In this document: one piece after another, positions 1 to 64,000 of the stretch | Position numbering within the stretch: the first letter of the stretch is position 1 | Layout of the letters: each line of letters begins with the position of its first letter | Assembly: GCA_964016885.1 (NCBI GenBank) | Contig: OZ024742.1 | Span: 255,254,001-255,318,000, forward strand | Length of the DNA: 64,000 nt | Direction of reading: 5' to 3' | Source of the DNA: Eledone cirrhosa | Taxonomy: Eukaryota | Translations under genes and position numbers: made by a program | Notes under the pieces: model-generated | Database searches by the model: none | What the model saw: only the letters and a program-made list of their open reading frames with translations | What the model was told of the DNA's origin: nothing

Positions 1-1
1 G

Positions 2-1885
2 CTTCGAAAAGACCATAAAACGGGCAGTGACCCTGTCGCGGGACCACCAACACGGCCAGTCTGTGGAGCTAACATTGCTAGTAACTACAGACTGTCCTAC
101 TTCCTCTCCCTGATCATACGCCCCATCATCGAAATGTCCCCAGATGTATGTGACAGCACGGAGGACCTCCTCAGCAGAATCGGCGTGAGTAACCGATCTA
201 GGGACCTAACAAACTGCATAATAGGTAGTATGGATGTTGTGTCCCTGTATCCATCTATTGACGTGGATTTTGCTGTGGAGAAATGCGTAGAAATGATCAG
301 TGAGAGCAATGTTGAGTTCCGTGGGATTGATACCAGTGAGCTGGGACTCCTACTTAAACTTACCTATAGTAATAATTACCTAGACACATATGACCTTAGC
401 AACCTGTGCCCTACAAGACCAGCAAGAGGCAGACCACCTACCATTACCTCAATGGCCAAGAAAACCCACACAGATAAATGGAACGGGTGGACCAGAGCCA
501 TACGGACACCCGAAAACCACGATGAACTGAAGAAAATTATTGCACATGCGGTAGGGGCCAGCATAAAACTAACCCTTAAGGAACATATGTTCAAATTTAA
601 TGGAAAAACATATGCACAAGAGGAAGGAGCAGCCATTGGTGTTAGCATTGCAGGCGACATAGCTAACTTATTCATGGTATGGTGGGACGGTAGACTTAAA
701 CTTAAGCTTAAAGAACAATTAGAAGACCCCTTAACCCTGATAATGTACTCCCGCTACGTTGATGATATAAACATCGTAGTTAAGACACCCCCACTAGAGA
801 ACAGTCAGGAACTAGAGAAAAACACAATGGAAAGCATCCAGCAAATAGCTAACTCCATCCACCAGAGCATTAGAGTTACTATAGACTACCCAAGTAAACA
901 CCCCAACCATCGATTACCTGTACTAGACACAGAGCTCTGGTTAGATACCATTAATAACAAAAAACAAATCCTCCATTCCCATTATACCAAACCCATGACT
1001 TCCAAACATCTGATCCACCGAAACTCGGCCGTTTCGGACCATACCAAAATCAACATGCTGATTGCGGATTTGGTACGGGTGATGAGAAACGTGTCCCGCA
1101 TGTGCAACCCCGAAGAACTAGAGAGACACATACAACACTTCATACACCGTATGCAGTTCTCTGGCTACAATCAGAGAGATAAAATCAGAGTGTATAGAGG
1201 AGCCAGAACCAAATGGGAAAAAATGGTAAATAATGACATAAATGGGACCTGCCCCTTGTATAGGAGCTAATTTTGGAATAGAATAGAAAGAACTAGGAAC
1301 AAGGCTAATAGAATAAACTGATGGTATGATAGCAATAAATACCAGAGTGTAATGTTCATCGATACAACCCTTAGAGGTGAATTAGCTTACAAATTTAGAA
1401 GGGCCCTAAATAAACATAAACTCAATATTAAGATAGTAGAAAGACCAGGTACCTCCTTAAAAACACTTATTAGCAAGACATACCCTTTTCAAAGACCCTC
1501 ATGTATAGATAAGAAATGTATAACCTGTAAAATAAACCCCCATATTAACTGTAAAACTAGAAATGTAGTGTATAGCATAAGATGTACTGAAGGACAATAT
1601 AGAGACAAAAATATAGTGTACATAGGTGAGACAGCTCGTAGTGTAAGGGAACGGATAAATGAACACTGGCGAGACCTTCAAGATAATAAAGAATCATCTG
1701 TGCTCTACCAACATGCTAAAATAGAACACAAGGGTAAATTAGAGAACATAGAAATAAAAATAGAATCTACACACAGAAAAGACGCAATGTTTAGACAAAT
1801 TACAGAGGCAATAAACATAAAAGAATTACAACCAAAATTAAATAGAAAATATGAGTGGAACAGCAACATCACAACTTACAATTAA
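2..1885 (+). pseudogene. Penelope-like element ORF (RT + C-terminal GIY-YIG endonuclease), cut by window start, two in-frame stops
   Basis: One frame from nt 2: RKDHK..RPV, MDVVSLYPSI, QEEGAAIG, RYVDD, Cys linker CIDKKCITC, VYSI..YIGET..R..EH. ORFs 134-1270 and 1352-1885 share a frame, separated by TAA 1268 and TGA 1319. Confidence 0.93.
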
Positions 1886-2082
1886 GGACAAAATGAAAAC
1901 ACACACATAGAACAAACAACCAACCAGTAACATGTAAATAAACAAATAAATAAATGAACATAAACACACACAGACACCCGGATGTGGCGCATGCGCAGAC
2001 TGAACACACAACACACACACAGAAACAAAATGGCGTAGGACAGAACAAAGGAGAGGCACAGAAACAAAGAAAGGAATCCCCA

Positions 2083-2125
2083 GTCACTGAAGAGGTCACA
2101 GAGTGTGTGACGAAAGAACTATGAC
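2083..2125 (+). ncRNA. Minimal type I hammerhead ribozyme in the PLE 3' pseudo-LTR
   Basis: GTCA-CTGAAGA-G-GTCACA(gagtg)TGTGAC-GAAA-GAAC-TA-TGAC; stems I and II pair; about 200 nt after the PLE stop codon. Confidence 0.85.
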
Positions 2126-2338
2126 AATATATAAACAACTATCTGGTTGTGGAACCAACCAACCAACCAACCAGAAATTTATAAATTTATTATAATAAAT
2201 TGAAGTGAAAGCAATTGGTGCGTGTGTTTCTTATTGGCAACATGACCCTCCCAAAGTATAACAATATCGGTTTCAACACACGATTTCAGATAAAGAATCT
2301 TGCTAAACAAATTCAGAAACGAAATATATATGTATATA

Positions 2339-2493
<155 letters not shown>

Positions 2494-2872
2494 GATTATG
2501 ATATAAATCAGGAGGCAACCACTGTCAAAAATGATACACAATACATTTATAGGATATAGGTATATTCATTTTGTGATAGAAAAGACTTCTACGGGATTAT
2601 AACTGTTTCAATCAACTGATAAAGAATACAATACTCAGTCATTTTCATTTTAATTTCACAAGCAGGCTGATTAAGTGACAGGAACATTAACTGTCAGAAC
2701 CAACAGATATATATACATATATATATAATATAGGAGGTGAGTTTTATTGTAGAACAATAAAACTATGCATATATCGGATAAGTAGCACTCAACAGTTTGT
2801 TGACTGGATACTTCCTTGTTCACAAATGTTTTTTTAGGCATCATATCATAGCTTCGTCAATACTGTACTAAA

Positions 2873-2925
<53 letters not shown>

Positions 2926-2929
2926 TCTA

Positions 2930-3660
2930 TCTGATGAGATCTGTGGATGGGGGAAAGCAGTAGCCAGACAGAGGGTGACATGGTAATGGAATAGCAAAGT
3001 GGATAGAGTCATAAGGACAAGACAGGTGAGGAAAGACTGGAAAAATTGGGGTAGCAGAAACTGGTATCAGGCAGCTAAGTGAGAAGCTTGACAGCAGATA
3101 TACATTGTTCAGAAAGTGGCTGAAAGAAGGTTTGCCAAGGTCTTGCAATGTGGGTATCAGAGACAGGAAGTGTTCCGCATTGCAAGGCAATGTGTCAGAC
3201 CGAATTAGGATGTTAATGGGGAAACATGTTCGAAATTGCACTGGTGCAATTAGCACCACTCATGTTCAAAAGAAAAAGGCCTGGAAACGTTACTATAAGA
3301 GGCCATTTAACGTCTATTTACCATGACTGCAGGGGTTACAGGGGCTTTCATATTTTGAGAATAGAGCAGTCAGTTGGCCACATCTTGCTTAAACATTCCA
3401 TTTGCCCTTGGTTTCTATGCAAACATTTGGCAGCATTTACTGGAAGCAATTTATTGACCACCTAACAGTGCGGGCTGGGCGGTATTTATCTTGGAATCAG
3501 TACTAGCTCTTTACCTAGTGGACTGGGTACATATTATCATGGCACAACCACTGCCATATTACAGATTGGACTGAGTGTATTTTATCGTGGCATATTCACT
3601 ACCATATTACAGAGTGGATTGTGTGTATTTTATCACGGCACAAGTACTGCTCTATTACAG
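2930..3660. mobile_element. Highly decayed RTE LINE fragments and RTE/SINE tail repeats
   Basis: Degenerate similarity to the Cys-rich region and to the tandem 3' tail units of the RTE at 15580-19340. Confidence 0.45.
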
Positions 3661-4208
3661 TCCAAAGGGCTTGTGGTGTCCACAGCCATGATGGGAAAAG
3701 CAGTGAGGGTAATGGATGGTGTTAGTTTTGGGCAGGATGGAAATTATATGTGAAGGAGAGAGCAAGGTTGGAGTTATAGAGGTAACTTTGAAGTGAATGA
3801 GTGACATCCATCATTATATTGTGGAACATTGATCTGACAACATTTTTCCGCTTTTCAATATATTTATTTCTCAAGTTCATATTTTTGTTTTTTTTTATTT
3901 GTGGATATATATTCTTTTTGTTTGTTTTTAGTCAATGATAGACGGAATAAAGTAGAAAAATAATGATATCAGATATTTTTACTGAACTGCACAGCGAAAA
4001 TATCCTTGTAAAAGAAAGAAAATAAAGAGAATTTAAGAAATATAACACGAACTCTTCAGGCCATGCACATGCATATTTATAAACATCTATATAAGAAATA
4101 TAACATGAAAACTAACTTCAATCAATATACCTGAAGAGAGGATGGGACTGACCATTTTTCTTTTGCTTTTTTCCATTGTCTTTGTTCTGTGCATCCTTAC
4201 CCTCAGTT

Positions 4209-4258
<50 letters not shown>

Positions 4259-4445
4259 CTTGGGGATGGTCATATTGTTGTAATAATATTGTTGCCATAA
4301 TAAGAGAACACACTCACTGTTTGGTTGATTTTCGCTTCTGCATCTTTTATATCTCCATACTTAATTTATATGGCAATCAATGTTTATCATTGATTGACCA
4401 ATATATATATATTCAAAACTGGGGGTGGGGGTGAGGGTGAGGGTG

Positions 4446-4500
<55 letters not shown>

Positions 4501-4724
4501 TAGTGGCCTCTCAGTCTTCACCCTGGTCTGTACTGTGTTCAAATCTATTGATAAGGCACCTGTTGTCATCTATCGTAATGTCCATTTTCATTAGAATACA
4601 AGATGTTCAAAAGGTATTTAAATATTTCATAACATTAATTTTTTTAAATTATTTATAATATCTGAATATCTAAAGTAATAAAGAGAATAATAGAAAAATA
4701 TATTCTACGAAAATTATAAAACAT

Positions 4725-5040
4725 TTACAGACCTTCGGTATATACAATGTTTTTTACTTTTTTCTTTGGAGCATATATGAAGAGTTTGTGGGGTCTTCCT
4801 AATCTGGAATAACCTACATACAAATGACGCTGCGAGAAACAGCCTCTTTTAGATGGAGACCAACAACCTGCAGTGTTTGACCTTGGGACTTGTTGATGGT
4901 AATTGCGTAACTGACTCTCACTGGGAATGGCAGTCATTTGAAACAAAAAAGGACATATGTTGGTATTAGCGGTATTCTAAATATAGATGCTATGTCTCCC
5001 TTATCAAATCAAGTGAGGATTTTGGCTTTAATAATGTAAT
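4725..5040 (-). pseudogene. Helitron RepHel PIF1-type helicase C-terminal remnant
   Basis: Minus-strand frames give RIPLIP..FK*LPFPVRVSYAITINKSQGQTL, then frameshifted HLYVGYSRLG..KNIVYTEGL, matching Helitron helicase motifs V/VI and C-terminus. Confidence 0.85.
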
Positions 5041-5339
5041 TCATTCACAACCATATACACCTTATTACACACTCTTGGCTGAACCAGGTCTCTGAGAAGC
5101 ATGGTAACTGTGCCCTTTTGTAATTCAGTTCTGCATGAGCAAGACATCGTCAGCTGACAACACTTGCCTCAAAAAGGACAACTCGTCTAACCTATGCTAG
5201 GGTTGAAAATGGACGTTAAATAATGATGATGATAGTACATATATATATATATATAATCATGTTTACTTCTTCTCATTGGAAGATATCTATTCACAATCCC
5301 CATGTGATATTTAGGGCAAATACAAATTTATTATAATTC

Positions 5340-5377
<38 letters not shown>

Positions 5378-5414
5378 CTCTCTCTCTCTTTCTCCCTCCT
5401 CTCCCCACCCACCC

Positions 5415-5530
<116 letters not shown>

Positions 5531-5531
5531 T

Positions 5532-5956
5532 ATGTTGAAAAGGTAACACACTAGAGAGAGAGAGATACAGTGCGCTATCAATAAAACAGGGAAAAACCAC
5601 CAGTGTATGGAATCTATAACCAATGAAAGACAGAGTATAGACACGATAAGTAAAAATATAAATTAAAGAGTAAATAAATACCTCTATAACTATATAACTT
5701 TATAACGTTATATAGTTATAGAGGTATCTATTTACGCTTTAATTTATATTTTTAATTATCGTGTCTATACTCTGCCTTTCATAGGTTATAGATTCCATAC
5801 ACTGGTAGTTTTTCCTTGTTTTATTGATAGCGCACTGTATCTCTCTCTGGTGTGTTACTTTTTCAACATATTGTATTTTAAAGAGCTCAGGATTTCCTCT
5901 CCTTTGAGCACATTATTTACAGGGAACGGCGAGAGTCTATGGCTCCGTTAATGTAT

Positions 5957-5961
<5 letters not shown>
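5532..5961. repeat. TA-flanked asymmetric palindrome (arms about 165 bp)
   Basis: 5532-5698 is the reverse complement of 5707-5870; the right arm continues about 90 bp to a (TA)n tract; (TA)n also on the left. Confidence 0.9.
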
Positions 5962-6009
<48 letters not shown>

Positions 6010-6793
6010 CAGAAGTAGTGAGAGACACTTATACACATATAGAGAGTAGAAGAAAGAGTGAGTCAGATATCAGACCAGCTGACAACAAACGAAAGAAATG
6101 TTTTTGTTAGTTAGAAAGAAGAGGAGAAGAATTGAGTGAGAGCTGGAGAGAGATATGGAGGTAGAGTGAGTGAGAACTGAAGTAGTGTTTCCTTCTATAT
6201 TGATAGCATGAGGGATAAACGGACAGTACTTGGCTGCTACAAAGAGCAGTATATTCTCCTCCAACTCACCCCTCATTCTATTTTCAGAAAATAAGTTGAC
6301 AGTTAGCTTAATGGAGGTCAGATTAGTTGAAAACATTAAAAACCTTAATTGTTATCAATTTTTTTTAGTGTTATTAGCGGTCAACTTACAAAGTTCCTTC
6401 ATTGCTAGAAGGCTTTGCAAATGTTTATTTGTAAACATACCATTAGATATATGATGTAAATTCACATACTTTAATGCCAGAGCCAAAATTGTATTCTACT
6501 TTCAAGCTGAGCCAGCGTGTACACTTGCAAATGACGTTAATCAGCCCATCTACATAGGTGAAAAACTATATTTTTCGTCTGTTTCAAATTCCAGCAGAGA
6601 GCACCGGAGGCACTGTCTTGATGATGGCCAGTGCCAGAAATGCACATTGACAGCTGTTCCCGCAGCTTCTACTGGAATGCCTTAGAAGGTGCTAGCCATA
6701 AGGTTTTCAATATTCATAACTAGAAGGCTTTCCAAATGTTTATTTATTAAATACCTTACATCATTCGATGTACACATCCACACACACACACAG

Positions 6794-6917
<124 letters not shown>

Positions 6918-7246
6918 CTTGAACAAATATATTTAATGGCTAATAATTGATTCGGGAACCATATCAGTATTCTGCACATAGAGATGATAATTATCGACTA
7001 TAAAATCGATAATAATAATTTATGATAAAAAGAAAAAGAGACCATATCTACGTTTTTTTCTTCTTTTCTTTCACTTCCGTTTAATTTATTTTCTCTCTCT
7101 TTTTTTTCTCCCTCCAATAACTTACAAAGTTATTGACGCACTGGGGATAGACGTATTGTCTTTAATGTATTGAAACATCCGAGACTCCCAGCAGACAACT
7201 GAAGAGGGGACCTCTCTCTTGTTTCTACTTTCCTTTCATTATTTTC

Positions 7247-7430
7247 TTGGATTGGCAGTATCGGTAGAGGGTCGGACACCATGCTTTCCAGCATAGTTAC
7301 GTCCCTTTACAGTCTGAGTTAAAATCCCGCCGAGGTTGACTTTGCCTTTCATCCTTACGGGGTCGATAAAATAAAGTACCAGTAATGCACTGGGTAATTG
7401 CTGGCTTTGTGCCTAAAGTAGAAACAATTA

Positions 7431-7432
<2 letters not shown>
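7247..7432 (+). mobile_element. tRNA-derived SINE with Meta-type central domain
   Basis: A/B-box-like head plus GCCTTTCATCCTTacGGGGTCGATAAAATAAAGTACCAG; four more copies in the window. Confidence 0.8.
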
Positions 7433-7499
<67 letters not shown>

Positions 7500-8354
7500 T
7501 AATAATAAATTTGAAGACTAAAATCCAAAGGGGGCTCGATAAGGATAAATATATATCAGATGTGTGTGTACACGCGTTATATACGTATTTATGTGTGTAT
7601 ATTTATATACGTTTATTTAATTATGTATACACGCACACACTCACATGTATATGTATATATGTTTTTATATCTTTATGTGTATTTGGTGTATACGTTTGTA
7701 TGTGTGCGGGTAAAGGCGTTGTTTGGGTTCTGTATGTGCGTGCGTGTGTTTTTTTCTTTGGGGAGGGGGGTATTTGCATACCCATGGCGAGTGGTTTCGC
7801 GTATGCCTGTGTATGTACGTATTTGGATGCGTGTATGTATATATTTAATTTCAATTACCTCTGTATTTTATTTACTTTATTCTTAACTCTTAAGCCGAGA
7901 ATCATTCGATTTCCTAAATAGAATTTTAGTCTACGACTTCAGTTATACCATTTACATGGGTTTGTTTTTCTCATTGCTCCACATAATGACGTGTTATCTT
8001 CGTTTTTTCCGTTCATTGCCAGAGAACGTCTCCATGAACCACCTAATAGAATATTAGTCTACGACTTTATTTATACCATAAACGTGGTCTTGTCTTTGAG
8101 TGTAATTGTTCTCACTGCACCAAACAATGACGCATTATCTTCGTTTTTTTTTCGTTCTTTGCCAGGGAACGTTTCTACGAACCAAAGTATCGTCTTTCTG
8201 TCTTCCTTCGGTTGCAACGTTTTTTGAAATATTTACTTCTGCGTTCACAGATTGACGTTTTAATTTCAGAAGATCCCGTTAGGGGTGAAAGCAGCGATTC
8301 TTTGCTGAAACTTTAATCTGTTATTTTAATAAATAAATATATATATATATATAA

Positions 8355-9065
8355 GTATGTATACGTACATATATATATGTATGCAGACGTACAGTAGTAT
8401 GTATATATATATACATACGTGCACACATATATACATGTACGTATGGATTCACCGAACATTTATTATAATGCTCGGTGTATTTGTAAACAAACATCCCGAA
8501 TTAAGCCGTACAGTGTCTAGCAACCATTGTATATATATATACAACAGTAATACTATACTTTACTATACTATATATTTTCAACAGTAATACTATACTATAT
8601 ATTTTTAACAGTAATACTATACTATATATTTACAACAGTAATACTATACTATACTATATATTTTCAACAGTAATACCATACTATATATTTTTAATAGTAA
8701 TACTGTACTATATATTTTCAACAGTAATACTATACTATATATTTTCAACAGTAATACTGTACTATACTATATATTTTCAACAGTAATACTATACTATACT
8801 ATATGTTTTCAACAGTAATATTATACTATATATTTTCAACAGTAATACTGTACTATACTATATATTTTCAACAGTAATACAGTACTATATATATTTTCAA
8901 TAGTAATACTATACTATACGATATAGTTTCAATAGTAATACTATACTACATAGACGGCTTATCGTCTGTTTATCCAAGCGAAGCTAGATACGTCAGCTAT
9001 ATATATATCTGGATGCCGTAGAACACGCCAATTGTATCCGGGTGCCAACCGGACGGGCTAGCTAG
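8355..9065 (+). mobile_element. Non-autonomous Helitron-like element with internal minisatellite
   Basis: Subterminal hairpin TCCGG-gtgccaa-CCGGA (9037-9053) followed by CTAG|T (9062-9066); 8357-8530 is homologous to the 29883-30785 tandem unit. 5' boundary uncertain. Confidence 0.55.
8540..8950. repeat. Minisatellite, 27-32 bp unit (CAACAGTAATACTATACTATATATTTT)
   Basis: More than a dozen tandem units visible. Confidence 0.95.
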
Positions 9066-9238
9066 TATATATATATATATATAAGCAAGATGTATGGTAG
9101 GTCGTATGTGAATCGCGATGATCACGTCTGACCTACCAAATATGTGACGGTAGCTAGTTAAGCTCTATGCGTATAAGCAGAGCAGAAATATTAGTGAAAA
9201 AGAACAAAGGAACTATTATGACATTATAACAAGTTTAT

Positions 9239-9285
9239 TGCCGACAGCCGTTTCGTCCGACCATATAGTGGGACTTTTCAAGGCA
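9239..9285 (-). ncRNA. Type I hammerhead ribozyme, U3-A8 core, GUC site
   Basis: Reverse complement of 9513-9559. Confidence 0.85.
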
Positions 9286-9512
9286 TATAACATGTTATTG
9301 TAAGATCATTATTTACATCAACGTATCACTCAAGACTAGCAATTTGAAATTGTGGTATACATCCCTGACCCCCGACAACTAATATAAAAGAGCCCCCTTA
9401 GAATATAGACCCCAACTATACAAGCGGAGCTGCGGATGTATACCACAATTTCAAACTGCTAGTCTTGAGTGATACGTTGATGTAAATAATGATCTTACAA
9501 TCACATGTTATA

Positions 9513-9559
9513 TGCCTTGAAAAGTCCCACTATATGGTCGGACGAAACGGCTGTCGGCA
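9513..9559 (+). ncRNA. Type I hammerhead ribozyme, U3-A8 core, GUC site
   Basis: TGCC-TTGAAAA-GTCC(12 nt)GGAC-GAAA-CGGCTG-TC-GGCA. Confidence 0.88.
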
Positions 9560-9719
9560 ATAAACTTGTTATAATGTCATAATAGTTCCTTTGTTCTTTT
9601 TCACTAATATATATATATATATATATATACTGAAATAAATGTTAAGTGAAAATATCCAAGAGTAAGAGCACTTACTCCATAGGACGAGTTTAGTATAAAT
9701 AATTACAACAGGGACATAA

Positions 9720-9768
9720 ACAGGAACTCAAGTTTCGTTGGGTCAGGGTCCCAATTCATTCAGCCTGT
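9720..9768 (-). ncRNA. Hammerhead-like motif, CUGAAUGA core, GUU site
   Basis: Inverted copy of 9821-9870 with GUU in place of GUA. Confidence 0.65.
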
Positions 9769-9820
9769 CATGAGAAAAATAAAAACAAAGATGGCCATGT
9801 TTGTTATTGTTCTTCTCATG

Positions 9821-9870
9821 ACAGGCTGAATGAATTGGGACCCAGAACCCAACGAAACTTGAGTACCTGT
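9821..9870 (+). ncRNA. Hammerhead-like motif with a 1-nt core insertion
   Basis: ACAGG-CTGAATGA-aTTGGG(8 nt)CCCAAc-GAAA-CTTGAG-TA-CCTGT. Confidence 0.72.
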
Positions 9871-9878
9871 TTATGTCA

Positions 9879-9971
<93 letters not shown>

Positions 9972-11081
9972 GTATAAATCTTCAACATAACACAACATAC
10001 CAGTTTGAAAATCCCACTGAATGCAAGAAGGTTCCCCAGAGAGTTAATGAGTACTTTAAGTTCTCCACAGAAGTTAACAAGGACTTATCAGAATTAATAT
10101 CAATGACAACTTGTTGTAAAGATTTGAATTTTTAAAGAACATAAACCACCAGCGAAGTCATTCTTCCCTTTTTTGAAATTTATTTTACTGTACCAAGGAA
10201 TTCCCTTCCTTTTGCTACTATATGTATATATAGAAAATGGTGTAATAAAAACAAAAAATAGAAGAATAATACGTTTGTAAAGAAAAGAGTATGAACAGAT
10301 CGGGGCCTTCAACTAGTAAGTAAAATAAGTGTATACAGAGCATGTGTGCTAAATGTATTTTTGTATAGATCTGAAGTATGGACAATAAAATGACTAGAAA
10401 GGTTTCATCAAAACTGTATCAGACAGATTTTAGGAATTAAGATTTGATATCAGTTACTGGAGTACTGAGGAGAGTTGGTTGTGAAAGTATTGAAAAGTTC
10501 ATTATTTCAGCTAGATGTGTTGGACTGGTCATGTTATCAAGATGGACGATACCAGGTTAACCAAGAGATTGTTATATATACAGCTTTTAAATAAAAAGAA
10601 GACAACTATCTGTGATCATGCTGACCAACATCTTCTGGTCTTTGCTAAGAATTCCCAATTTCTAATATCTATATCGAGAATCTTCAAATTATCCCTAAGC
10701 ACATCTTTGAATTTAGATGTAATACATGCAAAAGACTACGACTTTCTAGAGCTGGTCCCGTAAAAAATTGCTTGTGGTTGGCTAGACACAAGTTGAATAT
10801 GATGATCTTTTACTGCACAAGTTTGAAGAAAAATCTGTTGTTCTGAAAGTGGTCTGACCAAACACTGTAATTGACTTGATCAGGGCTGCAATATTCATTT
10901 TAAGTATAATATTTGTGAGAAGACATGTGGCTCTGGCTAGTCTGAAGAGCCAATTATGTTCCTTCAATTGGGGTAATTATCGACAACGTTTGAAGAGGTG
11001 GCAATATTCCAAAGAGAATCAGCTATCATCATATATATATATGTATATATGTATATATGTATATATGTATATATGTATGTT

Positions 11082-11176
<95 letters not shown>

Positions 11177-12664
11177 TAAAAAGTGACAAAGGCACTGTGT
11201 AGTTACTAATAAATATTATTTAGAAAACGTAAGAGAAACACACACATAAACACAAGGACAATTCCCATATATATGTATATATAAAATAGTTCATTTGTTT
11301 GTCTGTTTGTCAATCTGTGGTGATGGTGATTATTGTGAGTTATCAATTTCACTATAACTGAGTGTGATGAAAAAGGGAGGGAATGAAGAAGTGAGAATTT
11401 GAGAGAAATCAGCACATGTAATATTAAATAGAACTCTGAAAGCCTAACATGGAACTAAACAAGTAGGTTAACATTGCAAGAATGAGGATGGAAAGAAGTA
11501 GAGATAAAGAGAGCCAAGAAAGTGAGCGATACATGTTCAACATAGTAGCTGACCCTAAAGCAACACACATGCTTACTTCAGTATTGAATGTCCCCTTCTC
11601 TCTCCTGCATGAAAGGAGGCGTGACTAAAACAAGTGAGGAACATGCATTCAATAAACGTAAAACAACACATGACTGCTGCTTTAATATCAAAATCTGCTC
11701 TCTCCTCTAATGGCTGCAGCACATTTTGTCATACATTCTTTATATCTCTTCCATGTCTGTATATATGTCATATCTACTTAATATTTAGCCAATGAAAAAA
11801 AACAGCCCCTATACTGTTTTAAGGCATCGTGTTTGTATTTTAATTCATGCGAAGGGAAATAACTTGAGTAAGCCATGGTTATAATTGGTGGCATCAGTGA
11901 CACTATCGTCATCTCACTGTTAACATGACTACCAAACTCAAGAAATCTTCTAAATATAAGTTTGAAAGCAAATGCAATTGAGAGGAATTCCAGCAATATC
12001 TTGTCAACAACATCTCCATACCATTTAAATACACTAGTCTGCAATATCCAAATAGCTAAATGTCAGAAGAAGAGCGCCCAGGAGTCAAGACCTAGATGTG
12101 GCTCAGCCCCCTTAGAGTGTTCTAAGTTAAGGACTGAAACATTGTTCCAGGAGATTTCTTCTCTGAAGATCTTCTGGTATCCACCTCTCCTATGAGTTTC
12201 ATACCATTATCTTCTTCATACCTTTCCCATATGTGTTTACACCAACCAGAATTTGGTTGGAGTAAACTGTACTTAAAATCGATGTCACAACACACAGCAG
12301 ATAGCAGTTTTTAGACACACCGGACCAATGAAACATTTGTTAAAACTTGGAATAAACCCTACTGTATAGCCGATCCGTGTTATTCTTCACTCCTTTATTA
12401 TTAATACTTCAGGAACCGCTTACCTAGGAACTGTCTGGAATCGGCCACCCAAAAACCACAACTAACTAAACATCTTGTTGAATCAAACAACGCCGAGCGC
12501 TAGAACCATCCCCGATACAGAGTGTCACAACCTCTACTTTGATTGCCTTAAACCATACCTCGTTAACTTAAATATATATACACACACACACATATATATA
12601 TATATAAGTATTGAAGTTTCCGTTGAAGTTTCCTTAGAGAAAAATAACGGTTCCATTCGTGTTT

Positions 12665-12702
<38 letters not shown>

Positions 12703-12727
12703 ATAGAGGTGTAACACACGAGTTATG

Positions 12728-15113
<2,386 letters not shown>

Positions 15114-15205
15114 AAACATGAATGGAACCGTTATTTTTCTCTAAGGACTTTTTTTTCTGATTCCGCTGTGCCTGTCACTTCAATCTTTCTAATTTCTCAT
15201 TCTTT

Positions 15206-15239
15206 CTTCTGATGAAGGACTAGCGTCCGAAACGTTAAG
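15206..15239 (+). ncRNA. Minimal hammerhead ribozyme in short TA-flanked element (about 15111-15330)
   Basis: CTT-CTGATGA-aGGAC(tagc)GTCC-GAAA-CGTT-AAG; palindromic AACGTT stem III; weak stem I. Confidence 0.75.
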
Positions 15240-15579
15240 TCCCTCTTCTTGCTATTTCAAGCGTTAACCTATTATATTACATCCATATACTGTACCGATA
15301 GTGTTGTTATTTCTGTTTACCTTTGATATACATATATATAGAGACAGACATAACAAAACTGTCATAAATCAATTAAAGATTTAATTGAAATCATTGTTAA
15401 TCCTTATTCTTTTATATATATGCTCAGTGATATTGGAAAAGTACTGTGATTGGAAATTTACCAATTGGATTATACTCTGAACTGTCTCTTACCTATCTTG
15501 CTGTGGACTATAAAACCACATTGGGCTTTTAAATGTACTTTGCCTTTATATATTTACATGTATATATGTATGTGTATAT

Positions 15580-18500
15580 CATCATCATCATCATCACCAT
15601 TTTATGTCCGTTATTCCAGGCTAGCATGGGTTAGACAGGTTGTCCTGCTGTGGGCAGTAGCCAGTCGGCTGACCATGCCTTCCTCATACGGGAACTGATT
15701 CTGGCTTGATATCTACAGCTGGATGCCCTTCCTAACACCAACCTCATTTACAGTGAGTGCTGGGTGCATTTTTTCCGTGGCGCCAACACGTCCACTTTAC
15801 AGTGTGGGCTGGGTGCTTTTTGGACGTGGCACCTCCACGACCACTTTGCAGTGGGAGGGTGTGGAGGCATATTGTCTATATGCTTCAACTTCAGCTTGTA
15901 CACATGGGGGGTCGGGTCTTCTGTATTACTGCGTAACGCCAGAGGTCACGGTCGTGTGCCATCGCCTTTGAGAGGTGTAATTGGGTAAGGTCGGCTTTTA
16001 TCACCTCATCCCAGGTCTTCTTGGGTCTCCCCACTCCGCGGTTTCAATTGACTTCTAGTGCACCTTTTTATGCAGCTGTCATCCTTCATACGCATCACAT
16101 GTCCATACCAGCGCAACCACCCCTCCTGCACACAGCATTTGATTCCTCTTATGCTCAGTCTCTCTCTCAATTATTTTATGCTTTGCAGTTCGCGTATATT
16201 ACTATTAGACATCCATCGGAGCATGCAAGCTTCGTTTCTTTCTAATCTGCGCCAGTTTACTACACACAGCGCCAGGTTTCACCACCATGTAACATTGGTG
16301 TTCGTATACACGCATCATGCAGTCTGCCTTTCATTTTGAGAGAAAAGCCTTTTGTAGCTAGCAGTGGCAGTGGCTCCCTGAACTTCTTCCATCCCGTTCT
16401 TAACATAATTATTGTACTTTCCGAACACCCACCTCCGCTGCTAATTTGGTCACCTAGATAGCAGAAGCTGTCTACTGTTTCTACAGAGCCCTCCCAGAGT
16501 TTGGTGGTATTTGTTTCCGGTGGCTGTCCCAGCACAGCTGCTACATGCGAAGCCTACATCCTTAGTTAAGCTCCCTGAGATCCCACTACATCTCTTGTGT
16601 ACCCATTATTTGCATTTGGGGCAGAGAATGGAGTTCCTACCTACACCTTTTCGACATACTGAGCAAGGCCATTTCCCTGAGATGATCTGGGTTCTGTTTT
16701 CTCGTCTACTTACAAGGACCTCAGTCTTTGTCAGGTTGACTTTGAGACCCTTTCTTTCTAGTCACTGCTTCCATGTTTGAAATTTCTTCTTTAGTTCTAC
16801 CATAGATTCAGCTAAAAGTGCGAGGTCATCTGCATACAGGAGTTCCCATGGGCATCCGGTCTTAAACTTTTCCGTTATTACCTGCAAAAATATGATGAAC
16901 AGGAGAGGGCTAAGAAGAGAGCCCTGGTGGACACCGACCTGTATGCTAAATTCCTCGCTATAGTCATTGCTAACTCTAACTTTGCTGACTGCTCCCCTAT
17001 ACATGGTTTGTACAGCTTTCACAAGCCATTCATCTACTCCTAGTTTTCTAAGAGCCCACCAGATTATAGCAGGGGTAACTCTGTCAAAGGCTTTCTCTAG
17101 ATCGAGGAATGCCAGGTAGAGCGGCTTTCTTTTAGCTAGGTACTTTTCCTGTAACTGCCTCACAAGGAAGAAGGCATCAGTGGTGCCTCTTCCTGGTACA
17201 AACCAAAATTGCATCTCATCTAGTTTCAGCCGGTCCCTAATCAACTGTGCTATAACTCTTTCTGTTACTTTCATGACCTCGTCCATCAGCTTTATACCTC
17301 TATAGTTTCCTCTATCTAGTGCATCACCTTTACCCTTTTAACAGTTGACAATGATGCTGATGCACCAATCCTTTGGTATGACACCTTCTAGTATTACCTG
17401 GTTAACAATACGTGTGGTTATGGTGTGACCTACCGACCCAGATGCCTTCAGCATCTCGGCAGCTATACCCGATGGACCGGTTGCCTTCCCCGTCTTCATA
17501 TATTTGATTGTCTTACTTACTACGCTGCTGCTGACTTGTACTGCTAGCCCATCTATAGGGTCTACTTGGGGTAGGGTCTCTTTCCCATGCAATCTCCTCA
17601 TTTAGTAATCTTTCATAATGGCTCTTCCACGCATCTTTTTTTCTCAGCATTTGTGAGGGCAAGCTCACCTTTATCATTCCGGATACACTTCTCTCCAACG
17701 ACATCACAATTCTCTGTGACACACTGCCTCGCAATCTTGAACACCTCCTGTTTATTGTCCTCCCGTTGCAAATCATGCTTGAATTTTCTATCCCTCGCTT
17801 CCCACCTAGCTAAGTATACTTATCGCCTAGCTTCCCACCTGGTCTCTATGTAATGTACCCTGCTTCCCCCTTTCTTCCATTCTTTCCATGCCTGTCTCTT
17901 GGCCTTAACTGCCTCATCTACCTTATTGTTCCACCACCAAGTCACTCTCCTCCTGCCTGTGGTCTTACTCCAGCCACAGATATCATCCGTCGCCTTTAGT
18001 AAGTTATATTTTAGGAACTCCCAGTGCTCTTCTACATTGAATGTCTCTATCTGTTCTTCTTTTCTGTCATAGGCGCCGAGAAAAATATCTTTAAATCTGT
18101 TACTGGCTGAGGGGTCTTTCAGGTTCCAGATCTTTCTTCTCCAGGTTGGCTTCTGTTTCCAGGTTCGTCTAGTTCTGACTGTGAGGTCGTTGACGACTAA
18201 GTTATGTTGGGAGGTACATTTCTCATCAGGGAACGCTTTTGTGTTTACGACCGTCCATCTGTCACGTCCTCTGATGAGGATAAAATCTATCTGACGAGAA
18301 TGCTCCCCTGATCTATAGGTGATCAGTTGGTTGTCGGGTTTTTTGAAGTTTGTGTTACATATCGACGTGTCATTGGCGTCGCATAATTCTAGAAGCCTGA
18401 AGCCTTCTTCATTTCGTGTGCCAACCCCCATGGCCTCCATGGACTCTATAGAAGCCGTCACGGTGTTTAACCTACGTGTCCGTTAAAATCTCCTGCAATG

Positions 18501-19340
18501 ATTAGGAAGTCATTGTCGTTTGTTAGAGCAGTAGTGTGCATTAGGGACTCGTAAAAGCTATCTTTAAGTTCGTCTGGCAACCCCGATTGGGTTGCGTAAG
18601 CTGATATTATTGTGGTAATTGTTTGATTCAGGAGTTGTCTGACTTTAATTATTCTTGCATTCATCCTGTTCACTGAGATTACCTTATCTACCCATTTCTC
18701 AGCTAGTAGGATACCTACACCACCCATCCCATCGTCATTTCCCACCCAGAAAAATTTGTAGCACTGACTTTTGCCAACAAGAACTCTAGCACTCTCCATA
18801 TAGTCTCTTGCACACAGCATACATCAATTTCCTTTCGCTCTAGCACCTCTACGATTTCTCCTGCTCTTCCTTTCATTGTGCTTACATTCATGGTTCCAAC
18901 TCGGAGTTTTGGGCATTTGCCAACATTCGTGGGAAAGGGTAAATTTTGTCAGGGGTGTGTGTATGCTTCCTGTCTCTGAATTAAAGCTGCGCATGGGTGC
19001 TTGGTAACACGCGGATTCATGTTTATTTTCATTTATTAATTCGGGGTTGCTCCATTTATTCTCAGCTCATCCATACATAACGGTTAGAGAATTAAGGGCT
19101 AGAAGAACAGTGGTGGTGGTAATAATGGCAGGGTTTGTTGGGGCTGGGAAGGGCTAGGAGAGAGGTAGTAGTAGTAATGGCAGAGTTTGTTGGGGTTGGT
19201 AATGAGTGGGAGGGACATGCTGAGGTTTCATTGGTCGAATAGGCTATGGTCATGTGGGGGAGTGGGCGAGAGGGAAATTGTGAGATAGGTAGCCATCATG
19301 GCCTATAGCATCTCAGAAGATTTCGGCGAAATAAACCGAT
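15580..19340 (-). mobile_element. Near full-length RTE-clade LINE (APE endonuclease + RT), frameshifted
   Basis: APE motifs GVGILL, IAGDFNGHVG, QIDFIL; RT motifs FLDLEKAFD, GVHQGS.LSPLLF, LYADDL; C-terminal YLGDQI..GWKKF; (GAT)n tail at about 15580-15596. 5' end approximate. Confidence 0.93.
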
Positions 19341-19373
19341 ACGATAACCTATATTAGAGAATGCGAAATGTTA

Positions 19374-19503
<130 letters not shown>

Positions 19504-19604
19504 GTGTGGGGAATATTTGTGGATGTACACATATGTGCGTATATACGTATGTGTCCATGTCGATTTACATATATATGCGTGTGGTGTGTGTGTATGTGTA
19601 TGAA

Positions 19605-19697
<93 letters not shown>

Positions 19698-19700
<3 letters not shown>

Positions 19701-20690
19701 TAAATATATGACCCCAACGGCAGAGCTCAGCCATTTTCTACCCACCCGAGTCGTTAGGGGGTTTAAGGGCGAGGTAAGTCCTACCTAATCGGTGTTTGCA
19801 TGCAGTTACCAGTTCGTCTTTTTTGTTTAGGAGGGAGTTGGTCCTTCGTAAACAGCATTTGTAATGTTTCCTCCGAGCATAAGTTACACGGACGGCGTCT
19901 TCCCGTGTAGGAGTTAGCTCTGGACAGTAAGCTCCAAGTAAGATTGTATGTTATGTTATTATCTTGGAGATCCCAGATGTGGCCCGAAAATGTAGTGGCA
20001 TGTCGCCGGACCGGGTTTCGGAACGTATTCCGGTGTTAGTAAGAGCCGGGTCTTAAAGTCACGGTTAATCTTATATAAGCTTTGTTGGAGGTGTCCGTCC
20101 TCACGTTGCACTGGTAGATCACGTTACGTTCTCGGCATCTGTTGTTGAGGGGGCACGTAGATCTATCAGGGCAGTTACACCTCCTGGTCGGCTCTCCGCT
20201 AATGTCTAGGTTGTTTCTTCCATAGATGTTGAGTTTTTTGTTGTTTGAGGAGACGATGTTTTGTGCGAAGTTTGGTGTGGAGCTGTAGGAGAGTTTGATA
20301 GTGTTTTTGTTGATTATGTTGTGGTAGCCGTGTTTTGGTGGGAAGTGTTTTTCGAGGAGCCTAAAGAAGATTTTCCCGATAGGTGTTGCCACCTCGGCAT
20401 TGTGGGGAGGATTGAACCACGTTACGTGGCGTGAGCGGAGGCGTCACCTGCTGGTTCCGCTAAGGGAAGCTGGATAAAAGGATATTTCCTCCCAGAAGCT
20501 GCTTCGCTTGAGGGCCTGGTTGTAATGAGGCGCATGTTCGTCGAATATCTGCTCATTAACGGACAAACGAGATATGCGGAGGGAAATGTTTTTAACCAGA
20601 TTATTGGTGATGTTTCTGGGATGGTTAGAGCGGCGGTGGATGTAGTGCAGGTTTTCGTTTAGTTTCCTGTATGGGTAGTACAGATCACTT
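19698..20690 (-). mobile_element. Penelope-like element 3' fragment (RT thumb + GIY-YIG) with degenerate hammerhead end
   Basis: WFNPP, IGKIFFRLLEKHFP..TIKLSYS, CNC..CPL..C, NVIYQC, terminal ELVTACKHR; 3' half of an HHR next to the (TA)n tract. Confidence 0.85.
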
Positions 20691-21024
20691 CTTACTATCC
20701 AATTTTATATTTTTATATATCTTTCTCTTATTTTTTTATTGTCTCCTAATCTCACTTGATTTACCTATTCTATAACGTCCCTCCTCTATTTTCTCCAGAA
20801 CCCTTTTTCGCCTACTTCCTTTGGCCTACTTTCATACACAATCCTTAGAATGTGCTGTATAGATTTCACTTTCAACGCTTGACCGGCTCCACCCACTCCC
20901 TCATTGTTCTACAGGCAAGTACAGCCACCCCATCTCCCACCCAATGTCATGATAGACTTAATTGTATTTACAACAAATTTTGACTAATCCTCTTGACAAC
21001 TACAATCTTCCCATATAAGGAAGT

Positions 21025-21120
21025 ACCCCTTGAAAAGTTCGGCTATTTATTTACCAGGCTAAAAATTCTAATTTAGTCCAGAAATAGCCGTCGAAACGGC
21101 TTGAACTCTGCCGTCGGGGT
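21025..21120 (+). ncRNA. Type I hammerhead ribozyme with long stem II and stable stem III
   Basis: ACCCC-TTGAAAA-gttCGGCTATTT...AAATAGCCGtc-GAAA-CGGC(9 nt)GCCG-TC-GGGGT; GUC at 21113-21115. Confidence 0.88.
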
Positions 21121-21211
21121 CATACATTTTCCTATTACCCACTCTATTACTCTAAGTATTGAGTACTCTGGAGCGTTATGGTCTATCTGGTTCCTTACCA
21201 CAACTCCTTCG

Positions 21212-21296
<85 letters not shown>

Positions 21297-22428
21297 GGGA
21301 TATTGGTGGTATATGAGTATTAAATCTAGCAGTGAAAGGCAGGCCGACGACATCCCACGCATGAACAGGCACAACAGCTTGACCGGGTGAGAGACAGGCG
21401 TTACCTTCAGGATAGACTGATAATGATAATGAGATAATGAACCAATAGCGGACGTAGAATACCACGCTGTTAAAATGTGCTGTAGATAGCTAATAGCTAG
21501 AGATCTTCACGCATAGAATCGGAGACGAGATCACATAGGAAATATATATCTGACAATCTTTCGATTAGAGTCAGGTTCGATCTATAATAGGCCTTTCCTC
21601 GAGCTGATCGCTAGTGAAACATATGTAATATGTTATTAAATATGTTATGATGCAACACTGAATCCTTGTTCCTTTATTAAAACAGATGAGCAGTATAGTG
21701 AGTTTAACAAAAATATCAAACCATACATACTGGACATCAAATAAATATTTTACACACTCATAATGGTAACAGAACCCTGTTTTATCTTTGGAATGGTTAA
21801 GTTCAATGGTTAATTAGGATCTTCGAGAGAATAATATAGATATTTGATGTCTGGTATGTATCGTTTGATATATTTTTGTTAAACACATTTGTAATTATAT
21901 GTTCTAACAGAGACAGCTCGGAATTTATCCTTGAGCTTTTTTTGCAGCTGATATGGATAATATCTGTGATTTTCTCAGATGCAACATCTTTATTCATTTT
22001 AGTGATATAAATATGCTCCTGAATGGTTTGGTATTTTATTGTTGAATGGTTTGTTTTATTTTTTTTTTGTATGTGGGGGGGGTACTATTTCTAGCTATCC
22101 ATATACCTATTCATGTCACGTAGACAAAACTGAGACACAGTGTTTATTTTCGAGCCTCCCTGTGCATTTCAGCCAGTTTCTTAGATTTGTTTTAGAGGTG
22201 TAAGTTCATATAGTTAATTCTCTCTCGCTTATGTTCCTAATTAACCATTGAACTTAACTATTACAATGGTAAAACATGGTTCTGTAGCCACAAGGGAAAA
22301 ATATACAAGTGAAATAGTTATTTGATGTCCAGTATGTAGTGTATAATATACTGTTGTTAAGCTGCCTATACTGCTTATTTGTAATTAATATTTGATATAT
22401 TTCTATATATGCCATTTGCTTTCGAATT

Positions 22429-22469
<41 letters not shown>

Positions 22470-22666
22470 GTTTAAATTTGGTGGTTTACCAGAGGGTAGA
22501 ATTGGTCATTCTGCAATGTTAATCATAACGTAATATGAGAAAAGCACTCAACGTTATGCAACTCATTCATCTTCAATATCGAATCATGTTGGTGGTGCGA
22601 AAACGGAGCAAATGTATTATAAATTAAAATGACAGGAGGCCAAATATTTTGAATTTCCTTAATTTT

Positions 22667-22722
22667 GACCTGATGATGTCACTGGGTTCTTAAGCAACCT
22701 GGCCACTGAAATGTGCATAGTG
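22667..22722 (+). ncRNA. Degenerate hammerhead motif
   Basis: GAC-CTGATGA-[CTGGGTT..AACCTGG hairpin]-GAAA-TGTGCA-TA-GTG; stem I partly broken. Confidence 0.55.
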
Positions 22723-22780
22723 TTTACAGTAATAAAAAATTAAGGAAATTCAGCATATTTGGCCTTCTGTCATTTTACTT

Positions 22781-22824
<44 letters not shown>

Positions 22825-23019
22825 CCTGTTTAGCTTTCTTGACTGTTACTGAGGTATATGTGACATGTTCACAGAACAAAGTTAGAAAAATGATTTTTCT
22901 TAACTAAAATGTATTTTTTCTTTGATATTGAGGCTCCCATATTGAATGATATAACCATATAGTATATGCTTTTATAACCAGCTTTATTAATTTTAACACT
23001 ATCTAATTGCTACTGTATA

Positions 23020-23442
23020 GGCTCATGGCTTAGTGGTTAGAGCATTGGGCTTGCAATTGAAAGGTTGTGAGTTCAATACTCGGAACGGGTGATGTGTTGT
23101 TTCCTTGAGCAAGACACTTTATTTCACATTGCTCCAGTCTACTTAGGTGTAGAAATGAGACGATAGGACTGGGGTCCCTATCATTCCACTGCAAAGTAGC
23201 CGTGGAGGTGCCACGGCAAAAAAGCACCCAGCCCACACTGTAAAGTGGACGTGTAGGCGCCACAGAAAAAAAGCACCCAGCACACACTGTAAATGAGGTT
23301 GGTGTTAGGAAGGGCATCCAGCTGTAGAAATCAAGCCAGAATCAGTTCCCGTATGAGCAAGACAAGGTCAGCCGACAATCTGTCTAACCCATGCTAGCAT
23401 GGAAGAATGGATGTTAAACGGTGATAATGATGATGATGATGA

Positions 23443-23445
<3 letters not shown>
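23020..23445 (+). mobile_element. tRNA-derived SINE with RTE-derived 3' tail
   Basis: A box TGGCTTAGTGG, B box GTTCAATAC, central CCTTGAGCAAGACACTT; the 3' part matches the 3' end of the RTE at 15580-15850 and ends in (GAT)n. Confidence 0.9.
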
Positions 23446-23495
<50 letters not shown>

Positions 23496-23637
23496 CATAT
23501 ATTATATGGTTATATTCAATATAGGAGCCTCAATATCAAAGAAAAAATATATTTTAGTTAAGAAAAATCATTTTTCTAACTTGATTGTGTGAGCATGTCA
23601 CCTATACCTTAATAAAAGATAAGATACCTTAGAAAGA

Positions 23638-23680
23638 TAAACAGTGCTGTTTCAAGATTTGTTAATCCTTCATCAGTGAT
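23638..23680 (-). ncRNA. Degenerate hammerhead motif
   Basis: Minus strand: TCA-CTGATGA-AGGA(ttaacaaa)TCTT-GAAA-CAGCACTG-TT; stem I does not pair well. Confidence 0.55.
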
Positions 23681-23949
23681 ATTCACTCAAGTAGTATTGA
23701 GATGAAAATGGATTAACATCTATATAGATTTTGTGAGTCTCTTCAAATGTATTCTTCTTACGTAACATAAAATTCAGTTTTATAAGTAACTAAATCAAAG
23801 GAAATGTATCTAAGTAAGTTTTACAATAAGATATAAACAGTGACTTTTCTAGCAGTGACTATATGTGAAGAATAGCATTTTTAATGACAAGAAATAAAGC
23901 CCAGTAAAAATAACAGCAAAGTGACAAAGTAACAGCCTAAACAGAGGAA

Positions 23950-25400
23950 CATCATCATCATTTGCTTCTTGTGGAATCAAGATTTATGGGATTTTGAACA
24001 TCTAATGTAGAGAGGGTGACTGGAAGATTGGGAGCAGTAGTGGGGGCACTGAAAATAAAAGTGAACATATGATGTGAGCCAAGATGGAAGGGAAGTAATG
24101 TGAGAATAATAAGAGGAAGACAAGGTCAGAAGTATGGCACGAGTGTCAGGAAGGTGCACATGGTGTTGGTTTCTTGATATCTGTAGATTTTGCAGACATT
24201 CTGGTGAGTGTGACTAGAATAGGTGAATGGTTGATGATGGGGAAATTGGTGATAGGAAAATTCATGCTGAACGTCATCTTAAGCAATAGCACATTGGCAA
24301 CTCAGAGTGTTGAATAGAAAGATAAACTTTGGTGTGCAATAGAGATGACTGAAGACATGATAGACAAGGAAGTTATCATGATGAAAGATTATTTGAATGG
24401 AGATGTGGGAAGGAGTGTAAATGATTTCGAAGAAGTCCATGGAGTGTATGGTCATGGTTGAGCTGACATGTTAATCTATATCAGAGGTTCTCAAAGTGGG
24501 CAATACTGACCTCCCGGGGGGCATTGAGACGGTCCAGAGAGGTACTGGAACCTAAGGAGACAGTGTGGCTAGTGTAGAGATGATATAATAGTATATTAAA
24601 TATCAAATTATACATATTATATATAAATATAGTAAAATAAAAAACATATAATATTTATTTATACATAGTATAAATGGTTTGTGCCAGAAACAGGGATGAC
24701 CAATGAAATTTATATTGTGAGACAGTTACAGGAGAAATACAAGGACAAGAAGAAGAATTTGCTTTTGGGCTTTGACATATGCATTGAGGGAATTGGCAGT
24801 AGCGGAATGGTTGGTTAGAGTAAGACAAAGGATGAAAACAGTAACGAGGTTGAAGTGAATGTTGAAGTACAATAAGGATCAGTATTATACCCATTATTAT
24901 TCGTAGTTTTGCTGGCGGTATAGGCTTGAAGTTTAAAGGAGGGTTTACAGTGGGAGTTATATTACACAGATGCCCTGGTGTTAATGGCAGAGAATAGGGA
25001 TGTACTGAGAGAGAATATTAGGTGAACGGAATGCATGGAGGAGAAAGATATGAAGGTAGATATTGGAATGCTGAAGGAAGTGGCAAGTGGTAAAGCATTT
25101 GGTGAAGTGGAAAGAACAGGAAAATATCTCTACAATAGTAGTTATAGTAAGATGTACATGGAAAAAGTTCCAGAAACTGAGTGATGTGCTAAGAGAAAAT
25201 TGAGTTATGTGTTGAGAAGGAATAAAAGTGACTGAGGGAGGAGAGTGATGAACACGACAGCGGAAGTAAATAGAAGGGGAAGACCAAGAGAGATATGTGT
25301 AAAAATTATGAAGGATGAAATAAAAATCGGGTGAGGGTTGCAATTGTTAGGGCAAAGCGGAAAAGATTAATATGGAACCTGCAAAGATAACTCCTGCCTT
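23950..25400 (+). mobile_element. Old, heavily decayed RTE-like LINE, possibly interrupted by a hAT-type MITE end near 24482
   Basis: Purine-rich strand with degenerate endonuclease and RT motifs; CAGAGGTTCTCAAAGTGGG resembles a Charlie-type TIR. Confidence 0.5.
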
Positions 25401-26552
25401 AAAACACTTGTTGTTATTGCTGGGACATCACAATCAGCATTTTGCATGAAATATAGTGTCTTGCTCAAGGACACAATGCAACACCAGGAATCAAACTAAC
25501 AACTTTACAATAATGAGTTGAATACCCTAATCACTAATTCACATGTCTTCACAACAGATAGGTTGTGTGGATGACAGAGAGAATGAAAAGGAAAACCTAG
25601 TGAAATGGTTGAGTCATCTAGATCTAGAAAGATAGCAAAGAGACAGAAGAAATGTGACTGGTTGATATGAAATGTACAATATCTAAATATATAATGAGTT
25701 AAAGTGAGCATGTAAACGAATGCCAAAAATTGTTAAACATATTAAAATAAAATAATTGGACGTATTAAAACTGTTTGTCATTCAAATGTATTCATGAAAA
25801 TTAAGACCCAATGTGTGGCCTGGACAATCCTGGCTTCTGGTTTTCCTAACTCAGAATAATTAATGACTTATAATCATTAATATGTCTTCTGCTAACAGAT
25901 GCATATGAATTATAACGTAGTAATCACCCTTTGAGAATTAAGACTTGCAAACTTGAATAAAGATCTTGAAAAGTTTTAGACATTTGCGTTACTAATAAGA
26001 ACATTTCTGTTAGAAGTGAAAGCAATTACTAAGATAAAATTATTGATACAGAGAAAATTTCGATTTAAGAAATTAGTTTCATTTCCATGAAATATCTTTA
26101 AAAGTGAATGGTTGAGGTTAGGGACTTCGGTTTATGATTGTCATATCGTTTATTCAATTCCTGGTGGTGTAATGTATTCTTGAACATGGCTCTTGTAGAT
26201 TTAAAGAGTCAGCTTTGTCAGATATTGTTTCATGCACATATACAAAAGATATACAATATGGATTGCACTTATAAATCAAAGGGCTAGCCTTTTCACAGCC
26301 TTGTCATGATGAATGTCTGTGAGAACTATGTTAAGAGTATATGTCCGTAGTATGCTCAGCCACTAGTATGTTAATTTCATGAGCATTATTTTGTTGTCAA
26401 AGAACTGCAACACTTGTCATTTGAACCAACAGAGGTCTGCTAAATACTTATAATGCAATTTGTTAAAAAATTAAAGCAATTTGCCAAGGTGAAATTACTA
26501 ATAAAGACAAAATTTCAATTTGAGAATTCAATGACTTACATGAAATATTTAA

Positions 26553-26767
26553 CCCTTTAGCATTTGAACCAGCCATATACAGTCATAATTGTCTCACCTC
26601 TTTCTGTTCAAACTGGCTGTAACTGGCCACTCATTCTGATGTTAAGATATTGTTCTCAAAATAAATAATACCAAAATCTCATAGATTCAATATTACTTAA
26701 GATGGGAGGTAAAGTGTTTACTGTGAAAATACAATAGTAAATATAGTGTAATGTCAATGCTAAAGGG
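26553..26767. mobile_element. piggyBac-type MITE
   Basis: TTAA-CCCTTTAGCATT...AATGCTAAAGGG-TTAA: 12 bp TIRs with TTAA target duplication. Confidence 0.88.
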
Positions 26768-27379
26768 TTAAAGCATTCTCAAGATAACATCCTTGCTGTT
26801 GTGTTAGTTAAATAGATTCAAAATTTAACTGAAATAAGGGTTAGATTATCTAGAATGAAAAGTTGGCTTCTCTCGCTGAAAATTAATCTCTCTTGAGCCT
26901 CCAAACTAAATTCTTGCAAAGCATGTTAAGCTGATACTTTCTAAAGAGATGACATTTCAAATAAAGGGGAGGATAAACCATCTGGTATAAATTATAATCC
27001 AAATCTAATTTTCAAGAGCTAGGAATAGATTTTTATGTCAATCTGTATTTGTTCAACCTAGTGGGATTTATGTTAGTGAATTATTGGCAAAACTTTAACT
27101 CTTTCATTACCAGAGACACTGCCTATGATCTTCAAGTAAGTTTGAATTTCCATGATGATAAGTTCACTCATATTACAGTGACTCTGAAGCTTTGCAAATG
27201 CTATTGTGGAGCCATGGTTAACACGTTTGAACTACATTTGCTCTCTTGTTGCCACAGTCCAGGTCAGCTCATTTAGCACACTACATTGAATAACATCATA
27301 GGATCACAGGTAAACTATCTAAGAACCTAGACTTTATATGTGGCCAATGCTCAGGTGCAATAAGTAGCAAGTGTCCAAA

Positions 27380-28377
27380 GGATACTAGCTCCTTCCATTG
27401 CCCAGATGGTTCTATAGAAATAGTAGATACTTTCCGTTACCTGGGTGACGAAATCAGCAGTGGTGGAGGGTGTTCTGAAAGTACAGTAGCCAGAGTCAGA
27501 ACGGGATGGAAAAAGTTCAGAGAGCTTATACCGCTGTTGGCTACAAAAGGTTTCTCATTAAAAATGAAAGGCAGATTGTATGATGCCTGTATACGAACAC
27601 CAATGCTTCATGGCAGTGAGATATGGGCATTACGTGCAGAGTACCTGCGTAGACTGGAAAGGAATGAAGCATGGATGCTCCGTTGGATGTGTAATAGTAA
27701 TATACGTGAACGGCAAAGCATAAATGAACTAAGTGATAAATTAGGAATAAGCGGGATCAGATGCTGTTTACTTGTGAGAAGACTACGTTGGTATGGTCAC
27801 GTGATGCGCATTAAAGACGACAGCTGCATAAAAAAGTGCAGAGCAATCAAAATTGAAGGTAGTTACGGAGTAGGTAGACTAGAAAAACCTGGGATAATCT
27901 GATAAATTCCGACCTCACACACTTACATCTCTCTAAGACAATGTCTCTGGACCGAGACCTTTGGCGCTACGCAGTAATACGGAAGACCCGCCTTGCCTAT
28001 GTACAAAGCGAAACCTACAGTCAGTAGGCACCTCTTAACCAAATATACACCCCAATCTACTACTCCTACCCTATCCTCCCACTCCCACCAACAGCACGAG
28101 AAAATAAGATCGAGGTCGTGTAGGTGTCACGACAAAAAACACACACAGTCCACGCTGTAATGTGGCCGTGTAGATAACACGGTAAAAAGTTCCCAGTTCC
28201 ACACTGTAAATGTGGTTGGTGTTAGGAAGGGCATCCAACCGTAGAAAACCTCCCAGATAGTCCTATATGAGCGAGACACGTTCACCCGACCAGCCTTGCC
28301 TTAAGTGGGACAACTCTCGTCTAACCCATCCTAGCGTGGAAAACGGACGTTAAACGAAGATGATGATGATGATGATT
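27380..28377 (+). mobile_element. RTE LINE 3' fragment with tail
   Basis: ORF 27537-27902 ([21 protein letters not shown]), 3' UTR and (GAT)n tail. Confidence 0.9.
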
Positions 28378-28942
28378 GCACCCTATGCATTTAACCATTA
28401 AAATCTTCATTACATTCAAATAATTTTATATTTCTTTTATTTTTACTCAAACAATATGAAGAGATAGACACACACATGCATGAATGCACACAAGTGTACA
28501 CGTACACGCACACACACACATTGCACTATCATATACAGCTTGCTGGAGACATTCTTCATTATTTGTCAAATCACCAGTTTGGCCATTTTGGATTGGCTGT
28601 GCTCATTAGATTCTCTTTAAGAGAAAAATTCTATAAATGTGTTAATAATTAGGGATTAGGTATGTAGAAAGATGAGCATGAGGGACGTAATCATTTTGTT
28701 AAGGTCGTTTTGCATAAAACAATAGATACAAGGAGCTAATTTAAATGGTTTAGTATTGTAAGCAGTTAAGCACATAAACGCCTAGAGACAGAAAGAATGG
28801 AGAAAGCTGCCTGTGGTAATCAAACTAACATCTGCTGTATGATGGACCATACTGTGTTACCATTACCATTTCTCCATTCCGCAGTTCACAGTAATAATAA
28901 TATTAGCTCAAAGAAGAACAGAGAATTTTCCACTGCGCTCAA

Positions 28943-29268
<326 letters not shown>

Positions 29269-29304
29269 ATGTGAGAAAACCACAGACCCTCCATCTCAAC
29301 TCTA

Positions 29305-29340
29305 CTTTTGAAAAACAGAAGAACTGCGAAACCGGTAAAG
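29305..29340 (+). ncRNA. Minimal hammerhead, U3-A8 core
   Basis: CTT-TTGAAAA-aCAG(aagaa)CTGc-GAAA-CCGG-TA-AAG. Confidence 0.72.
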
Positions 29341-29589
29341 GAAGCAAATAAATATATATATATATTTTTTTTAAAAACTCCAATTGCATTTTCGATTTCA
29401 TCTTTTTTCCTTATACTTTCACTCATGTAGGACACCTCGGTTATTTTTCATTTTGTAAAAAACACCTCACTTTCTAATATATATATATATATATATAAAT
29501 GAAAAGTATAGAAATTATTGTAGCAAGAAGCCAACAGTATTCCATAATATATAAGTGACTATAGCGTCAAAATGGAAAAATAGTTAACG

Positions 29590-29652
<63 letters not shown>

Positions 29653-29809
29653 TAAAATAATGAATAAACAAAGAAACAGTTCCTTATATTAAAAAAAAAT
29701 TCATCATTTTACGATCGTTTCTAGGATATATATGTGTTAGAGTTGGTATGCATATTCTATAGATCTATGTACAATATTTGGACACTACCGAAAAGTTTTG
29801 GTAGATTTA

Positions 29810-29882
<73 letters not shown>

Positions 29883-29884
<2 letters not shown>

Positions 29885-30785
29885 GGAATAGAATGAAACG
29901 AAATTTCATTTCTCACTCTTAGTACGGCACTTACTTAAATGTAAGTATGTATGTATACGTACATACACACATGTATAAAGACGCACAGTAGTATGTATAT
30001 ATATACATACATGCGCACACACATATATGCACGTATCGGTTTACCGAACATTTATTATAATGCTCGGTTTGTTTGTTTGTAAACAAACAAACAAACAAAC
30101 AGCTCGAATTACGCCGTACAATGTTTAGGCAACCAGTCACCTTTTTGTTCAACACTGACACAGGAACAATGTACTAGTTTCAAGCTTATTAGCCATCGTC
30201 AGCATCGTATACCTTCCTGCCAGATGGTTGAACGTCTAAAAGTATATACTTTCCCTATGCATATTAACGGCTGAGCAGCCTAATTTGCATATCGAGTGAG
30301 TTCAGTCGGCCGGGCACACCCACCGAAAACGATAAATGGAATAGAATGAAACCAAATTTCATTTCTCACTCTTAGTACGGCACTTACTTAAATGTAGGTA
30401 TGTATGTATACGTACATACACATATGTATACAGACGCACAGTAGTATGTATATATATACATACATGCACACATACATATATGCACGTATCGGTTTACCGC
30501 ACATTTATTATAATGCTCGGTTTGTTTGTTTGTAAACAAACAAACAGCCCGAATTACGCCGTACAGTGTTTAGGCAACCACGTCACCCCTTTGTGCAACA
30601 CTGACACAGGACCGATGTACTAGTTTCAAGCTTATTAGCCATCGTCAGCATCGTATACCTTCCTGCCAGATGGTTGAACGTCTGAAAGTATATACTTTCC
30701 CTATGCTTATTAACGGCTGAGCAGCCTAATTTGCATATCGAGTGAGTTCAGTCGGCCGGACACACCGAAAATGATAAATGGAATA
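29883..30785. repeat. Head-to-tail tandem dimer of a ~450 bp unit
   Basis: Units 29883-30335 and 30336-30777, then a third ATGGAATA start. Confidence 0.95.
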
Positions 30786-30789
30786 CGTA

Positions 30790-31660
30790 CATACGTGTAA
30801 ACCCTTCTTCGTCAGCAGAGGAAGCAGCTTCCTAAACTTCTTCCAACCTGTCCTTATTTTAGATACTATGGCCTCGGAACACCCCCACCCCCTCCCATGC
30901 TAATCTGATCTCCTAGGTACCGGAAGCTATCCACCACTTCTATAACACCCGCCTGCATTTGAAAAATGTGTCTATCAATGCGACTTCTACTGTCTAATTT
31001 CCCTGTACATTTACTGCATACGTATTTCTCCCTACCTGTTAGTTTGCCTGCTATCCCGGTACATTTCTTGTGTACCCAGGATCTGCATTGTGTGCATTTT
31101 ATGCCAGTTTCTTTTCTGCATATGGAACATGGCCATTTCCCTGACAGAATCAGAGTGTTGTCCTCTTTTCTACTCATCAACACATTTGTCTTAGCTAGGT
31201 TCACTCTCAATCCTCTTGCTTCCAACTGCTGTTCCATAGCCATAATTTATTCTCTAGCTCCTCTACTGATTCTGCTATAAGAACCAGATAGTCAGCATAG
31301 AGAAGTTCCCACGGACAGCCAGTCTTAAACTCCTCTGTTATGGCTTGGAGGACTATAATGAACAAGAGCGGGCTGAGGACCGAATCTTAATGTACTCCTA
31401 CTTGTATCTGGAATTCCTCACTAAACTCCATTCCTACCCTGACTTTACTGACAGTACCTCTGTACAAAGTTTGCACTGTCCTCACAAGCCATTCCTCAAC
31501 ACCTAGTTTCCTTAGGGACCACCAGATGACAGATTGCGGTACCCTATCAAAGGCCTTCTCTAGGTCAACAAAGGCTAATTATAGTGGCTTATTTTTCTCT
31601 AAGAACCTCTCTTGTAATTGTCTCACCAAGAAGAGGGCATCTGTTGTACTCTCCCCAGGC
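30790..31660 (-). mobile_element. RTE LINE internal fragment (RT + Cys-rich region)
   Basis: STTDALFLVRQLQE, DLEKAFDRV, LYADYL, KWPCSIC..C..C..WVHKKC, YLGDQI. Confidence 0.9.
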
Positions 31661-31662
31661 AC

Positions 31663-31734
<72 letters not shown>

Positions 31735-31739
<5 letters not shown>

Positions 31740-31926
31740 GAAGTAAATGTGGTAAGGAACCAGATGGACCATAACGCACCAAAGTACTCAATACTTAGGG
31801 TAGTAGAGTGGGTAATAGGAACGAGTAGGACCCCGACTGCTGAGCTCAAGCCGTTTAGACGGCTAATTCTGTCCAGAATTGGACGTGGAAACGGCTTGAG
31901 CTCAGCCGTCGGGGTCCTACTCGTTC

Positions 31927-31930
<4 letters not shown>
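31735..31930. mobile_element. TA-flanked asymmetric hairpin of two PLE 3' ends carrying only HHR 3' halves
   Basis: Hairpin 31818-31927; the long arm is homologous to 21076-21213. Confidence 0.9.
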
Positions 31931-32014
<84 letters not shown>

Positions 32015-32349
32015 GAAAGAGTTAAAGAAATTTATATTAATATTTTATTAAATATTGGTGTTAAATTGAACTGGCATATTGTTGACTTTGGTATATTTTC
32101 CCAATAGCATTAGTAGAGCAATTAAGATTAAATTACTTGACTAGTCGGTTGAATGTGTCCCACCACTAAAATCCTTTTTACTCAAGAGCTTTGTAATAGA
32201 GTTAAATTGAAGTGTGGTTCTTTGGGTAATGATTATAGAAGAAGAAATTAAAAAAAAGAAGGCTATGTTGTCCATAAATATTGGAAAAGAAATAATCTTC
32301 TAAGTGAATTGAAATGTTTTTACTGAGAGTAGTAATTGAGTTGTATGGG

Positions 32350-32520
32350 TGTAGCATGGTCGAAGGGGTAAGAAGACTACTTACCAATCATAAAGTTCTA
32401 AGTTCAATCCCACTGCATAGCATGTATGGCAAGTATAATTTGCAACAGCCCTGGGTTGACCCAAGCCTTCTGACTGAAATTCACTAGATGGAAACTGATT
32501 GAAAGTCCATCAGAATTCAC
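32350..32520 (+). mobile_element. Decayed tRNA-derived SINE
   Basis: B-box-like GTTCAATCCC followed by a SINE-like body ending GGAAACTGATTGAAAGTCC. Confidence 0.55.
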
Positions 32521-35198
32521 TGTAAATGTATGAAAGATAATTGATTGAAACTATCCAGGGCAGATGTCAGTTGTCTCTATTGCAATTCAATTGATATCTA
32601 TTGTATTGTCTCTGTTATCTCTATATTTCCATCTAAAATCTCTATCTCCACCTACAGTCTATATCTTCATCTACAATCTATATTACCATCTACTGTCTAT
32701 ATTACCATCTACAGTCTATATCTTCATCTACAGTCTGTAGTGACCTGCATTCCGCGGGCTCACATACATTCTCCGTGCGTTATTTGGCTCAGCCCAGCCA
32801 ATGACCTGCAGGAAAAATTCCCGCGTCGATTCGAGAAATTGCTCTCCTGCTTCTTGACCATGCTAATGTAAAGATCACTTATTCTCTTGCTGCTTGAACG
32901 TCGAAGGACCAACACAAACAAGGTAACGGTGAGATTAGCACTTTGGCCTGCCGGCCTGCCTTGGGTCTGGCACAATGCCACATTCCTTTTGAAACCATTT
33001 TATGTTTAACTTCAACCATACAATTTAACAAACATTTCTTTGTGCTACAATAAAATAAACATAGATTTCACCTCTTATTTCTGCCGTTGACATCGTTATT
33101 ATGCTTCACGTGGTGCTACTAACTATAACATATCTTAACTCTTAAAATTGGTGACTTTCGACGCAGGAGTATTTAAGAATGAAAAGCTCCTTTACAATAT
33201 ATATATACACCAACCATGCTTCCTGTTAAAAGTCTATATTACCATCTACAGTCTATATTACCATCTCCAGTCTATATATATATCCATCTACAGTCTATAT
33301 CTCCACCTATATGCTATATCTGGTTACTATTCTATCATCTCCATAGTGATATAATTGATATACAGTCTATATATATGGTGATTATTATATCGTTTCTGTA
33401 GTGATGCAATTGAAAGTTAACTCAAGCTAGATTCTATTAAACATTTAGTATCAATTAATTGAATATAAAATAAAATGTACAACTTAAACTTATGTATCAT
33501 TAGTTGGCCTCTAAAAAAGCTGTATCCTGTAGATGACTTCTTGGGCATTTTAACGATAAGGGCCTTAATTCTAAAATGTTGTTACAACTCACACCTAAGT
33601 AGGTTTAGGTGATCTTCTACTTGTTTGTATCACATTGAAGGTCTCTCAGGTGTTTTTATGATAGGGCCTTCAGTCCTATCATGTTGTTACAACTCGCACC
33701 TATGTAGATTTACCTCGTCTTCTACAAGATTGTTTCTAATAGGATGTTTCTCAGGTACTTTAATGACAGACGCTCCAATCTTATAAAAAATCGCATGAAA
33801 TGATGCACCTTGCCCATGAACAGAACAAGCTGCCGTGTCCAGCAATCAAATCCACAACCTCATGATATTGAATTCAACACTCTTACAACAAACAATAGTA
33901 AGTCATTTATTTCAGCAATCTAAAGTGTTCACTAACTCACAAGCTGATGTAAACAGAATGATAAAACTGAAATAGAAATATCATTTAATATTAAATTCAT
34001 AAAATGTTATGTCCTGATGGTGTGCCAGAAATTTCGAGGAAATATTTCGATGTTTAATCACATGGACATAGCAGGATGTAAAATAAAATATGTGTATTTA
34101 ACGAGTGTTGCTGAATAAAGTAACAGATATTTTTTTATTATGATTTTTAATCATGGAATTATATTAAATTGGGTTTTATACAACAATAGTATTATCTCTT
34201 CAAATATCATCAGCTGGCTTTTATTCTTTAGGAAATTGTTGAAAACAAAACAAAATAAACCGATCAACAATATGTTATTTTGGTATTGGTCCAGAAATTC
34301 TCACGCTAAACATTCCTAATATAACTTTTATTTTTAATGACTTTGTTAAGAACTGAGAATTTGTAACAACAGCAGCCACTAAAATCATAACATCATAGAA
34401 TGGATGCTATTATAGTGGCCATAGGATTTTTCAATCGTAGGACAAGCATGTTACAACATCTCTAGTACTAGTGTAATGATAAAATACATTTAATCCACTC
34501 TGTACAGTGGTAGTACTTGTGCCATGAAAAAATTCCCCCAGTACACTCTGTCAGGTGGTTGGTATTAGGACATGCAATCAACCATAAAAACTATGCCGAA
34601 TATGTCATATATAAGTGACATAAGGTTGCTCCATTTCATCTGTGACAACCCATCAAACTCATGCCAACATGGAAAGCAGAAATAAAAACAATGATGATGA
34701 TGATGATGATGATGTCATCATTGCTTGCTGTGTCAAAACATTGTATATTTTTTTTATCTTTGAGTGCCTGAATATAATGAGTGAGTAGAGAAGAAAAAAA
34801 GAAATTCCAACCAACTGAGATTATCCCCACAATTTGAAGACCTGGCTGTGTTTAGTTGATGAGAAGTTGGCAGGAGAGAGAACTCATGTCTCTTGAGCTG
34901 GTCCACACCTTTTGGTTTGGAACAAGTTAAAACAATGCAGTAGTAGTGGATTTTGTCTATGAACCAACCTGGCGAAATCAACAGACATATTTCAATTGAA
35001 ATACATATATATATATATATATATATTGATACTATGTGACTAAGATCCTCTTTGACAGGCCTCTGGCATAAATACGTATCCTTTAGTGAATTAAGTTGTT
35101 ATTGTATTTAATCATGTTTGTGTGTTTGTGGATAAGTTTAGATGTATTTTCATTTAGATTTTGGTAAGTGACAATCTCTCTCTCACTCTTTCTCTCTT

Positions 35199-35276
<78 letters not shown>

Positions 35277-35386
35277 CACACATATATATATATATGTGTG
35301 TATATATATATATATGTGTGTATATATGAAAAAGAAGTTGAAAATGCAATTGGAATCTTTCAGACGGTTTATTTACAATAATCTAT

Positions 35387-35426
35387 AACTTAACCGGTTT
35401 CACAAGTTACAGGATTTTCAATAGTT
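35387..35426 (-). ncRNA. Degenerate hammerhead, same family as 29305-29340
   Basis: Minus strand: AACTa-TTGAAAA-...-GAAA-CCGG-TT-aAGTT; downstream CCAATTGCATTTTC shared with 29380. Confidence 0.5.
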
Positions 35427-35905
35427 AAGAGAAATGGAGCAATGTTGTCTAAGCTGCCTTGTAATTGCATCTAACTGATGTTGGAAATTTCTTTCAGTTC
35501 TGTGCAAAAATGCGGCTTAGATTGCTATATGTTTGAAGTACAATTTAATAGGTTGAGGAAGATCACATGATTAGGAATCGAATTTTGTGCCAAAGTGTCA
35601 ACATTCTTTCAGCTCTATACAGAATGGTAGTTCAAATTGGTATCTGTTTAAAGTATAATTTAATAGGCTGAAGTTGGTCATGTGATTAGGCACTGAACTT
35701 GGTGGTACTTTCATGCCAAAACTCGGAGCGTCATGGTTTAGTGTATATGGACTGTGGCAATTCATGTCTGATTTTTGTATGTTCAGTAGTCAAGGGAAGA
35801 TGGTATTGTCTTTGTGGCAATCTCCCAAATTCAAATGTACAAGAGTTTTATTCATGTGTGTGTGTAGCTAGTTTCTTAAAAAAACCTTACTTTCGAATAC
35901 ATTAA

Positions 35906-35981
<76 letters not shown>

Positions 35982-36092
35982 ATATATATATATATGTATA
36001 TGTATATGTATATATATATATATGTATATATGTATATATATATATATAGATAGATAAATATACACGGGTGTGTATGATTGTGTATAGAAGAT

Positions 36093-36497
36093 TATATTAA
36101 TAAGAGGAATTCCAACTGTGTCTGATTTACTCGTTATATTTACAATACTTTAAAATGTATAATGGTATTATAATGAAATAGTATGCTAGAATATTAAATG
36201 TTAAGTGTTAATTGAACAAGTACTTACATGCTTTCGAAATCTTCAGGTTCCTAATGTGTGGTGACAGTCAAGTTTGCAATTTTCAACTGTTGAAATTCAA
36301 CAGTTGAAAATTGCAAACTTGACTGTCACCACACATTATGAACCTGAAGATTTCGAAAGCATGTAAGTACTTGTTCAATTAACACTTAACATTTAATATT
36401 CTAGCATACTATTTCATTATAATACCATTATAAATTTTAAAGGATTGTATATATAACGAGTAAATCAGACAAAGTTGTAATTCCTCTTATTAATATA
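36093..36497. repeat. TA-flanked palindrome (arms about 200 bp, 1 nt centre) with hammerhead-like core lacking stem II
   Basis: Centre at 36295; CTGAAGA-TTTC-GAAA at 36344-36358 and its mirror. Confidence 0.92.
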
Positions 36498-36505
36498 TAT
36501 GTATA

Positions 36506-36624
<119 letters not shown>

Positions 36625-37351
36625 GTATATATATATTTGTATATATATATATGAATAAAGTTAGTCCTTCATCAGTGATCTTCCAACCATCATTGGTATT
36701 TCATCGCTTTAAAGACCATATACCTCCGGTTGGTGCGAGCAACGGCGAAAAAAGTCGTTGGGACACGTAAATAAGGGGGACACGAGTGTAAACAAACAAA
36801 AATGGTGAAGCAACGAAAAGTGAGGAAGAAGGAGTCAAGTCCCAAATTTCTATGAATTTAAATTCGGTGAAATCATGAACGAGAGAGAATAAAGACCATC
36901 AAACCTGGTTGGAATGTGAGCAAGGAAGGAATTCCGTACAGGTCTAACGGGAGGAAGAAGGGGTCTAGTCTGTGGATTCGGTGAACGTAAGTTCTGTGAA
37001 ATCGTAGACGAGAGAGAGAAAAAGCGACCTGCCAGACCAAGGGTGCGAAAGAAAAGAATTACGCACAGGTCAAACGGGAAGAAGGAGGAGGAGAGGTAGT
37101 AACAGAGAATGAGTGAGTGAAGGGTGAGGAAGAGGCTAACAGAGAGAGTGACTGCTAGAGAGGGTAATGATACAGAGAAAGAGGAACCAGTAAGAACGAA
37201 ATAGACGAGTAACAGCGGGGAAAAAAATATGTGTAAATATGAGAATAAACGTGCTGCGGGGTTGCTAATGGGTTACATATGAATAAAGTTAGTCCTTCAT
37301 CAGTGATCTTCCAACCATTCACAGACTAGATCCCTCCTTCCTCCCGTTAGA

Positions 37352-37614
37352 CCTGTACAGCTGGATGCCCTCCCTAACACCAACCTCATTTACAGTGAGT
37401 GCTGGGTGCTTTTCTGCCATGGCACCTCCACGACCACTTTGCAGTGGAATGATATGGACCCCAGTCCCTATCATCTCATTTCTACAGCTGAGTAAACTGG
37501 AGCAATGTGAAATAAAATGTCTTGCTCAAGGAAACAACACATCACCCGGTCTGAGAATTGAACTCACAACCTTTCGATTGCAAGGCCAATGCTCTAACCT
37601 CTAAGCCATGCGCC
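37352..37614 (-). mobile_element. tRNA-derived SINE, same family as 23020-23445, tail truncated
   Basis: Reverse complement closely matches the 23020 copy. Confidence 0.88.
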
Positions 37615-38204
37615 TATATTTATATATATATATATAGTTAATACGAACCATTGGGAGAAATGTAATAAATGACTGATAAGTTTCAAAAATCCAGTACAAT
37701 GTGATAGAAATATATAAAGGGCAAAGGATGACAAATAAAACAGAACAAATAATGTTTTAACTAGTATATTTCAACATGATATTTCAGAGCTATTGCCTGC
37801 ATTTCAATTGTGAAATGGAATAGGTCAAAACAAAATCAAATGATCAATGAGTTCTTCGTTAATTGGTCTAAGTATCTGAAATATATATGCATGGAGTTGA
37901 TATAGTAGCCAATCTGCTTCATACATTTCCAATCTATTATCTATCTGTTATTTTTTTTTCTTGTTGATAATAATGGTCTCTTTGATTCTTACATTACCCA
38001 CATTACTTTCTATTGTCTCTATCTTAGCCTCAATGTCTACTGCAGCATCTGTCAAGATATGTTTTGATAGTAAGAGCTCTTGTTGCCATGTGCTCCTTGA
38101 TCTGTATATGTAGCAGCCGGATTGTACTTCTGATGTACAAGGAGCTACATTTTTTGTATGTGACCTTGTAGACCACATGTGCTCTTATGCACACTTATGT
38201 GTTG

Positions 38205-38945
38205 TTGATGTAGTCATGTAGGAGTTCAATATTGTTGATATAGACATGTAGAAGTTCAACATTATTAATGTAGTCATGTAGGAGAGTTCAATATTGTTGA
38301 TGAAATCATATAGATGTTCAATATTATCGATGTAGTCATGTGGGAGTTCACTATTATTGATGTAGTCATGTAGGAGTTCAATACTGTTGATGTAGACATG
38401 TAGGAGAGTCCAATATTGTTGATATAATCATGTAGCAGTCCAATATTTTTGATGTAGTCATGTAGCAGTCCAATATTGTTGATGTAGTCATGTAGCAGTC
38501 TAATATTGTTGATGTAGTCATGTAGGACAATTCAATATTGTTGATGTAGTCATGTAGCAGTCCAATATTGTTGATGTAGTCATGTAGCAGTCCAATATTG
38601 TTGATGTAGTCATGTAGGACAGTTCAATATTGTTGATGTAGTCATGTAGCAGTCCAATATTGTTGATGTAGTCATGTAGCAGTCCAATATTGTTGATGTA
38701 GTCATGTAGGAGTTCAATATTGTTGATGTAGTTATGTAGTTATGTAAGAGGTCAATATAGTCATGTAGGACTGTTTGATATAGTTGATGTAGTCATGTAG
38801 GACAGTTCCATATTTTTATGTAGTCATGTAGGAGATCAATATTATTGATGTAGTCATGTGGGAGATCAATATTATTGATGTAGTCATGTAGGAGTTCAAC
38901 ATTGTTGACACAGTCATGTAAGAGAGTTCAACATTGTTGACACAG
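38205..38945. repeat. Minisatellite, 30-32 bp unit (GATGTAGTCATGTAGGAGTTCAATATTGTT)
   Basis: More than 20 tandem units with two variant types. Confidence 0.95.
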
Positions 38946-39677
38946 ACTACCACTAATCATTTCTAGTAGTACTAACTATATTTAATTAGCAGCTCGTAAA
39001 TGTTTTAATGGGAAAATGAATATTGATTATTTTGTTGTGTTCTTCCTTTCTCTTCCAACTTGTACCTGTAAAATGTGTTGTTTTGAAATTGTAATAAGAT
39101 GGTTAATTATTAACGCCCTGTAATACATGAAAACATATTAGAAATACATTCTTGAAAAATACAAAATCGCACTATGACCACTTCAGGTTAACAATATAAT
39201 TCTCACAATGGACAATCCACAAATAAGGATACTATAAACATATGAATTCACAAACACATTTTTAGATATTTTCTGCTAAGTAATTCTGAAACGTTATGAG
39301 TTAAAGACAAAGAAATCAAAGCAGAATGAAACTGACTGGTAATGTTCTCGTGTGAAAAGTTCCAGCATATTATAGCCATGTTATAGTACTATATAATCTC
39401 TAAATATAAGATAACATTTCAAAAGAATACAATACACTTCATGAAGTTTTACCATTTCCCACAAGTGATAACATTCTAGGATTCTATATTCTATTGTTCA
39501 ATGTTTAATTGTCTATTTTAGATGCAGTAATACATCTGTGACTGCAACTTTCTAGAGAATAGCGCTTATATTATAATAGCATTTGAATCATTTATAGCAT
39601 TTTAAAATATAGTCGACTTATTTCAAATACATATACATATGTATATATACATACTTATATACATTCTTGTACACACA

Positions 39678-39766
<89 letters not shown>

Positions 39767-39861
39767 ATATACATATATATATATTCATGTGTGTATATAT
39801 ATATATATACATCTATATATAAAGTAAAGCATGTCCATAGAATTATTTGATAATATATATA

Positions 39862-39956
<95 letters not shown>

Positions 39957-39962
39957 CACACA

Positions 39963-40019
<57 letters not shown>

Positions 40020-40521
40020 CCATGTAAAGGCAGGTATAAAAACGATAATGGTGATGATATATATAGCAATGTCTGTGTGTTTGTGATGTCTGTTAAGTGT
40101 TTTTGAAATATTCACTACAGTGCTGAAGATGATATATGAATATGTTAGCTGAGAGAAATTATGAAATTATGCATGGTGTGGTATTAGATTCAAGCAAGAA
40201 ATGAAACAGCATCACTGCAAGTTCAAAATATTATCATGACCATTACTATTTATAAGCAATTCACTACCCACTCACCAATATTATATACGCATATAATATA
40301 TATATACATACATATATATATACATGCATACATATATACATATATACTGTAAATGTGGTTGGCATGAGGAATGGCATCTAGCCATAGAAAACCAGCCAGA
40401 AACTTTTTTATATGAGCGAGATACGGTCACCCGACCCAACTTGCCTCTAAATGGGACAGACCCGTCTAACCCATGTTAGCGTGGAAGATAGACGTTAATC
40501 AACAATGATGATGATGATACT

Positions 40522-40948
40522 TATATGTGAGACATGGGCAGCAACTGCAGAGGATATGCGACGGCTGGAGAGAAACGAGGCAAGCATGCTCTGTTGGATG
40601 TGCAATGTCAATGTGCGTGAACGACCGAGCATGGATGTGTTGAGGGAGAAACTGTGTCTGACGGGGATAAATTGTAGTGTGTGGGAGAGGAGACTGCGAT
40701 GGTATGGACATTTGATGCGTATGGAGGATGACCGATGTGTGAAGAAGTGCCAAGAAATGACAGTTGAAGGAAGACATAGTAAAGGAAGACCACGAAAAAC
40801 ATGGGCGGAGGTGGTGAGAGCAGACATCAGATCGTTGAAGCTCACGGTGGAGATGATGAAGGACCGTGACAAGTGGAGAGATGCTGTGCTGAATAGGACC
40901 CATCCGACCCTTGCAAACAGGGAAAAGCGGATGTAAAATGATGATGAT
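40522..40948 (+). mobile_element. RTE LINE 3' fragment behind another RTE/SINE tail (40345-40518)
   Basis: [29 protein letters not shown]; (GAT)n tail. Confidence 0.9.
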
Positions 40949-41014
40949 ATATGTGTGTGTGTGTATATATATACGTATATATGTATACATATAGATATAT
41001 ATACGTATATATGC

Positions 41015-41078
<64 letters not shown>

Positions 41079-41127
41079 TCATTATCATCCTCATCATTTT
41101 ACGTCCGCTTTTCCCTGCTTGCATGTG

Positions 41128-41160
<33 letters not shown>

Positions 41161-41545
41161 ATATATTGGGACTGTACAGGTATCATAGTTATGAAGGTAC
41201 GCATTCCATTTTAATTAATCTGTTTAATTATAATGTATTTCCTGTACCTCTCGCAGTTTTTATGTTTTTCACTCTAGTGGTAATATACCCACTGTAAGGA
41301 AAACACATTTTTTTTGTGTGTTGTATCCTCTCTATATTATATAAAGAGCCCGTAAAATTTCCTTGAGCTCATTAAATTACAGGGATTAACGCAAGTCCTT
41401 TACTCCAATGCTTCATTTGATATATATATATTATACATATATATATGCCTGCTAATGTGCAAATCAGGCTGATCAGTCACTGTATATTTCAGAAAATATC
41501 ATATATTTTCACTAGTTCTGACAGTTGGCAGGTAAGCAGTAAACT

Positions 41546-41583
41546 ACACTGATGAAGGGGAATCACCCAGAAACATTAGTGTC
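41546..41583 (+). ncRNA. Minimal hammerhead motif in TA-flanked element (about 41445-41720)
   Basis: ACA-CTGATGA-aGGG(gaatca)CCCa-GAAA-CAT-TA-GTGT; stem I register off by one. Confidence 0.6.
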
Positions 41584-41734
41584 TGCAGTTCTGTTTGCAT
41601 GCCAACACAAGAGCGAGAATGAGGGGCTCATTCTACTGACATGGCATATAAAAGAGGCTGTTTGCATAATTGCAAACGACTTGAATTTTATTATTAATAT
41701 TCGGAAATCTTAGATTACATTTATATATATATAA

Positions 41735-41990
41735 TGGACTTACAATCATAATGTCACTGGTATGATTCCTGGGCTGGGTTGTGTGGTGTGTTCTTGAACA
41801 ACACTTCATTTCATGTTGTTCCAGTATACTCAGCTGAAAATGAGTACCAGCAATAGCTGGAAGCTTAGCCCTGCAATCGACTGGCGTCCTGTCTAAGGGG
41901 AAGTCTTGTATTCTCAGTTGCTACATGCACAAAAACCAGGATAAGCCTTGGCCCGATGAGTCTCCAAGCTCAAGATAGACTTTAGACTTT
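41735..41990 (+). mobile_element. tRNA-derived SINE (V-domain-like body)
   Basis: Decayed head, CTCAGCTGAAAATGAGTACC, CCCTGCAATCGACTGGCGTCCTGTCTAAGGGG, short (AGACTTT) tail. Confidence 0.6.
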
Positions 41991-42399
41991 AGATATTACA
42001 GGACCAGAACTGCACATTCCTGACGATTTGGTGTGAATGAAACAGTTCTAGTCTATATAAAATTAATATACTTTTTCTCTTCTAACATATTGAGTACCTT
42101 ATTTAACTGTGGTTTCTTTCTGATACCCTTTGGAAAACCAGCCCTAATATATAAACATACATTTAGAAACATCCGGTTGCCATCAGAACTACTAGTAAAA
42201 TTAAGTCAACCAGATGTTTACACTTCTAGCTAAAGGCGAGAAAAGACTCTGAGAGACAGCAATTGTGATGACGGCTCCCTTGGTGTAGTGGTTAACACTA
42301 CAGCATTCAAAAGATATGGGGTTTGATCCTTCTCAGATTACTCTGTCCGTATTTTCCATCTCTAGGTCTACTTTACTTGATTTTCTCAACTATTATATA

Positions 42400-42590
42400 T
42401 AATTGTTTCTACTTTTGGCACAAGGCCAGCAATTATCGCAGTATATTACTGGTACTATATTTTATCGACCTGTTAAGGATGAAAGGCAAAGTTAACCTCG
42501 GCGGGATTTGAACTCTGAACATAAAGGGCCATAACTCTTTGCTGCAAGCATGGCGTCCAACCCTCTACCGATACTGCCAATCCACCGCCC
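42400..42590 (-). mobile_element. Meta-domain SINE
   Basis: Reverse complement of the 7247 family. Confidence 0.8.
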
Positions 42591-42629
42591 TATTATATAT
42601 AATTAATTACATTAAGATGACTATATTTA

Positions 42630-43800
42630 GAATTGCAAACAATATTCAAAGACTGGAAAAAAGTGAACATGCTCTGAAGGATGTGTAATAATAGTGTGCA
42701 AAATGACAAAACATGAATGGGCTGAGAGAAAAACTGAGCATAGGATGGATTGGATGAAGTGTACAAGAGATGACTGCATTGGTATGGCCATGTGTTGTTT
42801 ATGAAGGATGAAAATAATTGCATAAAGAAATACAGGGCACTCAAAGTCAAGGGCATCTGAGGAAGAGGAAGACCTTGAGCCTAGGAAAATCGGTTATCAC
42901 AGAGGAAATGACACAGGAGCTAGAAATCAGGTGATATGACATTCTAAAGCAGGCTCAAATCCCTACACAAGCGTTGATTTTACAAACATATTAAAGATGG
43001 TTGTAAAATGTAGAAAGATAGTAACAACACTTAAGCTGCCCTTTCCACTGCTCATCCTCACTATCTATTCCCCTCACCTAGTCTTCCTCCTTGCACACAT
43101 AATTTCACCCCTTCTCTTGCATAATCTCAATTCTAGTTCCTTCTACTACATTCCCATCCCTGACTCCTACCCAAATATGGATGTATCTTCACTGTACTGC
43201 TAGATGCTGCTTGCTCACCCTTTCTCTCCCTCTTTTCAAGACTAACCTATGACCCAGCACTTAGTCTCTCTTCTTCGTCTTCCCCACAACTCACACTGGC
43301 AAATCTCCTTGCCCAACCCTGCCAGCATGGAAAACTACGCACAGCCCTCAATACCATCAGATGTCACTTACTTCATTTAAGCTCACCCCTCCCTCCATTG
43401 GCCAGTAACAGACAGCCTAAACACTGCTCTCACACCCTGCTCACTGTCCTCCCAACCAAGTATACAGGCACCCTAGTTTTAAAATGTGGTAGTACTGGTT
43501 CCACAATAAAATGTGCCCAGTACTCAGCCTACACTTGAAAGTGGTTGTGCTGGTGTCACAATCAAATGCACCCATCACATACTTTAAAGTGAAAGTGTTG
43601 GTGCCACAATAAAATGCTATTTATCCACTCCATAAAGTGGTAGTGATGTTAAGTGGTACACAGCCCACACTGTAAAGTGGTAGCGCTAGTACATGATAAA
43701 ATGCATGAAGCTCACACTGAAAAGTGGTTACATTGGTACCATTATAAAAGTACCTAGTCTACTCTTGTCAGGTGATAGTGGTGATACCACAAGGAAAACA
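42630..43800 (+). mobile_element. Decayed RTE 3' end with tandem tail units
   Basis: Degenerate LHWYGHV motif followed by repeated AAAGTGGTAGT..CCACAATAAAATGC units. Confidence 0.6.
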
Positions 43801-44241
43801 AATTCAGTACATGCATATATCGACCAGGTAGTCGGGAGTCAACACTGAAAACCTCCACGTCAATGCATCAACAAATTAAATCAGTGATATTTGTTCAGAT
43901 GAGAGCTGTTTGACAAAATTGTGTCTGAATCTTTAAAATTATGAAACAAATACCATAGAAATATGTATAATAGCTATTACATAATAAATATAATGTGATG
44001 AAGTATAACTTTATTGTATTTTATTTCATTGTGGTTCAAATACTCCAGCACACACTGACATGCGTAGTCCCATATCATATAAGGAATGATTTACTATTGT
44101 TGAGTGCTTAATGCTGCTTACACCAGTATTTATTAATCGATATTTGCGACTGCAAAAAAAAAGCACTGATTGATTGACATGACATAACCACAGAATATAT
44201 GTATATATATATATATACACACACATGTATGTGTGTATGTG

Positions 44242-44339
<98 letters not shown>

Positions 44340-45589
44340 AAATAATATATACTGAAAATACACATGATGCTGTACAGAGTAACAATTGTAACACTTGTTA
44401 TCTTTATGTATTATGTAATAGATTCCTCCTTCACTGAGGAGATAGAAATTAATTAAACTTCTTTACTCTCCAGAAATTCTAGCAATTACATCATAGAGAT
44501 CAACAAGTGAATATGTCAGTAAAGTACAATCAATTTAAAATTTTAATCATATGACTGGCACATCACACTGACCTTCTCTCTAATCATATGCAAATTTAAG
44601 CAATACATTAAATGTGTGTATATTTAATCAAATTATCAGTGTATATTATTAACAATAAGTTCCAGCAGATAATATTGGATTTGAAAATCAAATATCAACA
44701 TCAAATGCGTACAGAGAGATTAAATCAACACATTATTCAATTAAATGTAACTGCATTGATTAGATAATACATAGAGTTTTACAGATGTGCCAAATATTAT
44801 TAAGCTATGGCTGGATGGGCAGATAGTATTCTTTGTTAACATTTACAATAGCAGAGAAACAGATTTTTCACAATTAATTGTCATATTTTTTGTTTTGTTT
44901 TTATTTTACTACCAAATGGCTAAGAGGAATCTTCAGTTAAAGCATGAACACAACAATCTCTCTACTGTGGATGCCATGAAAACATACTACCAGTACACAT
45001 TGTAAAGTTGGAATTGAGAAGGGTATCTACTCATAGAAACCATACCAAAAAAGGTTAAGAAGACTTCAGTGATGTCACGAACACAACAACCTCTCTCATG
45101 CCGGTGCCATGAAAACATACTACCAGTACACAGTGTAAAGTTGGCATTAGGATGGGTATCTAACCATAGAAACCATACCAAAGCCAGAATGTAAGGACGT
45201 GAGATGTAGACCTGCTGGTAAGATGGGGCCTGTTGATGAGAGGACAATAAGTCCAATTAAGTACTGACTTTGTTCATAATGACCTGACCAAACTGTAACA
45301 GCATGGAAACATGTATGTTAAATGATGACGAGGATGTGATTTGGTCATGCTGTTTTCATACGGTTTCACATGCTTGAAAAAAGATATACTTATATGTGTG
45401 TGTGTTTGTGTGTGCATGCATGAAAGACATTTTTTAAACTATTGAACACATTAAAATAACAGTATATTAGTAAAACATAAGATTTAAAAAAAAGACTTTT
45501 AATGTTTCTTACTCCAATTCAACATTAGAAGAAAGAGGAAAAAGTAGAAAAATGGAGAATAAAGGTGAAAGTACACATGTGAAGTTGCC

Positions 45590-45806
45590 CAGGTGGATTG
45601 GCCAGTATTGGTAGAGAGTCGTACGCCATTCTTTGTAGCATAGAGTTACGGCCCTTTATGATCTGAGTTCAAATCCTACCGAGGTTAACATTGCCTTTCA
45701 TATTTATGGGGTCGATTAAATAAAGTACCAGTTAGGCACTGGGGTCGATTTAAACGACTTTCCCCTCCCCAAAATTGATGGCCTTGTGTCTATATAAGAA
45801 ACCATT
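45590..45806 (+). mobile_element. Meta-domain SINE
   Basis: GAGTTCAAATCC B box plus GCCTTTCAT..GGGGTCGATTAAATAAAGTACCAG. Confidence 0.8.
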
Positions 45807-45989
45807 ATATCTAATAATAAAAAGTGTATAACAATAATATTAAACAACAAATTTATTCCACAGTTAATAACAATATTAAATGTTAAATCTTATATACAGT
45901 TTATGATAATATTTATTATATTAATTACTGTTTATCTGAATACTGATCCTTCCTTGATTAAGTCACTGCAGCATTAGATCTAGTTAAGA

Positions 45990-47330
45990 CTGACTCATAT
46001 ATCCTACTGGGAGACTTCAATGGCTATGTTGGCACCAACCAACTGACATGGAAAGGAGCGAATGAATGGAATAGTAATCCTGATCTAAATATGAATGGAG
46101 AGGTCTTATTAGACTTCTGCTCAAGCAATGGACTCTCTATTATGAACACCTTCCAGTACAGGGACATCCATAAATATACATGGTATAAGGGGAATCAGGG
46201 ACAGAAATCAATAATTGATTTCGTTATTATATCTTCAATTCTCTGCTGGATCTGTGTGCTACGATAGAGGCTTACTTGTCAACTGATCACCATCTAGTTA
46301 TCAGCAATATGAGACTACCTAAAGCCAAAGAAGTCCACAAAATTGACAAATCCAAGTCGAGGATAAAGTGAGAAGTGTTGGTGGATAAGGAAGACGGGAC
46401 CAGGTATGCAGCTACTATTGCATCCAAATCCGGAGAACTTCCTGTGCAAACTGAGGATGTTGAAAAGAGTGGAGATTGTTCATCTTAGCATTTTTCTGCT
46501 TCAGCTGTTGAATGCTGTGGATGAAAGAGGCTTGGTGTGGGACTGGATGGCAGGAGGACCCCTTGGTTCAATCAAGAGGTCAAAGATGCCACCCGAGCAA
46601 AGGAGACCTACAACGCTTGGCTGGGAAACAAGTCCTCCTTCTTGCACTTGCAAAACAAGCTGGCATAAAGAATCACCGTGGAGACAGTAAAGGCATATAA
46701 AGTTAAGACATGGGAGGACTTTGGGGTTAAGCTGGAATCTGACTTCAGATCAGGAAATAAAGTGTTCTGGCAGACCACCCACTGACTTCGTAATAAGAAG
46801 TCCTCCTCCACCTCTGCTATCAGGGATGCATCTGGGATTCTCCTCTCTTTAGAGAGGTGCATTCTGGCAAGGTGGAGAGAATACTTTGCTGATCTCCTAA
46901 GTTGATCACAACAGCATTTTCTGATGTAAATGAAGTGCATCTGGGAGCGATGATTAATCTCTTGGAGGCTGTGGTCACAAGAGCAATTAAAGAGCTCAAA
47001 TATGACAAGGCCACTGGGGAGGATGAAATTCAGCCCAAGATGTTAAAAGTTTTAAATAGAGAAGGCATTCTCTGACCGACTCATATGAGCCAGGTGACCT
47101 GGATATCTGGAAATGCACATAAGCAATGGCAATTGGGAGTGGTAATCCCAATTTTCAAAAAAGGGAGATAAGAGAAATTGCTCCAATTACAGAGGAATGT
47201 ATGAGTATTTGGTATATAAATGGTGCTAAATAAAAATCATTCACTGTGGGAATCAGACTCTGCCAAGGGTGCATACTTTCACCTCTCCTGTTAACTATTA
47301 TATATACTTGCTTCATGAAAGTATCACACT
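45990..47330 (+). mobile_element. Decayed APE-type LINE fragment (RTE-like)
   Basis: LLGDFNGYVG, SIIDFVI, TDHHLV, KATGEDEI, PIFKKG, QGCILSPLL with many stops. Confidence 0.8.
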
Positions 47331-47339
47331 TCAGCGAAA

Positions 47340-48130
47340 GCAAACCACAGCTATCCGCAGAGCCATCCGCAAAGAAGGACTGGATTACAAATAGCACATT
47401 CCGGCCCTTCTCTGCATGGATACCTATCTAAAGAGCAATCTAGAGACAACAACAACTAATGCTCGCTGACACAAGTATCTGCCAGTGGGCAAAAACCGGA
47501 TTAAATGCAGCAAATATACATTGGTAGCACGACTTGAGCATTCCACACCTGCATTAAAAACACCCCAACACACACGCATCCTCACTAAAATTACACATTG
47601 ACAAATGTAGAAACACCAACAAAAATATAAGTTACTATTGAAGCCAAAGAAAGAAATGTGGACAATTTAAGAATTAAGGAAGCCTTGCTCATACGTAGAC
47701 TCAACCGACAAATAAATAATACATTAGAACTCAGCACACAATACTTAACATAAAAAGACACACCCACACAAAACCTGAACAACATCTCATACAAAAAAAA
47801 AAAGAAGAAAATTGATTCCATGAAATATTATATCGGCAATTGACTTCATTCTCGTGAATAGCAAAGTAACCATCAAACAACGCTTGAAAACGGTTTAAGA
47901 AATTTAAATCTAAATTTAAACCGAATGAGAAGAAACCGGAACATTTTTCTCTGAAAGTTCTTTATACTCTGAAGAAGGGAATTTTAAGTCCGAAATATTA
48001 GGACGAAAGAAGCAATAGCATCAACAAAACAAACAAAACAAAGATTAACAGGTAACTTACTTTTTTGTTACCTTTATCTTACAGTCCATTTTGCATTGTT
48101 TAGTTTTATATCCCTTTCCATATTATATAT
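47340..48130 (+). mobile_element. Decayed PLE 3' fragment (GIY-YIG remnant) with hammerhead at 47966-48003
   Basis: YIGST and LRIKEALLI remnants, then CTGAAGA-agGGA(8 nt)TCC-GAAA-TAT-TA-GGA. Confidence 0.7.
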
Positions 48131-48149
48131 CATATACAATTCTTCAAGT

Positions 48150-49038
48150 AATCTACAACATTTTATTGTTGATTAATCATTTCTCCTTGTATATTCTTTG
48201 TTGTTTTGTCTGCTAACTGATATTGTGAAACAATTCTAAATTTGGGAACATTTTTCCCAATGCATTTTTTCTATATGCTCATTCAGTGGAACCTTTCTTG
48301 TATTTATATTTCGGATTTGTTGTCAGGAGGTTACCAGAACTGTTCATAGAGCTCTGCCAGTTATTCTGGCATAATTTTCGAAACAAGTGCAGCATGTTAA
48401 AACATAGACGAGATTATAAGATGAACATGGGAAGCTGTTTTTAAGATTAAAATGTTGTCCATTTCCGAATTTAAATTCCGACTCTTCAAGTATTTATTCA
48501 CAATTTCAGCAATTATGTCTACCACGGTTTGTTAGGAATCTGTGAATTTTTGCACCTGTGAACATTTTTTCAAATATTTTGTCTGTCGTTTCCTCTTTAT
48601 AATTTGTTAATTGTCCAAGTTTTTTTTTTTCAGTTTTTTATGATTATACATCATAAGCAAATTCCGATGGGGATGATTTTAAATTTCAATATTCCTCGGA
48701 TTGTATGCTGTACTTTTTCTTTTGATTTATTTTTACAGACCGTAAATCTTGAATATTTATATTTTCGCTCTTTCTATTCCATTTTTCACTAAACTGGGAA
48801 GAAATTTTCGATTGATTAAGATATTTTGTAATTCTATCATCCGTCGATGCTGTGTTGCCATACAGGAAACATTTGCGCATATTTGTTTCGTCAAAGTAAA
48901 AGTAATATGTGTTCGTGTATGTTTAGGATGGCTGTTTTGAGTCAGAGGTTTTATAATAGATATCCATTTCAATTCGTCCGTCTATTATGTTTATCAAAAT
49001 CTCTAAAAAAGAGTTCTTCCTTGTTAAATTCCATCGTG

Positions 49039-49045
<7 letters not shown>
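48150..49045 (-). mobile_element. Decayed PLE RT-thumb fragment
   Basis: IQFTME, MDIYYK.SDSKQ, SHPKHT motifs typical of the PLE RT C-terminus. Confidence 0.7.
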
Positions 49046-49103
<58 letters not shown>

Positions 49104-49282
49104 AGAGATATATATGTATATAGGGAGAAAGAGCCATGTATCATTTGCGAAACACATACTATATATATAATATATATATATATATATAAATTTGAATTAT
49201 TGATGCTCTGGAAAAATGTTCATTGAACTTTTCTACTGAGAAACACAAAAATCATACATAATATATATATTGTGATACCTTA

Positions 49283-49326
<44 letters not shown>

Positions 49327-49557
49327 GAAACACACAGATACATGCGGACACACACATATATACATGAATGCATCCGCACCCAACTGTGAGTTAAGGGTGC
49401 CAACTTCACCGATGTTGCTCAATGAATGACTGGGACAGACCAATTCAGTTTGAACCAGACTGAACCAGTATCAGAGTTAAAAATACATTATGAAGAGAGA
49501 AGAAACATTTAGATATAATTAGTAATAAAATGTATCATACCTAAACTGTTCCTAAAT

Positions 49558-49645
49558 TCCTCGACTACGTAGTTTCGTGGCATAAACAAAAACAATATAT
49601 CAAAGATATAGAGTCCTTGCGAGGTCTGCCGACTTATCAAGAGGA
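49558..49645 (-). ncRNA. Type I hammerhead ribozyme (mirror copy)
   Basis: Reverse complement of 49831-49918. Confidence 0.85.
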
Positions 49646-49830
49646 TACCTCATTTTACTAGTCTCAAGAACGCGTCTACACGACGTGAGAAAGAATCCCA
49701 AAAGGCGGAGGGGGAGATAGTCACGCGATATAACGTGGACCGTTATATCGCGTGACTATCTCCCCCTCCGCCTTTTGGGATTCTTTCTCACGTCGTGTAG
49801 ACGCGTTCTTGAGACTAGTAAAATGAGGTA

Positions 49831-49918
49831 TCCTCTTGATAAGTCGGCAGACCTCGCAAGGACTCTATATCTTTGATATATTGTTTTTGTTTATGCCACG
49901 AAACTACGTAGTCGAGGA
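49831..49918 (+). ncRNA. Type I hammerhead ribozyme, UUGAUAA core, expanded stem II
   Basis: TCCTC-TTGATAA-GTcGGCA(about 44 nt)TGCCAC-GAAA-CTACGTAG-TC-GAGGA. Confidence 0.88.
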
Positions 49919-50101
49919 ATTTAGGAACAGTTTAGGTATGATACATTTTATTACTAATTATATCTAAATGTTTCTTCTCTCTTCATAATGTATATATATA
50001 TATATATATATATAGTATAAATATAAAAATTCTTTTTTTTTTTAGGAAAACCATTCAAGGAGTGAGTAGAAATTTAGAGAGATATTTATTTGATCATATA
50101 A

Positions 50102-50211
50102 TCTAACACGTGTTTCATTATCGAATACATATTTGTCTACGAGAGCTAATTAGAGATATTTTTTCTATTCATTCACTCGCATTTCATCTACCACCACCGA
50201 ATCCTCAGAGA
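50102..50211 (-). ncRNA. Degenerate hammerhead with long stem II
   Basis: Minus strand: TCT-CTGAGGA-(long insert)-GAAA-CACGTG-TT-AGA. Confidence 0.55.
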
Positions 50212-51046
50212 AAAATTATACAATATGTTTTTAGCGTATTTGTGTAGAAGGGGAAAAGAATAAGTGACGTAGTTAGTAACCTATAGACTTCCAGTATTTT
50301 TGGTAATGTTGGAGTAATATATTATTCTATATTTCAAAGAGGACAATTTTGGGTGATAGGAGTGTGTGTTGTGATGAAAAGAAACAAGCTGTAAATTCAT
50401 TAGCTTTGGTAATATATACGTGACTATTATAAATATAGGGGATTTTGAAATGGTAGATTTGGCGCCAGTTTTCTTTGTCATAAAGATCGGCCAAATATAT
50501 TTTTGTCTAGCATATTCATATTGTCTAGCATATTCATATACTTACAGGGAGTTTTCATAATAACAATCAATCTACATTATTTTATTCTGGGGCTATGAAA
50601 TTGAAAATCATCCTCCATAGCATTTCAATATAAAAGGCAAATACATAATATTTATACATTAAATGTAACACAAGCACGACGACACCTGAAATTATTCCTA
50701 TACACTTATATAAAACATAAATATATCCATACATACGTACATACATACACACATACATACATACATACATACATACATACATACATACATACATACATAC
50801 ATACATACATACAAATACATATATATATTCATAAACAATCTACACAAATGTGCATACGTGTACTCACACACATATATTGTATAGGTATATCTGTAATATA
50901 TATATATGTATAATATATATATATATTTATATATATATATAATATATTTATATATATATATATGTGTGTGTGTGTCTAGTATCTGTGTATATAGGAATAT
51001 ATCTATGTATGTATATAAATGTATATATAATATATTACATATACTG

Positions 51047-51098
<52 letters not shown>

Positions 51099-51469
51099 GA
51101 TATACATTCATATACACAGACATATGCCAAAATACATTATATACATACACACACACACACACACACATACACACACACATACACACACACACACACTTAC
51201 ACACACACACCACACACACACACAGTACCGATATGTGCGTAATTCTCGTGCTTAATCGATTCGAAAAACTCTACTTGAAAACAACTTGAAAACAGTCGAA
51301 ATAATACGAAATTTTTCAGTGCCATTGAAGAATTTTGCGATTTGTCACGAAATTGCTGCCTCACTGGCTATTCCAAAATATTTTATTTTCATTGAATAAT
51401 CATAGCGTAAAATAAAGTGTCGGTGTGGCATAAGGGTAAAAGTTCGTGTTATTTGTTTTCAAAAAATAG

Positions 51470-51531
<62 letters not shown>

Positions 51532-51545
51532 ATATATATATATAG

Positions 51546-51630
<85 letters not shown>

Positions 51631-51659
51631 TATATATGCATACATATATACCTATATAT

Positions 51660-51723
<64 letters not shown>

Positions 51724-51794
51724 TATATATATATATATATATCATCTTCATCTCATCATCATCATTTAACGGCTGCTTTCCCTGCTAGCAAGGG

Positions 51795-51849
<55 letters not shown>

Positions 51850-52312
51850 CACACAAACACACACACACACATATATATATATACATATATATATGGGGGC
51901 ACGTGTGTATGTGTATGTATGTATATGTATGTATGTGTATGTATGTGAGTATGTATGTATATACAAGAACTCTTGTCTTCTATTCAACCTTAAGCTACTA
52001 AATTTCTTTTATTTTTCTCTCATTATTTGTTTAATATTCGTTATATATTGTTTCTCTCTGTCTAATGATTGCTTTGTTTAAGTGTTTGTGTGGAGTGGCT
52101 TTCGGAAAAAATAGTTAGTGTTTTTTGTTATTTTCATATTTTGTTCTAGTAGTAGCAGTAGTATTAATAGTAGTGGTAGTAGTGGTGGTGGTGGGGGTAG
52201 TAGTAGTGGTGGTGTTTTGTTTTGTTTTGTTTTTTGTTGTAGTGCACCTGAGCACTATACAGAATAATTTTCATTATAACTGTTATTATTTGTATATTAT
52301 TAATATACTTAT

Positions 52313-52490
52313 TAGGGCAGTAAATTGGTAGTATTGGTAGAGATATGAAAAACAATCTTTGCAGCATATAGTTAAGTCTATTTAAGTTCAAATCTCGCCA
52401 AGGTTAACTTTGCCTTTCATCCTTACAAATTCGATTAAATTAAATAGCATTTATATACTGAGGTCGATTTAATCAACTTTCCCCAGCCCT
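52313..52490 (+). mobile_element. Meta-domain SINE, decayed
   Basis: GTTCAAATC..GGTTAACTTTGCCTTTCATCCTT. Confidence 0.65.
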
Positions 52491-52645
52491 TCCACAGAGA
52501 AATGTGTATAGGTCTAATTAGTAGTAGCTTTAGTTTTGTTATATGCTTCTAGTTTATCTTTTTCTTCTTCATTCTCTTCATGGTCTTCACTTTCATCTTC
52601 TTTCCTTTCAACATCATCATCATCATCTTCTTCTTCTTCTTCTTC

Positions 52646-54190
52646 ATGTCCAGATGCTCGGCACGGCTCTCAAAGAATACGAAGCGGTGACAGGAGCAAA
52701 GATAAACCAGGAAAAGTTGGTGGGCTTGCAGCTTGGCACCTGGAGAGGCAAGTACATGCTGTCCGACAGCATCGTGGGGCGTTGGACGGACGGACCGGTT
52801 AAATTGTTCGGGCTCTGGTTCCGACCGGACCTCCAGATGGAGAAAAACTGGAGAGAGGTGACGAGCAAGGTGGCATCCCTCACCCAGAAATGGACCGAGA
52901 GGAAGCTGTCTCTGAAAGGCCGGGCGAGGTGGCGAATGCGTACATCGCATCCATCATCTGCTACCGCTCACCGTCGCCCCTTGCCCCAGCCCAACTCTCA
53001 CCAAAATGGAGCGCCTCCTCTTCCGCTTTTTGTGGAAGCGATGCGTTCCCATGGTCAGACGATCCATCTGCTGTCAACACCCGTTGCGTGGAGGACTGGG
53101 CATACCATGGCTGATGATGCGCAAACATGTGCTGAGGCTGCGACACCTCTGGTGCTTCCTTGACGGTGAACAGGTGTGGTCACCGTTCACAGCTCGTCTC
53201 CTTGACGGAGCTGCAGTCCTGGGTCAGGAAAAGACCGAGGGATAGCGCTTGGAAATTGAAATGTCTCCAGGCGCTCACTGCCCTCTGCCAGAGAGATCCT
53301 GGGCGTCGAAGAAGATCAGCTGTTTGCTCTCTTCCGGAGAACTTTCAACCCAAGGTCTATGCATAACTTCCAAAAATCTCTGGCCTGGCAGTGCTACCGG
53401 GGAGCGTTGCCGGTTCGAGATAAGCTCTACAGGCACGGAAGTGCCGTCAGCCGAGCCTGTCCGAGATGCGCGCAGAGCGACGAAACCGTCGTGCACGCAC
53501 TCGTTCAGTGCCCGAGCATTGCTGACTTGTGGAGCTATGTCGAACAGTTGCTGTCGCGTGTAGGACTGATCAGGTTATCGACTGAGTCCATTGTGCAGAT
53601 GGTCTCGCCGACTTCCTTCGAGGAGGAAGGGCAGTTGGTTTTCATCTGTCTGGTGGACATGGCGAAAGAGATTGTCTGGTGGACAAGGTTGAAAAGTTTA
53701 AAGACAGATACTTTCCTTTTCGGCGAATCCCTAATTAACTTTTCAAGTTTCACTTGAAGAGGAAAATCAGGGTGGAGAGGCAAGTGCTGCCTTCTAGCAA
53801 GTTTGTTGAAAGGTGAGTGAACGTAGCGAGAATGGTCCGAGTGAACGGGACCGCTCTGAATATACGCCTGTAGTTTGAGAAATGGAAAAATTGAGAGAGC
53901 TCGCTTGCTCTGGTGGTCAGTGTGGCCGTGGTCTTTTGTGTGGTTTTCGCCACGAATAACCGTCGGAGGTTTCCCCCCTATTGGTGAATTTTTCATTGTT
54001 TCAATTTTCATTTTTATTATTTATATATATATATGTTTCTATGTCTTTTTTCTTTTCTTATATGAATAATAAAAATCTTTACACGCACAAAACCCTCATC
54101 GTACCGTCGTGTACCGTTCTGTGCCGTCTGTAATTTTTTTCTTGATGTCAGCCCTTGTGGCCAATAAAGAAATCATTATTATTATTATTT
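52646..54190 (+). mobile_element. L1/Tx1-like non-LTR retrotransposon 3' fragment
   Basis: GAKINQEK, W.ERKLSLKGR, GGLGIP, zinc knuckle CPRC..ETVVHALVQC; AATAAA and (ATT)n tail. Confidence 0.88.
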
Positions 54191-54359
54191 TTTTATTTTT
54201 TATTTCATTATTGTTTCTGAGATATATGCCGAGTGTCTTCCTGACACCTAGGGCAAATAAATTCACAGTGTGTATTGGTAAGCTAGTTAATACGGCACAT
54301 TGATTATAATTTAAAAAAAAACAAAAAAAAAACAGTTTACATATATACATATATATGTA

Positions 54360-56415
54360 AATACAAGTAGGGATATCAATCCTAAAGAGATAGTGCTCTT
54401 CTCAATACGTGTGCAGTACCAGTCAAAACAATTTTTTGCACCTCGTGCAGAGAGGGTAAACCAGGAATCATTCGCAAATATTGTTCTGTTCTGTTCTTGA
54501 TCATTCCCAGTCCTCCCACAATCCCTGGTATTGTAACGGCCTTGAGGTGCCACATTTTCTCAATTTCAATAAGCAGATCTTTATATTTTCGTAGCTTGTC
54601 AAATTCTTTTGCCGCGCTATTGTGATCACATGGGATGCTCATATCTATCAATAAACAGACCTTGTTATGTTGATCTTTTACAATGATCTCAGGTCTATTT
54701 GCTTTTCTGGTCCTGTCAGTATTTACAGGAAAGTCCCAGAGAATTGTTTATTTTTCGCCTTCAGTTATAGCCTCAGGGTGATGATTGTACCACTTGTCTT
54801 CAGCATTGATTTTGTAATGCCGACATATTACCCAGTGTAGATATTGGCCAACTCTGTCATGTCCATATTTGTATTCTACTGCTGTTAAAACTTTACATCC
54901 AGAGACTAAGTGATCCACTGTTTCAACCCCAGCATTGCAGAATCGGCACTTTGGGTTTATTCCGTTTTTCATCACATTGACCCGGTAATTACGAGTCAAT
55001 AAGCTTTGATCTTGGGCAGCTAAGATGAAGCCTTCACTCTCCGCCCTTAGCCCTGAACTACGTAGCCACTGATGGGTGTGCTTTTGGTCAACATCAGCTT
55101 GTTTTCTACGGGCCATGCAGAGGTTTCTGCTCCCAATTTGATGCTAATTGTCCTTGCCCTTTTGTTTTTGCCAGTGATTTTATGTTCCTAGCAGCATCAG
55201 TTTCTTTAGTCTGTCCAGTCTGGGTATCAAGCATGAGATCAGTAGCATATGTTTTGCTCTCCTTCAAGATAGAATAAAGATTCTTACTTTTTTCATGCTT
55301 TTCAACAAGTTTCAGCATACAGACGTTAGTTGTTTCAAGGTATTTGGCCAGTCCAATGACGGTGGTCTTATAAGCAAGTTCAAATTGGATCAGGCTACGG
55401 CCTCCTTGAGTTCTAGGAAGGTAAAGACGATCCACATCTGCTTTTGGGTGGTGCATCATATTACAGGTCAGTAGCTTACGGACTTTGGTGCCGATTCTTT
55501 TGATTTCACTCATATTCCAGTTCAACACACCGAAGCTATAAGTGACAACTGGGACTGCCAAAGAATTTATGGCTAGCACCTTGTTACGAGCGTTTAGTTC
55601 TGATCTCAGAACTGCACGTACTCTCCTGTAATATTCTTTCCTTATCCTCTCATCCATAGTAGCATGCTGTATGCCAGAGCCCTCATTAATCCCTAAGTAT
55701 TTATAGGTTTGTTCCTGCTCAAGTTCCTTTATGATTGTTTCAGCATCAACTGAGTGTGAGTTGACAAGCTTCCCCTTCTTGAAAGTGACTTTTGCACACT
55801 TGTCAAGTCCAAACTCCATCCTGATGTCATCGCTAAACGTTTTTACTGTCCACAAAGGGCCTTCCAGTTCATCATTATCTTTGCAATATAGCTTCACATC
55901 ATCCATATAACATAGGTGGCTAATTTCTTTGTTGTCAATTCTATAACCGTATCCTGTTCTATTAAGTTCGGATGTAAGGGATATTACAGCTATGCAGAAA
56001 AGCAAGAGTGAAAGTGAGTCACCCTGGAAGATACCACAATTGATGTTTATATTCCTAGAGCACAGTACCCCAGTGGAATGAGACAACTGGAGATTTGTGT
56101 TCCATAATGACATATTGTGTTTCAGGAAGTTTGAGATCACAGGTGAGATTTTGAAGATGCCCAGTGATTTCAGAATCCATGAGTGTGGTATGCTGTCAAA
56201 GGCTTTATTATAATCGACCCATGCAGAACTGAGATTTCTGTGTTTATTATGCAGTTCTCAAGGATCATACGATTAATCAAAAGTTGATCTTTGCAAACAT
56301 ATGAACCTCGTCGGCACCCTTTTTGTTCAATGGGGAAAAGATTGTTCTCCTCCAAAAACACGTATGCTTTTTCCATGAGAATAGAGGTTGATAGTTTATA
56401 AGTGGTGGGCTCGAT
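54360..56415 (-). mobile_element. R4/Dong-like non-LTR retrotransposon (RT + CCHC + restriction-like endonuclease), 5' truncated
   Basis: EQKGCRRGS, GIFQGDSLS, YMDDVKLY, YKYLG, AAQDQSL.TRNY, CRFC..ETVDHLVSGC, IDMSIP..K..KYKDL. Confidence 0.92.
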
Positions 56416-57635
56416 CAAGTGACCATTCAGGTCGATAATTGGAGAAGAGTTTGTGCCAGAGAAGGACTTTTAGATCTCAGGTTGGCACCTTCCTCAGGGA
56501 CGCGCTTCCTGATTAACCATAGGAAAAGCGATTTGGTATTGTGTATTAATTTTTATTTGTTCATCTCGCAGTACATGTATAGCGGGAATACTAGCGTGTA
56601 TGAATGTAACAAGGAGACATTGTTTGTGTGTATAATATTTAATCAACAATTTAACAGTATAGTTGACATGTCAATGAATAAACAAAAGAATGAAGCAAAG
56701 TTAGTAGTTACCGTTTTGATTGCCAGGCAAACGCAGGATGGTAGAAGACGCCTGGCGAAGGCCAAGCGCCGGAAGGGCAAATGAGAGAGTGAGAACTTAA
56801 AGTTGTTAGTTTTATAGGGTTCTGACCGGAAGTTACAGAAAGGGTTCTACTTCCCGTCTAGATCTTGTTAATCTATTGGGGTTGTGAGTCACAACAAGGG
56901 AGGCAACTGCTACACATGCTTGCATTACGCATGGTATTGGACGTACATGGAAAGTTGCCCAGCTCTTTGGATAGTGCATTTGCTGGCTGGCACTGAGATC
57001 ATTATTACTATTATAACAGTATAGTTATGGTCATTGCTGTTGTTGATTGAGGTGATATTGTTATGGTTACAGCTGTAAGTAAGAGGTGCACGAGAATTTT
57101 CTCAACTGTTCTTGTGGTGTGAGTGGTGTTGGTGCTGGTGGCAGGGAGATTAATGCTGGGGGTGGGGTGCTGGGAGTGGTAGTGGGTAGGGTGACATTGT
57201 AGCTTATAGGAGTTGCTTCTCCGATGTTATTTTCTGTCTATTTTGAGTTTGAGGTGTAAATAGGATGCTAGTATTCTTTTTTTTCTTCCTCTTTGTTTTG
57301 TCCTTTATGTGGGCTTCATACACATACATAAATATACATCCACACGTGCATACTTATACACACGTATTTATATACACACATATATATATATCCACACATT
57401 AGACACTGAGAAGGGAGGTAGGTAGCAGTCAGTGACAGTAGTCTAAAAATAGATTGAGGATTTACTGGTGTCAATGTGTAAGGAAGTGGTTGTGAATGTG
57501 GTATGGGAGAGAGAAGTGATCTTTCAACTGTCCATTTTCCTTTCAAAATCTGAAATTTAGCCACCATCGACCAAAATGTAAAAAAAGAAAATTGTATTGG
57601 GGAAATATTTAAAAATATATATGCACCTTTCACAT

Positions 57636-58198
57636 TGTAGCGGCCTCTTACGGCTGTAACTCAGCACGTATAGGAGTTGCGTCCCTTTGCGACGGTCGCG
57701 ACTCCCAGTGACAGATCCATGTACTAAATGGAGTTGCGTCTCCCTGGGGACTATATATTTGAGGACAATCAAGGCATCACACTCACTTCCTTCGCTGCAA
57801 CAAGAAGAACACTTCAGACCTTGTCAAGAGATGACTCCTGTCTCACTTCCTTCGCCGCAACAAGAAGAACACTTCAGACCTTGTCAAGAGATGACTCCTG
57901 TCTCACTTCCTTCGCCGCAACAAGAAGAACACTTCAGACCTTGTCAAGAGATGACGCCTGTCTTCTCTCTCATTTCCTGCGCCGGCAGCCTAAAGAAACA
58001 CTTGAACCTTACCAAGAGAAGATTCCTGTTCTCTACACACTCCGGTCTGGGAGTTGTGACCAACTGACCATCAACATGTGGTAAAAATTATTTCAATTAA
58101 TTTATTTGATTTCTGTGGAGTAAAACCATGTCACAACACTCACCTGCATTTATTGTCATTCTTAATAATGTATATACACTGATACTAACATTCTAAAT
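57636..58198 (+). repeat. 5' LTR (lacks the last ~18 bp of the 3' LTR); three 60 bp tandem repeats
   Basis: Starts TGTAGC; colinear with 62883-63446; repeats at 57782-57962. Confidence 0.92.
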
Positions 58199-58213
58199 TG
58201 GTGACCTGACGTT
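58199..58213 (+). promoter_or_regulatory. Primer binding site, tRNA-Trp-like
   Basis: TGGTGACCTGACGT versus the tRNA-Trp 3' complement TGGTGACCCCGACGT. Confidence 0.75.
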
Positions 58214-58759
58214 TAAAAAAAAAAAAAAAGAATGTGAATTGGTATCATGTGTATATTAAAAAAAAAAGAGAAAGAAAAAAAAACATTTAATACAGAACAA
58301 CACACTTGATTCTGATATGGCTGTATTGACCGATCTAAACATATTTCTCTGTAACACTTAACATCAAACTCGTCATATGTGCAAAACGAACATCCAAAGT
58401 ATTTACACAAAAACACACAGCAATTGTATGAATGTTTTTTCTTTTTTTCTCCTCTTCTTCTTTTCTCTGGCTAAAATTTTTGAGGATGACAAGATGGCGG
58501 CTTTCTTCTCCATCAATAGTGTTTTGGGCGCGAAATAGTCCGCCATGTTGGTTTTAGTTTTAAATTCCCTGCCTATACCTTATTAATGACATCGCTCGGT
58601 TAGTCGCTCCTTTGCATATTGTCTCGGATGCATTCTTTTTGCTGTCCAGTTGTTTGACAGAGAAAAACAACCGATTTTGTTTTCCCTTTGCCTTGTGTTG
58701 GAGACATTTTTCCAGACGGAAACGATTTTTTTTTTTTGCAAATTATCTACGGTATACCA

Positions 58760-59557
58760 ATGGCATCTCATTCTGTTCTACCTATGTACACGGGCGACGT
58801 AAGGTTATGGTTCGCCCAACTCGAAGCATTTTTCGAGGCGAACAGAATTGACGAGGCACAACAACGTCCTCTGGTCCTTAGTGCAATTCCGCCGACACTT
58901 ATCCCAGCGATTAAGGTCCTGGTGTTAGAGACACCCACCGACGCGACGTACAAGTCTCTGAAGGCTGAAATACTCAGCCGAACTGCACAGTCCGCAGAAA
59001 AAAGGTTTAGGGCTCTGGTCCATCTGGAGCATATCGGTGATGGCACCCCATCGAACCTCCTAAGGCGAATGAAGGACCTAACGGAGGGGTCGGTAGCGGA
59101 AACTGCCATGCTGAAGCAGTTGTTCTTCTCGCGCCTACCGACCAACATTAGGGATACTTGCACGGGGGCTCAGCTTGCCGCCTCTGCGGACAAAGTTTTC
59201 GAAGTTACGAGTGCTGGAGGCAGCGAAGCCCTTGTCGCTGTTTCCCAACCAGCTCAGGCCACACCTGGCCATGCCATCTGCGCGGCAGCTCCTACAGAGA
59301 GCTCAGTTATTATGGCGATGCAGAGGGCCATTCAGCAACTCACCCTGGAACTCCAGAAGATGAAGGTCTGGTGTGATGCCCGTTCGCTCCTCCGCAGCCA
59401 CGGGAGATCTCAATCTTTAGACGCCGCTCCAAGTCACCAGCTTCATCTTTATGCTGGTAGCATGAGCGATTTGCCGAGAGCGCGAACCACTGCGTGCAAC
59501 CTTGCTCGTTTCATAAGGCGGGAAACGCCAAAGAGGTCCGCTGATGGGGGCAGTTGA
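58760..59557 (+). pseudogene. gag: Gypsy gag
   Basis: LWFAQLEAFF, LKQLFFSRLP; CHCC motif C-W-*-H-x9-C-x3-C in a shifted frame near 59452-59510. Confidence 0.85.
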
Positions 59558-62500
59558 CCTCAACATAAAGCCACCAGACCGCCATTTCTTCATTAAGGAC
59601 CTTGGGCCGGGAAGAGGTTTCCTCGTGGATACAGGAGCCTCCTGTAGTATTTGGCCGGTCCATTGCCTGAAAGATACCCCCGTAGAGTCATCCGTTACTC
59701 TGCAGGCCGTTAATCACTCGTCTATAAAGATGTACGGGCAAATCTCGCTTCCTCTCGAATTCCTAAATCTTCGTAGGGATTTTAAGTGGATTTTTACGGT
59801 TGCCGATTTGCCATACCTTTTCTTAGGAGCGGATTTCCTCCACAACTTCTCTTTGACTGTGGACGTCCGTGGCCAACGCCTGGTGGCGACATCACCGGTT
59901 TTTCAATTCATGGCCCGAAAGCCAATGCTCCAACAGTCAGCTCCATATTCTTCATCGCTGCCGCTGGAGACGCCTACCATTGTTAGGTTCTTTCCCGGAG
60001 CTCACCGATGGAAATTTTCGAGTCACTGAGCCAACACACTCAACTAAACAATTCATTTCCACCACCGGTGCTCCAGTGTTTTCGCGTCCACGCCGCTTAC
60101 TGGCGGACAAATTAAAGGCAACACGGTCCGAGTTCGACCATATGCTGCAGCTGGGCATTATTCGCCCATCTACAATTCTTTAGGCTTCACCGTTACACAT
60201 GGTGCCCAAGACTTCCGGTGACTGGAGACCCACTGGGCATTATAGGAGGTTAAATGCTATGACCGTCCCGGATAGGTATCCCATTCCCCATCTCCAGGAT
60301 TTCGCATCTTCATTGCAGGGGTGTAAGATTTTCTCAAAACTAGATTAGTGCGAGCTTACCACCAAATTCCGGTCAGAAAGGAGTATATTCCGAAAACGGC
60401 GATTACAACTCCTTTCGGATCCTTCGAATTTTTTACCTTGCCTTTCGGACTCAGGAACGCCGCTAGCACTTTTCAGCGGTTCATAGACGAAGTCACTCGT
60501 GGTCTGGACTTCGTTTATGCATACATAGACGATCTTATCGTCGCTAGTTCCTCTCCGGAATAGCATATGCAGCACATGCATCTCTTATTTCGGCGACTTC
60601 AGGATTACTGCGTTCGTGTGAATCCCGCAAAATGTGTTTTCGGTTCCACTTCGCTAAATTTTTTAGACCACCTCATCGACGCCGAAGGTATTAGGCCGCT
60701 TCCACAGCGAGTTCAAGCCATACAGGATTTACATCCGCCTACTACACTTCATCAGTTGCGTCACTTCTTAGGCCTAATCAATTTCTATAGGCGTTTCGTT
60801 CCTCATTGTGCTAATTTGCTATCTTCCCTTACTGACATTTTGAAAAATAGTCGTAAGAAGAATAAGGATATTTCCCTGACACAAGGACAGCTTCAAGACT
60901 TCTAGACTGCCGAGACAGCACTCGCTAGTTCATCTTTGCTAGCCCACCCGGTACCAGAAGTCAAGCTTTCGCTTTGTGTTGATGCATCTGATACCGCTGT
61001 GGGAGCAGTTTTACAGCAGTTCAATGCTGGAAGCCAACAACCTTTGGCATTTTTCTCAAGGAAGCTGAAACCAGCAGAAACGCGTTACTGCACGTTTGGG
61101 CGGGAATTATTAGCCATATATCTGTCGGTGAAACATTTCTCTCATATTCTTGAGGGGAGAAATTTTACTGTTTTAACCGACCACAAACCTCTGACCTTCG
61201 CTTTGAGGGCTAAAGCCGACAGATATTCGCCCAGAGAGACAAGGCACCTGAATTACGTTTCGCAATTTACAAATGATATCCAGCATATTGCTGGCTCGCA
61301 TAACATAGCTGCAGACGCATTGTCACGTTTGCCAATCAGCTCCATCTCGTCATCCCAGGAGATCGACTTAGGTCGTTTAGCTGCAGACCAACCTGTACTC
61401 CAATCGTTGGATACTCTTTCTACCGAATTTGCGACTTGCATCTTCAAATATCTGCTCTTGTCGACCAACCATCGACAGGCAGATTCTATGTGATGTATCT
61501 ACGGATTCACCACGACCATATGTTCCTGAGACTCACCGTCGAATTGTGTTCCTTACTTTGCACAGCATTTCTCACCCAGGAATTTCTGCCACAGTAAAGC
61601 TTATAACGGCTAAATTTTTCTGGCCCAATATGAGGCGAGAAATTACTGTCTGGTGCCGTTCCTGCACACAGTGTCAGAGATCTAAAATCCACAGACACAT
61701 CCAGACTCCACTTGGTACTTTCAGTGCTCCAGATGCTCGGTTTCAGCACATCCACATTGATATCGTTGGACTTTGGCCATTCAGCAGTGGATATTCGTAC
61801 CCCTTGACCTGTATCGATCATTTTTCGCGATGGCCTGAAGCTATCCCCTTAAAAGATATTACTGCTGATACTGTAGCGCGTGCCCTGGTATCAGGGTGGA
61901 TTACCCGCTTTGGGGTACCAACTAGAGTCACCACAGACCGTGGTAGACAATTTGAATCTCATCTTTTCTCTGAGCTCACAAAGATCATTGGCGCTCAACG
62001 GATTCGGACGACAGCTTATCATCCTGCTTCAAACGGAATGGTGGAACGATTCCACCGCCAATTAAAGGCCGCTCTTCGCACCTATCCAGACTCTCAACGT
62101 TAGAGCGAGTACCTTCCTATTGTGTTGTTAGGAATTCTGTCATCAATAAAGGCGGACCTTGGGTTCTCCCCGGCCGAATTACTGTATGGTGCTCCTCTAG
62201 CGTTGCCTGGGCAAATGCTTGCCTCTGTTGATCTTGCTTTCCAGGACCCTGTTTCCTAGGTATCTCGTTTGCGCTCCTATTTTCAGGACTTACCGCCCAT
62301 GAATACTAGGAAACAAACTATTAAAGCTGCAGTCCCGAGGGATATTGCTTCGTGGACACATGTATTCGTCAGAAACGATGCGGTTACTCCACCCCTCACA
62401 CAACCATACTCTGGACCCTACCGTGTGTTAGCACGTACTGACAAACATTTCACTGTAGACATTAAGGGGTCAAGAGAGACAATTTCGGTGGATAGACTAA

Positions 62501-62745
62501 AAAGACCATACAATGACGCTCATACACCCGAGCCACAAATACCCCAATCTTTCTCTCTTGTGCATACACCTTCTCCTTCTGCCCCACCTTCACCTACATA
62601 CAAGACCATGACCCGTTCCGGTCGAAGAGTCCACTGGCCCAAAAAACTCTGCCAAACTGTTTTCATGGGAACTGGCCACTGGAGCCGTTTTTGTTTTTCT
62701 CTTTATTGTATTACCATGTACCTTCCGTTACCATTTCATGCCTGA
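59544..62745 (+). pseudogene. pol: Gypsy pol (protease, RT, RNase H, integrase), disrupted
   Basis: LVDTGAS; PFGLRNA, YIDD; DAS..RELLAI..TDHKPL..ADALSR; H.ISHPG..C..C; [21 protein letters not shown]; GPY motif. Confidence 0.93.
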
Positions 62746-62870
62746 TTTATACATGTACCTTTTCGTTACCATTTCATGCCTGTACCTTTGCGTTAATATT
62801 TCATGCCTGTGCTGGGAGTCCATGCTAATGGGTTCGCTACAGTTACCTTCGGGTTTTTCGCCTAGCGTCT

Positions 62871-62879
62871 GGAGGAGGG
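62871..62879 (+). promoter_or_regulatory. Polypurine tract
   Basis: GGAGGAGGG, 3 nt before the 3' LTR. Confidence 0.75.
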
Positions 62880-62882
62880 TAC

Positions 62883-63464
62883 TGTAGCGTCGTTCTCTTA
62901 CGGCTGTAACTCAGCACGTATAGGAGTTGCGTCCCTTTGCGACGGTCGCGACTCCCAGTAACATCCATGTACTAAATGGAGTTGTGTCCCCCTGGGGACT
63001 ATATATTTGAGGACAATCAAGGCATCACTTTCACTTCCTTCGCCGCAACAAGAAGAACACCTCACATCTTGTCAAGAGATGACTCCTGTCTCACTTCCTT
63101 CGCCGCAACAAGAAGAACACCTCACATCTTGTCAAGAGATGACTCCTGTCTCACTTCCTTCGCCGCAACAAGAAGAACACTTCAGACCTTGTCAAGAGAT
63201 GACGCCTGTCTTCTCTCTCATTTCCTGCGCCGGCAGCCTAAAGAAACACTTGAACCTTACCAAGAGAAGATTCCTGTTCTCTACACACTCCGGTCTGGGA
63301 GTTGTGACCAACTGACCATCAACATGTGGTAAAAATTATTTCAATTGATTTATTTGACTTCTGTGAAGTAAAACCATGCCACAATACTCACCTGCATTTA
63401 TTGTCATTCTTAATAATGTATATACACTGATACTAATATCCTAAATAAAATATCTCCGGCCACA
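62883..63464 (+). repeat. 3' LTR
   Basis: TGTAGC...GCCACA; 60 bp repeats at 63031-63210. Confidence 0.9.
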
Positions 63465-63567
63465 TAGATGATTGCATAATAATTAGTCGGATTTTTGATT
63501 AAACAGAACTTATCCCCAAAAATAAACAGTGTGTTTTCCGATCTATGTCTGTTTCTTTTCTTCAAAT

Positions 63568-63682
63568 AATTGTTTCTACTTTTGGCACAAGGCCAGCAAT
63601 TAACTAGTGTATTACTGGTACTTTATTTTATCGACCCCATAAGGATGAAAGGCAAAGTTAACCTCAGCGGGATTTGAACTCA
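63568..63682 (-). mobile_element. Meta-domain SINE fragment
   Basis: Matches 42400-42515. Confidence 0.8.
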
Positions 63683-64000
63683 GATAAATATATAAAAATA
63701 TTTATGCAGTTCTCACAACTAGTGTCAGATTATTTGTAGAGATAAGTGGTGAAATAATTTGTAGAATTTTCGTACCTGTAAAGTACTGAGCTCGTAATAT
63801 TCACATTTCCATCACCCAAATATCTGGCTTTGTGCTACGTTAGAAGGAACAATTATTCTTCCCTGATTTGGTGCAAAAATAATATGATACAATTTTGAAT
63901 AAATGTTCATTTCTAAGCAAAATGACAAACATTTTGAAATGTTCCTTTGGAAAATTCTCAAATATAGAAGACAGAAGCATTATTAGAGAGAGAGAGAGTA

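Follow-up and report, generated by a model that had tools for sequence, protein, structure and literature searches.

We analysed a window of 64,000 nucleotides from the genome of Eledone cirrhosa, in which an inverted element lies at positions 49323–49993 with both of its outer ends adjoining (TA)n (Table 1). The arms of its palindrome match at 253/253 positions, the first mismatch falling at step 254, and this is the sole mismatch-free one among the seven long local palindromes that our script listed for the window. The CpG observed/expected ratio of the arm is 1.43, against 0.61 for the window as a whole. In all of this the original prediction, made from the letters alone, was borne out: it had described a perfect palindrome with CpG-rich 253-bp arms around a 5-nt loop, and the parts of a hammerhead ribozyme that it named (5-bp stem I, UUGAUAA, a hairpin inserted in stem II and a palindromic stem III) are present in each arm. 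The element is asymmetric in that 160 bp of family sequence lies outside the left arm. In the coordinates of the 588-nt monomer introduced below, the copy reads from 588 to 176 on the minus strand and then from 173 to 428 on the plus strand, which is less than one monomer per arm, and its twin hammerheads lie on opposite strands and point away from each other.

Table 1. Features of the inverted element and its target arrays, in window coordinates.
Feature	Position	Strand	Basis or remark
Left (TA)n target array	49288..49322		Its final bases are shared with the TATAT after End A of the monomer
Long arm, monomer 588 to 176, 413 bp	49323..49735	-	Starts at fixed End A (...TTCTAAA/TATA)
Tail between the two fixed ends, 160 nt	49323..49482	-	Structured as RNA, z -5.6
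Left palindrome arm, 253 bp	49483..49735	-	Arm comparison (right arm 49741..49993)
Type I hammerhead motif, U3-A8 core	49558..49645	-	Predicted cut between 49563/49562; putative activity
Head-to-head junction TGGAC	49736..49740		TG untemplated; GAC = monomer 173-175, right arm; 5' ends 3 nt apart
Short arm, monomer 173 to 428, 256 bp	49738..49993	+	Ends at fixed End B (...CATAATGTAT/ATA)
Type I hammerhead motif, U3-A8 core	49831..49918	+	Predicted cut 49913/49914; putative activity, from the 5'-end excess in other copies
Right (TA)n target array	49994..50014		Sequence

Each arm reads TCCTC-TTGATAA-G...C-GAAAC-TACGTA-GTC/GAGGA, with a stem II region of 57 nt that includes TATATC-TTT-GATATA, and with the self-complementary ACTACGTAGT. 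We call this motif a putative hammerhead from inspection of the motif and its pairing. When folding is constrained to the hammerhead topology, the U3-A8 core, GAAA, GUC and three helices expected of a type I hammerhead are all present at -20.7, compared with -21.8 for the free fold, a cost of 1.1 kcal/mol; the stem III palindrome could in addition form a 10-bp dimer duplex (-12.9). In the global fold, with the hammerhead in its own context, stem I does not form, and the core positions vary among genomic copies at 0.0083 against a background of 0.0089, which means that the core is not more conserved. Rfam detected no hammerhead, whether at its gathering score or with the threshold relaxed to E<=10, probably because of the long helix II, and its microRNA matches are hairpin look-alikes far under their gathering scores. 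The accessible text of PMC4209133 describes U3-A8 cores, palindromic helix III and pairs of hammerheads on opposite strands 100–700 bp apart. With the hammerheads of Schistosoma Cercyon PLEs described there, our motif shares the replacement of C3-G8 by U3-A8, a short, palindromic and dimerisable helix III, a 5-bp helix I and the G10.1-C11.1 pair, and it differs from them in an extension of helix II of ~50 nt and in an activity that is predicted. A second, antisense HDV-like ribozyme considered near monomer 173–176 was dropped by eye because it had no fitting topology.

The monomer, its copy number and its targets can be read directly from the genome (3.0 Gb, 1,796 contigs). A search with the palindrome arm found 21 places at 95–100% identity, and another part of the repeat gave 1,025 candidates; the copies are dispersed over many contigs, and many are 99–100% identical. 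As a ruler we used locus L002, in which a 588-nt monomer stands in tandem (about 590–593 nt in older copies) with the hammerhead at 266–353, the predicted cut at 348/349 and two fixed ends, End B at 428 and End A at 588. L002, L059, L073 and other loci hold monomers in tandem that all include a full type I hammerhead, and arrays run to as many as 11 pieces. The monomer has a GC content of 42% and no LTR, its fold beats those of shuffled sequences (z -6.1), and ARAGORN found in it no tRNA gene or tRNA-derived head. An open reading frame for a reverse transcriptase and GIY-YIG endonuclease is absent from the monomer and from the sampled copies, which hold no ORF at all. Monomer 445–457 (window 49454–49466, minus strand) resembles what we take to be the consensus of the polymerase III A-box; no B-box or tRNA fold was found with it.

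Could these copies be truncated terminal stumps of an autonomous PLE and not an independent non-autonomous family? PLE insertions are mostly 5'-truncated and often inverted, according to the parts of PMC8557442 available to us, and the hammerhead is similar to that of a Hydra-type PLE family of this genome. However, the sequence upstream of the ribozyme runs, in every sampled copy, into the previous monomer and never into an ORF, the longest ATG frame is 74 aa, and a 621-nt contig from an independent run spans the monomer in permuted order, all of which makes the stump explanation very improbable. The family instead resembles the animal non-LTR retrozymes (PMC7229834; bioRxiv 10.64898/2026.07.22.740005; both cited from partial text) in that its monomers are non-coding, stand in tandem and have a single type I hammerhead, in its GC content below 45%, in its dispersed, multicopy distribution and in a monomer within their range of 51–972 bp. 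The preprint derives retrozymes from PLE terminal repeats, and PMC7229834 reports linear and circular retrozyme RNAs of 170–400 nt and proposes mobilisation by PLEs; our ~590-bp monomer, described here from genomic DNA, exceeds that size. Neither source, in its accessible portions, takes up fixed double 3' ends, head-to-head inversions or (TA)n targeting for retrozymes; the word "inverted" occurs 0 times in PMC7229834 and once, in a reference title, in the preprint. Across the literature that we covered, mostly the main texts of open-access papers, there is no account of this 588-nt hammerhead family or of 5' ends at a ribozyme cut. Judged by its sequence, the family of the window copy is a new one among the animal non-LTR retrozymes, and its ends are of the Penelope type.

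All insertions are anchored in (TA)n, and their two 3' ends, A and B, lie 160 nt apart on the RNA. Exact patterns of End B plus (TA)n occur 1,984 times and those of End A plus (TA)n 1,046 times, both counts being lower bounds and the control of each being 0. We classified 69 insertions, 17 picked via ruler 1–175, 29 via End B and 23 via End A, after leaving out one near-duplicate from the End B set and seven from the End A set that duplicated members of other sets; the End A and End B samples were picked with a pattern containing (TA)n, and the 17 others were not. This sample comprises 37 head-to-head inversions and 32 single arms, 19 of which end at A and 13 at B. No inversion among the 37 pairs A with A or B with B: 32 are A+B, three run off the locus edge on one side and two have one non-canonical end, so that every fully resolved head-to-head copy (32/32) carries A on one arm and B on the other. 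L140, a complex locus from the cut-site set described below, has B-like ends on both sides and was excluded from the variant count.

The original prediction had also taken the window copy for the youngest member of its class and for a sign of a recently active PLE family. The copy is indeed very young: it differs from the ruler copy L002 at two positions, where it carries the majority alleles (84/105 and 91/105 insertions), and it has 0 private changes relative to 105 sampled insertions. It is not uniquely young, because 7/23 inversions with an arm overlap of >=200 nt also have identical arms (three indel-prone zones excluded). Recent activity is likewise upheld by at least 1,984 insertions, many of them nearly identical, and by the Penelope-type footprint, but the family itself is non-autonomous.

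Long perfect palindromes are usually unstable. Perfect arms and a loop of only 5 nt would suit a foldback chimera from library preparation or assembly; none of the contigs from four independent runs crosses the palindrome centre, although contigs cannot show absence, and assembly gaps and apparently duplicated loci occur near some copies (L112, L149/L150). Yet the flanks are unmirrored, with a best local score of 8 over 400 bp per side, and the outer ends are the two different canonical ends of the family, each in (TA)n. Three templated bases of the right arm are missing from the left, the monomer is present in independent runs, and the A+B layout recurs in all resolved inversions. We consider it nearly certain that the window palindrome is a real genomic insertion and give an artefact only a few percent's worth of credence.

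The junctions between arms vary from copy to copy. Their positions in the 37 inversions are scattered, with 18 overlapping by >=2 nt, six by 1 nt, seven blunt and six with inserted bases. The 5' ends of the two arms are unequal in 34/37, often by hundreds of bases; they lie <=3 nt apart in the other three (shuffle mean 0.38, p=0.006; p=0.035 for coincidence at 5 nt), these being the only such cases and one of them falling within a cluster of stops at monomer 513–533. In L001, L098 and L151 the ends coincide and the arm lengths differ by exactly the tail. The window copy is of the same class as these coincident-end inversions and is not itself among the 37. The window palindrome is an expected product of the family and not a structure of a special kind, and near-perfect palindromes are not rare among inversions (3/37). 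The stop cluster (515–529 within 513–533; window 49378–49398) holds 12/104 sampled 5' ends where 3.7 are expected and sits in a local hairpin of the 160-nt tail, possibly a pause or protein-binding site. Monomer 176 at first looked like a preferred 5' end (8 of the initial 21 loci), an impression that we rejected because it arose from how these candidates were picked; the exact-pattern count there is 10, three of them internal indels, and is not above controls. Six of seven junctions at monomer 176 (L002, L005, L006, L008, L009 and the window copy) are preceded, at monomer 175, by an A that the young subfamily lacks at this place, which may be chance.

We also counted 5' ends at the predicted ribozyme cut, using exact patterns in which both upstream letters differ from the family. 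The cut site was picked beforehand from the motif and compared with four control positions only. Twenty-five ends fall at the cut (22 after removal of three apparent assembly duplicates), and the 20 of these that were inspected are all true junctions. The controls gave seven ends at 176 (10 minus the three indels), six at 345 (all junctions), three at 351 and 10 at 353, where a single locus was inspected. The count at 351 derives from 19 matches, 18 of them inspected (the 19th is L011), with 14 internal substitutions; the three double mismatches were counted, and two junctions reading GC were excluded. Corrected for letter chance, the excess at the cut is 3.1–4.0-fold (p 2e-6 to 1.4e-4). Both arms of L151 begin at the predicted cut, and L143 and L154 come within 2 nt of it. 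The corrected peak amounts to ~40–45 ends, a small share of all 5' ends, and 515–529 is as enriched; most cDNAs run past the cut site. These data suggest that some templates are self-cleaved sense-strand RNA, and we think it likely that the ribozyme cuts in vivo.

Head-to-head palindromic Penelope junctions have previously been put down to self-priming on an antisense template (PMC3846280, from partial text), in which a strand would fold back and copy its own sequence before the endonuclease resolves the second end. The near-zero loops of the window copy, L096, L098, L103 and L245 and the position of the stop cluster inside a local hairpin are compatible with such a process, whereas the unequal 5' ends of most inversions are not. 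L096 and L098 have no loop and a CG overlap, as from the annealing of two ends; in the window copy neither arm could fully template the other; and in L151 both arms stop at the cut of the sense-strand ribozyme. Self-priming is therefore improbable in our view, and the family-wide A+B pairing, the 160-nt tail and the cut-site ends favor two-primer copying of sense RNA over it.

If copying starts from two primers, the template might be a monomer, a linear multimer or two separate RNAs. We compared substitutions, excluding indel-prone zones, among the pieces of 105 insertions, 75 of which have >=2 pieces over a variable site. Private substitutions, meaning those found in 1/105 insertions of a family with thousands, are common to all pieces in 23 cases (10 spanning the two arms and 13 within a tandem), present in a subset in three and confined to one piece in 102. 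Family alleles are fixed across the array in 397 cases and occur in subsets in five; over all alleles, eight are in a subset and 157 in one piece. Together with the excess of 5' ends at the cut, private variants common to tandem monomers point to templates that were monomeric, possibly circular, and self-cleaved, and the variant pattern fits one monomer copied round and round into both arms. Gene conversion between arms could also yield common private variants, and the private subset variants (L059, L071, L072) fit multimeric templates or gene conversion.

The principal competing account accepts two primers but supposes linear multimers or two RNAs as templates, a ribozyme that is a passenger, and arrays homogenised later by unequal crossover or conversion. 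It can draw on the finding that hammerhead cleavage is dispensable for a PLE in vitro (PMC11167929) and on a proposed local amplification of retrozyme arrays (bioRxiv 10.64898/2026.07.22.740005), as far as the accessible text of each goes, as well as on the three private subset variants and on the many cDNAs that pass the cut site. It is harder to reconcile with the excess of 5' ends at the cut, with 23 private and 397 family variants fixed from monomer to monomer in dispersed arrays that retain intact 3' ends, and with coincident ends in which the arm difference is the exact tail length (L001, L098, L151). We regard this account as unlikely, if by no means negligible. Copying from a single self-cleaved monomer is our preferred reading; both window arms probably derive from one RNA molecule, and we lean slightly toward a circular template.

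The overall layout of the insertions is that of endonuclease-positive PLEs (PMC8557442, PMC3846280, PMC11167929, each cited from partial text): a partial tandem plus inverted head-to-head copy, a one-sided tail, two internal starts, a (TA)n bias, a hammerhead in the terminal repeat and microhomology joins. For such elements PMC8557442 describes tandem and inverted arrangements, tails of 30–40 bp and a (TA)n bias, and also the existence of non-autonomous Chlamys elements. According to PMC11167929, a PLE enzyme in vitro cleaves both strands of the target and extends each of them, initiating at two sites inside the RNA that lie at the boundaries of the tail, and it does so without hammerhead cleavage being required. 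The retrozyme differs from these PLEs in having no ORF and a tail of 160 nt where theirs is 30–40 nt; unlike theirs, its target duplication cannot be seen in (TA)n. We consider it very likely that the insertion was PLE-driven.

Using two PLE fragments from the window as protein queries, we identified two large PLE families that could supply an enzyme. The first, of Hydra type, has the RLRW, DKT and CxCx5C motifs that the accessible text of PMC8557442 assigns to the Hydra clade; the second, of Neptune type, has a Cx4CxxC linker and, in the loci read, open frames of up to 1,085 aa. Pfam returned no family for either protein. Both families have two fixed ends in (TA)n, 80 nt apart in the Hydra type and 60 nt apart in the Neptune type. 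The search for an intact parent PLE, which the original prediction had recommended, found none in the 72 loci of these two ORF-bearing families: BLAST with 7-base words revealed no similarity to the monomer outside the ribozyme, the sole exception being one 31-bp piece at a locus edge. The Hydra-type family (L215–L217), whose ribozyme is the most similar to that of the retrozyme, is like it in its UUGANAA core, U3-A8, the G-(Y)UCGGC start and long extension of helix II, a palindromic helix III, its two fixed ends and its (TA)n targets, and it differs in its 80-nt tail, its more diverged copies and the lack of BLAST similarity outside the ribozyme. We rate the Hydra-type enzyme the lead candidate partner of the retrozyme, at roughly even odds.

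The window fragment of the Hydra-type family (20036–20443, minus strand) belongs to a very abundant element, with 50,009 first-look candidates, that has a long pyrimidine-rich 3' region besides its U3-A8 hammerhead and 80-nt tail. At 1322–2200 (plus strand) lies a young Neptune-type PLE (L218–L226), whose 150 scored copies are 95–97% identical at the amino-acid level and which has long open frames, a C3-G8 minimal hammerhead and the 60-nt tail; it is a candidate for an active enzyme of the genome. An inverted pair of a sibling element at 9188–9610 has 177-nt arms at 99%, a short U3-A8 hammerhead per arm and two ends ~105 nt apart in (TA)n. At 35933–36657, 5557–5848 and 28943–29161, runs of (TA)n enclose palindromes that are older and imperfect, probably decayed insertions of the same general type. 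Elsewhere the window contains an inverted repeat of 426 nt (99%) that encloses a further inverted pair of 299 nt (12728–15003) and, from ORF translations, a Ty3/Gypsy-like LTR retrotransposon with Gag-protease-RT/RNase H-integrase frames (58658–62745). Stretches at 16762–18482, 27294–27902 and 55106–56257 are presumably fragments of RTE-like or other non-LTR retrotransposons, going by their motifs.

We propose, with a probability of about 0.78, that the window copy is a very young retrozyme insertion into (TA)n, likely made by the reverse transcriptase-endonuclease of a PLE acting in trans. Tandem copies would be transcribed, and the hammerhead would cut the RNA into monomers that are probably partly circularised. 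The PLE enzyme would then cut both strands within (TA)n, and each DNA end would serve as a primer for reverse-transcribing the sense RNA, from End A on one side and from End B on the other. The two cDNAs would stop at variable points, at an RNA break or at the ribozyme cut, and their ends would be united by end-joining, often via short microhomology. In the window copy the cDNAs would have stopped at 176 and 173, <=3 nt apart, probably where a single RNA was broken. Stops within 3 nt give a perfect palindrome plus a 160-bp tail; the twin ribozymes are there because the same segment was copied twice, and they accompany a perfect palindrome because the two cDNAs ended together.

More tentatively, and at slightly less than even odds, we hypothesize that one PLE enzyme dimer binds the structured 160-nt tail of one small RNA, circular or opened by its hammerhead, and that it copies this RNA from either edge of the tail into the two ends of a single DNA cut. 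A perfect palindrome would in that case mean that both polymerases had run off at one and the same RNA break, and the surplus of ends at GUC/G would be an in vivo record of template cleavage by the ribozyme. The origin of the inverted copies and tails of PLEs, the role of the hammerhead and the use of retrozyme circles as templates are stated to be open questions in the accessible parts of PMC11167929, PMC8557442, PMC3846280, PMC7229834 and bioRxiv 10.64898/2026.07.22.740005. Given the youth of the family, its thousands of copies and its long tail, the two start sites, the A+B rule and the cut-site ends can be counted genome-wide and could be rebuilt in vitro with a short RNA.
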